Source of the DNA: Lophium mytilinum
Taxonomy: Eukaryota
Direction: 5' to 3'
DNA: 64,000 nucleotides
Assembly: GCA_010093605.1 (NCBI GenBank)
Contig: MU004181.1
Span: 2,976,001-3,040,000 of the forward strand
Of the stretch, positions 1 through 64,000 are shown piece after piece (positions within the stretch are counted from its first letter, which is position 1; each line of letters opens with the position of its first letter). Both the position numbers and the translations under genes were made by a program. Under the pieces are notes generated by a model. The model saw only the letters and a program-made list of their open reading frames with translations, made no database searches and was not told where the DNA came from.

Positions 1-728
1 CGGAGGAAGTGGCATGCGGGTTGTGATATCGGAGCAAGAAATCGTTAGATTCTGGAGCGTCGGGTGAAGAAAGATGACAGCATCGTCCCCTAACTCAAAT
101 CTTTGCGTATTCCCATGAGTATGCAAGACGACTAAAATAGGTCAACTAATAGCCTTAAGTGTATGTATTAGGCAGGAATCTTACCAGTTTGAAGCTTGTT
201 GAATAGAAGAGGCCCATTTGAATGCACTTCTAGGCTGGTTGCCCGATTGGCTGCTCGAAACAGGGGTGTGTACCTTATTCTGCAGCCACTCCTCCAAGGA
301 ATCATCTCGTCACCTCGCCAAGGATTGTTGTTGATGCAGGGGGACTCGATTGTTAGATGACGAAGGTTTCGTAGATGTGGTAATATCCGGTCGATAGATT
401 CGATACCACTCTCATTGTCTGATTGAACAATGCCAGTGTCGTCGACCACAACTTTGTGAATATACCGGACCTCAAAGTGCTGAATCTCTAAAGCACGCGA
501 AGGCCTACGATCCAAGGCGGTGGCGAGGCATATAGCGTTGGCTCCAGTGCGGACAAGAACCGATCGGTAGATATATGGTTCAACAAGGGCTTGGAAGCGG
601 CCACACGTTCTGGCAAGCGTGCAAAGGTCCTCGGATTGATCGACCCGCTCAATGACAGCAAGAATCATTTCATCCGCGAGAGAAAGAAATCGGCAAAAGC
701 CAGGCTGAAATGATCCTGGCCCGGCCAT
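1..728 (-). CDS. F-box domain protein (runs off the window start)
   Basis: ATG at 728; N-terminal F-box-like segment FLSLADEMILAVIERV...DLCTLARTCGRFQALVEPYIY; later LRNLRHLTI leucine-rich pattern; GT-AG intron 184..132; frame continues past position 1. Confidence 0.75.
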
Positions 729-1575
729 TGAGGCTGTGGTTGATTCGGAAAGACAATGCAATAGGTTCTCGCTGACGAACACGTTCTTAGAGCTTGAAAG
801 TCGCAGGCTGGTAACGGCTAGTGTTGGAAAAAGGGTAGGTCGTACCAAATACAAGCACTTCTGGCGGACTGTTGGCCTACTAAGCAGGTGTGCTTTAGCC
901 TGCTGAGATTTTTGTCCGTCTTTCGGATTGGCAAGTTTGTTGGTGGGAGGTGAAGGCAGTCGTGGAACGTCGCGAGTACTAGTGGCAATGCTTGTAAGGC
1001 AGTGTCAGCCAATCATGTTTTCGACGTCTCTACCTCCTCGGAATGGCTTCTGCAGCTGTCAAACCGCTCTGCAGCTCTGGATTCCTCAAATCGTCGAACA
1101 CTAAGTCACTACTTCCACCTTGACATTGAACCTCTGTGATAGATTATCGTCGGGCATGTATGGAATACTCCACCAGCGCGTCGTCACGATGATCAGAGCT
1201 CCGGCGCGCATCATGTAACTTACCTTCGCCAAAGTAGTAGTGAAAATCTAGCCTACCATCCTCCACTTCAGAGCCTCAAGCACTTATTGTGTCTAGAAGT
1301 TTGATGGTGGCCTAGATTATAGATTGGAGCTTAAAAGGACTTGGGATGGAGTACAATCCTCTAGCCTCTATATTGGCGATTTTCAATGCTCAAAGTACCT
1401 AGGTAGCTTCTCGTTCAGTGGGGCATCACAAGGGTGCAAGTACAGTCACCCTCAAACGGACTGTGCACTGACTGGGGCTGGCACAGTGCAATACCCTTGT
1501 TTTGCACACGGGTGGTGTCCAGTCCGTTCACGAAGAGGGGAGGGGTTGACAGTTGGAGGCCGTATACTTGAAAGG

Positions 1576-1583
1576 TATAAATA
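1576..1583 (+). promoter_or_regulatory. TATA box upstream of the GST locus
   Basis: TATAAATA about 100 nt upstream of ATG 1675. Confidence 0.5.
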
Positions 1584-1674
1584 GTTAGCTCTCACACTTA
1601 GTCCACTTCATCTCACAGTTGCACATTCCTCCATCTACAACAAAGCAAACACAAAATTGAGTCTGTCTGTCGAA

Positions 1675-2399
1675 ATGACGAAGCCCATCACCCTCTATAG
1701 CCACGCCAGTGGGCCAAACGGTTGGAAGGTTGCCATCCTCCTTGAAGAGCTCGAACTCCCCTATGAGACGTCGTGGGTAGTGGTTCGATCAAATCAAGAA
1801 ACAGCCATTTATATCGATTAACCCCAATGGACGGGTCCCAGCCATCGAAGACCCAAATACTGGCGTCACGCTCTTCGAGGTGAGTTCCAAGTAGACATTG
1901 TTCAACTTCACGTAGAGACTGAAGCCACCACTAGTCTGGCGCTATAATCCAGTACCTCGTCGACACCTACGACAACACAAATAAGCTTGCATATACCACT
2001 AGCCCTGAGAAGTACCTCATAGTTTCCTGGCTGCATGTCCAAATGAGCGGCTAGGGCCCTTACTTCGGTCAATCCGCCTGGTTCCAATATCTCCACCCGG
2101 AGAAGAACTTGACGTCTGCGATCGACCGCTACAACAACGAGATCAAACGCCTCGTCGGGGTCATAGACCAACACCTGAAGGACACTGGGGCGCAGTATCT
2201 TGTCGGCGACAAGTGCACATACGCCGATCTGGCGTTTGTCATGTGGGACCAATTCATACCAGCCTTCGTGAAGGATTGGGACTTCAAGACTGAAGCGCCC
2301 GACTTTGCAGCCTGGAACGACAGAGTCGTGGCCAGACCTGCCGTGCAGAAGGCTTTGACGGATAAGGCGAAGGCTATGGCCGCTGCACCGCCTCACTAA
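1675..2399 (+). pseudogene. Glutathione S-transferase (Ure2/GST-II-like), disrupted
   Basis: MTKPITLYSHASGPNGWKVAILLEELELPYE...INPNGRVPAIEDPNTGVTLFE|SGAIIQYL...QMSG*GPYFGQ...YLVGDKCTYADL. A +1 frameshift lies near 1780-1783, and an in-frame TAG at 2052-2054 replaces the conserved Gln. One GT-AG intron at about 1880-1934. Confidence 0.85.
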
Positions 2400-2940
2400 T
2401 TACAGACCTTGAAGAGACCTGAAACAATCAGAGAATTAGAGACAAAGCTGAGTAGACTATGGGATGCAGGAGGTAGAGTCTAGAAGGAACTTAGCGATCA
2501 TGCGCACCTGTGTAGCTATATTACCTGTCCATCGCTTGTGAATGCGTACAAACGGTGAATTGACCTCCAAGCTCCCGCTTTTGACTTATGCAAGCACACG
2601 AACGCTGTTAGTGTAGAAGGTATCTTTTTAGTTCTCGTATTCAAGGTTCTCTCATCCAGCCATGCCTTCCCTTTTGCAATCATGGTTTCAGCTCGTTTAG
2701 ATCCTAGCACCTTTAGCAGACAATGATCCACAGGCCTCCGCGCTAGTCTGGGGAACCTTGAACTTTACTCCCAGAACGGACTTTGCTCGAACAACTCTTC
2801 CTCCGTTCTAATTTTGTCCGTTTGCGAACTTTTATGATGTACTACAGGACCTCAAGCGGTACTAGGCTGGTGTACGAAAGTTCTAGAGGGCGTGTGTTGC
2901 TCAAGTATTTCGCTCCACTTCTCGTCACGTAAAGCTTTCT

Positions 2941-3140
2941 GTTGGTTGCATCGCTATCGATATCGTGGAGCCAATGCGACAGGCCGAGGGTTAGTAGTTC
3001 CATTATTCCGGTCGCATCGAGCTCCGCGGTAGGGATACGGTCAACGAGTGGAACCCCCCTCTCCCCCCCCTGGGCAGAGGAACGGTCACGTCCAGTACGC
3101 CGACGGGTGGACCTTGGAGGGTTGTGGGTCCGGGTCTGGC
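2941..3140 (+). ncRNA. Candidate structured non-coding RNA (family unassigned)
   Basis: Long imperfect hairpin 2941-3045 with several G-U pairs on the + strand, followed by two smaller hairpins; no credible ORF. Confidence 0.25.
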
Positions 3141-3459
3141 TAAGAGAAGATCAAGTGCGTGAATGGAGATAATGGCCTTGGGACTGCGGTGGTTATAAAT
3201 CTCCGAACTGGGGAACGAAGCGCGGTCAATAGGTAAATGGGGTTTGAATGTACTAATACTAATCCGTCTTATAAAAAGAAGAGAAGAAGAAGGGAGGGCG
3301 GAAGGTTCTATACAAACTTGTGATACACGCGGAAATGCCGCCCTGCTCCAGGAGCCCCGGCGAAGCACGCTTGGCTCAACAGTCAACACCATCCAATGCT
3401 AAACCCTCGAAAGTTGTCTCCAGGTTTGCTAGTCCGAACAACGGGAAAGCCTTGCTAGT

Positions 3460-5346
3460 TCAACCGGCATGCTCCACGATCTCGCTAAGCAACTTGCCGT
3501 TCTTGATGTAGCTCCTGAACTGCTCCGGAATTGGCGCCTCTGTATAATCACCCCCTTCCTCTTCTGGGGGTAGGTTGATGTTGATGCTCGTGCACTTGCT
3601 GGTGAAAATCTCGGTGGCTAGGCTATCCTTCGACAAGTAGATTTGTGCACCATCCACCTGATCCATGAGCACAGTTGGGAGCGTGCCGAGAACTTGGAGA
3701 GCGAAATTGGGGGCTTTGATCACATCGACAGAGGAGACGAGGGAGTCAATAATCAGCGAAGTACGAGAAGAGTTGTCGAGAGAGATGGCATTGGCCTTGC
3801 CATTAATACGAATGGTGGTACTCTTGCATCCGGAGATCAGGACGGAGTGATTGATTTCGGCATCGATTTCGACGATATCACCAGGTGCATCGAAGTTATC
3901 CTGCGGGCTATCGGTTAGCTACACGGTGCATCAAAAGAATCACAATAGTAGCAAAGTACTTACGATTATCCATTTGTTTCCATCTAACTCTTTTCTTGGG
4001 GGCTTCTTCGTTCGCATGCTTTGTGGCTTCGGCTTCTTTCCAGGAGGTGCAGGGCTCTTGCTCCGTCCAATTGAATCGATGCTGGCACTGCGTTCTGGCA
4101 CTGGTGCAGTAGCCCGCAATGATGGGTTCTTGTGCGTCATCTGGCTCTGATCAACCTTCTTCAAGCCTTTTGTAACGTTTTCTCCCTTGTTGAGGTCGCT
4201 GAAAACAGCACCCATATCCGCAGCTTTTGCTTTCGGTGCTGGAGGCATTGGTGGAGGGGGAGGTCCAGGTGGCGGTGGAATTGCTCCTGCCGGGGCGGGA
4301 GGAGCCGGAGCTCCATTTGTGGCACCTCCAGCTGCAGAAGATTTGACTTCCTTCAGAGCCTCGCTAGCGTCGATGCCATCTTTATTCCATGCAACGCCAG
4401 TCAGGTGGTATTGCTTTACGTAGGCAGCGAGCGATTTGTACAATTTATAGTAGGCTTGGACCCACTCTACGTTCGATCGGTCTGGTCTGCGCTTGCATGT
4501 TAGTAAAATTCCTAGAAACTCACTATACGGATAGCTCACTTTTCCTTGTACTCCTTTAGAACCTTGTTGCCATACATCTGTGCTCCACCAAAGAGCTCTG
4601 TGACGTGATCCGCGGGCTTCGACTCTATGGTGATCCAGCTGAGTGTGTCTACACCATCCGCAACCATTGATAATGGGTCTTTGAGTGCTGGCTCCCTGTT
4701 GGACTGCCGCACATCAGACACCTTAGACATGGCTTGTGTAATATCCTTCAGGAGATCCATATATTTCGGGGACCCCATATCTGGTTTTTTGGCCTTGGTC
4801 GCTACGAGGAGGAAGACCCGCTGCGCATCGAACGCTTGCTTGACTGCTTTCGCCTGTACCCGTTGCTGATAAGCATGCAAGCTTCACAAGTTCGTCATGT
4901 ACGGTCGCGTACCTGTCCGTCAATGACACCTCCCAGCTTGGTACTCAGATCCAGCCACGCCTTGAGCTCTGTATTGAGGAGCGTGTCGAAAGCCTCGACT
5001 GAAGGGGGCAGAACAACCACTGGCTTCGCCGGGGAGGAAGATGTGCTGCCAACAGTTGGCATCGGAGGCGCAGGAGGCACGGCAGACGAATTAGAGCCAT
5101 TGGCGGTGGTAGATTCCGGGTCGACAGACGTCGCGGCGATGTCTTCCAGGCGAGAGGTGGCAGCCTCGAGCCTAAGTATTATGGTAGTCAGCGCATCTGG
5201 TTGCATATGCACGGGTCCGGAGACGCGGCGGGCGATGGCGTTATCGTGTTCGCTCATGGTCGAGTCTTATTTGTGTTTGGATGCTAGGAGGGGCCAACAA
5301 ACCTTTTTATCAGAGTAGTCAGATTGTTCATGTTGTTTGCTGCCAT
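3460..5346 (-). CDS. SRV2: Adenylyl cyclase-associated protein Srv2/CAP
   Basis: MAANNMNNLTTLIKR|LEAATSRLED (RLE motif), polyproline tract, WH2-like MGAVFSDLNKGENVTKGLKKV, C-terminal CARP domain ending EIVEHAG; about 6 exons with GT-AG introns. Confidence 0.95.
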
Positions 5347-5653
5347 TATTGCGGGGATAGCGGGAAAGGCAAGGGGAGCTGCCTGTGCAACGGAGTGGGC
5401 TCGCGGGCCAGTGCAGCGCGTGTCGCGGGTGTTGAAGGCAGAGACCAGAAGGAGAGACTGGAAGAGCCGGGGATGAGGCAGAACAAGGCTCGTGCAAGAA
5501 TGTGGTGGTGCTGTGGACCAATAGTAATAAGCAAGCTGAAGTAGTGAAAGTGGTCGTCTCCTGCGAGCTAGCATCACGGAGCGCCAAGAGTGAGACGCAT
5601 CCTATCCACCTAACACGGACCAATCTACCCTGCATCATCTATCTACCTCCAAC

Positions 5654-6810
5654 ATGTCCGCAGTGACCATGGCGGAAGGTGACACGGATGGCGTAGACTT
5701 CTTTACAATGGGCATGTTTATTATTGGTATATCTTTCTAACCACTTTCATATCAAAGCGTAATCTCTAATCTATTCAGACGAGATTGAGTTCCTGCCGCC
5801 CAAACCAGCCGCCAAAGATATACTGGGTGGGGCTGGGACGTACTCTGCCGTAGGAGCTCGCATATTCTCGCCGCCGCCAAAGTCTCAAACTTTAGGCTGG
5901 GTTGTGGACTGCGGGTCTGACTTCCCGTCTGAGCTGCGGGAAACCATTGCGCAGTGGGACACGGGATGTTTGATGCGCGAGACACCGCATAGATTGACCA
6001 CCAGAGGCTGGAACGGTTACGGCGAGAACGACTTCAGAGGTATAGCACAGCATGTCATATCTGTAGCGCGTCTGATCTCATGCAGCTTTCCGCTACACGA
6101 CACCCAAGCTTCGGCTCGATCACACCTGTCTTGAAGGCAAGCTTCTTTGGTCTAAGTCGTTTCATTTGATTTGCTCGCCCATCCGGTGTGTAGACCTAGT
6201 CAGGAACATCTTGGTCATGAGAGATCAATGGCCAGAACCAGGCAAAAAGCCTAGGCCACTTTTCATCTGGGAGCCGGTTCCAGACCTATGCACGCTCGAA
6301 GAGCTTGAGAATTGCAAGGTGGCGCTCAAGCACGTGGATGTCGTTAGTCCCAATCATTCTGAGCTTGGCGCTTTCCATGCAAAGACTGTAGATGGTGCCG
6401 GCCATGTTGATTACCGGGCCGTTGAGGCCCTGTCGAAGCAGTGGACTCAGTGGGGGATCGGACCGGATGGAGACGGAGCTGTTGTAGTGAGAGCTGGCAA
6501 AGATGGCTGCTATGTTAGGGACAAAGTGGTCAGCAAATGGATTCCAGCTGTTCATGGATCAGCAGAGAAAGTGGTCGATCCCACTGGCGGAGGGAATGGG
6601 TTTCTAGGGGGCTTTGCGGTGGGGCTGGTAAGGTGCGGGAAGGTCGAGGATGCGGCGATATGGGGCTCGATCGCAGCCAGCTTCGCAATCGAGCAGATCG
6701 GTATGCCAACTCTTGTCAAAGCAGCGAACGGAGAGACATGGAATGGCGTGCGTGTCGAGCAGCGGCTTGCAGAGTTCAGGAAGAGGCTGGATAGATATGT
6801 ACAGCCCTGA
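5654..6810 (+). CDS. PfkB/ribokinase-family kinase (Mak32-like)
   Basis: DFFTMGMFII|DEI...DILGGAGTYSAVGAR, IWEPVP, SPNHSE and anion-hole VVDPTGGGNGFLGG; two introns. Confidence 0.85.
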
Positions 6811-6864
6811 GTGCCCCAGCAAACACCACAAGGTTCCCCAATTGACGCCCCTCAAATATCATCC

Positions 6865-7220
6865 CTACGATCCGTTCTCTTTCGCTGCTTCGTGCTCTCT
6901 GATCTGTTTGCTCCAGCTTCGAAACGTCAGTCTCCGCATTCGAGATTATGGAGCTCCACTCACTATCGGCTAGGAAAGAATCTGCCCTGTTCTGGCATCT
7001 TGTTCCGGAACTCCCGCTCTGCGCTTATAGACCAGGCGATTGCTGTGATGCCGATGACGACGCCGCTCATGATGGCGGTGTTGGCTTTCCAGTTTGCGGG
7101 CTGCGAGTACCAGCCTCCGGCCGGCGACCAGACGTGCTTGGGGTATCTGACAAGTTAGCAAGGGTGCAATTGGAGAGGTCAGAGCAGATTCCACACGTAC
7201 GGGATCTTTCCTCCGGCCAT
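6865..7220 (-). CDS. Small mitochondrial complex I accessory subunit (NUUM-like)
   Basis: Three-exon model absent from the ORF track: MAGGKIP|YPKHVWSPAGGWYSQPANWKANTAI-(TM)-EREFRNKMPEQGRFFPSR|YWSKQIREHEAAKENGS*. The YPKxVWSPxGGW..P.NWK motif resembles the remembered fungal NUUM subunit. Confidence 0.7.
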
Positions 7221-7443
7221 TGTGAGTGAGAGAGCGGGTGGGATAGCTGTCTGTGTCTCGTCGTCGTCCGCGGTTGAAGTTGAGGCGGAATGATACGGAG
7301 CGGGCGGAAAGCTTGGCGCGGAGCTCGACGCCAGCCAGAAATTTTGATGATGGAGGGTCAAGGAGACACACGACAGATACCCATCACCACTCCCGCCGCC
7401 CCTCGCTCCATCACGCTCCTTTGCTTGCTCAGCGCGGCCTTTG

Positions 7444-8652
7444 ATGAAGCGAATACGCATACAACGATGGGGATCGCAATTCCTAGCCCCTCGGACGCAA
7501 TTCCGCCCTCAATGTCCCCTTCGACCGCCGCAGCACCACCTCTCGCCATTCCCACAACCTCATAGCTGCCGGTCTCAATCGACCTCCGCCGGCGACATAT
7601 TCCCCCCGCTCGATGCCGACGAGTCAGCAGGATTATCACAGCAGGATGAAGACGTCTCCATACCCCCCGAAGCGCTCCCATCGCCGCCCCCCTCCGCCGC
7701 CCTAAAATCAGCCAAACTCGCCGCCCTCCACGCCCGTCTCTCCCTCCCTCCGCGCCTCCCCATCCAGACCCTCGCTCGAGCGCTCGTGCACGAGTCGGCG
7801 GATCCAGATCCCAACTTCAACAACACCTCCCTCGCGATCTTGGGCTCCAACCTTCTCGGCCTATACACCAGCGAGTACCTCCTCTGCCACTACCCCCGCC
7901 TCCCCATCTCCGTCCTCTTCGCCGCGCAGTCTGCCTACGTGGGCACAAAAGCCCTCGCCCTGATGGCCCACGAGTGGGGCATTGAATCCGTCGCCGAGCC
8001 CGGCGGAGAAGTCGACCCAGGTCTACTACAATACCGCAGACTAGCTGCCGGCGCAGCCTGGGGCGAGTTCGCACCACGAGGCACGGGGCGGCCGAACGAG
8101 CAGAAAGGCTGGCGCCGCGGCATCACGTCCAAGATTGTCTACGATGACCAGTTCGGCGACATGCGAATGAAGACGCCGGAGCCCTCGCAGCCCGTTCCGC
8201 TCGACATCGCGGCGGAGAGCTTCGTGCGTGCGCTCATGGGCGCAACGTACCTGCACTGTGGCCGGGCCACCACGAAACGGCTCTTCGCGAGCCACTGGCT
8301 CAGCCGAACGCTGGATCTGTCGAAGATGTTCGAGTTCCGCACGCCGACGGTCGATCTAAGCAAACTGTGTGCGCGAGAGGGGTTCGAGCCGGCGGTAGCA
8401 CGGCTGATATCCGAGACGGGGCGAGCGAGCAGGCATCCGGTGTTCGTGGTGGGCGTGTACAGTGGGAAGGATAAGCTGGGCGAAGGGGCAGGTGGCAGCA
8501 TAGACGAGGCGCGGGTCCGCGCCGCGGTTATGGCACTCAAGAGTTGGTACCTGTACAAGCCGCTGGACGTAACACTCCCGTCAGACGCAGAGGGCATGGA
8601 GCCCACGAAGTGGAAACCGAATCTCGTGGATCTAGGGGAGGTAATTGTGTGA
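7444..8652 (+). CDS. MRPL3: Mitochondrial ribosomal protein mL44 (RNase III-like plus dsRBD)
   Basis: Intronless ORF with an Arg-rich presequence; SAKLAALHARLSLP, LLCHYPRLP, PVARLISETGRASRHPVFVVGVYSG..KLGEG.G. Confidence 0.9.
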   Translation: MKRIRIQRWGSQFLAPRTQFRPQCPLRPPQHHLSPFPQPHSCRSQSTSAGDIFPPLDADESAGLSQQDEDVSIPPEALPSPPPSAALKSAKLAALHARLSLPPRLPIQTLARALVHESADPDPNFNNTSLAILGSNLLGLYTSEYLLCHYPRLPISVLFAAQSAYVGTKALALMAHEWGIESVAEPGGEVDPGLLQYRRLAAGAAWGEFAPRGTGRPNEQKGWRRGITSKIVYDDQFGDMRMKTPEPSQPVPLDIAAESFVRALMGATYLHCGRATTKRLFASHWLSRTLDLSKMFEFRTPTVDLSKLCAREGFEPAVARLISETGRASRHPVFVVGVYSGKDKLGEGAGGSIDEARVRAAVMALKSWYLYKPLDVTLPSDAEGMEPTKWKPNLVDLGEVIV

Positions 8653-9879
8653 GTACGGCACACGAGCGGTCTATGTTCCAACGGAGTGCCGCTTTTTACT
8701 TTCGCGTATATGACCAACACACCCACCTACATTTTGGAAGTCATTTGGGTACGATAGAAAAGAAGGGGTCACACAAGGCATGTCCACTGGTGGCTGGTGG
8801 CGGGGCCATTTTGTATCATATAAGGAGCAAAGAGAGGAATGAGAAGCAAGGTCTGCTTGCGTCTGTCTGCATTGAGCGACAAGGGCTCTGGGAAGGTGTT
8901 TTTGTGCATTTGGCTGTAGATCTAACTGTATAAAAAGACAACACTTTATCCATCCTCTAGATCCTCTTTCTGTCATTATATGGCTTATCCTGATCGATGT
9001 AGCAACTTTGAGCAGAGTGAGAAGTTCTGCAAGTCGACCTCTCGGGGCAGCTTCACGGTAGAATCATGATAAGATACGGAGACCACACTTCACGCTCGCG
9101 GACTTCGCATCCATCAAGATTTTTGAAACATGAAAGGGGCTCCTCAACGATGTTTCTAGCCCTGCTTGCGCGTCGAGAATGCCAAAGTATGCCACCCATG
9201 CAGTCATTCAAAGAAAGCCTTGGCAACATATGTGTGATATATCGTAATATTGTTCGTGATAGAGATGGCTATATCGGAGGATGATAAAAGACCAGAAAGC
9301 CTATTCATATACCTGCGCCAACCCAACCTATATCTTCCGTTCGCCGATCCTAATGAGATAACGAAAACGAATAAAACTCAAAGGAAAACAAAATTATGCA
9401 CGCTGAAATGGGTGTTGCTCGGAACGCTGTCAGATGAATACAACGCAGATGCCAAAACGCTTCAGAATGGTGTGTGGAACGCTAGTTTCAATGCGGGATA
9501 TCGGATGCGGGTCGTGGGCGTCATGATAGATGCTTGAACGCTTGCATGAGAATGAGCGGAGAGGACGAGAAAAGAAGGAAAGGAGGCTCAGAACTGAGAT
9601 TTAAGGGTATCAGATGGGCCGACCAAAATAAACACCATGTAATGAAACGCCTTCGCTAGATTCTCCAAGCACGCCGGGTCAGTCGAAAAACATAATAGAA
9701 GAAGATACTACCGATTTCGCCAAGCCGTCCGTCCATCCATTGGTCCTTTGCTGCCTTTGGTCATTTCGTGTCGTGTGATCGTCCCTCATTGGTCGTCATT
9801 GTTCATTCTTACTCTCCTGGTGATACGTCTGCCGTTAATCAAGGCTCCCTTCCATCTCTTCAGTGTCAGGTAAAAGGTT

Positions 9880-11802
9880 TTACCTGCCCCAGTCTTCGTA
9901 CCTCCTCTGCGAATAATATCCGTCTGAGCCTGCTACCCCGTTCAGAATCCCATTCAGGCCCTGGACTCCGTTCGGTCCGTTAACCCCCAGCCCGTCAAAG
10001 CTCCTTCTCCTCCCACCAGCACTCTTTACCTCACTCAAGCGGGCCATGTACGGCGCCAACTTCCGCATCTTCACTCGTTTCCCCGGGTCCTCTCTCACCA
10101 TAGCCTCTATGCACCCCAGCACGCCCAGCTCCAGCTTCAGCGCCTGCTCACGCCGCTCTCTCTGCGCACCAGCCCACCCACCTCCTCCCATCGTCTGCAG
10201 TCGCATGCGCCAGTTGGCGACACGGTCCGCATTCGCGTGGAAAGAAGCATCGTGGGTGCCACCAGCGCGGTATGCAGAGAACGAGGTGAGCGACTGGCTT
10301 TTCAGCACAGTCATGATGGCGAGGAAGATGCAGCCCAGTGCGAAGACGTCGGCAGGACGGCCGGGCTTCTTCGCACGCGGCGTGATGCTTTCCGGAGCGG
10401 CATAGAGATAAGACTGGTCTGTAAAGTATGACGGGTCAGAGCGCTTACTGTGCGATGGTGGAGAGGTTGATAAGGGGTCACGGGCATGTGGACTGCCCTC
10501 ATCGTGGTGAGACGATGTACTGGATATGCCGAAAGCTGCGAGATAGACACGCGAGCCGTCGATCAGTATCTTCCGTGGGCGGAGGCCCCTGTGCGAAATC
10601 TGTTGCGCATGCAGGTAGTCTACCGCCTGGCAGAGATCGTTGGTCCAGTCCAGCAGCTGCTTCGCGCGATGAGCATCCAGGGGGAATTGCAGATAGTCGT
10701 CAAGGCTGTACTGCGCCGAGTTTGTTACGATGCCGATGACGTTGCCTTGGGCATATGAACACACTACACGGGATATGTTCCTGTGGTCGAGTCGCTTGAA
10801 GTCGGCGATCTGAGTCAAGATCGATGACTTTTGGCTGGGTCGGGTATAGATAAAACGCTTGCGAACGAGAATGCGGTCGTCAGAATCGCCAAGCCACGCC
10901 ACTTTGTCGACATTCTTCTCAGGCGTTGAGCGGAGCATGTTTAGTGGTTGGAGCGGGACCGTTTCGCGTGCTTGGAATTCCACGTGGCCTCCGTTTTGGG
11001 GCAATTCCTTCGCAGTAACGCGCCACTGGATTTCTATAGCCTTCTTTGGGTTTGCCGCAATCCCTTGGAGGTCGTCTTCAGAGAAGGGCATCTTCTCGTC
11101 TTCGAGACAGTAAATTACAGCTTTACGCCATGAATCTACGTCGTCACAAAGAAAGAACAAGAGGGCAGTCCGCGGGTTTGACAGAGCCCAAGTGTAGGTT
11201 CTTTGCGCTGTAGAGCGCTCCCAACCTTGTCGGCGCAGAAGATCGGGGTACATCCGTCCATATTGGGTTAGGAGGGTCGGAGTCACAAACGCAGTAGGTA
11301 GTGGAGGCGGAGCTATAGCACCGTTGGATCGATAGGGATTGGGAGTTGGTGAGTGGGGATAATTTGGCGCCGGTGACAGAGGGAAGTCGTTCCCTCTCAA
11401 CGATTCGCCAGCAGAAGGAGCAGCAGGACTCGTGGGGGTGTTGAAGCTTGTGCTCATTACAATCGGCCGAACTGGCTGTGGGGCAACAGGAGTAGCTGAT
11501 CGGCTGGTGTACTGCGGCGTCCTTGATTGCGGGCTTCCGTTTGGGGAAGTTCTGTTGCTTAACGACAAGGTGGACGTGTTCGCCATGTTGGTATACGGGT
11601 TGTTGGAGTTGGTAGGCGTGGAACTACGACTGGTCGTCGAAGACGTCGTAGATGCAGAGGGCGACGGCGGCGAGCGCGGAAACTGCCAGCCGGGCTCTTC
11701 ATGTAAGTTCACCATGGATACTGTGTGCTGGAGGGAGAAAGCGTGCTTCTGGGGAGCCGAGTTTGGCGGCAAACGCCAGGGCGAGTTAGAGGAGTGCTGC
11801 AT
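9880..11802 (-). CDS. Protein kinase-like protein, predicted pseudokinase
   Basis: 640-aa ORF with a Ser/Pro-rich N-terminus; kinase fold with LDHRNI, HRGLRPRKILI, LAAFG, YAAPE and ADVFALGC. Confidence 0.85.
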   Translation of the reverse strand: MQHSSNSPWRLPPNSAPQKHAFSLQHTVSMVNLHEEPGWQFPRSPPSPSASTTSSTTSRSSTPTNSNNPYTNMANTSTLSLSNRTSPNGSPQSRTPQYTSRSATPVAPQPVRPIVMSTSFNTPTSPAAPSAGESLRGNDFPLSPAPNYPHSPTPNPYRSNGAIAPPPLPTAFVTPTLLTQYGRMYPDLLRRQGWERSTAQRTYTWALSNPRTALLFFLCDDVDSWRKAVIYCLEDEKMPFSEDDLQGIAANPKKAIEIQWRVTAKELPQNGGHVEFQARETVPLQPLNMLRSTPEKNVDKVAWLGDSDDRILVRKRFIYTRPSQKSSILTQIADFKRLDHRNISRVVCSYAQGNVIGIVTNSAQYSLDDYLQFPLDAHRAKQLLDWTNDLCQAVDYLHAQQISHRGLRPRKILIDGSRVYLAAFGISSTSSHHDEGSPHARDPLSTSPPSHSKRSDPSYFTDQSYLYAAPESITPRAKKPGRPADVFALGCIFLAIMTVLKSQSLTSFSAYRAGGTHDASFHANADRVANWRMRLQTMGGGGWAGAQRERREQALKLELGVLGCIEAMVREDPGKRVKMRKLAPYMARLSEVKSAGGRRRSFDGLGVNGPNGVQGLNGILNGVAGSDGYYSQRRYEDWGR

Positions 11803-12894
11803 TGCTGCAGAGGGAGGAAGCAGTCTATCAGGTGAACAGGGACAGATGCAACAGGCAACGAAGAGAATGACGCCAGACAGTCATGGGAAAGATACGAAAC
11901 AGCTTGCACGGCTATTGGCTGACACGGGCGCAGGAGGCCCAAAGAGAAGACGCGAAAAACAAAGATGACATTTCCAGAGGGTGATGAGGTCGAGGTGGCA
12001 GTGGGAGAGCAGCGGAGACTGCAGGCAGGTATCAGTGCAAGATAGAAGTACTCAATGCACAGGGGTAATGAGAATGAAAAGAGCCCGGGCGGGCAGGCTG
12101 GCTTGCCCTCCCTTCTGGACAGGTGTGCATCTGGGGCGTGTGTGCTGGCAGAGGAAGCTCTGCAAGGACGGCCGCATTAGTGGGCGCGAGAGCAGTTGCG
12201 CCGTCATGTTGCGGGCGTTGGGCGAGTAACGGAGGGTTAGTTCGAATGCATCATATGTGTAGGATTTTGATTCGCCTTTGCTCGAACAAGTGCCCTGTGC
12301 GGCCGTTCGCAGGGCGCGCGACCCGACCAGCCTGCGGGTGGTGCCAGAGCAGCCGGTGGAGCAGCTCAGCAAAGGCAGCGAGCGGCATTCGCCCGGGGGG
12401 CAGCCTGCGGGCGTTGACTGCAGGGCGTTGAGGGTGTGGTAGGCGGGATATGGCGGGCGAGGATAGGGACGTGGTGAAGGGGGTGTAGGGTGAGCCCGAC
12501 GAGAGCCACGAATCCTGGGGCCGCCGTCGACACTGTACCTACATTAACCGACGCTCGACATCGTGGGAGGCGTCGCTGGGTATCACGGCAATCGATTGGG
12601 CCTGAGAAACGGTCGATTGGGTGTCGGGGGCATCGATTGGGCTGCGAGGGACCGAATGAAGCTGGGGACGTCCCGGAACACTTCACCGCTCCACCACCTC
12701 CACCATCCTCTTGGCAGCCTCGAGAGAGGATGTGCTGTCGGGTGGGTAATGGTCTCTAATCCACGTGCACGCACCGATGTCGAGTCCACCTTTCCATGCC
12801 CTGCGTGGCGCTGAAGCTCCATGCTAGAAACTGCTGAAGCTTCGAGCGCCATGTCGATGGAGCGTTTCACAGGGATCGTAAGTCACTCAGCTCT

Positions 12895-12945
12895 ATGTAT
12901 ATATGTAGACATGTACGTATGTAGGTATGCATATATATATGTTTA
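12895..12945. repeat. Degenerate (TA/TG)n microsatellite-like tract
   Basis: Alternating purine-pyrimidine run tatgtatatatgtagacatgtacgtatgtaggtatgcatatatatatg in the long intergenic region. Confidence 0.5.
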
Positions 12946-14323
12946 TGCCGAAGTGTCTGTAAAGTGTATTATAAGATGGGAAGACAAGGAGGACAAGAAG
13001 TCAAGCACGTGTATGGCACGTGCTGCGTTGTTGACACAGTATATGTACAGCACTCAGCTGCCCGCTGAACCTCTTCGCTGTCTGTTGTACACCTTACTAG
13101 CGCGCAAGAGATGACACCGAGCATGAGTGAACAGTCTTGGGTATCGTTTGCCTGTGCTCAGGACATTTACTTGAGATTTCTTCAGGTCACGTGATGACCA
13201 GCAGCCCTTGTGAGTTAGACATCGTGGATCGCAAAGGGACTTTTGCAGGCATTATAGACTTTGCTGCTGTCGGAAAGCGCTGTGGCCCAGAAGTCGACTT
13301 GGGCTGGCGCCGCGGTGGAGTATGATGCTACGATGTGCTTCCGCAAGGGGCTCTACGACACGTGAGTCTCCACCGGGTGCGACAAGCTGGCACTCCACCA
13401 CAGCGCGACGCCGTTTGAGCGGCACCAGGCCTCCAGGAGCTCTTTAGCAGCACCTCTAGGCTTTGTAGGTGGCATCTAGGCTCGACACGCTGTGGCCGGG
13501 GCCCGCAAGCATAAGGCGCTCCAGTAAGACTCGGCTGGCCAGAAAGGCGAGCCAATCTGCGGCGATGTATTTCGCTACATTTCGAGGTGCGACACCACGG
13601 CCTTCAAGAGAGGCTCAACTTTCGAATCCGAAACCCACACCGCTGGCCCCTCCCGCTGCTACACAGGGCTGATTGGCGCACAGCCGAACGACGCCATGAT
13701 CGCCTAGCGCCCCTGCGGACACTCTGACTTCATCTGTGTCAAGGAGAGCCTCACCAAGCACTCCCGCTGCACCACCACTGACCACCATACAGCCCGCTCA
13801 AGCAATCATCGCCGCGGGAACGCTGAGCTTGCACGCTTTAAGCACTGTTCAGCTCGGACCATTCGTCCAGACCTCCTTGCTAGCCTCAATGGAGCTCCAC
13901 CAGCCTGGGCGCATAACCTTCACCTCCCCCCGCGTCTCAGCAGCAGTCTCAACCAAGATATTCAGTCATTCATGCTACTCACGCTGTCAGGTACCAGCCT
14001 CCTTCACGCCATTGCCAAACCCCCTCAGACGGCCTCCTGATGCTGTGATGTCTCCGGAGTTGTCTCCAAGTCCGCTGTGATAGCGTCTGTTTTGCTGCTA
14101 GCAGCCGACCCCTCTCCAACTCTAGCTATTATGACCTCTCGGCCGGCCCAGTATCGATCCGCCTGATTTCTGCCTGCACTGCCTTTTCTATCTTGCTAGA
14201 GTTTCTCTTCTTCCACCTTCTTTGAGCCGCTGCTGTGCAGTTTGCCATCTACAATCTCTTCGTCTACCCTATTTAATACAGATAACCCTAGATTAATCAT
14301 CCTTCTTGACTCATATCATCACG

Positions 14324-15437
14324 ATGCTCGTCCAATCTGCTCTGGCTGGTAGTCTCTTTGTTGCCGGTCAGATTCTCCAAGCCTCAGCCGGCCATCCCAG
14401 AGGAATCCTAGACGCATCACATCTGCTTCCACGGAATGATCATTTTGAACACCAAATACGGCGGCATGCAGAAGACGTTATAGCAAAGCTTGCACGACGA
14501 CAGAACCCATCCGCCACCGCATCAGCACCCACCATCTCGACAACTCCACAGTCTGGGGATGCAACCAAGGTCGATCTGAACAAGTGGGAGACACAGACAC
14601 AACAGGCATGCTCAAATGCTCTGTCTGTTCTCAATGGTCAGGCTTCAAATCCATCCGGCATGGCCGTATGCTACAACCTCCCCTTCCTCGACAACACCAC
14701 CGGCGTCTTCGAGGCCGAACTACGCATGTACAACGTCTCGATGCCCATCGACCCCTGGGTGGGCATCACCAGCGCCGACGTGAGCATGACATTGAAGTAT
14801 CTTGGCGCCACCGTCCAAGCCACCAACGGCACCTTCATGAAGCGCGACTCAACCCTATCCTGGCCTCCCATTCGAAGGAACGTAGATCTAGGTAGTGAGC
14901 TCGTTTACCGCCAGAGCTCCGGCTCCAACGTTGCACCCCCTGGCGAGCTCAAAGTTCTCACCTACGTGGGCAAAATTAACAGCAACCTGATGGGCTCAGC
15001 CATGTCACAGTCAGCTCCCTCTAACCCTTCATTGCCCCTCCCATCTAACACTTAACAGATCCAACCTCCAAGCCCTTCTTGTCCCACAGATCATCCTCAC
15101 CGCCAACAGCCCCAAAACCGGGAAGCAGGTTTCTGCCACACTATCTTCGACTGAAGCGTCCTTCGTCAACGGCGTGTTCGCTAAAGAGGCCACCCCCGTG
15201 TCCCCCTCTGCCTCCGCTTCTGCTTCTGCGGTCGGCGCCGCTGCCACACAGGGCGCCAACTATGTCCTCCCCGGCACCAAGCTCGCCTTCTTCCCGATCG
15301 GCCTTGTCGTCACTTGCGTATGGACGGCAGGGCTGTTCTTAGCGGTCGGCTTGGGCACAATTGGCCGGATACAGTTCCGGGAACAGTATCGCCGGCGTAT
15401 GAAGCGGGAGATGACGAAGGGCGTCCCGACGATATAG
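14324..15437 (+). CDS. Uncharacterised secreted/single-pass membrane protein
   Basis: Signal peptide MLVQSALAGSLFVAGQILQASA; ASNPSGMAVCYNLPFLDNTTGVFEAELR; intron at about 15010-15058; C-terminal TM FFPIGLVVTCVWTAGLFLAVGLG followed by a basic tail. Confidence 0.8.
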
Positions 15438-16285
15438 AATACCCACCTTCGCTCAGATATCTATTAGTCCGCACCCGGCTTGGATTGTTTAGCGTGTCGA
15501 GGTTGAGACGTCTTACTTTCGTTCTATGTATCCTAATTTTATTCGCGCACGGTTTTTGAAAGAACGGCCAGGTCGCTAGACGTCATCCTGGCGATGCATG
15601 CGGTTGAAGCAGTCTGCGGTCACTAGGGATCAGTCGAATTACAAGTCCAGCCTTGGGGGTATAGTCTGATAGAAACATGAATAGATAAAAATGAATAAAC
15701 AAAACACCCTCTTTTCCTCCAACTTAGACCCTACGAGACGAAAGTTGGCAGTACGGCTCAAATCTCAAGTCATGATGGAGGAGCCAGTTTACGTGAGGTT
15801 TCACGTGGTTTTAGTATGACAAGTCTATGACACTCTCAATTGGATTATATTTTCAGGGACGGCGAAAGGGCCTTTTGTAGCGGGAGTTCTTCGAGCATTG
15901 AAAGGATAGGTCAAAAACTTTGGAAGCGGGGACTGATTTTGAGTCTAGTACCCACTCCTTTTAGCGCGTACCTGAATCCCGGCCTCGGGTCAAAGGCTTG
16001 GTACGAAAGCGAACGACGCGGTGCAGGACCACCTCAACGGAGTCTGGACTCAACACTTATTTCTTTGCCAAGACTTACTCAAATAGGGAACAGCTCAAGT
16101 GACGCATAAAGGTAGGGGAAATATTAATAGCCAAGGAAACCACAGATTAGTAAAGATCTTTGTCCGCTCTAGCAGTATGAAGGTAGTTCCAAACGGATGT
16201 TAATGTATTTGCGAATCTAACATCTCGTCGCACGACATGTTACCCTCCCATACCCATACGTTCCCTCATTTTGCTACTCCGGATA

Positions 16286-18107
16286 TCATCTCCTGACCCA
16301 TAGCCTTCCTAACCCCCTCTGCTGCACCTCCCTCCTCGCCGCCCCATCAATGACAACACCTTGACCCTCGCTAGTAGAACTCGCACTACTAGCCTTCTTA
16401 GCGCTCGAAGTCCTAAAGAACCTCAACAGCACCACCATCGTCCCCGCCGCCAAGATACTCCCACAAAGAATCCCAATCATGACTAAGTTGCTCTTCCGAT
16501 ACTTATGCTTCCCCTCTCCATCCTCAGGCCACCCCGTATACAGCGCATACGTCGTCAATATACTGCCCAAATTCCCGAGGCCTGAGACGAGGGCGCTGGC
16601 CGCTGCTACGCCTACCTCGCCGTGGCGCGGCTGGAAGATCTCATTCGTCCAGGTCATAGTGATGGGGACCGTGGGGCCGAGGCCGAAGCCGACGATGAGG
16701 AGGCCGCCGTAGCGGGCCCAGCCGTCGCTGGCGAAGGTGGTGATAAGGAGGCCAGCGATTTGGAAAAGGACGGCGATGCTGAAGAAGAGGGCGCGGTGGT
16801 GGTGGAAGCGGTCGGACAGGGGGGTGACGAGCAGGATTGCAATGAGATCCATCTAAATGTTTGCGTTAGCATATGCTCAAAGAATGAAAATAGAGGAGAC
16901 TTACGATCCAGATAGGGGCGAAGAGCAGACTTAGCTGGATGCTCGTGAGGTCAGGGTTGATGCCTCGAATAATTACGGTGCCGTAGCTCTGGGTGCCAAT
17001 CCCAACACCGACAACGCCAAAGTACATGATGACTAGGGGCCAGAGACGCCAGTCTATCACTACGTGCCAGAGGTCTCTGATGTTCCAGGCGCTGCGATGG
17101 TACACGCGGGTCAGATCTTCGTAATGGATTCTTGCGTCCTCCCCAGTCAGGGCGGGTTTGCTCTGAGGGATCCACTTTCTCCAGCCGTCCCGATTTCGTA
17201 CTTCGCCGGGAGGCAGTGGGCGATCTGGGAGCCACCATAACAATGACACGCCGACGACGATTCCAACGAGGCCATAAAGAAGGAACATCCATTGGAAACC
17301 AGTCAGGCCTTGAAGGCCATCCATCTCTTGAAATCCAGCTGACACCAAGCCGACGACAGCAGCGGAGACTTGAGCGGCAGTGAAGTAGCGTCCAATACGC
17401 TTTCCAGTCCGCGATGGCGGGTAAAAGAGAGTGAGATAGTAAGACATCCCAGGCCACATGCCAGCAATAACGATACCGAGCAGGAGTCTCAAAAGACTGC
17501 AGCAAAGCATGAGACGGCGTTTAGAGAGAGATTAGAGTAGGAACAACATACTAGAAGCTCCATGCTGCTTTCATGGCCGTCAGACATGTTCCTATAATAC
17601 CGACACCGACAACGATTCGGCTCATCCATACATGAGGGCTGAGCTTTGACATGACCAAATTGGACGGTAAGTCAAATAAAACATAGCAAACGTAGAATAA
17701 GGCCAAGCCAGTGGATACTTGCTTCGGAGTCAAGTTGAGCACTGAAGCAAGGTCGTGGCCCTGTTTAGTGTTCATGGTCTGGGCGAGGCCAACATTGGAT
17801 CGTATGGCAGAGCAGAGGAAGTAGAGCACCCAGAAAGCTAAGTAGGAATGAGTCTTGCGGCTTAACATAGATGATCGAGAATGGAGTACCTGGGAGAATT
17901 CTCCGATCTAGCTTTCTGTTTCTATCAGCATTTTGCCGGCGCCGAAATCTTGATAGCTTACTTATACACAGCCTCAATCCTTGCAATATCCACAACATCA
18001 GCACCCAATTCGGGGTCATCGTGAAAGCTGGCATTTTTCGGTGTTTCTCCAATTGCTATACCAGGCTCTTCGTCGTAGCCACTTTTCCAAATCGGCTCAG
18101 TGGCCAT
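16286..18107 (-). CDS. MFS transporter, Dal5/allantoate-permease (anion:cation symporter) family; possibly AstA-like
   Basis: KLDRRILP, FDLPSNL, LLRLLLG..IAG.WPG..YYLTLFY; many TM segments; 5 short introns. Confidence 0.85.
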
Positions 18108-18675
18108 GCTGATTAAATTACAAGCAACACAAAGGGACAATTATTCTGATGGTATGACTCTAGACGGAAGAGGGGTGGATTATATACAGTGACAAGGTCC
18201 GAGGCTACTGGCGGCTCAGAGGGCAACGAGAGCGAGGTCGGCGGAGGCTTTAGGTTCCCCAGGCCCGGGATTATTCGTTGAGTAGCCACGGGTACAAATT
18301 TTACGTAGCAGTGGGGAACTAGCAGAGCCATGCTGCAGCCGTCGAGGGGTTCAAAGATGCATTGGAGGCTAGCCAAACTACTGCGAGAGGGGTGCCGGAG
18401 ATCTGGTAATGGCACTGATCGTCCATCACCTGCACCCTTTGCCTTTTGCTTCTTCTTCTCCGTGTCGTGTCGTGTGGTTTGAGTTGAGATCGGAGTAAGG
18501 AATAAGGTTTGGGACTAGCGTGTCGGCAACTTTACTTTGTAATGCCGACGAATGCCTTTCGTCATCAGTCAATTTACTCTCAAGCTTCACAAAGTCACTA
18601 CACCAAAGCAATTGCACCTCCTACGTTCTTAGGGCACTCAGACCTTGTAAACACATCTGCTTGAAGTAGCTAAAG

Positions 18676-19435
18676 ATGTTTTCGCGCTCGATTACAGCTC
18701 TACGGCCTTTGACTAGAGCTCCAAGAAATTTGTCTCTCCGTGGACGAGCTCTATCTACACTCCCAAACAACCCTCACATCGTAAGCTGCCCTTTCAACTG
18801 AACCTGGAAAGTATTCTTGCTAACACACGAGCAGTACGTCTTCCCCTCGCCAGCTGACCCCAAATCATCCATACTCTCTCTTCTCCCGACCGATCCCCCA
18901 ACTCAATCCCTTGCAATCGGCACCACAACCTCAATTCCACCAGAGCCAGCATCCTTCACTGAGAACCACCAGTTTCTCGGCATCTTACAATCTGTATTCC
19001 ACGCATATGCCATCCAGGATCCAGAGGTTCAATACCAGGCCGCAGCGTTCGCTTCCCCAGGAGGCTTTAATCTGGGTGGAAGCAGCGGCGAAGGCGCCGG
19101 CGGAGCCAGTCAGCAAGGTGGCATGGGAGGTGCGAACCGTGGAGGATGGATTCATGTCAGTGATACTAGGAATCCGCCCGATTGGGGCAGGATAGCGTGG
19201 CCAGAAGATATCTTTGGGAGTGTGGAGGTGGATGGGAACGGGAAGTTTGCAGATGGGGGAAGCTACCAAGCTAGTGGCACCTATCGCATCGTGACGCGGG
19301 AGGGGATGTAGGTGTCATTCACTGTCGATCTGGTGACTCTGGCTAATTTCAAGCAGACTCGGACTCTCCACATTCCTTCGCGAAAAGCTGATCGAGCGGC
19401 TACAGGAACTAGAAAAGCAATCCAAAAACAACTAA
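18676..19435 (+). CDS. Uncharacterised probable mitochondrial protein
   Basis: Arg/Ser-rich presequence MFSRSITALRPLTRAPRNLSLRGRALS; GGWIHVSDTRNPPDWGRIAWPEDIFGSVEV; three exons. Confidence 0.75.
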
Positions 19436-19473
19436 CGCTCTTGTTACCTGGCGTATATCTCCATCAAGCCTTT

Positions 19474-20223
19474 TCACAATTCAGGGACCCCAGATGCTCC
19501 TCTTTCTGGACCTAACGAATGCGGATTCTCTCCACCTGGATGCGCCATCTTCTGACAATCCCACTGTACCGTCTGGCACTGATTATTAAACTCCCGGCAT
19601 ATATCCAACCTACTTATCATCTTATCCCTGACAGGCCCTGCTGCCACCAACCACGCAGGCATCCGTATAGCTCTGTTCATGCAGTCAACAACGAGCCTAT
19701 TACATTTTACTGCCCTCTCACAGACCGCAGTATCGGGAACCACGGGCAGCGTGCTGCAGATCTCCGGATCGTTCAACTTTTCCATACACTCCAGAGTCCA
19801 CTGGGAGATGCCAGGGGTCCAGCAGGATCCGAATGCAGATTGGCAAGTCGGTGCTGCGCAGTGTGACTCGTCGGAGCCGCAGAAGCCGTGATGGCTATGT
19901 GCTGGACATTAGCGATATATCGTGGGGCGACATAAACTATCGCAGATAACCATACCTGCAGCAATCTCCGAATTTGGAATATTTGCATGAGAATCCACTT
20001 TCACCAGCACATCTTCCGTCTAGACTAACAGAGAGCGCAATACTCGGAACTAAGGCACAGAATCAGCCAGCGAACACTCGCGGGGTAACGAATATAACCT
20101 ACCAGCGCTCGTGGTCGGCACATCGCCTAGTGCCACCCTTGCAACATGTTCCCTTCGACCTGGCCATCCCCGAATGGGAAGACTCAACGCCATCCAAAGG
20201 ATTTTGAGCGGTTGAGGAAGCAT
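19474..20223 (-). CDS. Small cysteine-rich protein with a CBM18 (hevein-type chitin-binding) domain
   Basis: Exons 20223-20103, 20049-19956 and 19894-19474 sum to 636 nt in frame. The spliced product contains SLDGRCAGESGFSCKYSKFGDCCSHHGFCGSDESHCAAPTCQSAFGSCW. Confidence 0.8.
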
Positions 20224-20704
20224 CGCAAGACCGATTAAGTTCTTTTGACATTGTCTTCAAGGGTGCCTCAAGGATCTTTAACGGTGCTTTCTTCATCGCT
20301 TACCAGCGTTTTGGAATCCAATACCAGCCAGGAATGAGGTGGCACCGCAGATTGGAATGTGGCCAGGTATCCGGGAAAGCTTGCTTGAGCTCGAGAACCA
20401 TAAACTTTTTCGGTCATGCTAGGGATAATTGATACTATTTTAGGGGAGGAATTAGCAATGTTAGCGAGCATATACAGTCTCCTGGTATGTAATCCCTTTC
20501 CACCCCACGCACGTGGCATGCTAGACTTCCCCATTTCACAACCTTCTCCACAAAACAAACGCGCCCTGCAGATATGTGATGCATGCTCACTTTCACATTT
20601 CAAAATGCAAAGTCGCATCCACATCTCGTATTCCAGAATGCTGGATGCGTAAAACCAAATTACCCCACACGAGCCCCCCCACACCCCTTACATGCCCACC
20701 CCAC

Positions 20705-22794
20705 TCACATCTTCTCATTCTCATCATGCACCGGCTTCACACTACTCCGCCGCCGCGTCGCCGCCGCATGCTCCTCAGTATCATCGTACGCAATCAGCAG
20801 CTCGCCATTCTTGCCATAGCGCCGCGGCGTCTCGCGCGCGATGCGCACGACATCGAACACGGACGTCGTCTTGTGGAAGATAGAATCCATCTCCTCGAGT
20901 GAGCGGTAGGCCGTTTCAGGGTAGAAGAAGTACGTCACGGGCACGATGAAAGCGTTACTACATGCATCATTAGCCTAAATTCCAACATGGGAAAGGGACG
21001 GAGAAGAAGCGGGGAGGAAGGGGGGTTTAGAGAACTCACATCACAGCAAAAATGATATATGTCTGATACCCGATATTCGTAAACGCGACCGGCGTAATCA
21101 TTACAACCATGAAATTGAACGCCCAATTCGCGCTTGTCGCGAGCGCGTTCGCGGGCGCGCGGATGCGCAGCGGCACGATCTCGGCCGGGTACAGCCACGT
21201 CACTTAAGGTGGCAATAAAGTTAGCAAATCTTTCAGGACTAGAATGAAGAAAACGATATCGATTCCTCGTGACAACTGTTGCGTAAGACACTTCTTCGGG
21301 CGATTCCAAGACACCACTAGGCTTGTCTCGGAGTACTCCCTAATTAGTTTTTCAAACAAACAAATTGCTGGGAAAGTTTTCATCTTTATCGGGAGCTTAC
21401 GTACTGCCTAGCCAGCCGATGGCGAAGAAGGTGTTGAAGATGAAGAGGAAGGCGGCGGCGACGATGCCGGCGCCGGCGCCGTTGACGCTCGTCGTGCCGG
21501 CCAGCACGGCCATGGAGGCGGCCATGCCGGTCGCGCCGAAGATCATGAGGGAGCGCCGCCCGAACTTCTCGATGGTGAAGACGGCGATCCAGGACGCGAG
21601 GAAGTATTCGGTGCCGTTGCAGGCGGCGAGGATGCGGCTGATGAAGGGGGAGAGGCCGATGTAGTTTTCGTAGATTTGGGCGGCGTAGTATCTGTCTAGA
21701 TGGTAAGAAAAGGGGGTATAATTTGGTTAGCGAGGATTATAGTACGTACGTGATAAGGTTGATGCCGCTAATTTGCTGGAACATTTGGTTGACGTAGGCG
21801 AGAATGGTGCGGTGAAGGTGGCGGTTCTCGTCCATGGTGAACAGGTCCTTGAAGCTGCCCTTTTGCATCTCGAGGACTGTGTCCTTGATGGCGTCGTATT
21901 CAGCTCGGACGTATGGGTCTTCGGGGGGCAGGTCGTTGAGTGCGGAGAGGACGGACATGGCTTCAGCGTCTCTGCCCTTGAGGATGAGCCAGCGGGGGGA
22001 TTCGGGCATCTCGAGAATGAAGGCGACGATAATGATAGCGAAGATCATTTGGAAGCCGATCGGGAAGCGCCAGGAGACGGAGCTGGGTTCGAGGAAGGAG
22101 AAGCCGAAGTCGATCCAGCTAGGGTTGCAGTTAGCCATGTTGTCTTGAGCTTTGTGGAGAAAATCCGTACTAGCTGAGGCAAATACCACCAGTAATCAAA
22201 GCACCTTCGATCATGACCAATTGGCCTCGTCGATGGCTTTTGGAGGTTTCTGACTGCCATGTAGGTACCGTTGAAGTATTGAGACCATTTCCGACACCTT
22301 TGATTGTGGTTAGTGATCGAAAATGTGTTATGAAGGGTACAAAGTTGCTCACCAGTAATTACTCGTCCCGCGATGAAGTGACCTAAACTGAAAGCCGAAC
22401 ATTGAAGCGCAGCTCCAACAATCATGATAGAAGAACCTAAGAATATCGTCTTGCGTCGTCCGAGTACATCACCAAGCCAGATAGTCATTACAGCACCAAG
22501 GAAACAGCCTATTGCGTGTCAACCGAGCTCAGTCTTCAGGAAGGGAACAGAACACGCACCGACGTTATACGAAGCAACAGAGATACCCTGGATGATAGAG
22601 ACATGACTCTTGCGCTCTGGGGATGCCGCATTTACATCGATTTCTGGAAACTGCTTGAGGAACGAGCCAAGGCCCAAGATGCCTCCCATGACACCTTGGT
22701 CATAACCAAAAAGCAAGAAGTCAAGCCCGGCGAGTATGCCGACGGCGACATTCAATTGAGTGCCCTTGAAACCGAAGTACCGTTTACCAAACAT
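20705..22794 (-). CDS. Sugar porter family transporter (Stl1-like)
   Basis: FLLFGYDQGVMGG, LGRRKTI, VPTWQSE, PESPRWL, QMFQQISGINLITY, TWLYPAE, YPET; about 8 exons. Confidence 0.92.
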
Positions 22795-24732
22795 GATGGA
22801 GTGTGTTGTGGCCTCTGAGGCGCACTATAGATGCTAAGATACCCGTACTCAACGGTATAAAAATTTCTCAATGGACGATGCAGGAAGAACGCTGGAGAAG
22901 CACCAGGGAAAAGATCCTTCAAGCGGTGGAGCGGTGTACAAGAGTGGCGGTCTGGCGTCCTTATATGTAATACCGGCTAAGCAGCACTCGGACATATGGT
23001 GCTGGGTAAGAGTCGTGAAAGAGTCTGCGCAGGTGATGAACGGAGGATTAGAAAGTGTCGTTGCAAGCACCATGCCTGCAATAACGCCGCGGTCGCGCGA
23101 CTGCCGGCCACCAAGTAGGCCTCACTGCGCGGTATTTCAGCATAGTTCGTGTTGCAATTGGCCCTTCCCCGTCATGTTTACCCGCACTGGGGCACCTGCG
23201 ATCAAGTGTGGAGAGCGGCGCGCCGATCGAAGTAACGCCGCAGCGGAGAAGGTGCAGGGAATTGCGAGCATGATGTCAAAGGCATCGTGTGCAAGCTGCG
23301 CCGGACTGCCCCTTTCGGGTATGCCGTGCTCGAAGAGCCTCGATGGTAGCGATGCGCCCCCAACGGCGAAACACTGGGATGCTGGCCGAACACCCATGGA
23401 ACAGCCATGCCGTGCAGCGACCCATGCTCCCCGCGCTTCAGCCTCCGCGTTCCAACCTCGTGGTCCGGATGCTCTCCGGGACGTCGCCTCCCTCGTGCCA
23501 TCTATCCACACCTTCTCCAGACATCAACCCCAGCTGCCCAGACAACCCCAGATTCCCACTCGGCATTCGGCATTCTGCATTTGGGTCGACCTTTCCCCAG
23601 GTCCAGAGAGCTGCTCGCGTGAGACCCTGCCCCATTTGTATCGTTGTTCCGCTGTCATGCTCTGCTCAGCTGCAGATCGAGAGGGGTCGGGGAACACACT
23701 GTGCCTGTCTCTTCCTGTACCGCCAGACCAAACCTTCGCAGCTGCTCGAGCTACTGCTGTTTGACCATGAGTTTGTCGTCTTGAGCTTCTTTCTCCGCGT
23801 GATTATCGTAACAGCAACGTCCCTGAAGCTCGTTCTACAAGAAAGTGTAAGTTCATGAATAATAATAGACGTGAAGGAAACGCAGGCAGGACGGACTAGC
23901 TTTGTTCTAGGAAAGAGTTTCAAGAACCTGGAAGACACGCAGCACTTGCATCGACCTCGGGCTCGCTAGTAGCTGCACTAGTGAATATATGTTCCTCCTC
24001 CATTCCTGACCCTGCGGAGTTAGTATTACCACTTCTTCGGCGTCTCCCTCCATTCAGCTTGTGCCCGAGATACGCCTTCTATGTTGCCTCTTCTATGCAA
24101 GCATCTTCGCCATGGATCTCGGCTCTTGAGATGCCGCTGAGGCGGCGAGACGTTCGATATCTAGCTTGAATATGCTCCGGATTTCCCAAACGGGCCATTC
24201 CGGCACCAAAACACCTCCCCTTCACCGACTACGATTGAACGAAGCATGTAACCTGCGCCACAATGCTCAAGCTTGCTTCCTAGAGACGGTCAGTGTGTCT
24301 GGCCAAGGTATATTCATTACTTTGTGGAAATACTACCACCTGAATGTCGGCTCGCTTGCTGACATAGAAACTAGCTCTCCTGAAATCGCAGCGAATACAA
24401 TGTTGTCACCATTACCAAGTCGTATGCCGGGAGGCCTTTTGAACCGTCGCATTGGCTATATCAGCTACAGCACAACAGCTTTTCGAGCTTTTCACTCTTC
24501 CTCCTTAGAGGCCGAAAGCAAGAAGGACCACTACCCGTAGTGCATCCGCCACTCGCCATCGAGAAACACACCAAGTTGAAACCCCCCTTATGACCGTGTC
24601 GATACTGTACGCAGAACAAGCCCGCCCAATACCGAAGCAATCCTGTCAGCTCGATGCCGACTAGGAAGGAAGAAAATTAAGAGAAGAGGAGGATCATGCA
24701 ACATGTGCCCGACCGAAGAAGGCCACAATCAC

Positions 24733-26562
24733 CTACCAGCCGTTGGTCTGGGCGGCCACATCTCCTCCACCCCAGCTATCGCCACCGGCAGCAGGAGTGG
24801 CACTGTCACCGCCCCAACCACCGGCACTACTAGCACCAGCGTCACCGAAGCCAGCATCAGCGCCAGCACCACCGAAACCACTGTCGCCGAATCCGCCATC
24901 AGCGCCCTCCTCAGGCACGGGTTGCTTGCAGCGCTTGACGGTGTGTCCCACTATGATGAGTCAGTACGGTTATGGGACTTAAATCATCAAAGGATGACTT
25001 ACTCTCTCCGCAGTTGCCGCACTTGACCTTCGACCAGTCCTTGGGTTCAGGGCAGTCACGGGAGAAGTGACCCATCTTCTCACAGTTGCGGCAAGTCACG
25101 TTGTCGGGGTTACGCGGCTTGTCGCACTCCTTGGACATGTGGCCTTCCTCACCGCAGCTAAGAAACGGTCAGCAAGAGAGTAAAAGAAGAGAAAGCTGGA
25201 ATACATACTTGCGGCATCCGCGAGGGCCTGCTTCAAAGTTCGGGCAATCCTTCGAGAAGTGGCCAGTCTCGTGGCAACGACGGCACTCGACACCTTCAGC
25301 AGAACGAGGCTCCGGGCATTCTTTGGCATCATGGCCGGACTTTTTGCAGTTGCGGCAGGCGTACCGGTCGACACGCTCCTCCGTGCAGTCGCGAGCACGA
25401 TGACCTTTCTCGTTGCAGATGTAGCAAGTAACAACAAGAACCTCGCGCTCCTCGGGTTCTTGCTCGCAATTCTTCTGAATATGGCCAAGTTCTACAATGG
25501 TCAGCAAAGGTTGTCAAACTTGGTTGGTATCTGCTTACCATTGCATCGCGAGCAGATCGGGATGCCGCGATCCTCGATGAACCCTGCGTCGGCAAGACGC
25601 TCCTGGTTCTCTTCTTCGGTCGCAGGATAGCCTTCCTTCATCTTCGCACGACGAGGCTTGAGAGAGAACTGGAAGCCAACAACATACTTCTTGTTGAGGT
25701 TGCCTTGGAAGTCGACGATCGTCAGGTGTTTCTCGATCTCCTGCTCACGCGCCACGAGCCATATGCTCGACTTGTCTTCACGTAGAGCCTTTTCAACCTG
25801 GACGAAGCTGAACTCGTCACCCATCGCACGCGCATATGCTTTCAGCGCCTTCCGGAAATCGTCGAGGTCTCGAGCGACGCCGGCGTTGACGATGAGCTTC
25901 CAAGCTTCCGTCGCGTCGATATCGTCGACACCCTTCCAGTCACGAGCACGGCGCTCAGTGCAGTCAACAGCGTTGTGTCCTGTCGCAGGCAGGTCAGTAG
26001 ATGTCTTGCGGCTGGAGGATCTCCCTTGACTTACCGGGCTGGTTGCAATTCTTGCACAGCGAGGGTGGCTTGGTAGGACAGTCACGGATGCCATGGCCCT
26101 CCTCGCCACAGTGACGGCAAGTACCCGTGAAGGGGCGATCGACCTTTGGGTTCGGGCAGTCGGCCTTGTTGTGGCCTACTTCGCCGCAGTTGTAGCATTC
26201 CCCAGTCATGGCAGGCTTGTCCGGGCATTCGCGCGCTATGTGTCCAGGCTGCTGGCAGCTACACCGATGTGAGTGGTCGCGCAGAGAAAAATAGAGGAGA
26301 GAGTACATACACACGGCAGAGGCCATCACCTCCTCCTCCAGCATCGCCGCCGGCGCCTCCAAAGCCGGTCGATTCTCCTCCTCCGAACCCTCCGCTGAAG
26401 CCATTGGCGTCGCTAGTACTAGCATCGCCAGCGCCCCACTCGCCTGCGGCAGCGCCACTGCCGTCTTCCCAGCCACCGCTGGCAGCTATGGTCATGTCAG
26501 TAAGGTACGGACGGGGGAAAAGGAGTCGAGGTCAGCGTACCACCAGTGTTGTCCCAGCTCAT
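24733..26562 (-). CDS. Multi-CCHC zinc-knuckle nucleic-acid-binding protein (CnjB-like)
   Basis: About 11 CX2CX4HX4C knuckles in two blocks (4 + 7) around a helical domain; Gly-rich termini with GW/WG and GFG motifs; about 7 exons. Confidence 0.9.
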
Positions 26563-28175
26563 TTTGATTGACTGGAGTATCGCAACGAGAGAAAGGCTAA
26601 GACAAGGTCAAGGTTAGCTGGCGTTGGTAGACGAGTGGCGAAGGTGAGGTCGACGCGTCGAGATGCGATGACTTGGATGGAGCAGTACCTTGGAAGCTAG
26701 AAGCGATGAGTGTCAACAGTCCTGTGTAGACGAAGCGGTGAGTTCGCACGAGCAAGTAGGGTGAGGGGGGAAGGGAGCAGAGCGTTGCGTGTTGACGTAG
26801 CGGCCGCCGTGATAGACGTCGCGACGGCAAACACAAATGCGGGTGAGGGCAGCGGAGGAGACGAGCGATGACCTACCAGAGATGTACAGAGGTGCAGCTG
26901 CTGTCAGTGAAGCCTGCGTCGAGATGTTGCGAGGTGTTGTGACACACGACGAAGATAATGTGTGGTGTAGAGGTGACGGAGCGAGCAGAGGCGGACGGGT
27001 TGAAATAGTCGAGCGGGCGGCCAGGCAACGGGCGTGGAGCGTCCTGGATCACAACAGAAGAGCTGCCACGAGGAAGAGACGCGATAGGCGCGGTCCTAGC
27101 CTTCCTAGAGACGCCGCTGGACAGCGCACCTCATCTAGAGATATTCTAAGCCGAGCAGCTCAGCGAAACATCATTTCCCCTCGCCCGCTCCGCCATCGAG
27201 GCCGAGTCGCGGCTTCCTGAACAGCCAGCGACCCTCCACCCATTTTCGTCCGCAGCCAGCTCGGCGAGCAGCACGAAGCGCTTCATTCTCGTTCCAAGGT
27301 GCTGCATATGGCACAAGTCTACGGATTCGACATGGCGCTCAACACACTGAACGACCGCAGAAGTTTCCATCCACCATGCGAGGGGACAGCATTCTACCTA
27401 CCTACAAATTTGTCAAGAGGCATTCAGAAGCCCACGCTTGGGAACTGAAGCGCCAGCGCTCGGCCGCCAGCAGTTCGGCGTAAGCCAATACTGACGACAG
27501 CTGTGAAGGGAGGAGTAGGGACGTAACGAGTACCGCACGGCGAGTATGGATAGAATATAATCCAAAAGCAAGCATAGAGGTCTAGATTCACCCGATAGTG
27601 GCAACCTTGAAATCCAGTCCAAAGCCACGGGGTAGGAGAAGCTGCAGTGGAATAGGAGAAAGGACAAGGTAACCCCTGTGCGGGACTACGGAAATGGCGC
27701 TCCGAGCGTCATCTCAGATATGCTGACATAAAGAAAAGGGCTAGGGGAGCGTCTTTCAGATGAGTGGCGGCTTGAGCGAACAATGAAGGAAAGGAGGATC
27801 ACAAGTGGAACAGTTACTTCATATGAAGCACAGGGGAAGATCTCAGCGGTAACCTGGCATAGAAAAGAAACACGCACATTTATCAATACCCAGACCGATT
27901 GTAGAAGTGATCATTAGACCTTATGTTGTAGTCTAATACTGGTATCATGCTAGTGCTAAACTGCTCTCATAAACACCGCTTACTCGCTTCCTCAGGTTTA
28001 GTGACACAAATCCCCGCATAACGCGGCACATATGCAAGCAATGAAAAACCAACGCACAATTCGGCAAGATATTGTTCTCTACAGCCTCCCTTGGATATGC
28101 CCATGGACCGCAGAGTACGAAAACAGTGCGTGGGTGGTCCCAGCAAATCCAATCTCCAAAGTACACGCTCTTGAC

Positions 28176-31100
28176 TTACACACCGCGGAACTAGGATATC
28201 GTCAGCTAACACAGCCCATTGGGAGTAGCGTGGGGCTTGCGGGAACGTGAGACTTACCATTCGTACAACCAAAAACCACATGGCACCGATGAATCTGAAA
28301 GCACTGAGACCTGCCACACTCCACAAGATCACCGTCAGGTAGATCTGAGCCTTGCGTTGCTCATCCGTATCTGCCTTGCCATCCTTGGAAGCAACACTCA
28401 ATCCACCCGTCTGGAGGACCACGGCACAGAGCGCCAGATTACAGAACATCCATAACAGAACGACGGAAGATCGGAATCCTTTGTAGTAATCTTCCTGCTT
28501 GTCCGAAGCGCTCGCTTCCTTCTTCGGTTCAACATATTTAGTGTCGAAGACGCGCAGTTCCGCCTCGTATTGGGTATTGAGATCTGCATCGTCCGTGGGT
28601 GCTGTGATATTTGCTTTTCCGTCTGGCTTCGTTGTCACCGAGGGTAGTTTCTCGGCCTTGTCGTCTCCTTTCGTGCCCCACGTGATGTCGTGCGTGTTGC
28701 AGAAAGCATACACGTTGAGAATGTTGATGTAAGTAGGTGTCATGAGGAGATACTGGATGAACGACGTGAACATATGCCATGGATCCAGGAAAATGATTGA
28801 CACGAGAAGATAGAGGACGTAGGTTGACAGCATCGAAACAATCAGCGTGAAGAAGGTCTTGTCGGTGAAGATATCGTGGAAGGTGAGACCGTCTTTGGAA
28901 TGGATCTCGGCTTGAACGGATTTGACGGTGATGAATATTGAAGCAAATAAGAGATAGCTAAACAGCTGTTAGAGTAATCCTGCGAAACAAGAGAGTCAAG
29001 CTTACGCCATGATAATGCACCAAAAGTACACCATGCTCATGTAAAACTTATTGGAACCTTGAGGTCGATTGCCAAGTGATAGCACGAAGCAAGTCACTAG
29101 GGTTGCCAAATATGTCCACTCAAAGACGACGAACAGGACTTTGCCTGCAGTGCCTAGCAAGTCTGCTAATGAGTTGGTCAAGATGTGGAAAACCAGGAAA
29201 AAGTTGCCCTATTGGAAGTGTTAAGAGGGCGTCTTCACCGTCTCTGGATATGATCACTTACAATGGCAAACCATGCAAACAGCATGCTGATCGTCTGATA
29301 AAAGAACTCAATCAGGAACATGAACTTGCGGATAAACGTGTGGTCGCTTCTGAAGATCTCATGAGAATGAGCGAGGGCATACACGGCAGCGAAAAAACTG
29401 CCGTTGAGCCATCTTCGGCGCTGCAGGATGAAATCGGCCATCTCAACAGGCACGTCAGTCTCGCCAGTGGCTGACTTGACGTATTGCAAGATCCAGTGGC
29501 AATTCCTTTTGGAAACCAGTTCGAAACAGAGGATACGATCTTCCGCAAGGTACATGTTGGCGGTAAATATGCCAGCATTGGCGCCATGCATCTTCTCGCC
29601 GGCAAAGTATTTCTCTAGCGGTCCATTTCCGGTCTTGTCATTTTGCAAAGCCACGAATCGATAAGCCGAAAAGGCACCTGGGAGCACGGAGATGAACCCA
29701 AACGCCGATTCGAGCGGCTTGTCAAGAATGTTGCTCATCTTGTACTCAAAGTTCTGTGTTGCGACAAGTGGGTTGAGAAGTTTCTTGCCATGCTCCAACA
29801 TGGCTTTGATCTCTCCACAGGCACCACCGCACATTGGTTCCAGATCGAAACACTTCCAGAGTTGATACACAGAGTCCTTTCCAGGCTTGGTACCGGCATC
29901 GATAAGAACGCAAATGTTGGGGTCTAGAACGGCTCCGAAAGCCTGGAAGAACCATCGATGCGAGTTGATCTTTTTCTGGTTCTTCTCCTTTAGGCAGAAG
30001 AGAACTTGAACTGGTGTTACGCCTTTCTTGACGTTGACAATTCCCTTTTTGATTTCGACAGTCATTTGGGTAGTGTACTAGTCACTTTGTCAGCTTTATG
30101 CCTTACTTCTTCACCTGCTTTACCTACTTCGTAAATATGCGCGGTGACATCCTTGCCGTTGACCTGCTGCTTCGCGATGCCATCCTGGTATACTCCTAAG
30201 CCAGCGAGTACAGCTCTAGTCCGCGGGTTGATCTTAGCTCGGCCATCGCTGACCACACACACGACAATTTTCTTCCATGCATCTTTGCCCCATGTTTTGC
30301 TATTTGTCCTAGAGTTCATATATTCAATGTTCTTGATGACTCCGGACATTGTCCGCGCGAATAACTCGTCCTCTTCGTTGTACATGGTGATGACGATGAA
30401 TAGCTCCGTATGTCTTGGCTTGGCGAACAGCTTCTGCCTCAGAGTGAAACGCTCTTCGAAGAAGTGCGCCGGATCGCAGGTTGCGGCAGAATATCGCATG
30501 TGCGTAAATTCGTCGCGCTCTGGCGGTGCGGCATGGTTGACTTGATTGAGTAGCCTTGGAGGAATCGGGCAATCTAGCACTAGGTTGCCTTTGAACAGCT
30601 GCACTTCCTTCACGGTTTTCCATCTCTTCAATGGCGTAGGACTCGGTGCCGGGGCCGGCTCGTCGTGGTATTCTTCGCCGTGTGGGCTCAAGCCGCCTGG
30701 ACTTGTAGGTGAGTGTGGATCTGGCCCATACGGGTTCTCAGGCTGCAACATCGGCCTGTCGTCTGCATCATCTTGCCAGTAGTGTTGGTCTGGGACTCCA
30801 GGGTGAGGATCATAGCCCTGGTTGAAGTATGCGTCTTGGTGATCTTGGGGGGATATCGCGTATTCTCCGCCTTGGGGATGAGGGTTGTATGGGCCAGGGG
30901 AGTAGCGATGGTCGGTTTCGTAGACTTCGTTATGGCCATATGAGGTGTTTATGTTTTCAACTGAGTACTGTGCCCAAATGTCAGCCCAGGCTCCGCCGCG
31001 TTCTGCTCCATTTCCCACTCACAGTAGGCTGTGCCTGTAGTCTGTCTCCTGGAGTGCCCGGTCCTGGCCCTGGGCCCATGGGGATTTCTAGAGGCGCGCC

Positions 31101-31196
31101 TGGAGAGGTTGAGGGGAGGTATGGCCTGTCATCGAGCTGATAGCCCTGAAGGGGATGGCCTGGCGACGGCGAGCGCCCTGTTCTTCGAGGATCCAT
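28176..31196 (-). CDS. Chitin synthase, probably class I
   Basis: [57 protein letters not shown]; last exon FRGV*. Confidence 0.95.
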
Positions 31197-32886
31197 TCCG
31201 GCGTCGTAGTGTTCGCTTTCTTCGCCTTGGGACCCTATGAAAGTTGAGTGTCAGTTGGGTGAATTCACTCGGCGCAACAAATTGCGACAACTATGGGGCA
31301 CGGAATCGTAGGAGCCGGCCTCCACAACTTCTGTGGTCATTCAAGGAGCTGGGGCCGTATGTAGCACCGCCGACGTGGATCTGGGGCAATGCAATAGACA
31401 AAGGGCCATAGCCCCCTCCAAGACAAGAGAAGCCTTCACTCACCAAGTCTGTTGTAGCGGGACATTGCAACTGTCTGGCGGCCTCTGTGAGCTGGCCCTG
31501 ACTGGCTGATCCCCGGAAATGATCGCGTAGGCAAGGAAACGCGAGTGAAGGCTGTGGAATGCGCCGAGGGGTCGTGCTGCGGATCGGCAGAGTCGTTTCA
31601 AGTGTGTTTTGGCCGCGTGTTTACGCTGGCGCAGTGGCAACGGGCAACGAGAGACCAACAATACAGAGCCTACAGCCACGGGATGAATGGATGAGGAGAA
31701 AGATGCAACGAGGGTGGATGGAAATGCAGTAAATAGCGTCCGGTCAGCTGTGTCTCAGCCGCGCTAGGAACGGTGTAGTGAGCCTTGGGAGATCGCAGGC
31801 AAGTCGGGGGGGTCTCAGCATCTTCAGCCACGCCGCCACGACAACCCTCGCAGCCACTACCCGGTCAAGCATCTTCCAAGTTTATATCTAAATTAGGAAA
31901 CGTGACAAAGACGCGCGCTTTCTTGGAGAAGCTGCGGCTGCATGGCGATGTGGTTGCCCTTTCTCACATCTCTTGGCTTTCTGAAAACGACTATATATGC
32001 GTCGAGAGGTTTTTGTCCACTGTTGTTCGACTATCATTCTAGACTTGGCTCCCACGCTCCCTGGCTCTCAGCCGTTCAGCTCTAAGCCTCAGCCCAGCTT
32101 CTAGGAGTTACAAGCGACAAGCGCGATGCCTTATCCTGAAAGCTAGAAAGCAGTAGGCATAGCGTAGCTACCGGGTACCGTTCAGTCTCACCCGAAAGTT
32201 CCGGAATTAGGGCTGGGCAGTCGCAAACTCCTTCTACCTAGTTGAAATGAGCGGTCAGTGCGTACTCTAGAAGAGGAAGAAGGTACCCAGTATCCTATGA
32301 AGTTTCAACCTTATAGGAAAGTTATTGAAGAAGTGTACTTATATCTCTGAATCTTGCTATGAAAAAGTGATCACCCCTGAGCCTGAAAACTTTCAATACT
32401 TGTGTCAAGATGTTGAACCTGCTTTGAAACCGCAGCTTGACCTACATAGGTAGTCATGGCCATCGATATATTGCTAACTGTCTACGCTTGAATGATTCGA
32501 CACTGAAGAGCTATTAAAATCGCTACTAATGCTGTTCAAGCTCCGCCCACGGAGCAAGCCAGCCCGAGCACCATACTCCTTAGAAAGATCAGAACTCTTC
32601 ACGAATGATGTCGTTGTCAGAGGACTGGAGTAGGAAGTCACGTGCAGCCTCTCAACACCGAGCAAGCTGCAGCCACAATCCACTTCACAGTACTCAGAAG
32701 AGTTGAGATATAATTCTGTCATATTTGAACCATCTTCGTAGCATTTCAATCAACCATAACCGCTCGTAGATATGATAATGCATTGAAAGAACTACAGGCT
32801 CACTCTATTGGCCATATCTAATTGGAGGTCTGCGGCACCTTTCACCTCACACGTCTGTAGCTCCACTACCCAGATCACCCACGAAC

Positions 32887-33553
32887 ATGACTGCAGGAGA
32901 ATCAGCCGCATCAAGTGCCATGCCAGGAGAGGCTGTCAACAAGCCATCTGGCTCAATGCAGCCCGTCTCGGTCCTATTCGTCTGCTTGGGCAATATCTGT
33001 AAGATCAACCTCGATACCATTCAGGCAGAGGCTGACACCCTCAGGTCGCTCACCCATGGCCGAGGGCGTCTTCCAGCACATCGCCAAACCCAAACACGCC
33101 CCCCACCACCCTCTCATCAACCAAATCGACAGCTGCGGTACAGGAGCCTACCACATCGGCGACGGGCCAGACTCCCGCACCATGTCGACCCTCGCCGACA
33201 ACGGCATCAAATCCTACAAGCACAGAGCCCGAAAATTCAGCACCACCGACTTCACTACCTTCGACTATATCATGGCCATGGACGACGATAACGCGGACCA
33301 CCTGGTACGTCTACGGAAGCGGTTGCTGAAGCAGAATAACCTGGAGGACCATGAGTTAGGGCGAGTCATGCTCTTTGGGGAGTTTGGAGGGCGGAAAGGC
33401 GAGGAGATTGCGGATCCTTATTATGGAGCGCGGAACGGATTTGAGATTGCATATGAGCAGGTCGTGCGAATGACCAATGGCTTTCTCAAGACGCTCGAGA
33501 AGGAAGCTGCTGCGGCGGACACGGCGGCTAGTGGAGAGAAGAGCGGGCTGTGA
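32887..33553 (+). CDS. LTP1: Low-molecular-weight protein tyrosine phosphatase
   Basis: VLFVCLGNI|CRSPMAE (CX5R across one intron), DSCGTGAYH, DPYYG. Confidence 0.93.
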
Positions 33554-34006
33554 GAGACAGTCTGCGTGTTCTCGAAATTCTAACGATACCAGCTGGCTTG
33601 GTCAGAACCAACGGGCCAGTTGCATGATTGATGATACCCCCCATTAGATAGCAGGGACCTTCGTGTCACGAATCGATGCACAAGATGCCTAGTGGATTTT
33701 ACAATATAAAAGATAATTGTAACGGAATAGCATAGGCATTGCTATTGCGAGGCGTTTGTGGAAGATGATCAAGCAGTCCATGCACCAAAAAATAATCTAA
33801 AGCAGAACTAGATTCGCAAAGCTCCCTGAACTTTCCAAAGAGAGCCAGCCTAATCAGCACCGTTCAGTGTCCCAGTCTTCCTTCCATATTCCGGTAAACC
33901 TTCTCTATCAAACAAATCAGCACATCAGATTCCATTTTCGAGAACCTCCACATCACGTACCTTTCCTGCTCTATCTTTCATCGCATTCCATTTTGTAGCA
34001 GCTTAC

Positions 34007-34135
34007 TCAAGTCTTTCTCTTCCCTTCATGCTCATCGACAAAACGAGCTTCTGGTTCAAACTCAGCTATCGGGGTCCATCGCGCCGAAACACCCAACGCG
34101 AAAAAGGCCATCATGAGAATAGTGGAGGAGCGCAT
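34007..34135 (-). other. Short ORF with a signal peptide (small secreted peptide or decayed effector gene)
   Basis: 42 aa MRSSTILMMAFFALGVSA-RWTPIAEFEPEARFVDEHEGKRKT*; canonical-looking intron downstream (GTACGT...GCTGAT...TAG, about 33960-33905). Confidence 0.4.
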
Positions 34136-34887
34136 CGTGATATCAGTCTTGCTAAATCTGCTCAATCAAAGGACAGCGATGCGGTAGTCTTGCACGGAGC
34201 AGTATAGAATTGAAGAACGCGAGGGTTTGGGTTGAGGTATGAACAAAATGGAGTACGGATGTGCTTCTATATCTATTGCTCTCATGGTCGAAACGTGGCT
34301 CTTAGGATGGCCGCGTCATGGATTTCGTAGGTGGTGGCTCCATTGCGGCGAGGTAAGTGCCTACAGGATCTCGAAGGGAGCTGGACGTCGGTTTTAGGGT
34401 TGTGTCGTGAGCTATTGCAACACAATGAATAGACCAGGAACTATCATTTACCAAACACCCCATCAAGCATCATGATCTTAGCTTGAGAATCTATCGATTC
34501 ACTGTTTATCAACAACTGCGCATGCAGTCGCGCAACCTGTGAATACACCTCTTAGCTTCATGTGGAATGGGAGTCGACTACATGTGCACTGCCTCAATCC
34601 GCCGCTGTAGGACTGTAGAGGACACATTTAGGTCACGGATACATCAGATTTGCAAAGTAGGTAAACAAGGGTAGCTTCACTACCTAGTATTTCTCAGTTA
34701 TGTTATGCTGGTGGTTAACTACCAGGTCGCATTCAAACACTACAAAATTAGGATATTTCATATGGATTGCATTTAGGTGGCTTCATTTCTACTCAAAAAA
34801 CCCCACAGGATAGGATAAGGATCCATGTCCTTCGTACTCTCTCAAAAATATGAATCCTCCTTGTAGTGATAGGCATCAATCACCCAC

Positions 34888-37800
34888 TCAGATGATCACG
34901 CGACCAGCCGCTTCAACGACGTCTTCGACCGGCACTGCCCCTAACTCGACCTCTAGCCACCCTTTGGCCTTCTCGACCACCAGCTCCCACGCATCCTTCT
35001 CACTAGCTAACTTCTTCTCAAAGAAGGCCACAGCCAGCGCAGTCGCAACTGTTCTCTGTGAATACATCGTCGCCAGCTTCACCGTGTGCTCCTTGCTGAT
35101 ACCAATCACAGCAAACAGTGCATCAGTCCACTCCCAAAACCCTTCGAAGGTCTGCAGTTCCACCAGCGTATCCAGCTTCGGACGCGGTGGACTGCTCGCA
35201 GGGTTAAATTCTTGAACACTCTGAGAACCGAAGAACGCTGGCGCAGCACTAAACGGTTTAAATGAATTGCTGCTGCTGCTGCCGAACAACGATGGTGCAG
35301 CACTAGACGGTTTATATGACTTGCCGCTGCTGCTGCCGAACAATGATGGTGCAGCACTAGACGGCTTCGGTGTACTGCTGCTGCTGTTACCGAATACGGA
35401 GCCGAAAAGAGACGGCTGCTTCTTTGCCTCTTTGGAGAACATCCTCGAATTGCTGGACAGGCTATCGCTCTTATCGACCAACGAGTCCAGCCGTTCGCCT
35501 CGCTGCATCACGCTGCCTAGATTCTGCGCTAGGAAAACGTTGTCACTTGCCGCCGACTTGCGTTGTTGTGGCGGCGCAGCTCCACATGACGCGAATGATG
35601 TCTGTTGAGTTACTCCGAAAGGTGATGAAGGTGCCGGTGGTGCGGGCGGCGCTCCTGGTGCTCCAAACAACGAGGGAGAGCCTGTTCTAGCGGAACTGGA
35701 TCGTGCGGAGCCAAACAGGCCACCGCCAGGTGCTTGTATAGAGGCAGCCTGGACAGCGCCACCAAAGCGAGAACTAGGTGATGCCATTCTGGCCTTGATC
35801 TTGTCCATACCCCCGAAAAGGGCGGAAGATTCTGGCTGAGGCACCCTATGTGACGATATAGTGCTGGGTACATCAAGCCATTCGACGTTAACCAGAGTGG
35901 AGTCGTCAGACGCAGACTCGTCAGCCTTATTGCTCTCAACGGCGACGAATGAGCACCACTTCCCACCAACTTGATACTGGACGCCAAGTCGAACTGCTTC
36001 GCGCTCCACCATGTCTTCGAAACGACTTTCGTATTTCTTCTTGAGTAGGTTCTGTGCTTCATCCCTGGCTTCTGTAAGCCAGCCGCGATCCTGCTCTAGC
36101 TCCGCGATTGCTTTTTTTGCTGCCAATTGGTGAATGGTTTCCCCTGGAGTGTCGAGAATCTGAACCGGGATCTCGAGTTCCAGCGGACCATGCGCTGAAG
36201 TGCCTCGAAGAACCACCGACTTAGGTTTCTTTTGGACAGAGCTGGGGCCTAGAAGGAGATACACACTAGTCCGACTGAATGGGAATAAAGGAGGAATGTT
36301 TTGGGGTGCTTGAAGCACACTCGGAGTTGCAATCGTTGGGAGATGGGCATAACGCGCTTCGCCAGATTCGTCAATGGGAGTGGGTTCTTCCTTGTCCAGG
36401 TTTACCGACAGATCGAATAGTGATATGGGCTTTTTCTGTGGGTTGCTATTAGCATTGCTTGATGTTGATTGGGATTCGGAAGCTTGCTGGAGAAAGCTGA
36501 AGGTATGAGTAGGGAATTGCATAGTGGGGAATGAAAACAAATAGGATCCGAAGCCTTGATCTCTTTCAAGGAAATACGGTTTGAGAGGGGTTAAGTTACC
36601 GGTTCGTCTTTCGTTGTCTCCTTCTCTGTTGTCTTGATACTCAAACTATCGATCGCTTTCTCAACAATCTCGAACTCATCGTCGATAGTCGAGCTGTTGT
36701 CGTCGACGTATTTCACCTCCAAGCTATAGTCGGTAACGTGCGGCGACAGTGCCCCTTTCAACATGCGAACAACCTTGCTGTCAAGCTTCTCGCCTTCGCC
36801 CACGGCCTGGGAGAATCCATTGCCAGCCCTTGCAATGCCCTCAATGAGTGCATGAGAGACGCCATTCCCAATGCCCAGTGTGAACACACGTATCGGTGCC
36901 TTACTTTCGATGACCTCCTTGTTAAGGTATGAGAACAGGGTCTCCTGATCCCAAATCTCGCCATCAGTCAGTAGCATCACTTCAAGTGGGATATCTTTGT
37001 ATCGTAGTTCCAACGTGGCCCTGATTGGTGCGAACATTTCGGTGCCGCCATAATCGGCCTGAAACGTTTCGACGTGTTTGATGGCTTCATCAAGACTCGA
37101 TTGACTGTAAGACTTGCTCTTCTTCCATAAGAACGAGTGACGAGAACCGAACGAGCAGATGTTGAAGTTTACCCCAAGAGGCAGAGACTTCAGGAAGACT
37201 TTCAGGGCGCTGACGACAAGCGGAATTTTGCTCCCCGCCATGCTACCGCTTCGATCACAGATGAAAACCACTTCTGGTCTCTCAGGTGGGAGCGAAAACT
37301 TCGGGACTAGAGTTGCCATCAACGCGCGCTGATTAGGGATTGTAGGGTGGGTTTCGAGCACAGCAGTCGGTACTCCGGTGTCTTTCGACACTACTTGTAG
37401 AACAAAATCCTTCTCGAGCTCAGCACTACCAAGACTGAGAGTTGCTGACGCCGAGGTCATTTTCGGTTCAGCTTTCGGGGCAAGAGATGTGTTTCCCATT
37501 GTGACAGATATGGGGTGGCTAGGCGATCGCATTTGCTGAATGAAGGACTTTTCGGGCATCTCGACATCTACAGTGATTTGAATACCTTTGCCTTGAGTGT
37601 TATGTGCACTTCTAGCCAGGTCTCCAGGATAATCGCCGTACCGCGGAGCGATGACAGTGGGGATTGTGAATCGTATCCCATCTACCTCGGCGTCATGCTT
37701 GAGCTCACCAAGATACGTGATCTCGGTAACGAGTGAAGCTCCAGGAGGCACATTTCCCACAGTAGTAGTAAAGACATCAGAGGCATCCAGGAGCTGCTCC

Positions 37801-38138
37801 AGAAGGCCTGCGGTCTCTCCTCGAGCGACGGCCTCTTTGTAAACTGCTTTGGCTTTTTCCTTCTCTTTCACCTCGCCTATGATAGTCCTATCTCCTATGC
37901 GGCATTGAAAGCCGACGACACTGACTCCATCATAAAGCGGGAACGTGAATCTTAGCTCCTTGATACCCTTCGACTGGGATGGATTGACGAAAGTTTGCGT
38001 GAGCGTTGTGCGTGAAGTTGTGGACAAGATTATTGTGTGTGCTTGCAGGTCGACTTGTGGAAGATATTGTAGCTTCACCAGTCCGACGACATGGGGATTT
38101 GGGATCACGTAATATACTCCGCAAATATGGACCGCCAT
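34888..38138 (-). CDS. VIT + vWA domain protein (VWA5A-like) with FG-repeat linker and R-SNARE-like insert
   Basis: VIT (TTLTQTFVNP...FTFPLYDGVSV...DVFTTTVGNVP), vWA MIDAS DRSGS...TDGE, intron 36599..36436 (in frame), C-terminal LVELQTFEGFW...WELVVEKAKGWL. Confidence 0.9.
35222..35394 (-). repeat. Three-copy 54-nt (18-aa) coding tandem repeat
   Basis: FGNSSSSTPKPSSAAPSL / FGSSSGKSYKPSSAAPSL / FGSSSSNSFKPFSAAPAF; ccgaa recurs at 35228, 35282, 35336 and 35390. Confidence 0.9.
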
Positions 38139-39002
38139 TGTGACTAGGATAGAAGGAGCAGTGGATATAAAAGTGGAAAATAATTTGAATGATCAAAAGA
38201 ATAGGATATTGGATGACAATGCACGGGGGCAATGACTATGGGTTGTAGATAATTCAGTGGGTATTCAGCGAGCAAGGTCAGGATATAGACGAATGTGAAG
38301 GCAGCACGATCTTAACTTGTAGTGTTGCCTAGTCCTACCTAGCTGCCTGGACGGCGTCGTGCTGAAGTCAGTTAATTTCCTGGAACAGCAAGCTAAGGGG
38401 ATATGTGGCTGGAATACGAAATGATCTCATGTCTCAGGGGACCTTCGGTGGCTCGATAACGTGAGTCAGCGATAAGAGTTGAAGTCTGGCTGATTCTAGG
38501 AAGAACACAGCCGCGATTTGGCGTCTTTGACGGCACGCCTTCGAGGCGCAGTCTGGGGAAAAGCAAGCGCCCGTAGGTATGATTCGATCGATCGCTTGCA
38601 TACAGCGTGTTCTAGTTTCAGACCGCCTGAGCTAATACGCGGCAAGGTTCGTGGAATTCAGAAGAGCTCGGATCGCCATATGTAGGAGGTTGTGCTTTGA
38701 GGGGTGTGGCTCGCCGTATTTTGCTACCGCGGACCGTAATAGCTACGCTGCTTCCGTAGGCCATCACGTTGCAGGACACTTTTCTGTGAATAATTGCTTG
38801 TAGTACTGCAGGAATTGATTTCTAGTATCTTTGAATCCACGTGGCCAAAAACCAAATCAGCAGACAGAAGAGGTGGACAAGAGCGTTTCTTTTGATTCCG
38901 TCTTGGCGCCATAATCCGCGATAGCTCCCCAGCAGCAGCTTCAGCGGCATCATCGAACATTCGCCATCAACCGCCATCTCCCCAGCAATCCACAACAACA
39001 CC

Positions 39003-40203
39003 ATGGAGGGCCTCTTTTACAACGTCAAGTTCGGCTACATTGAGGGTATTGTACGGGGCTACCGGAATGCCCTACTCACCAGTCAAAACTACGGCAACCT
39101 GACGCAATGCGAAACCATAGACGGTACGTTCTTTACTGATTCCGCTACAAGCTCAGTCTAATGCTCCCTAGATGTGAAGCTCCAGCTCTCTCCCGCCTAT
39201 GGGGACTTCCTCTCTGCTCTCCCGCCGAAACCATCCACCTCCGCGCTGGCGAACAAAACCACCGAGAAGCTCGTCGCCGAGTTTCGTTACGTTCAGGCGA
39301 ATGCGACAGGATCTCTCTCCAAGTTCATGGAGTATCTCACGTATGGATACATGATCGACAATGTCGCCCTGCTCATTACTGGAACGCTACACGAGCGGGA
39401 TACACGCGAGCTGCTGGAGAGATGCCATCCTCTAGGTTGGTTCGAAACCATGCCCGTGCTCTGCGTGGCCACCAACATCGAGGAGCTCTACAACTCCGTA
39501 TTGATTGAGACCCCCCTGGCGCCATACTTCAAGGGATCGCTCAGCCACCAAGACTTGGACGAGCTTAACATCGAGATTATCCGGAACACTCTTTACAAGA
39601 ACTATCTGGAGGATTTCTACAACTGGGTCAACACACACCCCGATCTCGCCGGGACGCCCACGTCAGACGTCATGACAGAAGTACTGGAGTTTGAGGCGGA
39701 TCGGAGAAGCATCAATATCACACTGAACTCCTTCGGCACTGAGTTGTCGAAGGCAGACAGGAAGAAGCTATATCCCAGCTTTGGTAGGTTGCACCCGGAG
39801 GGCACACTCATGCTGTCGAGGGCAGATGACGTCGAGGGTGTGCGTATCGCCGTAGAGTCTGTAGCGGACTACAAGAGCTTCTTCGACCAAACCGGCCTGA
39901 GCCAAGGTGGGCAGTCTGGAGTTGGCAACATGGCTGGCGGGGTTGGTGGAGAGTCGAGGAGCTTGGAGGATCTGTTCTACCAGAAAGAAATGGAGATCTC
40001 CAAGCTTGCTTTCACCCGTCAGTTTACGCACGCTGTGGTGTACGCATGGGTGAAATTACGGGAACAGGTATGTTCAAATAAAGCTGCGTTGCCTAAGCTC
40101 GGTTCACTGACGAATTCAGGAAATCCGTAATATCACTTGGATAGCAGAATGCATTGCACAGAACCAGAAGGAGAGGATCGGGAACTACATCAGTGTGTTC
40201 TGA
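39003..40203 (+). CDS. VMA6: V-ATPase V0 subunit d
   Basis: [26 protein letters not shown]...YMIDNV...FEADRR...[21 protein letters not shown]; two introns. Confidence 0.97.
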
Positions 40204-40953
40204 GATGGTTTGCCTGTACTTCTAATGTTTCCTTGTATTACAATAGCTTCTCTATTTTGCTCGGAGTTCAAGGTCATGGCCTGTATATACCTCCAATGAA
40301 GGCTTTGAATGTGCCTACCTAGTCTACGACGTTGGTAAACTGTCTGCATAGCTCTGCTAAGGAACGAATTATGCACGTGCAAGAACACGGCCATAAGCTG
40401 GATCTACGACCTCGACGTTGACCCACGTGTACTAGTCTGCGTAGTCTGAAAGAGACAACACTTGTAGTTGCGAAATTCAGATGCACACAAAGGGAAGCTG
40501 CAGAGCGGGGCTGAAACTTCATGTCCCATCCTGCTTTGGTGCAAGCCGTCTCGAGTCTCTCGCACTGCGCTGTGAGTCATCTGCAGTTTCCCGTCCGGTG
40601 TGTATCTTAGTGACTCTGACTGCGGTGCAAGTCTTCGCAGTGGTTGATGCCTTGGGTGCGGCGATCGGAAGCACTTCGTACCCCTCCACCGTCCTCGTCA
40701 TTCTCCGTCCCCCCCACACTTACACGTCAAAATCCAGCTGCCCTTGTGCCCTGCGGTCTCTTGGGTTCATTCCCCTTCTGTCACTCTCTAGGGCTTTTTT
40801 TTCTCTTCTACGCCTCCTGTTCCACACCTTTCTCGCGTCTTCCCGCGCCGGGCGACTCAAACCCGCACACAATCACCGAGCGCCACCAAACACCCTCCAC
40901 TTCTTCCAATCGAAAGTAAACCACCCCAAACCTCATCCTCCACCTCGCCCACA

Positions 40954-43900
40954 ATGCCGCCCAAGAAAAAAGGCAACAAGAAGGCGAACGACGACTGGGA
41001 AGCCGACCTAGGCGAGTCTGCCCCCGTGGCCACCGATGCGCCGGCCGAGGATGCACCCGCAGCGGCACCAGAGGAGGACGATGCCTTGGGAGGAGGGCTT
41101 CTGGCGTCTCTCCAGCGGCGGAAGAAGAAGAAGAACCAGACACAAGACTTTGTAGAGGGCGAGGACCCTACGGCGAACGGTCCGGCTAGTGCCGCAGATG
41201 ACTTCGCAGCGAAGGCCCCCCAGGAGGCTTCTATGGAGGATGAGGATATTTTCTCGGCGCCGGTGAAGAAAGGAAAGGGCAAGCCTACGCCAGCAAAGGC
41301 GGCCGAGGAGCCTGAGCCCCAGGCCGATGAGGGACCGAAAGTGAAGACAAAGGCGGAAAAGGATAAGGAAAAGAAGGAGAAGGAGAAACAGCGGAAGAAG
41401 GAGCTGGTAAGAGGCGTCACGTTGGCATATTGGAGGTCTTGACACTGATTTGTTCCTATGTAGGCTGCTAAGAAGAAGGCTACCACTCCCGCTGCGAAGG
41501 CCGAGCCTGTTGCCAAAGCCACAGACGGAAAGCCGACCCCTTCGGCCGCTCCAGTACCGGAACCAGCGGGCGGAAAGAAGAAGAAATTGAATCCTGCGCT
41601 TGCTGCTCTAGCGAAGAAGCAGGAAGAACTACGATTGCGGGAAGAACAGGCGGCGCGTGCAGAGGCCGAAGAACGAGCTCGAATCGAGGAGGAAGAGCGA
41701 CTAGAGGCTGAGGAGGCGAAGCGAAAGGAGGAAGCCAAAGCTGCAAAGAAGCTGAAGGAGAAACAGAAGATTGAGCAGCTTAAGAAAGAGGGCAAATTCA
41801 TGACCAAAGCCGAGAAGGAACGGCAAGCCCGCAATCAACTAGCAGTGAAGCAGATGCTTGAGAACAGCGGAGTAAAAGTAGCCGGACTTGAAGAGACCGA
41901 GAAGCCTGCAAAGCCCAAGTACGACAACAAAAAGAAGAAGGGCCCAAAGAAGCAGGAGCCAAAGGAGGAAGACACACAAGCTGAGGAAGAAGCTCGGCGG
42001 AAGTTGGAAGAACTGCAACTTGCGGAGGAAGCTGCTGCAGCTGAAGCCGCTACACAGGCTGCACGGGAGAATGCTGAAGAGAAGAAGGATGAGAGTGACT
42101 CCGGCGAAGACTGGGAGGCGCAAGCTGACGAAATGGAGGGCGTCAAGGACAGCTGGGATGCGCCTTCGGACGAAGAAGAGGATCCTGCCCCGGCTAAGAA
42201 GCCTGCTGCTAATGGTAAACCTGCAAGTCAGGATGCCAGAGCGGCCAACGGTAAAAAGGCTACTCTAGAGGCAACCTCAAAGACTGTCCCAGCTAAGGCC
42301 TCCCCAGCCAATGCTGCTCCTGTCAACAAAGCCTCTGCTAAACCTCCTACAGCCTCCACCTCCAAGAAGACTGCCGAAGACAGTGATTCTGAATCTGAGT
42401 CTGAGTCCGAAGACGACTCATCAGAAGATGAACAGGTCACTGCCACACAGAAGGCTGAGGCTGCTCGTAAAGCAGCTGCTGCTGAACGTAGGAAAGAACA
42501 GCACGAGGCAGCTTTGGCAGCTCGATCAAAAGACGACCTCAGATCACCAATCTGCTGTATTCTTGGCCACGTCGATACTGGTAAGACGAAGCTTCTGGAC
42601 AAAATTCGACAGACGAATGTCCAGGAAGGCGAAGCTGGTGGTATCACGCAACAGATCGGTGCTACGTACTTCCCCGTCGATGCTCTGGAAAAGAAGACCG
42701 CCGTGGTCAACAAGGATGGCTCATTCAAATTCAACGTTCCAGGTCTCTTGGTCATTGACACGCCTGGTCACGAGTCTTTCACTAATCTTCGATCTCGTGG
42801 TTCGTCGCTTTGTAACATCGCTATCCTGGTAGTCGACATTATGCACGGCCTCGAACCGCAAACTCTGGAATCTATGAGACTACTACGGGACCGCAAGACA
42901 CCTTTCATCGTAGCACTGAACAAGATAGATCGTTTGTACGGATGGTCACGAATCGATAACAATGGATTTGAGGACAGTCTCCACCTCCAGAAGAAGTCAG
43001 TCCAACAGGAGTTCCGCGATCGATGGCAATTCGTAAAGACACAGCTCATGGAGCAGAGCTTCAATTCAGAGCTCTTCTACGAAAATAAGAGCATGGCCAA
43101 GAACGTGTCCGTAGTGCCCACTTCTGCACATACCGGCGAGGGCATTCCGGATATGTTGAAGCTAATCATCAAGTTGACACAAGAGCGTATGACTGGCAAG
43201 CTCATGTACCTTGCTGAAGTTGAATGTACGGTTCTCGAGGTCAAGGTCATTGAGGGTCTCGGCACGACGATCGATGTCATTTTAAATAACGGTGTACTTC
43301 ACGAAGGCGACCGGATAGTCCTTTGCGGTAATCCTGAGCCTATAGCCACCAACATTCGAGCACTCCTTACACCCGCCGAAATGAAAGAACTGCGACTCAA
43401 GTCAGTCTATGTCCACAACAAGGAAGTAAAGGCTGCCATGGGTATAAAGATTGCTGCTGATGGTCTGGACACGGCTATTGCTGGATCTCGTCTACTAGTC
43501 GTGGGCAAGGACGACGACGAAGAGGACCTCATGGATGACGTTATGGCGGATCTAGCGCATCTCCTCGGCAAAGTTTCTAAGACCGGTCGTGGTGTCAGTG
43601 TTCAAGCGTCCACTCTTGGATCCCTAGAAGCTTTACTCGAGTTCTTGCGAACTTCCAAGATTCCTGTGGCAAGTATTTCTATCGGCCCCGTCTTCAAGAA
43701 GGACGTGCTGCGCTGCGGTGTCATGCTCGAGAAAGCCAAGGAGTACGCTGTGATGCTCTGCTTCGACGTCAAAGTCGATAAAGAAGCGCGACAGTACGCC
43801 GAAGATATTGGTGTCAAGATATTCGAGGCAGATATCATATACCATCTCTTCGACAAGTTTACGGCGCACATGAAGTCGCTGGAAGAGCAACGCAAGGAGG

Positions 43901-44390
43901 ACAGCAAGATGTTGGCGGTGTTCCCCTGTGTGCTCGCACCTGTGGCGGTCTTCAATAAGAAAGACCCTATCATCATTGGTGTAGATGTGATTGACGGTAA
44001 TTTGCGGCTCCTAACGCCGGTCTGCGCCATCAAAAAGAATCCGGTCACAGGCGTGAAGGAAATACTTCAAATGGGCAGAGTGTAAGTCTCCCCTCACAAC
44101 ATGCTCCTCTCATGTTCTATGTATTCTAGACTGACCCCCGTGATAGGACTTCCATCGAGCGTGACCACAAGCAACTCCCGATATGTAAGAAGGGCCAGCC
44201 ATCCGTAGCTATCAAGATCGAAGGCCCCAACCAGCCTCTCTATGGCAGGCATCTGGAGGAGAAGGATACACTGTACAGCGCCATCTCGCGCAAGAGCATT
44301 GATGTACTGAAAGAATTTTACCGCACCGATGTCAGTAACGATGAATGGTCGCTCATTGTCAAACTCAAGAAGGAGTTTGATATCATGTGA
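40954..44390 (+). CDS. FUN12: Translation initiation factor eIF5B
   Basis: Charged N-terminus; [38 protein letters not shown]; two clear introns. Confidence 0.97.
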
Positions 44391-44822
44391 GAGCTTCTGC
44401 GAGCTGTCGCTGGTGCTGGTGGGTTCACTGGTAGTGGAAGGCGGGATGTATGAACTGATGGCTGCTGCGACTAGAAGGGTTTAAGATGCTCTTTCTTGAA
44501 AATATCGGCGGACTGGCGGGTGGCTGCCTGGTGTTTCATCTGCTTTGATGGCGTCATGCATCCGGGGATAGGTGTTGAGGTGTTGATAGTTTGTCTAATG
44601 CTAACATGGATTGCTCCTCTCACTGTAGTGCATGACTTTGGGATCTAGTCTTAAGCCCTAGCTACATTCCTCCCTCGATGAACCTCCAGCGTATTTTCTC
44701 CAGCCTCAACACTGTATAACCTTCCAAATTACTTGATTCTGGATCTTCAATATACATATAGGTACTTAAGCGCGAGTAGCAACCACTCCCCCAAACCCAC
44801 CCTCACACACATTGTCAACCCC

Positions 44823-45933
44823 TCATATCTTCGACGTCCGCTTCTTCGCCAGCAACTCCTTCTTCTTCTCCGCAAACCGCTTCACCGGCGCATCCTCCAC
44901 AAACCGCTCCGCCAACGCATCCATCGCATTATACACCGCCACCATACGCGCATCCCTAATCGGCGCATTCTGCAACCGCTTCATCTCCATCATACTCTTC
45001 CCATCATTCACATCCAGCTGGCCCTGCAAGAACGCCAGCACCTTTGCCTGAAACGCGTCGCCAGCCTCGTCGAAGACGTAGTTGACCAGCCCGGCCGCCT
45101 CGCACTCTTCGACGGATAGCTTGCGGCCGAACATGAGGAAGTCGTTGGCGCGGTGGATGCCGATGTGCTGCGCGAAGGAGAGCGCGGAGCCGTTCTCGGG
45201 CACGAGGGCGAGTGCGCTGAAGGGGCATTGCAGGTAGGTGGTTCGCGAGGCGAGCACGATGTCGGCGACGCCGGGGAACCAGCAGGCGCCGGCGCCGACG
45301 GCGGGGCCGTTGAGCGCGAGGATGAGGACTTTGCGGTGGTCGATCATGCTGCGGAGGATTTCGATTGCTGGAGGGGGCGTGTGAGAAGGGGGGTTCGTGG
45401 AAAGGAGGGTTGAGGTTAAGATTGAGGTTGGAAGAGATTCGATGCATGAAAGCGATGGATGGAATGAACGCAGAGAGCTAGAAAGATCTTTTGAAATCAA
45501 TGAAGTGATGAGCTTACCGGATCCGAATCGAGTTATCATTGCCAGCTTTTTCTCGCCAATGTACTTGTAGTCAACGGGCGCGTCGTTGCCAATAGCTATA
45601 TCAACATTAGCGTCGTGACCACTCAAAGCATTCAAGACTCATTTTACCCTTAACATCAGCACCAGCAGAGAAGAACCGTCCCTCTCCAGTCAAGACAGTG
45701 AATATCGTTTCCGGGTGCTCGTCCAGGTATCTTAGCGCATCAATCGTGTCCGCGATCAAGCTGCCACCGAATGAATTGAGAGACTTTGGGCGGTTGAACT
45801 GAGGAATGCTGTCAGCACGAATACAACAAAGGAAAGTGGATGATCGAAGTTTGAGAAAGAGGTCACATACTTTGATGACACCGATTTTACCGGTAATCTC
45901 AAGCTTGATGTCGTCGTAGGTTTTGGCGGCCAT
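44823..45933 (-). CDS. ECI1: Peroxisomal delta3,delta2-enoyl-CoA isomerase (crotonase family)
   Basis: FNRPKSLNS, LTGEGRFFSAGAD, LNGPAVG, PFSALALVPE; C-terminal PTS1-like SKI. Confidence 0.85.
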
Positions 45934-46851
45934 GTTTGCGAGTGATGTTGATTGGTGTAGGCAGGGCGCAAGGTAGATTACGGGGTCTGAAGGCGCTACT
46001 TGTGATTACCTCCTCTTTATTCTTACTCTTCTAGATCACGGCTATAAAAATAGTTGATAGATGCTAAAGAGCTGTTTGTAGATGACTTCAGTAGAAAGTT
46101 GTCTGGGAGAATAGTAATCTTACCTAGGTAGGTCAGGTCGGTACCCTTGGCCCCGCAGTGGAAGCAATTGGGCCTCGGCTCAATACCGGATTAGGATCGA
46201 GAAGGCCTGGAGCGTGCAAATGGGATCGAGTCAGCTTGTGAGAGCTGTGAGGGCAGGCAATGGTTCGTGTGCTTCTGCGGGTTACTGAAGTGACTTAATG
46301 TTGATGATTTAAGGTATATCAGGCACGGAAAAGCTCGGCACTTTGCGGTTATGGTGACGCATACGGCTAGGAAAGACCGTGATCATTGGATAGTGAAGCT
46401 GTAAATGGGCATGATGAAAGACTCTCTTTATAGGCGGTAGCATGAGGCCCCCAAATAAACATATGGAATTCATGCTCTCCCGAAACCCGAGCAACACACG
46501 CATAGCCTATGAACAATGAGAATGACCATCAGGCCTCTCTCGGGCCTCCCGTCATCTCATCTGGTTCGGGGAACTGTCCGGATCTGCTCTACACGATAGG
46601 CTACTCTTGCGGGTAGACGTGCGACCGGTTTTAGGGAATTGATTTGTTCCTGGAAGGCGTTACATTGAGGGTCTATGCTACTCATACAGGCGGTCCCAGC
46701 CATCTAATCCACTACGAGAGGAAATCTAGAGTGGAATCACCCGAACACCATGCTGATGCGCAGAGCGCACTAATCAATACAAAAGAGCAGAGAACTATTC
46801 ACAGCGCTACGCTGAAACCAAACGCAAATCTCCAGGATACAGAGTATCACT

Positions 46852-48885
46852 TCAGCCGTCGAACACTCCGTGGTTTAGTTCGACGCCGAAGTCTTTCGCC
46901 ATCGATCTCATGCGTTCTTCAATATCTTCCTCCATTCCCTTGCCCCTCCCGACCATCTGTTTCACCCGTGACCATAGGAAAATGACATCGCTCCCGAGTA
47001 ACACGAGTCTGAAGGTAAGGTGCTTCACCCAGTTACGCCATCGGTCGCTCCATTGCAAGTCCCTTGACTCAGCTAGTGCTCTCGATGCCCACAGGCCAGT
47101 GATCTTGATTCTGTTTACGGGCGATCCAAGGAACTGGTTGTTTCCTTGGACTATACGGAGGTTGCGGGCGATAAAGATTAGTTCGCGTGGCCACTTGGTC
47201 TCGTCGCCTAGGATCTCCTTCAACGCATCGCGGCCTCTTGCTTGCATGCGGAAGGCCTTCTCTCGTTGATCCTTCCCATGCGGTCCATTCCTGATCTCGT
47301 TGATAGTGGAGTTGTCGCCGCCGGTGTACGGTCTCATTAGCGTCATTGACGCGAATATGTCAGGATTGTTGACGCCCCAGCTTTTGACAATGTCTGATAT
47401 TGCTGCGTTGTCGAATGCCAGAAGAGATTTCCAGAACCGTGCATACTGGTGTCGGAAAGTCGGCGACATGTTGATGTAGAGGCCATGATCGATAAGTACA
47501 AGCTCTGGTTGTCCATTAGGTAGGCGGCGAACGAAGATGTTTCCCGGATGGGGATCGCAATGAACGATTCCCCATAGAAACATTTGCGCACTGAAGAGGT
47601 CCACCATGGTCGTCATAACGGTTGTAAGAGAAACGCCGAGGCCACCAGTCCCCTTAGGCCCGCGCCAGGCTGAGCGGTCGGGTTTGAGAGTCTCGTTGGA
47701 CGCAGATGCCTCGGATCCTTTTGGAATATTGGGGTTTGGAGCAGTGGGATTATCCTCTGGGAGTGCCGGAAGTTTTCCACCACCACTTCCCGGACTGCCT
47801 TGTCTCCAGCCGCCTTCCCACTTCCCGCTCATGCCCTCTTTATCCCACAGTCGGATTCCTTCGATCCATTCTGCTGTCATAACTCTCTTGGAGGATAGAT
47901 CACGGTATACCTCAGGAATATACACCCTCCCACATAACCGCTTTTCCCCTGCAACGAGCTCCTTCATCTTTTCGGCGTTGTTCGCCTCGTTTTCAAAATC
48001 CGTTTCCAGCATCAATCGATCTGTGATGTAGGGAACAAAACTGTACATGGGTATATCAAACCACCACGTGTAGATTTTGGCGACCACTTTGTATGACCAA
48101 AGGTCCCATCCAACCTGCCGCGCAATTTCGCGCTTCTGAATCTTGATAGCGACCTCCCTGCCATCCGCCAGTCTCGCCCAATGTACTTGTGCTACACTGG
48201 CCGATGCTCGAGCCCTCTTCTCCATGACGCCTTTGCCAGCTTCTCCTGAGAACGACACTCCAAAAAGCTCCTCTGGGCTTTTCCCAAAATCTTCCCTGAT
48301 CACTTTCTCGACGTCGGCCCACTCATTCTGCGGCGCGTCGTCGAACATCTTCGCAAACATTGCCTGAAACTCGGGAGGCAAGATTGCGCTTTGCATGGCT
48401 ATGGCCTGGCCAATCTTGAGGTACAGTCCACCATTTCCGGCGAGCAGGTCGAACAACCTCTGCGCATTCCTTGCATGTAACGCCTCGATGGAATCGGCGA
48501 AGGGAGGGTGAGCCCGGAAGTTAATCTTGTAATCGATTCCAACTGTCAAGCCGGTTTTGAATGTGCGGAACGAGCGCGTAATGGCCGAAGCGTTGAATTG
48601 CGTGTCGATGGCGTACGCCACGCCTACCGTGGCGGAGAAAAAGAAGAGACGACGAACCCATTTCCGACGGCGAAACGGGGGCTTGATCTTAGGTATGCGT
48701 GGTTTTGGCAGGGAGGCCGGGTCAGGAGGGAGGAGGGGAGAGAATTGCTGGGACTGGATGCGGCGGACGAGTCGCGGCGGGACATGGCTCGGTATAGTGA
48801 AGCGGGCGGTTGAGGATTGTGTCAAGGCGCTGAAAGGACCTTGGCTACGGGGAATTCTGCGCAGCAATGACAGGCCATGGGACAT
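46852..48885 (-). CDS. ABC1/UbiB atypical kinase (Mcp2/ADCK1-like), mitochondrial
   Basis: NGGLYLKIGQ (KxGQ), ASASVAQVH, VAIKIQ, HCDPHPGN, LIDHG; presequence and TM. Confidence 0.92.
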   Translation of the reverse strand: MSHGLSLLRRIPRSQGPFSALTQSSTARFTIPSHVPPRLVRRIQSQQFSPLLPPDPASLPKPRIPKIKPPFRRRKWVRRLFFFSATVGVAYAIDTQFNASAITRSFRTFKTGLTVGIDYKINFRAHPPFADSIEALHARNAQRLFDLLAGNGGLYLKIGQAIAMQSAILPPEFQAMFAKMFDDAPQNEWADVEKVIREDFGKSPEELFGVSFSGEAGKGVMEKRARASASVAQVHWARLADGREVAIKIQKREIARQVGWDLWSYKVVAKIYTWWFDIPMYSFVPYITDRLMLETDFENEANNAEKMKELVAGEKRLCGRVYIPEVYRDLSSKRVMTAEWIEGIRLWDKEGMSGKWEGGWRQGSPGSGGGKLPALPEDNPTAPNPNIPKGSEASASNETLKPDRSAWRGPKGTGGLGVSLTTVMTTMVDLFSAQMFLWGIVHCDPHPGNIFVRRLPNGQPELVLIDHGLYINMSPTFRHQYARFWKSLLAFDNAAISDIVKSWGVNNPDIFASMTLMRPYTGGDNSTINEIRNGPHGKDQREKAFRMQARGRDALKEILGDETKWPRELIFIARNLRIVQGNNQFLGSPVNRIKITGLWASRALAESRDLQWSDRWRNWVKHLTFRLVLLGSDVIFLWSRVKQMVGRGKGMEEDIEERMRSMAKDFGVELNHGVFDG

Positions 48886-49120
48886 CGCTGCGAGAGACCA
48901 AGAGGCGTAGTGGATGAAGGATGAGGAGCGCCATGGTGGAGTAGTAGATGGAATCAACTTAGTGAGGTCGGAGTTATCGATGACGCGCTCCGATATTTTA
49001 GCTGACTTATCAACACTACCTCCGAGCATATTAAATTCAACTTCAGTATAAACGCAAACCCTTCAGCAAATCCTTCAACAAATCTAGAGTCTCCACACTA
49101 CTAGAGCCACCCTTGAAGTC

Positions 49121-49798
49121 ATGTTTAGAGACACAGATGGCGATGCGCCGTCAAACTTCTCTACCGCCTTCACCCCCACAACTCCTCCCTATCCACCCCA
49201 AGGAGTTTCGAACCACGCTCTAGACGACATATACGGCTCTGCACCTGCTTCTCCGACCATTCCCTCCCATGACTCTCTGGCCGAACACCCCGAACTCTCC
49301 AACTCGCAAGCCCACGAAACCCTGTCGGACATTCCGGCGATTCGGAGATCTCACAACAACGCGGGGTACAGAGAGGGCATCTCCGTGAGCAAGGAGAAGT
49401 TCATACAAGAAGGATTCGACGAAGGCTACGCTCTCGGTGCTTGTATAGGCCAAAAAGTGGGGTACATTCTAGGGGTTCTTGAGGGCATTGTTACAGCTCT
49501 TCGGCGGACTTCGTCAGTCGGAAACGGCTGGAGAGATGCACGAGCATTGTTGGAATTAGCTAGGGAAGAATTAAGAGTAGAGGTGCTTCTGGGCACACAA
49601 TGGGTTGACAGCGAGGGGCTGTGGAAATGGGACGTCCCTGGATCCGAGAAAGAGGGTGAAGTAACCTTTATTGAGGTTGCAGACGCACATCCGACTCTGA
49701 AGAGCTGGGTTGGCAATACGGAGAAGGTTGCGCGGGAGTGGCGTATTGATTTGGAAAACATCGAGGGAAGAGAGCAAGAAGAGTCAATTGAATCATGA
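49121..49798 (+). CDS. YAE1: Yae1 (Fe-S assembly adaptor for Rli1)
   Basis: Deca-GX3 pattern HNNAGYREGISVSKEKFIQEGFDEGYALGACIGQKVGYILGVLEG. Confidence 0.85.
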   Translation: MFRDTDGDAPSNFSTAFTPTTPPYPPQGVSNHALDDIYGSAPASPTIPSHDSLAEHPELSNSQAHETLSDIPAIRRSHNNAGYREGISVSKEKFIQEGFDEGYALGACIGQKVGYILGVLEGIVTALRRTSSVGNGWRDARALLELAREELRVEVLLGTQWVDSEGLWKWDVPGSEKEGEVTFIEVADAHPTLKSWVGNTEKVAREWRIDLENIEGREQEESIES

Positions 49799-50684
49799 AA
49801 TTCGCGAGACGGGAAAACGATTTCACGAACCCGCAAGTTGCCTTCAGGCCACTGGGTCCACTACAGACGGCGGTCAGAAACACAACTCGGTACAGAGGCT
49901 CGGCCTCTTCTGCCACCATAGCGGTGCACTTCTCTAGAAAACTGGGAATATGGTAAGTTCGCTGATGCAGTGCGGAGTCCACAAGACTTCATTCACTCGG
50001 TCAAGCTGACTGCGCAGTCAAGTTTTGCAAGTAGGGGAAAACCTTGGTCGGGAAGGGCTCTATGAGCGCTCCATTTCCCTATAACATAAGAGCCAAAAAT
50101 CTGCAATGGGAAACCCCATAGCCGACATACGAAAGCAAGGCTTCGTAGACGATGCGACCATCAAGTGCGAAACCGAAATCGTGGTACACTGCTAACGCGT
50201 GGGACTGATTGCTCGAGGTTCCTGCGCCTTAGAGGCAAGTAATGACCTATCTGCTTCACCTTTTCAAAGCGCCTGTGCGTCTCTCAAATAGCCACATGAT
50301 GACTTCTTCAGTACTAAACTGTATCAAACATTTTTGGTCTTTCAAATGTAATCAGAAGAATGCACAATGTGCATCTAGAGCCCTTTCATGGACTTAGACC
50401 TCAAACAAAATCTCAAACGCAAATGCGAACAACAGAAAAACTCATAATGAAAGCCACAGAAATGCAAAATCACGAAAACACAAACGCCAAAATGAATGCA
50501 CGCGTCTCGGTTCTTTCCGAAAAGTCGGACTCTACAAGCCGGTTGGTGATGCCCAACCTCACTTACTCCCTCAAGCAGTGGTCTTTTCAGTCGCTTCGCC
50601 CACTTCTTGCGTCAAGTACCGTCAGATACCAACCGCCGAACAACGCGAAGCTTCTAGGACACGGTCCGGGCGAAGCCCGATGGG

Positions 50685-50780
50685 GTTTCGGTATAGGTTT
50701 TCCTTCCTTTTCGACGGTTTTTGGAATAGGTTTCCCTTCCTTTCCGATGGGTTTTTGGTCTAGGTTTTCCTTGCTTTCCA
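50685..50780. repeat. Three-copy 33/34-nt tandem repeat
   Basis: taggttt.cctt.cttt at 50694, 50727 and 50761; two units read KEGKPIPK on the minus strand. Confidence 0.75.
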
Positions 50781-50949
50781 AGCATGAAGGTTTGCGTCCA
50801 GCCGTATCAGCCGTGACCAATGGCAGTGGGGTGGAGCCCTTCTGCCGGGAGTGTGTGTTCGGTTTCTGGCCGTGCCGAGGCGTACAGGATTTTCGTGTTG
50901 TATTCCTTGCTGGAGATCTCAACTTCAAAATGGCTTTCGCAAGGTCCCT

Positions 50950-52509
50950 TCAATCCTCATTCCGGACCCACTTCTTGGCTTTTGCAACCATCTTTTTCTC
51001 ATCGTCTTCCCCAAACCTCTCTTCGTCGTCGCACCAGAGATTGTAAGGAACCTCGTCAGGGTCTTCGCCGATGAGCGGAGTGATTGCGAGCTTCTTCCGA
51101 TTTGGAAGCCGCCCCTTCTCTCGCAGCCCTGTGAGTAGTTCGGCGATTTTAAACGAGTCCTTGAACTCGCGCCGGGTTCCCCAGTTCCAGGCGTGGATGA
51201 CCAACGTAATCGACTTCAACGTTGGCAGAGTTTTGTAGTGCCGAAGCAGCTCATCGATCTCATCGCGTACCAAATTGCGACCGCTGGTTACCAAGAATTC
51301 GCGCCAGTATGGCTCCGTCCAGTCGCAGTACACCTTGATGTGCCGGAGGGATGCTTTCTGGTCCCGGGGCATTTCTTTCATGACCTTGAGGCACCCAGCG
51401 ATCTTCGGAAATGAGATCACATTTGCCTTTATGTGCAGACTGTTTGATTGCTGGGAGACGGCATTGCTGATGTTCTCTAGCACTGTCGTTCGTTTCGAGC
51501 CATTCATGTTGACGAATGTCTTGCTTATGGGGTCATAACGAAGTCCTTCCGGCTTGTGGACGACATTAGCAAAGATTAAGTCGCGGATCTCTTGCGGAAC
51601 TCGATGCATTAAGGTCGAGAACGTCTTCACGTTATTCTTCCTAGTGACCGGTCTCTTTATCCGACGTTGGGATTCTTCAATCGCCTTCAACTCTGCCTCA
51701 TCACGCATGACCCTCTTGCGAGAAATGAGAGGTTGGGGAAGCTGTGAAGGAAAGAAGCGGCGGAATCGGTCCTCGCATGTGGTTCGTCGTTTGGCTGGGG
51801 GCAGACTGGAGCGCTGTTGGATCTCGAAGCTGTCTCGACGTCGCTTCGCCAGCCCGCGATATACCTCATATCGAGGCAAATTCATGTTCTCATCATTCGC
51901 AAGTGCCGACTTTTTTGACTCCGAATGACTCTGGGTCTCAGTGGCCGATTGAATGGGTGGGCAATTGTAGCCGCCGAAACCGTACACCAGTCTCGCATCG
52001 TGCGTCGCAAAGTTCGCGAATAGGTAGGTAACCGGCCGGTTTCTGTTTACCGTTATTCCTCACTCATCACCCTTGATCAATAGACGTACGCGTTCAAATC
52101 AGACAAAACTCCCATGACTCCGGGCTCTGGCTCCTCCAAATTCAAAATCGACAGCCTATGAGCGATTAGCAAGAGCGAGGAGAGAGCAAGCCGTGTGTGT
52201 CATCAAGAAAGAGTGCAGTGTATGGCGAGACCTGCCTCTCAGAAAGCTCATCGATGAGCATCTCGATAGGGTCTGGTTCTGCGATACGCAGCTTCAAGAT
52301 TCTGTAGACGATTAGCAAGAGTTGGTATAACAAATGCCGGTCTGATGAGGCCATGTTAGTGCAGCGCATCGCGGGACATGCCTCTTAGATAGCTCGTCCA
52401 TGGATATATCCAACAGAGCAGGCGTCTCCTCGAGGTTGCGACCGGCAAGACGTCGTCTTTTGCGCGACTGGGAGGTTTCATCGCTGCGCGCGCGCTTCAG
52501 GTTAGGCAT
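50950..52509 (-). CDS. Lineage-specific protein with NLS and F-box-like motif; four exons, two GC-AG introns
   Basis: Exons 52509-52382, 52301-52236, 52155-52090 and 52042-50950 join in frame; RKRRR, KRRR and PAKRR basic motifs; TLMHRVPQEIRDLIFANVV. Confidence 0.65.
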
Positions 52510-53335
52510 GGTGGTGGTGGATGCCAGGTCGATGGGCAGGCTGGGGAACGAGCGGATCGGTGTTGGCATTGCGCACAGTGTGCGTGGTGGAAGGAAAAGA
52601 ATTGGAGAGTGTTTGCGCGGCTATATTTATGGGCGCGCGAGAAGAGTCGCCAGATGAATCTTCCCGGCAGGCAGACGCCTTCCACTGTTTACAAGTCGCC
52701 TGGCGTGGATTTCGTCATGAAATTGGGTCGCAGAGGAGCGGACGCGCAAGGTGAATGCACAATCTTTGTTTACTCATTCTTTTCTCCGTTTCATCATGAT
52801 GAAATCTACATTGTAAAGAAGATCGCGAGATTGTTGGCTAAAAGTTATATATGACTGATTTCGATTTCGGATATAAGATTACAACGAGGTCTCTTACGAA
52901 TTGGGCGAGCATTAAACGGCCACCAGATTACCTACGTCCTAGGTATCTACTGGGATATGTGGGAATATGGGCATACTTATTCACCACTATCCAAGACATT
53001 CTTGGTATCATCCCAACTCTATTCTTTTATCTCCTATGTAGTCAAAGAGCAAACGTGTCCACAGGCTGCCTTTTGACTAACTAGCAATCTGCTAGCTGGG
53101 GTACTCCTCACAGCGGTGTCAAGCTAGCAAAAGACAAGCCCAAGAAGGTAGCATATTCACGCAACGTATTTCAGAAGTCCAAGCATGAGGTCAAGATTAT
53201 TGCAGTCGGAATTAGATTACCTCTCGACTAGCTAGCTACCCGCTACTTGAAGTGCTCCTCACAGTGACATCGAAAGAGCAAGAGTGGAGCCAGATGAAGG
53301 GTATATTTATGTGACTAGACTCAAGACCTCATAAT

Positions 53336-54556
53336 TTACTCCTCCATATCCTCGTACCACTGCTCAACTTTCTCCATGACCTGCTCAGGGAGCCCAGACT
53401 CGTCCATCCCCGCTCCTTCAAGGATTGCATTGCTGTGGAAGAGATAGTAGTCCTTGAAAATATCCCACAATTCCTGGGCTTTCGCATTCTTCGTAGAAGG
53501 TCGAGGAGTATACGGCGAGTTTCTGATCAATGCGGCACCCGCAGCTTGCGCTCCATCTTCATCCAGTTCGAGGGGTTCGCAGCGTCCGAAGTCCAGAACA
53601 ATCAGCTTCATTGCGCGGTGCTGGAAGTCTAGGATGCCCTCTTCAGGTTTGGTGACCGAAGTGCCCAGAACAAATTCGATGTCGTCGCCATCAATCTTCG
53701 CCGCCCAATGGATAACCGCATATGCCCCAGCTAGCACCTTCGCAAACACATCCAGTTCCAGCCCTAGTGTCTCCATCATGTCGGCGTAGAGAGGGAAATT
53801 TCGTAGATTGAAGACAGCTGGGTCTCTGGGAGCACCGATAGGACGTTGGAGGATGCCGTCTGGAGACTGGGTGCTGTGCTCGCCTGTATAGACTCTGGCC
53901 AGACATTGCTTTTGTTGCTGGGAGAGTTTGAGAGATGCCGCCTGGTTGGAAAGTGGAGGGGGTAGGAAGTGGTCGATCAAAGCGTGTCGCACAACTCTAG
54001 GAAGGGGAAGGATCCGCTCCATAACGAGTACACCTGTGGGCTTTTGGTGGGCGGAAGGGAACTGGGTTGCGTGGGCAGCCCACCAATCTTTTCCCGCTTC
54101 GCTGCGAGGGTCGACGAAGTCGAAGGCTTTGGGCAGTTGAACGAATTTGACCATGTCCGGGAAGGTGTCCCAAGCTTTTCGGAGTTTCTGGTAGCTTTCG
54201 AACTCAGTTTCCAGATGTTCCGTATTATCGCTGCCATTGTGGGCCCGTTTGTAGACTATGTCGGTGCCACTGAGGCCATAGCAGGTAGCCTGAAGTCCTT
54301 GGCCGATGTGCTCGAGGACGATTTGGGAGCTGTTGTGGGCGACTTGTTGTCGAGTGGCAAAAGAGGAGGTAGTCGAGATGGTAGAACGGATGGAGAGGCA
54401 TCTGTTCAGAATCTGTAAGGCTGGCATGACCTTCAAATTCTGCTCTTGGAGGAGGCGTGACACAAGCTGGTCAGCTAAAGCAGCATTTGCAGCCAGAGAG
54501 GATGCCACAGAGGCCGTAGAGTCATCTGTACGGCTTTGATTGCGACGGGAAGCCAT
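53336..54556 (-). CDS. DUF3669-like protein with atypical kinase-like motifs
   Basis: IGQG, LVMERILPLP, CLARVYTG, FNLRNFPL, IHWAAKIDGDDIEFVLG, VLDFG, PYTPRP; intronless. Confidence 0.75.
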   Translation of the reverse strand: MASRRNQSRTDDSTASVASSLAANAALADQLVSRLLQEQNLKVMPALQILNRCLSIRSTISTTSSFATRQQVAHNSSQIVLEHIGQGLQATCYGLSGTDIVYKRAHNGSDNTEHLETEFESYQKLRKAWDTFPDMVKFVQLPKAFDFVDPRSEAGKDWWAAHATQFPSAHQKPTGVLVMERILPLPRVVRHALIDHFLPPPLSNQAASLKLSQQQKQCLARVYTGEHSTQSPDGILQRPIGAPRDPAVFNLRNFPLYADMMETLGLELDVFAKVLAGAYAVIHWAAKIDGDDIEFVLGTSVTKPEEGILDFQHRAMKLIVLDFGRCEPLELDEDGAQAAGAALIRNSPYTPRPSTKNAKAQELWDIFKDYYLFHSNAILEGAGMDESGLPEQVMEKVEQWYEDMEE

Positions 54557-55263
54557 GATAGGTGAAGAAGGTTTGTCCAAATGGTGAAGAGGTTTTGTGG
54601 AGGTGTAGGTGCGAAAGTGAGGTCCAAATGAGGTTATATAGTCGTAAGCGAGGTCGCTCTGACTCACACTAAGCCTAATGTGGCTAGACTAGTCAGATCT
54701 CGGACTAGTAGAAGACGCCGTCTGAGGTGGCTCAGCAAGCTTCCAGATCGTCCAAAAGGATGGGTTTTAAGTTGTAGAGAGCAAGTGGAGGCACCCTTGA
54801 CAGTGGTAAAGTATGGCACACCACACTAAAGCCTTACGTTCAACCATGATACTTGCCATCATCGGTCCCCCATCTCGTGAAGACTACGATCACGTGACCG
54901 AGACTCGAAAACGAACTCAATGTTGCAGCGTGCTCTCTTGGACGATGTCCTTCCATTGATATATATTTCCTAGGTGCTTAATCCATACTCGGTCGTGAAG
55001 CTATCATGTGGCTATCTTTGTGGATGTGTCTTTTATCATGACCCCACCTAGCCAAGCCGTTTGCTGTGCCGCAATACTCAATTCATGTCATGCTGCAACG
55101 TCTCCAGAAATCAAAGTTCCCGCTTTTAGATGAGTCTAATCATTCCTGCAATTCATAGAATCTGTCTTTTCATTACCTACTACGATACCTCATCCCAGCA
55201 TTCGCCAGTTGGGTTAATCGCCAATACTACTCTGCCACTACTATTGATAACCCGAGAGTACCT

Positions 55264-56041
55264 ATGGCTTCAAAACCTCCAAAGCGCAAGGAAATCCTAA
55301 TTGCGCTTCTCGGTGTGCACAATACAGGCAAGAGGTGCATTGTTGAGCGTGTCAGTCGAAACTCGCTGTCTTCTCACACCCCAAGCATTGCTGATATATC
55401 ATACCAACAGTTTGTCCAGTCCTTGTACTGTGAAGAACCTCAATAAGATCCCACTGAGCCGGGCTCGAGGCGACAACGTCTTATAGCTGGTGAGCTCTGC
55501 GTGATCGATATCTAGAACGCATGGGCGACCAGTGAAGAAGCGCTCAACGATTTGTTCAAACGTATGACCACCGGTGCAGACGCGCTCATGCTTGTGTTTG
55601 ATGTGGGCAAACGCGAAACGCTAGTCGAGCTTATGGACAACTATCCGACCATTCAACACTTCTTAGATAACGCGGATCGGTGGTGTCATGTTGTACCTAA
55701 TCGTTGGTACGAAAGCGGATATTCCAGTAGAGGAACGCGAAGTTAGCGTGGACGAGGGCAGGGAGATCGCAAGAAGTATAGGTGCGACATATGGGGAGTG
55801 TTCAGCGAAGGAGGCGATCGGGGTAGACGAGCTGATGGACGATGTTGCTAAGGTAGTCCTGGCGGAGAGGGAGAGGGTGCGAGTTCTGGCGGAGAAGGAG
55901 AGTCTGCGAGTACTAGCGCTGAAGGAGAAACATGAAGATCTAACAAGAGTGAGTGGGAAACCAGGGAAAAAGTTCCGGCAGAAGCTTCAAGGATGGCTGA
56001 GACTAGGGAGTGCAAGACGCAAGGGAGTGTCCTGCGAATGA
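55264..56041 (+). pseudogene. Ras-like small GTPase, disrupted
   Basis: IALLGVHNTGK (G1), *DPT (G2), LMLVFDV, LIVGTKAD (G4), REVSVDEG, ECSAK (G5). In-frame stops at 55444 and 55513 and a frameshift near 55685. Confidence 0.8.
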
Positions 56042-56483
56042 GACAGATATTTTGAGCATAGGTGTGAAATGGAGATGTCTGCACCGTATAAAAGTCACAA
56101 GAACGAAAGCAATACTAAAGCTATAGAAAGAATTAAAGAAAAAGCACGCTCTGCTGTGGTGCTGACGTTGGAGACCCGAGAGAAGCGGAAGACATATAAT
56201 TTAGGAGAGACGGAGATTGGCATCTACATAATTTGAGTTTCCACCGTTTTTTAAACATTAGAGATTTTTTCAAGGTTCGCAGAGGGCAAATGTAATATAG
56301 GTGTCAAAGGTCAGGGAAATGACCTTAAGCTTTGCGCTATGTGCTCCTCATCTATCATATCGAAGGCGTTTGCATATAACTGGCACGAACAGAAATTAAC
56401 GAAGGAATTGTCAAAACTCAACCACTATTGGATAGAAGTAGGACATTGAACCTATTTGAGGTGATGTTGCAGAGGAAGGTGAG

Positions 56484-56993
56484 TCAAGATGTAGATTGAG
56501 CGCCACCGGCATCGAAGCCCCCTAATTCTCTATTTGAGGACTGAAGCTTCACAGTCTCTCTGGTCCAATTGCGCCGTTTGAGCATGCGAGAGACGGTGGC
56601 CTGTGAAACCTCAACACCATGCTCTTCGCCCAGCCACTTGACAATCTCATCTTGGTCTTTCCATCCCTCTTCTAACAACCACTGGAAGACCCTATCCTCA
56701 TCCGCTTGAGAGAGCTTAAGAGGCCGTCCGGATTTCGCGAGTCGTGGTTTGACCGCAGCGCCATATCGCACTAAGTTCTGATGCGTCTTGTACACAGTCG
56801 TCGGTGATACCCTAACCCGTGTGGCAATTTCTGCCGCAGGCCAACCCAGCAGGAGATGTCGTACTATTTCAAGGCGTTGAGACTCGGAAACCGGGGTCTG
56901 AGTGCCGCCACGCGTTCGAGCGTTAGGGGACGGGAAGGGCTCCCGTGCGAGGCTCACTGGACACCAGAAAAAGGTCAGTAGGAAGGACTTCAA
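56484..56993 (-). mobile_element. Tc1/mariner (IS630)-type transposase N-terminal HTH remnant without a DDE domain
   Basis: AAEIATRVRVSPTTVYK (HTH1), GRPLKL linker, DEIVKWL.EEHGVEVSQATVSRMLKRRNWTR (HTH2); stops before the catalytic domain; no TIRs recognised. Confidence 0.65.
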
Positions 56994-57347
56994 TATGCGC
57001 GAATAACCTCACTTCTCGTTGTTAAGGAAAGGTTGAAGAGTAGACATTAATTAGGTGGTGTCCCACGATTCTCGTACAAACTTTGGTGAGGAACGCGGAG
57101 AACAAAGCGCCAAGGATTTTCTCGCTATTTTGCATATCCAACGGGACACGAGAGTCGATTTTAGCCTGAATCCATGAGTACCTGACTGCATCGCGGCTCC
57201 ATGGATAGAGCTTCACGGAGGTGCTGCCCCCGTTGTACACAATACTAGGTAGCTGCATGCTTTAAGACAACCCCTTCCTATGAATATGGAGAAACGCTTC
57301 GTCTCCAGCTTTGCTATTCAATCACGTAGCACAACACACAACACTCA

Positions 57348-59049
57348 ATGGCTGGCATCCTGAAGGTTGACGGCGAGCTCATTGTCAACGAGCATGGCAG
57401 CCCCGTTATTCTACGCGGCGCAGGACTGGGCGGATGGATGAAGTACGAGCCTCACTGGCGGTTGCCAGCATCTTTCAATTTCGTTGAATTAAGCTAAAAA
57501 CTAATAGCATGGAAAACTTCATCACAGGTAATATTGTAGATCGAGCGGCTCCTTCATAGCGTGCCAACTTCTACAACAGGCTATCCAGGAATGGAGTCCC
57601 AACATCGCGCCGCTATACTAGCAGCATTAGGAAAGGAGAAGTACGACTTCTTCTTCGATAAATTACTTGAGAACTTCTTCACAGAGGCAGACGCCAAGTT
57701 CGTCGCCAGCAAGGGACTGAACTGCTTAAGAATCCCTTTCAACTACCGGCATTTCGAAGATGACATGAACCCGAGAGTGCTGAAGGAAAAAGGATTCAAG
57801 CATCTTGATCGGGTGATAGACTTGGTAATGCTGCTTTCGATGGGATATCGCACCTCTCATTGATCTTTTTGTAGTGTGCCAAAGAGAAGATATACACCAT
57901 CCTGGACATGCACACGGTCCCCGGGGGTCAAAATCCGGACTGGCATGCAGATAATCGCACGAATTATGCAGCATTCTGGGACTATAAAGATCACCAAGAT
58001 CGCACGATTTGGCTTTGGGAGCAGATTGCGGCTCGATACAAAGACAACGCCTGGGTCGCAGGCTACAACCCCATCAACGAGCCCTGCGATCCTGAGCACT
58101 GGCGATTACCAGCATTCTACGCACGATTAGAGCCAGCGATTCGTAAGATCGATCCACATCATATTCTCTGGCTCGATGGCAACACCTTTGCGATGGAGTG
58201 GAAGTTCTTTGAGGAGCCTTTGCCGAATTGCGTCTATGCACTGCACGACTATACCGTGAGTAACCTAGTGAGGTTTTTGCTCTACATACTCATCGCACAA
58301 TCCAGATGTTCGGCTTCCCCAAAGGGCAAATATACACCGGCGCGCAGCATCAAAAGAACGCTCTCGAGCTCCAACTTCTCCAGAAAGCCGAGATCATGTA
58401 CAAATTCAAAACTCCCATCTGGAACGGCGAGTTCGGACCAGTGTACGCAAACCCAGCGCTCGAACCCAACGCCAGCGAGATAAATGCCGCGCGCTACGAC
58501 GTCCTGGGTGCACAACTCGACCTCTACGACAAGTACAAGATCCACTGGAACATCTGGCTGTACAAAGACATTGGCGTGCAAGGCATGATCCACACGAACC
58601 CTGAATCGAAGTACATGAAGACGATTGCGGGATGGCTCAAGCGCAAACGAGATCTGCAGCTGGACGCCTGGGGCCGGTATCCGTCTGCGGATGTTGAGGC
58701 GGTCATCAACCCGCTTTGCGAGTATATCGACCGCACTTGTCCAACTTCGAAGGACCAATATCCGCCTAATTGGCCCACCGAGCGCCAGGTCACGAGGATT
58801 GTCAATCAGATCTATATGAGTGGGTGTGTCCAGGATGAATTTGCGGCGCTTTTCAAGGGTATGAGCTTTGAAGAGCTGGAGGAGTGTGCTCGTAGTTTTC
58901 ATTTCGATGAGTGTCTTCAGAGGGAAGGACTGAACGCACAGCTGGAAGCGCATGCGGGCGTGGACGAGATCAAGAAGGATCTTGTGAGGCCGACGAATGT
59001 CAGACAAGACTTGGGGGTTTACAGCTATGGGCTCGAGCAAGGAGATTAG
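57348..59049 (+). CDS. Intracellular glycoside hydrolase family 5 (GH5_22-like, putative beta-xylosidase)
   Basis: LRGAGLGGWMN|MENFITG|YPG (20-nt microexon 57508-57527), LRIPFNY, LDMH, catalytic INEP and NGEFG; no signal peptide. Confidence 0.9.
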
Positions 59050-59553
59050 AGGCATCACCGAGGGAAGCTAGTAAAGGTGGGTTGATTCTAGGAGCGTGAC
59101 AGAATCGCATGTCGTTAAGAAATATATGGAAGGGTCGACGAAGATAAGTTCCCACGTCTTCAGCCAATTCAAGCACGGCTACAGTTCAAATGGGCCAAGG
59201 AATAATAGGTACTTATACGTGAGTTGGGGATTGGGAGGCAGCATAATTTATGCGTGGGATATTTTTGCTGAGTGCGAGCGACGAATTCTTTCCAGCTCAT
59301 GCCCTGACGGCTTCACACCTTCACAAGACTTGAATTTCTTTTATCACCTACCTATAACTACCTCGATCCAATGGCCCCAAGGAGTGACGCTATCACGAGC
59401 AGTGAGACCAAATGAGCCAGAAATGAGTCCAATTCTTGTTAGTAATCTCTATATCATCCAAATTTTTACCTCCTCATTACTCTGCGACCATAGCGCACCG
59501 TGAGCACACACAACCCTATCATACACGCCTGACGGTGACGAGTCGGGGAACAC

Positions 59554-61125
59554 CTAGTAGATACCGGGAACGATCCTGTACGGTACAATCTTGCAGTATT
59601 TCTCCCAATCCTTTCCGTACTTCCTCCTGCACTTCTCGTCGTCCCTCCTCTCCCGATGAATTAGCAAGACAGCGAAGTACAAGATGAAGAAGTAACTGAT
59701 CAGCATGCCCCAGCCCTCGGCCTCAGCTTGAACTCTGTACCTCCCTGTAACCTGGCGGTCGAAGATAGCAGTCGATTGGGTCGCAGTAATCGGTTCTTTG
59801 AAAGCGCTCTTGACAACGTAGCCAGCAATGCCAGTGGGAAGCACAAAGGCCCAGCTCATGAACCAATCAGCGAGATAGTTGATGTGGCGCGCGCGGCCCC
59901 ACCAGCCTGTAATTAGCAGTTTGGAGCCGACCTCGGTCTGGATGTACTTGAGATGGCTGATTTTGGGGTCCTTGGGATTGGTTCGGAAACGGTTCTTCTC
60001 ATTGTTAACGGAGCGGAACATGACATAGCCGAGACCTTGCACGGCCAGAATAGGAACGAGCCACAAGCCGAGCTCGAGAGGGTAGTGTGCGAGATAACGA
60101 GTCTGCACCGAGTAGGTGAAAGGGAGCCAGGCCAGGTCGCCGAATGACAGCATGAATCCGAAGCCGTCGGTGGTGATGTCCATGGTAGTCAAGATAGCTG
60201 GCTCCATGTAGAACGAGTCGAAAACATATAGAGCCTGAGCAAAGGTGACGAACAGGATACTATCCGTGACATAGCCGAATGTACGGTATTGCTGAGCGAT
60301 GAAGGCGCAGTCGAGAATGACCCAGCCAAGCAACCCTGGCCGAAGTTCCATAAACGTCTTGATATCGACCTCGCCAAATAGAGGAAGAGTGATACGGGGG
60401 TTGAGCTCGCGGCCTTTGAACCAGTCGTAGATGATATTGCCACTGTGCCCGGCCTCTGCGAGTTCGCGCATATCCTTGTTCGGCGTGCGGACGGAGAAAG
60501 AGGCGACATAGACATATACCGCCAGGAAGAACGAGATTAAGACATTAGTAGTGAGAAGTTGGATGTAGTTCTCGGAGATGAAAGTCCAAACGGGAAATTC
60601 TGCACCCTCGACAACTGTGCCCGCTGCCAGGATAACCATTATGAAGATGGACGAGGAGAATGCTGTAGTTAGTTAGTTTGAGTCTAGTCATGTGACTTAT
60701 GTGCCATACCATTGAAGCGATACTTGAGACGGCCTCCAGACACCAGCTCTGTTCCGTCGACCTCAGAGGCTGGGAGCAAGGCGTAGAGAGTAAGATTGAG
60801 CAAGTAATACCCGAGCGTGGCGAAGACAGTCTTGGTGTTGAGCAGGCCGGAAACGCCGGGCCAGGCGACCTGCTGCTTCAAAGTCTCCAACGTCAAAGTT
60901 GATGGGTGCAGAAGAGCAGGGGCCGGGCATCCAGATACCCCATTGCAGGAGAATGCAAGTACATAACAAACGAGCGGGAGGCCTAAAGAGACTGCCAGCG
61001 CTCCTGGTCTAGGGACTATTAGCGATCGGTGTGTATAGAATGCGATTGTTCTATGCTTACGGCCCGAAGAACTCGTAGGGATATGGCTCTTCCACATCAA
61101 CCTGGGTCTTCCGTTTGGGAGGCAT
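59554..61125 (-). CDS. ERG24: Sterol C-14 reductase
   Basis: YEFFGP, GRELNPRI, ELRPGLLGW, DGFGFMLSFGDL, GWWGRARHINY, LLIHRERRDD.KC..KYG.DW..Y...VPYRIVPGIY. Confidence 0.95.
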
Positions 61126-61185
61126 TGTTTACAGGGGTCGACGCGTGAATGGAGGCGCAGAAAAGGGGCGGAGATGAAAAGAAAG

Positions 61186-61389
61186 ATCACGTGGTCTACT
61201 CCTAGGAACAATTGGAAGGGCTGGCACTTCCTGGCGACGTGAAGAGCAGCAGAGCCCTTTTGATGTGCAGCAGAGCGTCGACGAGTGGTCCGAGAAATGC
61301 GACGCCGGAATGTTCGCAACCGCAATAATGACGCCTGCATTTACGAGACTGTACCAGGCCCCATTCGCTCTAGCAGAATTTCACGTGAT
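61186..61389. promoter_or_regulatory. Two ATCACGTG E-boxes in the ERG24/MRL1 divergent promoter
   Basis: ATCACGTG at 61186-61193 and TCACGTGAT at 61381-61389. Confidence 0.4.
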
Positions 61390-61548
61390 ATTTCTCGGCG
61401 GTCTTCTAATTGGATGCCGGACTTGCTGCCAGGAACGAGGCGAGGACCCAAGGGACTACGTACTGCGGATGCTCGCCGGCCCCCGTCGCCGTCACTTTCT
61501 CTACTCTTGCTGTGCTACTTCATCGATGCTGGTTCCGTCTTATCCATC

Positions 61549-62842
61549 ATGAGGACCGCGTTTCTTTGCGCGCTCGCCGCGCTTTTCCACTTCTCTACCC
61601 CCGCCGGAGCCTCCAGCGACAAGTCGAAACAGGCGCCGAAACCTTGCACAATCCACTCTCCCACTACCGACCGCTTCTTCGACCTCAACCCCATCCAGGT
61701 CGTGCTGCCAGAGGAGGGCGAGAAGGTGCACAAGGGTGACCGCACCGAGAGCTGGCATGCAAAGGGCTACGACTACGGCGCAAACTTCACCATCAACTTC
61801 TGCGGGCCGGTAGTTGAAGAGCTTAATGAGGTCAAGGACTTGGACAAGAGCTTGTACCGGAATGTCAGTGCCTTCTATGAGAGGGACGGAGTGCAGTACG
61901 CGATTGGGTGAGTGCTAGTCTGATGCGCCTATGTCACTGCCTCTAGGTTCCGAGGATGAGAGAAGGGAGACGTCCTCAGGCCTGGAACGGATCATTATTG
62001 CCCTATGAAGGCTTTCGTACCAGAAGCTGATGTACTGTTTATTTGTAGCCTCGAGAACTCCGAACCCGTCTTCCGCGGCCGTAAACTCGTCCTAAACTAC
62101 ACCGGCGGATCCTACTGCTCCTCCGGCCATTCGAAGCGTGCCCTCCTCCCTCACGATGCTGAACACCTCGCTACCCGCGAAAAGTATGACGATGATGACG
62201 ACAAGGACAAGGACGACCCAGAGGACGACGAACCCAAGAAGAAGCCGAGCAAAGGCTCCGACGAACGCCGCAAGTCTACAATCATATCTCTCTTGTGCGA
62301 AAAAGATCCACTGGCCACAACCGCAATCGCGTTCGTTGCCGCGAGCGAAGACGAGTGCACCTACTTCTTCGAAGCTAGGACCAGCGCCGCCTGTGGTGGG
62401 ATCGAGGCTGCTAAGCAAACGCTCGGACCCGGCGGCGTCTTCGGTGTGATGTGAGTTTAAAGGTCTATTTGGATTTGAGATGGGTCTAACAAGCATAGTG
62501 CTTTGATTGCGGCCTTGGTGTACTTCGTCGGTGGCTGTGTATATCAACGCACAGTCATGCATCAACGGGGATGGCGCCAACTGCCCAACTATTCCATGTG
62601 GGCTGGAATCGGAGGATTTATCTGGGTAAGAAACACGCTATCAATATCTATGAGCTCTGCTTATCAACGTTCAGGATATGGTCATAATCCTGACTTCCTC
62701 ATGTGCACGCCTCCTCCCGTCACGTCGAGGCTACAGCCGAGTCTCCCTAGGCCACGAAAATGGACGAGATCGTGGCCGTGGACACCGAAATGACGACGAG
62801 AACCGACTGATTGACAATCTAGATGAAGAGTGGGAAGACTAA
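61549..62842 (+). CDS. MRL1: Mannose-6-phosphate receptor-like protein
   Basis: Signal peptide; PCTIHSP...FFDL, GYDYGANFTINFC, LNYTGGSYC, CTYFFE...AAC; TM; acidic dileucine tail DENRLIDNLDEEWED*. Confidence 0.88.
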
Positions 62843-63808
62843 ACCCTTCAATATCCCTTTCGCATTTTACAAGGAGCATGGGGCGTTCGGGTGAATGCAT
62901 GGTCAGGGATACGAAGTGTAGGATATGGTTGGCGCTGCATCCTTTTAGTGCTGAAGCTGGCGACAGCCAGAACAAAGCACTCGGAGGAAATCTTTTCGCA
63001 TCTACTGGCTGTTCAATAGACATCATGACACTTATGTATGCCTAGGAAGTGACATCTGCTGTGAGCCCCGTAAAGTAAATAGTGAGCTAGATGGTGAATG
63101 GCTAAAGATGATGCTTTATTTTTCTCGTCCGGAACGCTCGGTTTTGTAGAGAACCAAGTGGCTTTGCTTTTGTGACGATCGCTCGCAGCCAATGAGGCAT
63201 TTCAGGATCCGGGTTGATCCGATGGCCCGAGAGAGAGTCAATTAAAGAACAGTGAAACGCTCACAGTGCGCTCGAATTTGGTGGCTCCCTAGCTCAAACT
63301 TGCTGATAGAGAGCGACACACACTGTAGGCAGGTGAAGACCCATGAAACCGCGTTGCGCCAAAAGATATCCGGCACGTCCTGTCCCAGATAGCTTCGGCA
63401 GCCACGCTCCTTTTCATTTGGGTTGGAGATAACGTTATATGGGAGGCAACGCAGTCGACAGCCGCCAGACGCAGAGAAGGCGCTCATCGTAGTGAAGTAA
63501 AGTGAAAGTAAACACCAAGATCCAAACCTTCGATTCACGAGCGCTCGACAAGAGTTAATAGAGAGCCGCTCTGCCGCCCGGTCCTCCCCGAGGTAAACGG
63601 GTTACCGTAGCAAAAGGGAGACGCCAAACTTGGCTGGCTCCCAGAAAGGCTTGGCGGCCCGGGCGCTCCAGCAAATCTTTCCTTTCCGCCTTTTAAGGTC
63701 TTCTCTTCTGCCAACCTCCTCCATCTTCCCCCATCCCCCGTCTCAGACACCCATCTCCCCTCCGTCTTTTTAGTTCATCAGAGCAGTGGTGCTTACCATT
63801 CCTTCGCA

Positions 63809-64000
63809 ATGGCCGCTCAGCAAGATAAGTCCTTCATGGGCATGCCGGTAAGCATTTCTCCCGAGCCTCCAGCGCCTCGATCCGACCGCGGCGACTCCAT
63901 CATCGATTTTCGGACTGCCATTCCAATGACCTCGTCCACGCCTTGCTCTGCGATGCGACGATTCTCGGGATGGTGTTCTGGTTGTTGTTGATGGCCGCCG
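63809..64000 (+). CDS. Probable mitochondrial ADP/ATP carrier, first exon (63809-63847) plus intron; truncated by the window end
   Basis: MAAQQDKSFMGMP followed by a GTAAGC donor; resembles the remembered N-terminus of filamentous-fungal ANT (...GMP|xFxxDFLMGG). Only 13 codons are visible. Confidence 0.55.

Follow-up and report, generated by a model that had tools for sequence, protein, structure and literature searches.

To our knowledge, few fusion regulators that carry an R-SNARE motif without a membrane anchor have been described (tomosyn/Sro7 and amisyn), and their mechanism is still argued over. The decoy model of tomosyn is itself disputed (PMC10965968). A stabilised acceptor complex results when syntaxin and SNAP-25 bind the fragment synaptobrevin 49-96, which full-length synaptobrevin displaces on full zippering (PMC5986196). 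Among cytoplasmic VIT-vWA proteins, human VWA5A/BCSC-1, Dictyostelium Vwa1 and the VIT-vWA part of PARP4 share a layout in which a VIT domain and a MIDAS-containing vWA domain precede helical and beta elements, after which come a disordered loop and a conserved C-terminal domain (CTD), as set out in the Vwa1 paper (PMC10539598), which does not mention SNAREs.

A union of these two kinds of protein, of which the sequence-only reading of this locus knew no described fungal example without claiming novelty, was not found as a published VIT/vWA-SNARE fusion architecture in our literature searches, but automatic public annotation already shows the combination, with PF00957, VIT and VWA together on 7 of 120 relatives among the matches listed. 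The accessible text of the fungal SNARE survey PMC2639358 has tomosyn/Sro7 as its only R.Reg members and mentions neither vWA nor a protein of this kind, and that of the surveys PMC11344281 and PMC11204939 does not mention von Willebrand or VWA; the supplementary tables of all three could still list such proteins. SNARE surveys restricted to canonical architectures could miss them.

In the window analysed here, the whole 64-kb stretch of Lophium mytilinum DNA, a two-exon gene on the minus strand encodes such a protein of 1028 amino acids. Its features are as follows.

36600..38138, minus strand: exon 1, 513 codons from the ATG at 38138 (open reading frame and ATG).
36436..36599, minus strand: intron of 164 nt, GT..AG, phase 0; a spliced contig joins 36435 to 36600.
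34888..36435, minus strand: exon 2, 515 codons and the stop (open reading frame and spliced contig).
37713..38051, minus strand: VIT domain, residues 30-142 (Pfam PF08487, E 1.8e-38, 131.5 bits).
36807..37274, minus strand: vWA domain, residues 289-444 (PF13768, VWA_3, E 2.1e-31, 109.5 bits; PF00092, 43.9 bits).
35185..35874, minus strand: low-complexity linker, residues 701-930, rich in Ser, Ala, Pro and Gly (by composition).
34891..35184, minus strand: CTD, residues 931-1028, LQTFEGFWEW...WELVVEKAKGWLE, conserved and helical.
35416..35541, minus strand: 42-aa peptide with the motif, residues 812-853.
35532..35419, minus strand: stretch matched by Pfam, L815-K852.
35425..35532, minus strand: R-SNARE core, from layer -3 to layer +7 (by alignment with VAMP4 and Ykt6 and from a layer table of 30 family members).

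The gene model is supported by a contig from run X1, which spans 34600-36435 and 36600-38361 with 0 differences, skips 36436-36599 in frame and shows no joint inside the motif segment. That X1 is RNA is a guess, and the contig is taken as a spliced transcript on account of the in-frame GT..AG joint. Because the contig is continuous across the motif, splicing leaves the segment in the RNA, and assembly chimerism of the locus can be dismissed. The motif is transcribed and spliced in frame, and its placement in exon 2, for which an RNA check had been proposed, agrees with this contig. The peptide had been located at 35416-35545, a range 4 bases too long; it lies on the minus strand at 35541..35416.

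Both the VIT domain and the vWA domain, whose MIDAS is complete, come from exon 1, and the N-terminus of the protein fits the family consensus HxCGLYY. The MIDAS elements (DRSGS, GGTEM and LLTDGE) are intact, and their columns are invariant in 100 relatives. Exon 2 encodes the rest of the body after the vWA domain, followed by the linker with the motif and then the CTD. Within the linker there are 10 FG dipeptides of the SLFG/GLFG type, five before and five after the motif, and the Pfam family Nucleoporin_FG scores 32.2 bits on it, exactly equal to the cut-off, while other nucleoporin families are unmatched. Besides Nucleoporin_FG, only VIT/vWA families and Synaptobrevin were found among the Pfam matches to the protein. 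An AF2 model of P0002, a homologue, predicts the equivalent linker to be disordered (pLDDT < 50) and shows the CTD as confidently helical; the latter corresponds here to the "CTD" of Dictyostelium Vwa1 (PMC10539598). The motif in the full-length P0002 model has a pLDDT below 40, with no intramolecular docking and no contact with the body or CTD. Disorder of an isolated motif is as expected for SNARE motifs, and the P0002 model is uninformative on binding.

A VIT domain followed by a vWA domain, a MIDAS, a disordered loop and a CTD are all present, as in VWA5A/Vwa1-like VIT-vWA proteins. We suggest that the gene product is, very probably, a soluble VWA5A/Vwa1-like VIT-vWA protein in which a disordered FG-repeat linker of about 230 aa bears an R-SNARE-derived motif. 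The VIT-vWA setting and the low-complexity linker before a helical C-terminal domain, both read initially from the letters, are in agreement with Pfam, composition and the AF2 model of the homologue.

The motif was recognised by PF00957 (Synaptobrevin), whose curated cut-off is 26.4 bits, with 32.8 bits (E 6.3e-8) on the exon 2 product and 37.1 bits (E 2.8e-9) on a 75-aa piece, and 17 of 18 family segments matched this family and no other. A phmmer search against PDB sequences (E <= 10) gave 23 distinct matches, all 23 of them R-SNAREs, with VAMP4 (7.7e-7) and Ykt6 (6.6e-6) as the best. A profile built from the 18 segments again placed VAMP4 (1.4e-13) and Ykt6 (2.1e-11) on top, followed by VAMP8, Snc1, Nyv1, Sec22b, VAMP2, VAMP7 and tomosyn, ahead of any unrelated chain. 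The core layers are occupied by L815, N818, V822, R825, L829, L832, S836, L839, S843, F846 and A850, and R825 (codon 35502..35500) aligns with the Arg of ERG in VAMP4 and Ykt6. We take this residue to be the zero layer, following the synaptobrevin layer numbering of the literature. These profile matches are far beyond chance and show homology of the motif to the synaptobrevin family, and the earlier recognition of a genuine synaptobrevin-family motif with a zero-layer Arg stands.

The motif is not a complete 16-layer one (-7 to +8), since only layers from about -3 to +7 are kept. The match to PF00957 is confined to profile positions 19-56 of 89. Layers -7 to -4 are hydrophobic (LIVMF) in just 2-8 of 30 members, with P, Q, A and D in the window's protein. 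No Longin family was found among the Pfam matches at E <= 10 for either exon product. A simple hydropathy scan revealed no transmembrane segment (the highest 19-residue value, 1.68 at residue 305, lies inside the vWA fold), and there is no CAAX box, the protein ending in ...GRVII. The motif is followed by more of the FG linker and the soluble CTD, and its end is 175 residues before the C-terminus. All three absences named in the sequence-only reading, namely of the first SNARE heptads, the longin domain and a TM/CAAX anchor, are therefore borne out.

The motif had also been called Ykt6-like. With the 18-segment profile, the R-SNAREs scored 53.7 (VAMP4), 46.7 (Ykt6), 38.7 (Snc1), 37.0 (Nyv1) and 36.4 bits (Sec22b). 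VAMP4 is not known from fungi, and Ykt6 is the top-scoring R-SNARE type in the PDB among those that fungi also possess. The alignment with Ykt6 extends through the tail ...ARKQNS and stops no more than 4 residues before the Ykt6 C-terminus, and the two share the signature ERGE(K/R)LDxLVxKSxxLxxxSKxFxxxA+KQxS and the lack of a transmembrane helix. They differ in that the window's protein has no longin domain, no CCAIM/CAAX lipid anchor, by which Ykt6 is anchored, and no layers -7 to -4, and in that its motif lies in the middle of the protein, surrounded by an FG linker. Two word-indexed motif searches returned no canonical R-SNARE but VIT-vWA proteins only (1 match among 102 candidates; 11 of 8000 scored), a protein atlas search with the motif region gave no usable match, and no SNARE gene was found within the 64-kb window. 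The label Ykt6-like is plausible from the sequence comparison, in that Ykt6 beats Snc1, Nyv1 and Sec22b and aligns through its tail, but because animal VAMP4 scores higher, descent from Ykt6 falls short of established.

The motif is better conserved than its surroundings. Its core is 53-66% identical to that of three clade relatives, compared with 9-33% for the linker flanks and 56-58% for the CTD (55-57 of 98 residues). Core and flank identities were also scored in three groups, two of Pleosporales and one of Mortierellaceae. In the former, the core had 36% versus 14-22% and 53% versus 33-36% for the flanks, while in the latter it had 52% versus 83% for the downstream flank, a comparison that is not clean because this flank probably reaches into the CTD. 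All 18 aligned segments agree at R(0), G, L(+2) and F(+6); adding E and L(+1) completes the set of invariant or near-invariant columns. Across 30 carriers, layers -1 to +6 hold canonical R-SNARE residue types in 21-29. As judged from these alignments, the motif is an island of conservation in the linker, chiefly at the positions that form the layers of the bundle core.

The motif had been regarded as a captured fragment, which would be private to this genome. It is instead a recurrent and positionally fixed feature of the fungal VIT-vWA family: a local profile found 28 carriers among 265 fetched relatives, a figure that, if biased, is an overestimate because the relatives were ranked by a motif-containing query. 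Further carriers beyond the 28 are P0266 and P0267-P0269. The carriers span Dothideomycetes, Sordariomycetes, a lichen fungus and Mortierellaceae, and include Lepidopterella, Clohesyomyces, Paraphoma, Pyrenochaeta, Setomelanomma, Tothia, Cephalotrichum, Parascedosporium, Cylindrodendrum, Neonectria, Piccolia, Mortierella, Entomortierella and Actinomortierella. All of them have the motif in the linker that joins the folded body to the CTD, and in 22 of 30 an FG is found 29-36 residues past the zero layer. Looking for the motif in relatives, as had been proposed for orthologs, thus showed carriers in several fungal classes and an absent or degenerate motif in most relatives (237 of 265 fail E 1e-3).

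This distribution has to be considered together with the possibility that the motif is a decaying relic, put into the linker by an ancestral fusion or insertion, now functionless and eroding, with the remainder conserved by short divergence. On a family tree of 203 rows, 26 of them carriers, the motif requires 16 state changes, and this patchy spread means that it has probably been lost often and is dispensable for the core function of the family. Degenerate versions occur among the relatives (ERGYRHEGL, TKSERLD), the motif of the sister Glonium protein is disrupted, and the N-terminal half is already gone family-wide, all of which favour a relic. However, 200 shuffles gave a mean of 24.9 changes and a minimum of 21, above the 16 observed, the residues retained are those of the bundle layers, and the signature persists in Mortierellaceae, Dothideomycetes, Sordariomycetes and the lichen fungus despite flanks that, within one clade, can hardly be aligned. 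We consider a relic rather unlikely on balance; if it is one, the motif is merely a curiosity of domain shuffling.

The motif might alternatively be functional without being a partner of Q-SNAREs, its ERGE-LD-L helix docking on an SM protein, a tether or Sec17/Sec18, or intramolecularly through acidic residues on the protein's own MIDAS or CTD. The surface residues G and E (in RGE) and D (in LD) are no less conserved than the core, the MIDAS is intact and invariant, and an autoinhibitory contact between CTD and vWFA has been modelled for Dictyostelium Vwa1 (PMC10539598). However, ordinary R-SNAREs conserve the same surface residues, so that these need no special explanation, and no contact of the motif with body or CTD appears in the P0002 model; we judge this alternative improbable. 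An artefact, whether from an intron, a chimeric assembly or a chance match in low complexity, is suggested by its location in a low-complexity region and by a first splice model (acceptor 36487) that was off by 51 nt. It is scarcely credible against a spliced contig that covers the segment without a difference or an internal joint, matches to R-SNAREs only at E-values of 1e-7 to 1e-13, and independent genomes that carry the same motif.

We return to the preferred reading, an R-SNARE-derived motif in a VIT-vWA linker that would engage Q-SNAREs. An expressed motif that recurs in several fungal groups suggests an undescribed soluble, putatively SNARE-binding regulator. The motif would be unstructured when alone, become helical on an acceptor bundle of Qa/Qb/Qc SNAREs and occupy the R-helix groove in its C-terminal half only, without driving fusion, because it has neither an anchor nor the N-terminal half for nucleation. 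As layers -7 to -4 are lost, binding would be weaker. The MIDAS-bearing VIT-vWA body and the cohesive FG linker would in this way be brought to Q-SNARE complexes, and the motif might act as a placeholder or stabiliser, like synaptobrevin 49-96 in the artificial deltaN acceptor complex, or alternatively as a clamp, as proposed for tomosyn and amisyn. We hold this explanation as a whole to be slightly short of an even chance, and the putative Q-SNARE-binding mechanism, taken by itself, to be possible but somewhat doubtful.

A bolder and decidedly speculative proposal, which we think unlikely, is that these proteins form a third class of fungal soluble regulatory R-SNAREs beside tomosyn/Sro7 and amisyn. 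In such a class, a natural R-SNARE peptide of the C-terminal half, presented by the disordered FG linker of a VIT-vWA protein, would park on the membrane-proximal half of Q-SNARE acceptors as a cellular counterpart of the deltaN complex and couple a MIDAS adhesion module and a cohesive FG domain to fusion sites. The functional unit might be [R-SNARE -1..+7]-[KK]-[GLFGGLFG], in which a basic stretch and an aromatic FG tract would replace the juxtamembrane region. If a role with Q-SNAREs is true, a natural partial R-SNARE, reduced to the zero layer and the membrane-proximal half, would give a handle on the stabilising or clamping of acceptors in vivo, and would be the first functional lead for the otherwise uncharacterised fungal VWA5A-like VIT-vWA family.

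Compared with the described systems, the protein resembles FG nucleoporins in its 10 SLFG/GLFG-type dipeptides within a Ser-rich spacer, but it has no nucleoporin anchoring domain and its Nucleoporin_FG score merely equals the cut-off; this resemblance may be purely compositional. It differs from the cytoplasmic VIT-vWA proteins by the R-SNARE motif and FG repeats in the loop, which are features of the fungal branch. With tomosyn/Sro7 and amisyn it shares an anchor-less R-SNARE-like motif joined to a large unrelated protein-interaction module on a soluble protein, and the expectation of a non-fusogenic engagement of Q-SNAREs, which is putative here. Their modules are WD40 propellers or a PH domain and their motifs are C-terminal, whereas the window's protein has VIT and vWA domains and an internal motif of which only the C-terminal half is kept; the tomosyn motif resembles it weakly in sequence (E 0.0064), and the protein is therefore not a member of the tomosyn family. 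Synaptobrevin 49-96 in the deltaN complex covers nearly the same R-SNARE span, roughly layer -2/-3 to +8. It is a neuronal laboratory construct, whereas the comparable fragment here occurs naturally as part of a larger protein and is a putative binder.

The window protein belongs to the VIT-vWA (VWA5A/Vwa1-like) family; it is 1028 residues long and encoded by two exons on the minus strand. Its R-SNARE motif lies where the sequence-only reading had placed it, in the low-complexity linker between the vWA-bearing body and the helical C-terminal domain (CTD).

Features of the VIT-vWA gene (window coordinates) and protein (residues)
38138..36600, minus: exon 1, with the ATG at 38138
36599..36436, minus: intron of 164 nt, GT..AG (CT..AC on the plus strand), joined in frame
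36435..34888, minus: exon 2, which contains the motif
35541..35416, minus: motif peptide, 42 aa, residues 812-853 of 1028
Residues 30-142: VIT domain in the exon-1 product, Pfam E 1.8e-38
Residues 289-444: vWA domain in the exon-1 product, Pfam E 2.1e-31
Residues ~701-930: linker after the folded body, mostly Ser, Ala, Pro and Gly
Last 98 residues: CTD, conserved and helical

The MIDAS residues (DRSGS, the T of GGTEM and the D of LLTDGE) are all in the translation and are invariant across an alignment of 100 relatives. The linker carries ten FG dipeptides of the SLFG/GLFG type, five before the motif and five after, and its Pfam Nucleoporin_FG score of 32.2 bits equals the cut-off. No longin family was matched in a Pfam search of the exon products at E<=10, no TM-like segment was found outside the vWA core, and the C-terminus is GRVII, in agreement with the earlier claim that the longin domain and the TM/CAAX anchor are missing. 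The protein has the same layout as the cytoplasmic VWA5A/Vwa1 clade, which passages of PMC10539598 give as VIT, hybrid/vWFA, helices, disordered loop and CTD. AlphaFold2 modeled the body and CTD of the full-length homologue P0002 confidently from a 100-sequence alignment (mean pLDDT 75, pTM 0.72); in the same model the entire linker, including the motif, had a pLDDT below 40, with no helix and no docking. According to PMC6318248, the synaptobrevin-2 SNARE motif is unstructured before it enters a complex, so the predicted disorder in P0002 fits the behavior of a SNARE motif and is neutral as to binding.

A contig of 5419 letters from X1, a public sequencing run that we only guess to be RNA, covers 34600-36435 and 36600-38361 with 0 differences and skips 36436-36599. 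It was read as a transcript because a canonical, in-frame splice joint would be expected of one. The spliced contig retains 35541..35416; the motif segment is exonic, as had been proposed, and the locus is colinear in the RNA-type assembly. The frame is also open across the last 51 nt of the intron (36436-36486, minus), with an in-frame CAG at 36487, and an alternative acceptor there, adding 17 residues (QASESQSTSSNANSNPQ), is conceivable; the acceptor used in the single X1 contig seen is 36436. The contig reaches ~1.8 kb left of 34600 (span about 32779-38361) and also lies over a convergent low-molecular-weight phosphotyrosine phosphatase gene (32891-33553, plus; Pfam LMWPc E 3e-27), and the 3' ends of these convergent transcripts seem to meet or overlap.

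Homology of the motif to the R-SNARE motif is well supported by profile comparisons. Pfam Synaptobrevin (PF00957), whose curated cut-off is 26.4 bits, scored 32.8 bits (E 6.3e-8) on the exon-2 product and 37.1 bits (E 2.8e-9) on a 75-aa piece, covering profile positions 19-56 of 89 in both queries. When all PDB chain sequences were searched with phmmer at E<=10, the 23 distinct sequences found were R-SNAREs without exception, led by VAMP4 (7.7e-7), Ykt6 (6.6e-6), Nyv1 (1.3e-4) and Snc1 (5.6e-4) and followed by VAMP7, VAMP8, Sec22b and VAMP2. A profile built from A1, an alignment of 18 motif segments of the family, gave VAMP4 1.4e-13, Ykt6 2.1e-11, VAMP8 2e-9, Snc1 6.6e-9, Nyv1 2.3e-8, Sec22b 3.4e-8 and tomosyn 6.4e-3 against the same chains, with unrelated chains only at E>0.09; PF00957 was the sole Pfam family matched in 17 of the 18 segments. 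The assignment as an R-SNARE motif therefore holds, whereas the narrower label "Ykt6-like" stands only in part: Ykt6 is our best guess for the nearest kin among fungal R-SNARE types, but VAMP4 scores better with the A1 profile.

To place the residues we assumed the synaptobrevin layer spacing and anchored it on the zero-layer Arg, R825 (window 35502..35500). The layers then read L, N and V from -3 to -1, R at 0, and L, L, S, L, S, F, A and Q from +1 to +8. Among 30 carriers, the canonical residue type is found at -1 (V/I) in 22, +1 (L) in 26, +2 (L) in 27, +3 (S/T/A) in 27, +4 (L) in 20, +5 (S/A) in 25 and +6 (F) in 22. At layers -7 to -4 the window protein has P, Q, A and D, and only 2-8 of the 30 carriers have hydrophobic residues there, which bears out the view that the first SNARE heptads are missing. 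The ancestral motif was probably longer, since heptad-like residues are still seen farther upstream in a few relatives, such as P0012 and Mortierella proteins. In A1 the columns R(0), G, L(+2) and F(+6) never vary, and E and L(+1) are near-invariant; the motif thus preserves mainly the bundle-core face, together with the RGE signature.

A word-indexed search with the exon-2 product gave 794 proteins at E<=1e-3; the best 120 of the 794 were all fungal VIT-vWA proteins, and 7 of these 120 listed matches had a precomputed PF00957 match. An exhaustive HMMER search of cluster representatives gave 1588 proteins at E<=1e-3, the best 150 of which were listed. A profile built locally by iteration, starting from the motif of the window protein, found the motif in 28 of the 265 relatives examined, and other searches added further carriers. 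The carriers are Dothideomycetes (Lepidopterella, Clohesyomyces, Paraphoma, Pyrenochaeta, Setomelanomma, Sporormia, Tothia), Sordariomycetes (Cephalotrichum, Parascedosporium, Cylindrodendrum, Neonectria), the lichen fungus Piccolia and Mortierellaceae (Mortierella, Entomortierella, Actinomortierella). In all carriers with both landmarks locatable the motif comes after the folded body and before the CTD, and in 22/30 FG follows 29-36 residues after the zero layer (typically ...AKKxxxSGLFGGLFG). This constancy argues for a single origin rather than repeated capture.

In a FastTree phylogeny based on the conserved N-terminal 700 residues (203 rows, excluding 58 proteins <850 aa and 6 with a matched span <500 aa), the 26 carriers required 16 state changes, whereas 200 label shuffles required 24.9 on average and never fewer than 21. 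The motif is thus phylogenetically clustered yet frequently absent, so it is dispensable and has probably been lost many times, although gene-model errors in the low-complexity linker may account for some of the absences. Between the window protein and three relatives in its own clade, identity is 53-66% in the motif core, 24-33% in the upstream linker, 9-17% in the downstream linker and about 57% in the CTD. In a fourth relative, from Glonium, the motif is disrupted (9/32 identical); at window residues ~812-853, P0004 (Glonium stellatum) reads ...LSAVLGRRESPHPPPPTRRSRSSESNMFA where relatives read LSAVLERGERLDTLTDKSASLSSQSKMF, apparently through a frameshift or a gene-model error that spans the motif. 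The island pattern recurs in two Pleosporales groups (core 36% versus flanks 14-22%, and 53% versus 33-36%) and is lacking in a Mortierellaceae group (52% versus 43% and 83%), a difference probably due to that group's downstream flank extending into the CTD.

The Mortierellaceae VIT-vWA proteins (P0007, P0008, P0010, P0014, P0021, P0026, P0050, P0056, P0090, P0113) form one clade, which falls together with Pleosporales and the Mytilinidiales-like clade of the window protein and is separate from other Dothideomycetes, Sordariomycetes and lichen fungi. This grouping has a support of 97 (FastTree local, 203 rows) and 99 (SH-aLRT, 39-row IQ-TREE quick tree) in the unrooted trees, and could reflect hidden paralogy or a horizontal transfer involving Mortierellaceae and an ascomycete lineage. 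Mortierellaceae have an expanded family, with at least four proteins in Mortierella sp. AD094 (P0008, P0014, P0045, P0050) and at least five in one Benniella record (P0026, P0038, P0052, P0059, P0061), the latter set suggesting a tandem cluster; the SNARE motif is retained in only some of the paralogues.

Elsewhere in the window, a V-ATPase subunit d (AC39) gene (39162-40130, plus; Pfam E 6e-69) and the VIT-vWA gene are arranged head-to-head, with ~1 kb between the former and the ATG of the latter, and with this layout the two may have a common promoter region. An ORF at 56487-57008 (minus) matches the homeodomain-like HTH_32, HTH_23 and HTH_29 (E about 1e-9), the DNA-binding N-terminal portion characteristic of Tc1/mariner-type transposases, and may therefore be what is left of a transposon. 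A chitin synthase gene at 29238-31018 (minus; Chitin_synth_1N, Chitin_synth_1, Chitin_synth_2) is divided among two or more ORFs, as an intron would explain.

The motif is a real, expressed, conserved but patchy feature, and its function is putative. We tentatively propose that it brings the VIT-vWA body and the FG linker to Q-SNARE complexes, where it would serve as a placeholder or clamp. The anchor-less peptide, consisting of the zero layer and the membrane-proximal half, would fit into the R groove of a Qa/Qb/Qc acceptor, in its C-terminal part, and would be unable to nucleate zippering or draw membranes together. That the motif is a functionless relic is rather unlikely, and that its helix has been put to another use is less likely still.

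Literature searches for a SNARE combined with VIT or vWA found nothing describing this architecture, and those on fungal VIT-vWA proteins nothing relevant; in term searches of the main texts of the SNARE surveys PMC2639358, PMC11344281 and PMC11204939, "Willebrand" and "VWA" were not found. The suggestion that the architecture is undescribed thus agrees with these searches, but it is already visible in automatic Pfam annotations of public proteins.

Compared with fusogenic R-SNAREs, the window protein has neither the full motif nor an anchor, nor the longin domain of longins. Tomosyn and amisyn are natural precedents for the action of an anchor-less R-SNARE peptide. For tomosyn, the simple competition model has lately been questioned (PMC10965968). 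A laboratory precedent for the proposed action is the "deltaN" complex, in which, according to passages of PMC5986196, synaptobrevin 49-96 joins syntaxin 1a and SNAP-25 in a stabilized acceptor complex, to be displaced as full-length synaptobrevin zippers. The predicted working mode of the window protein would be most like that of the soluble regulatory R-SNAREs, although it does not belong to their families.
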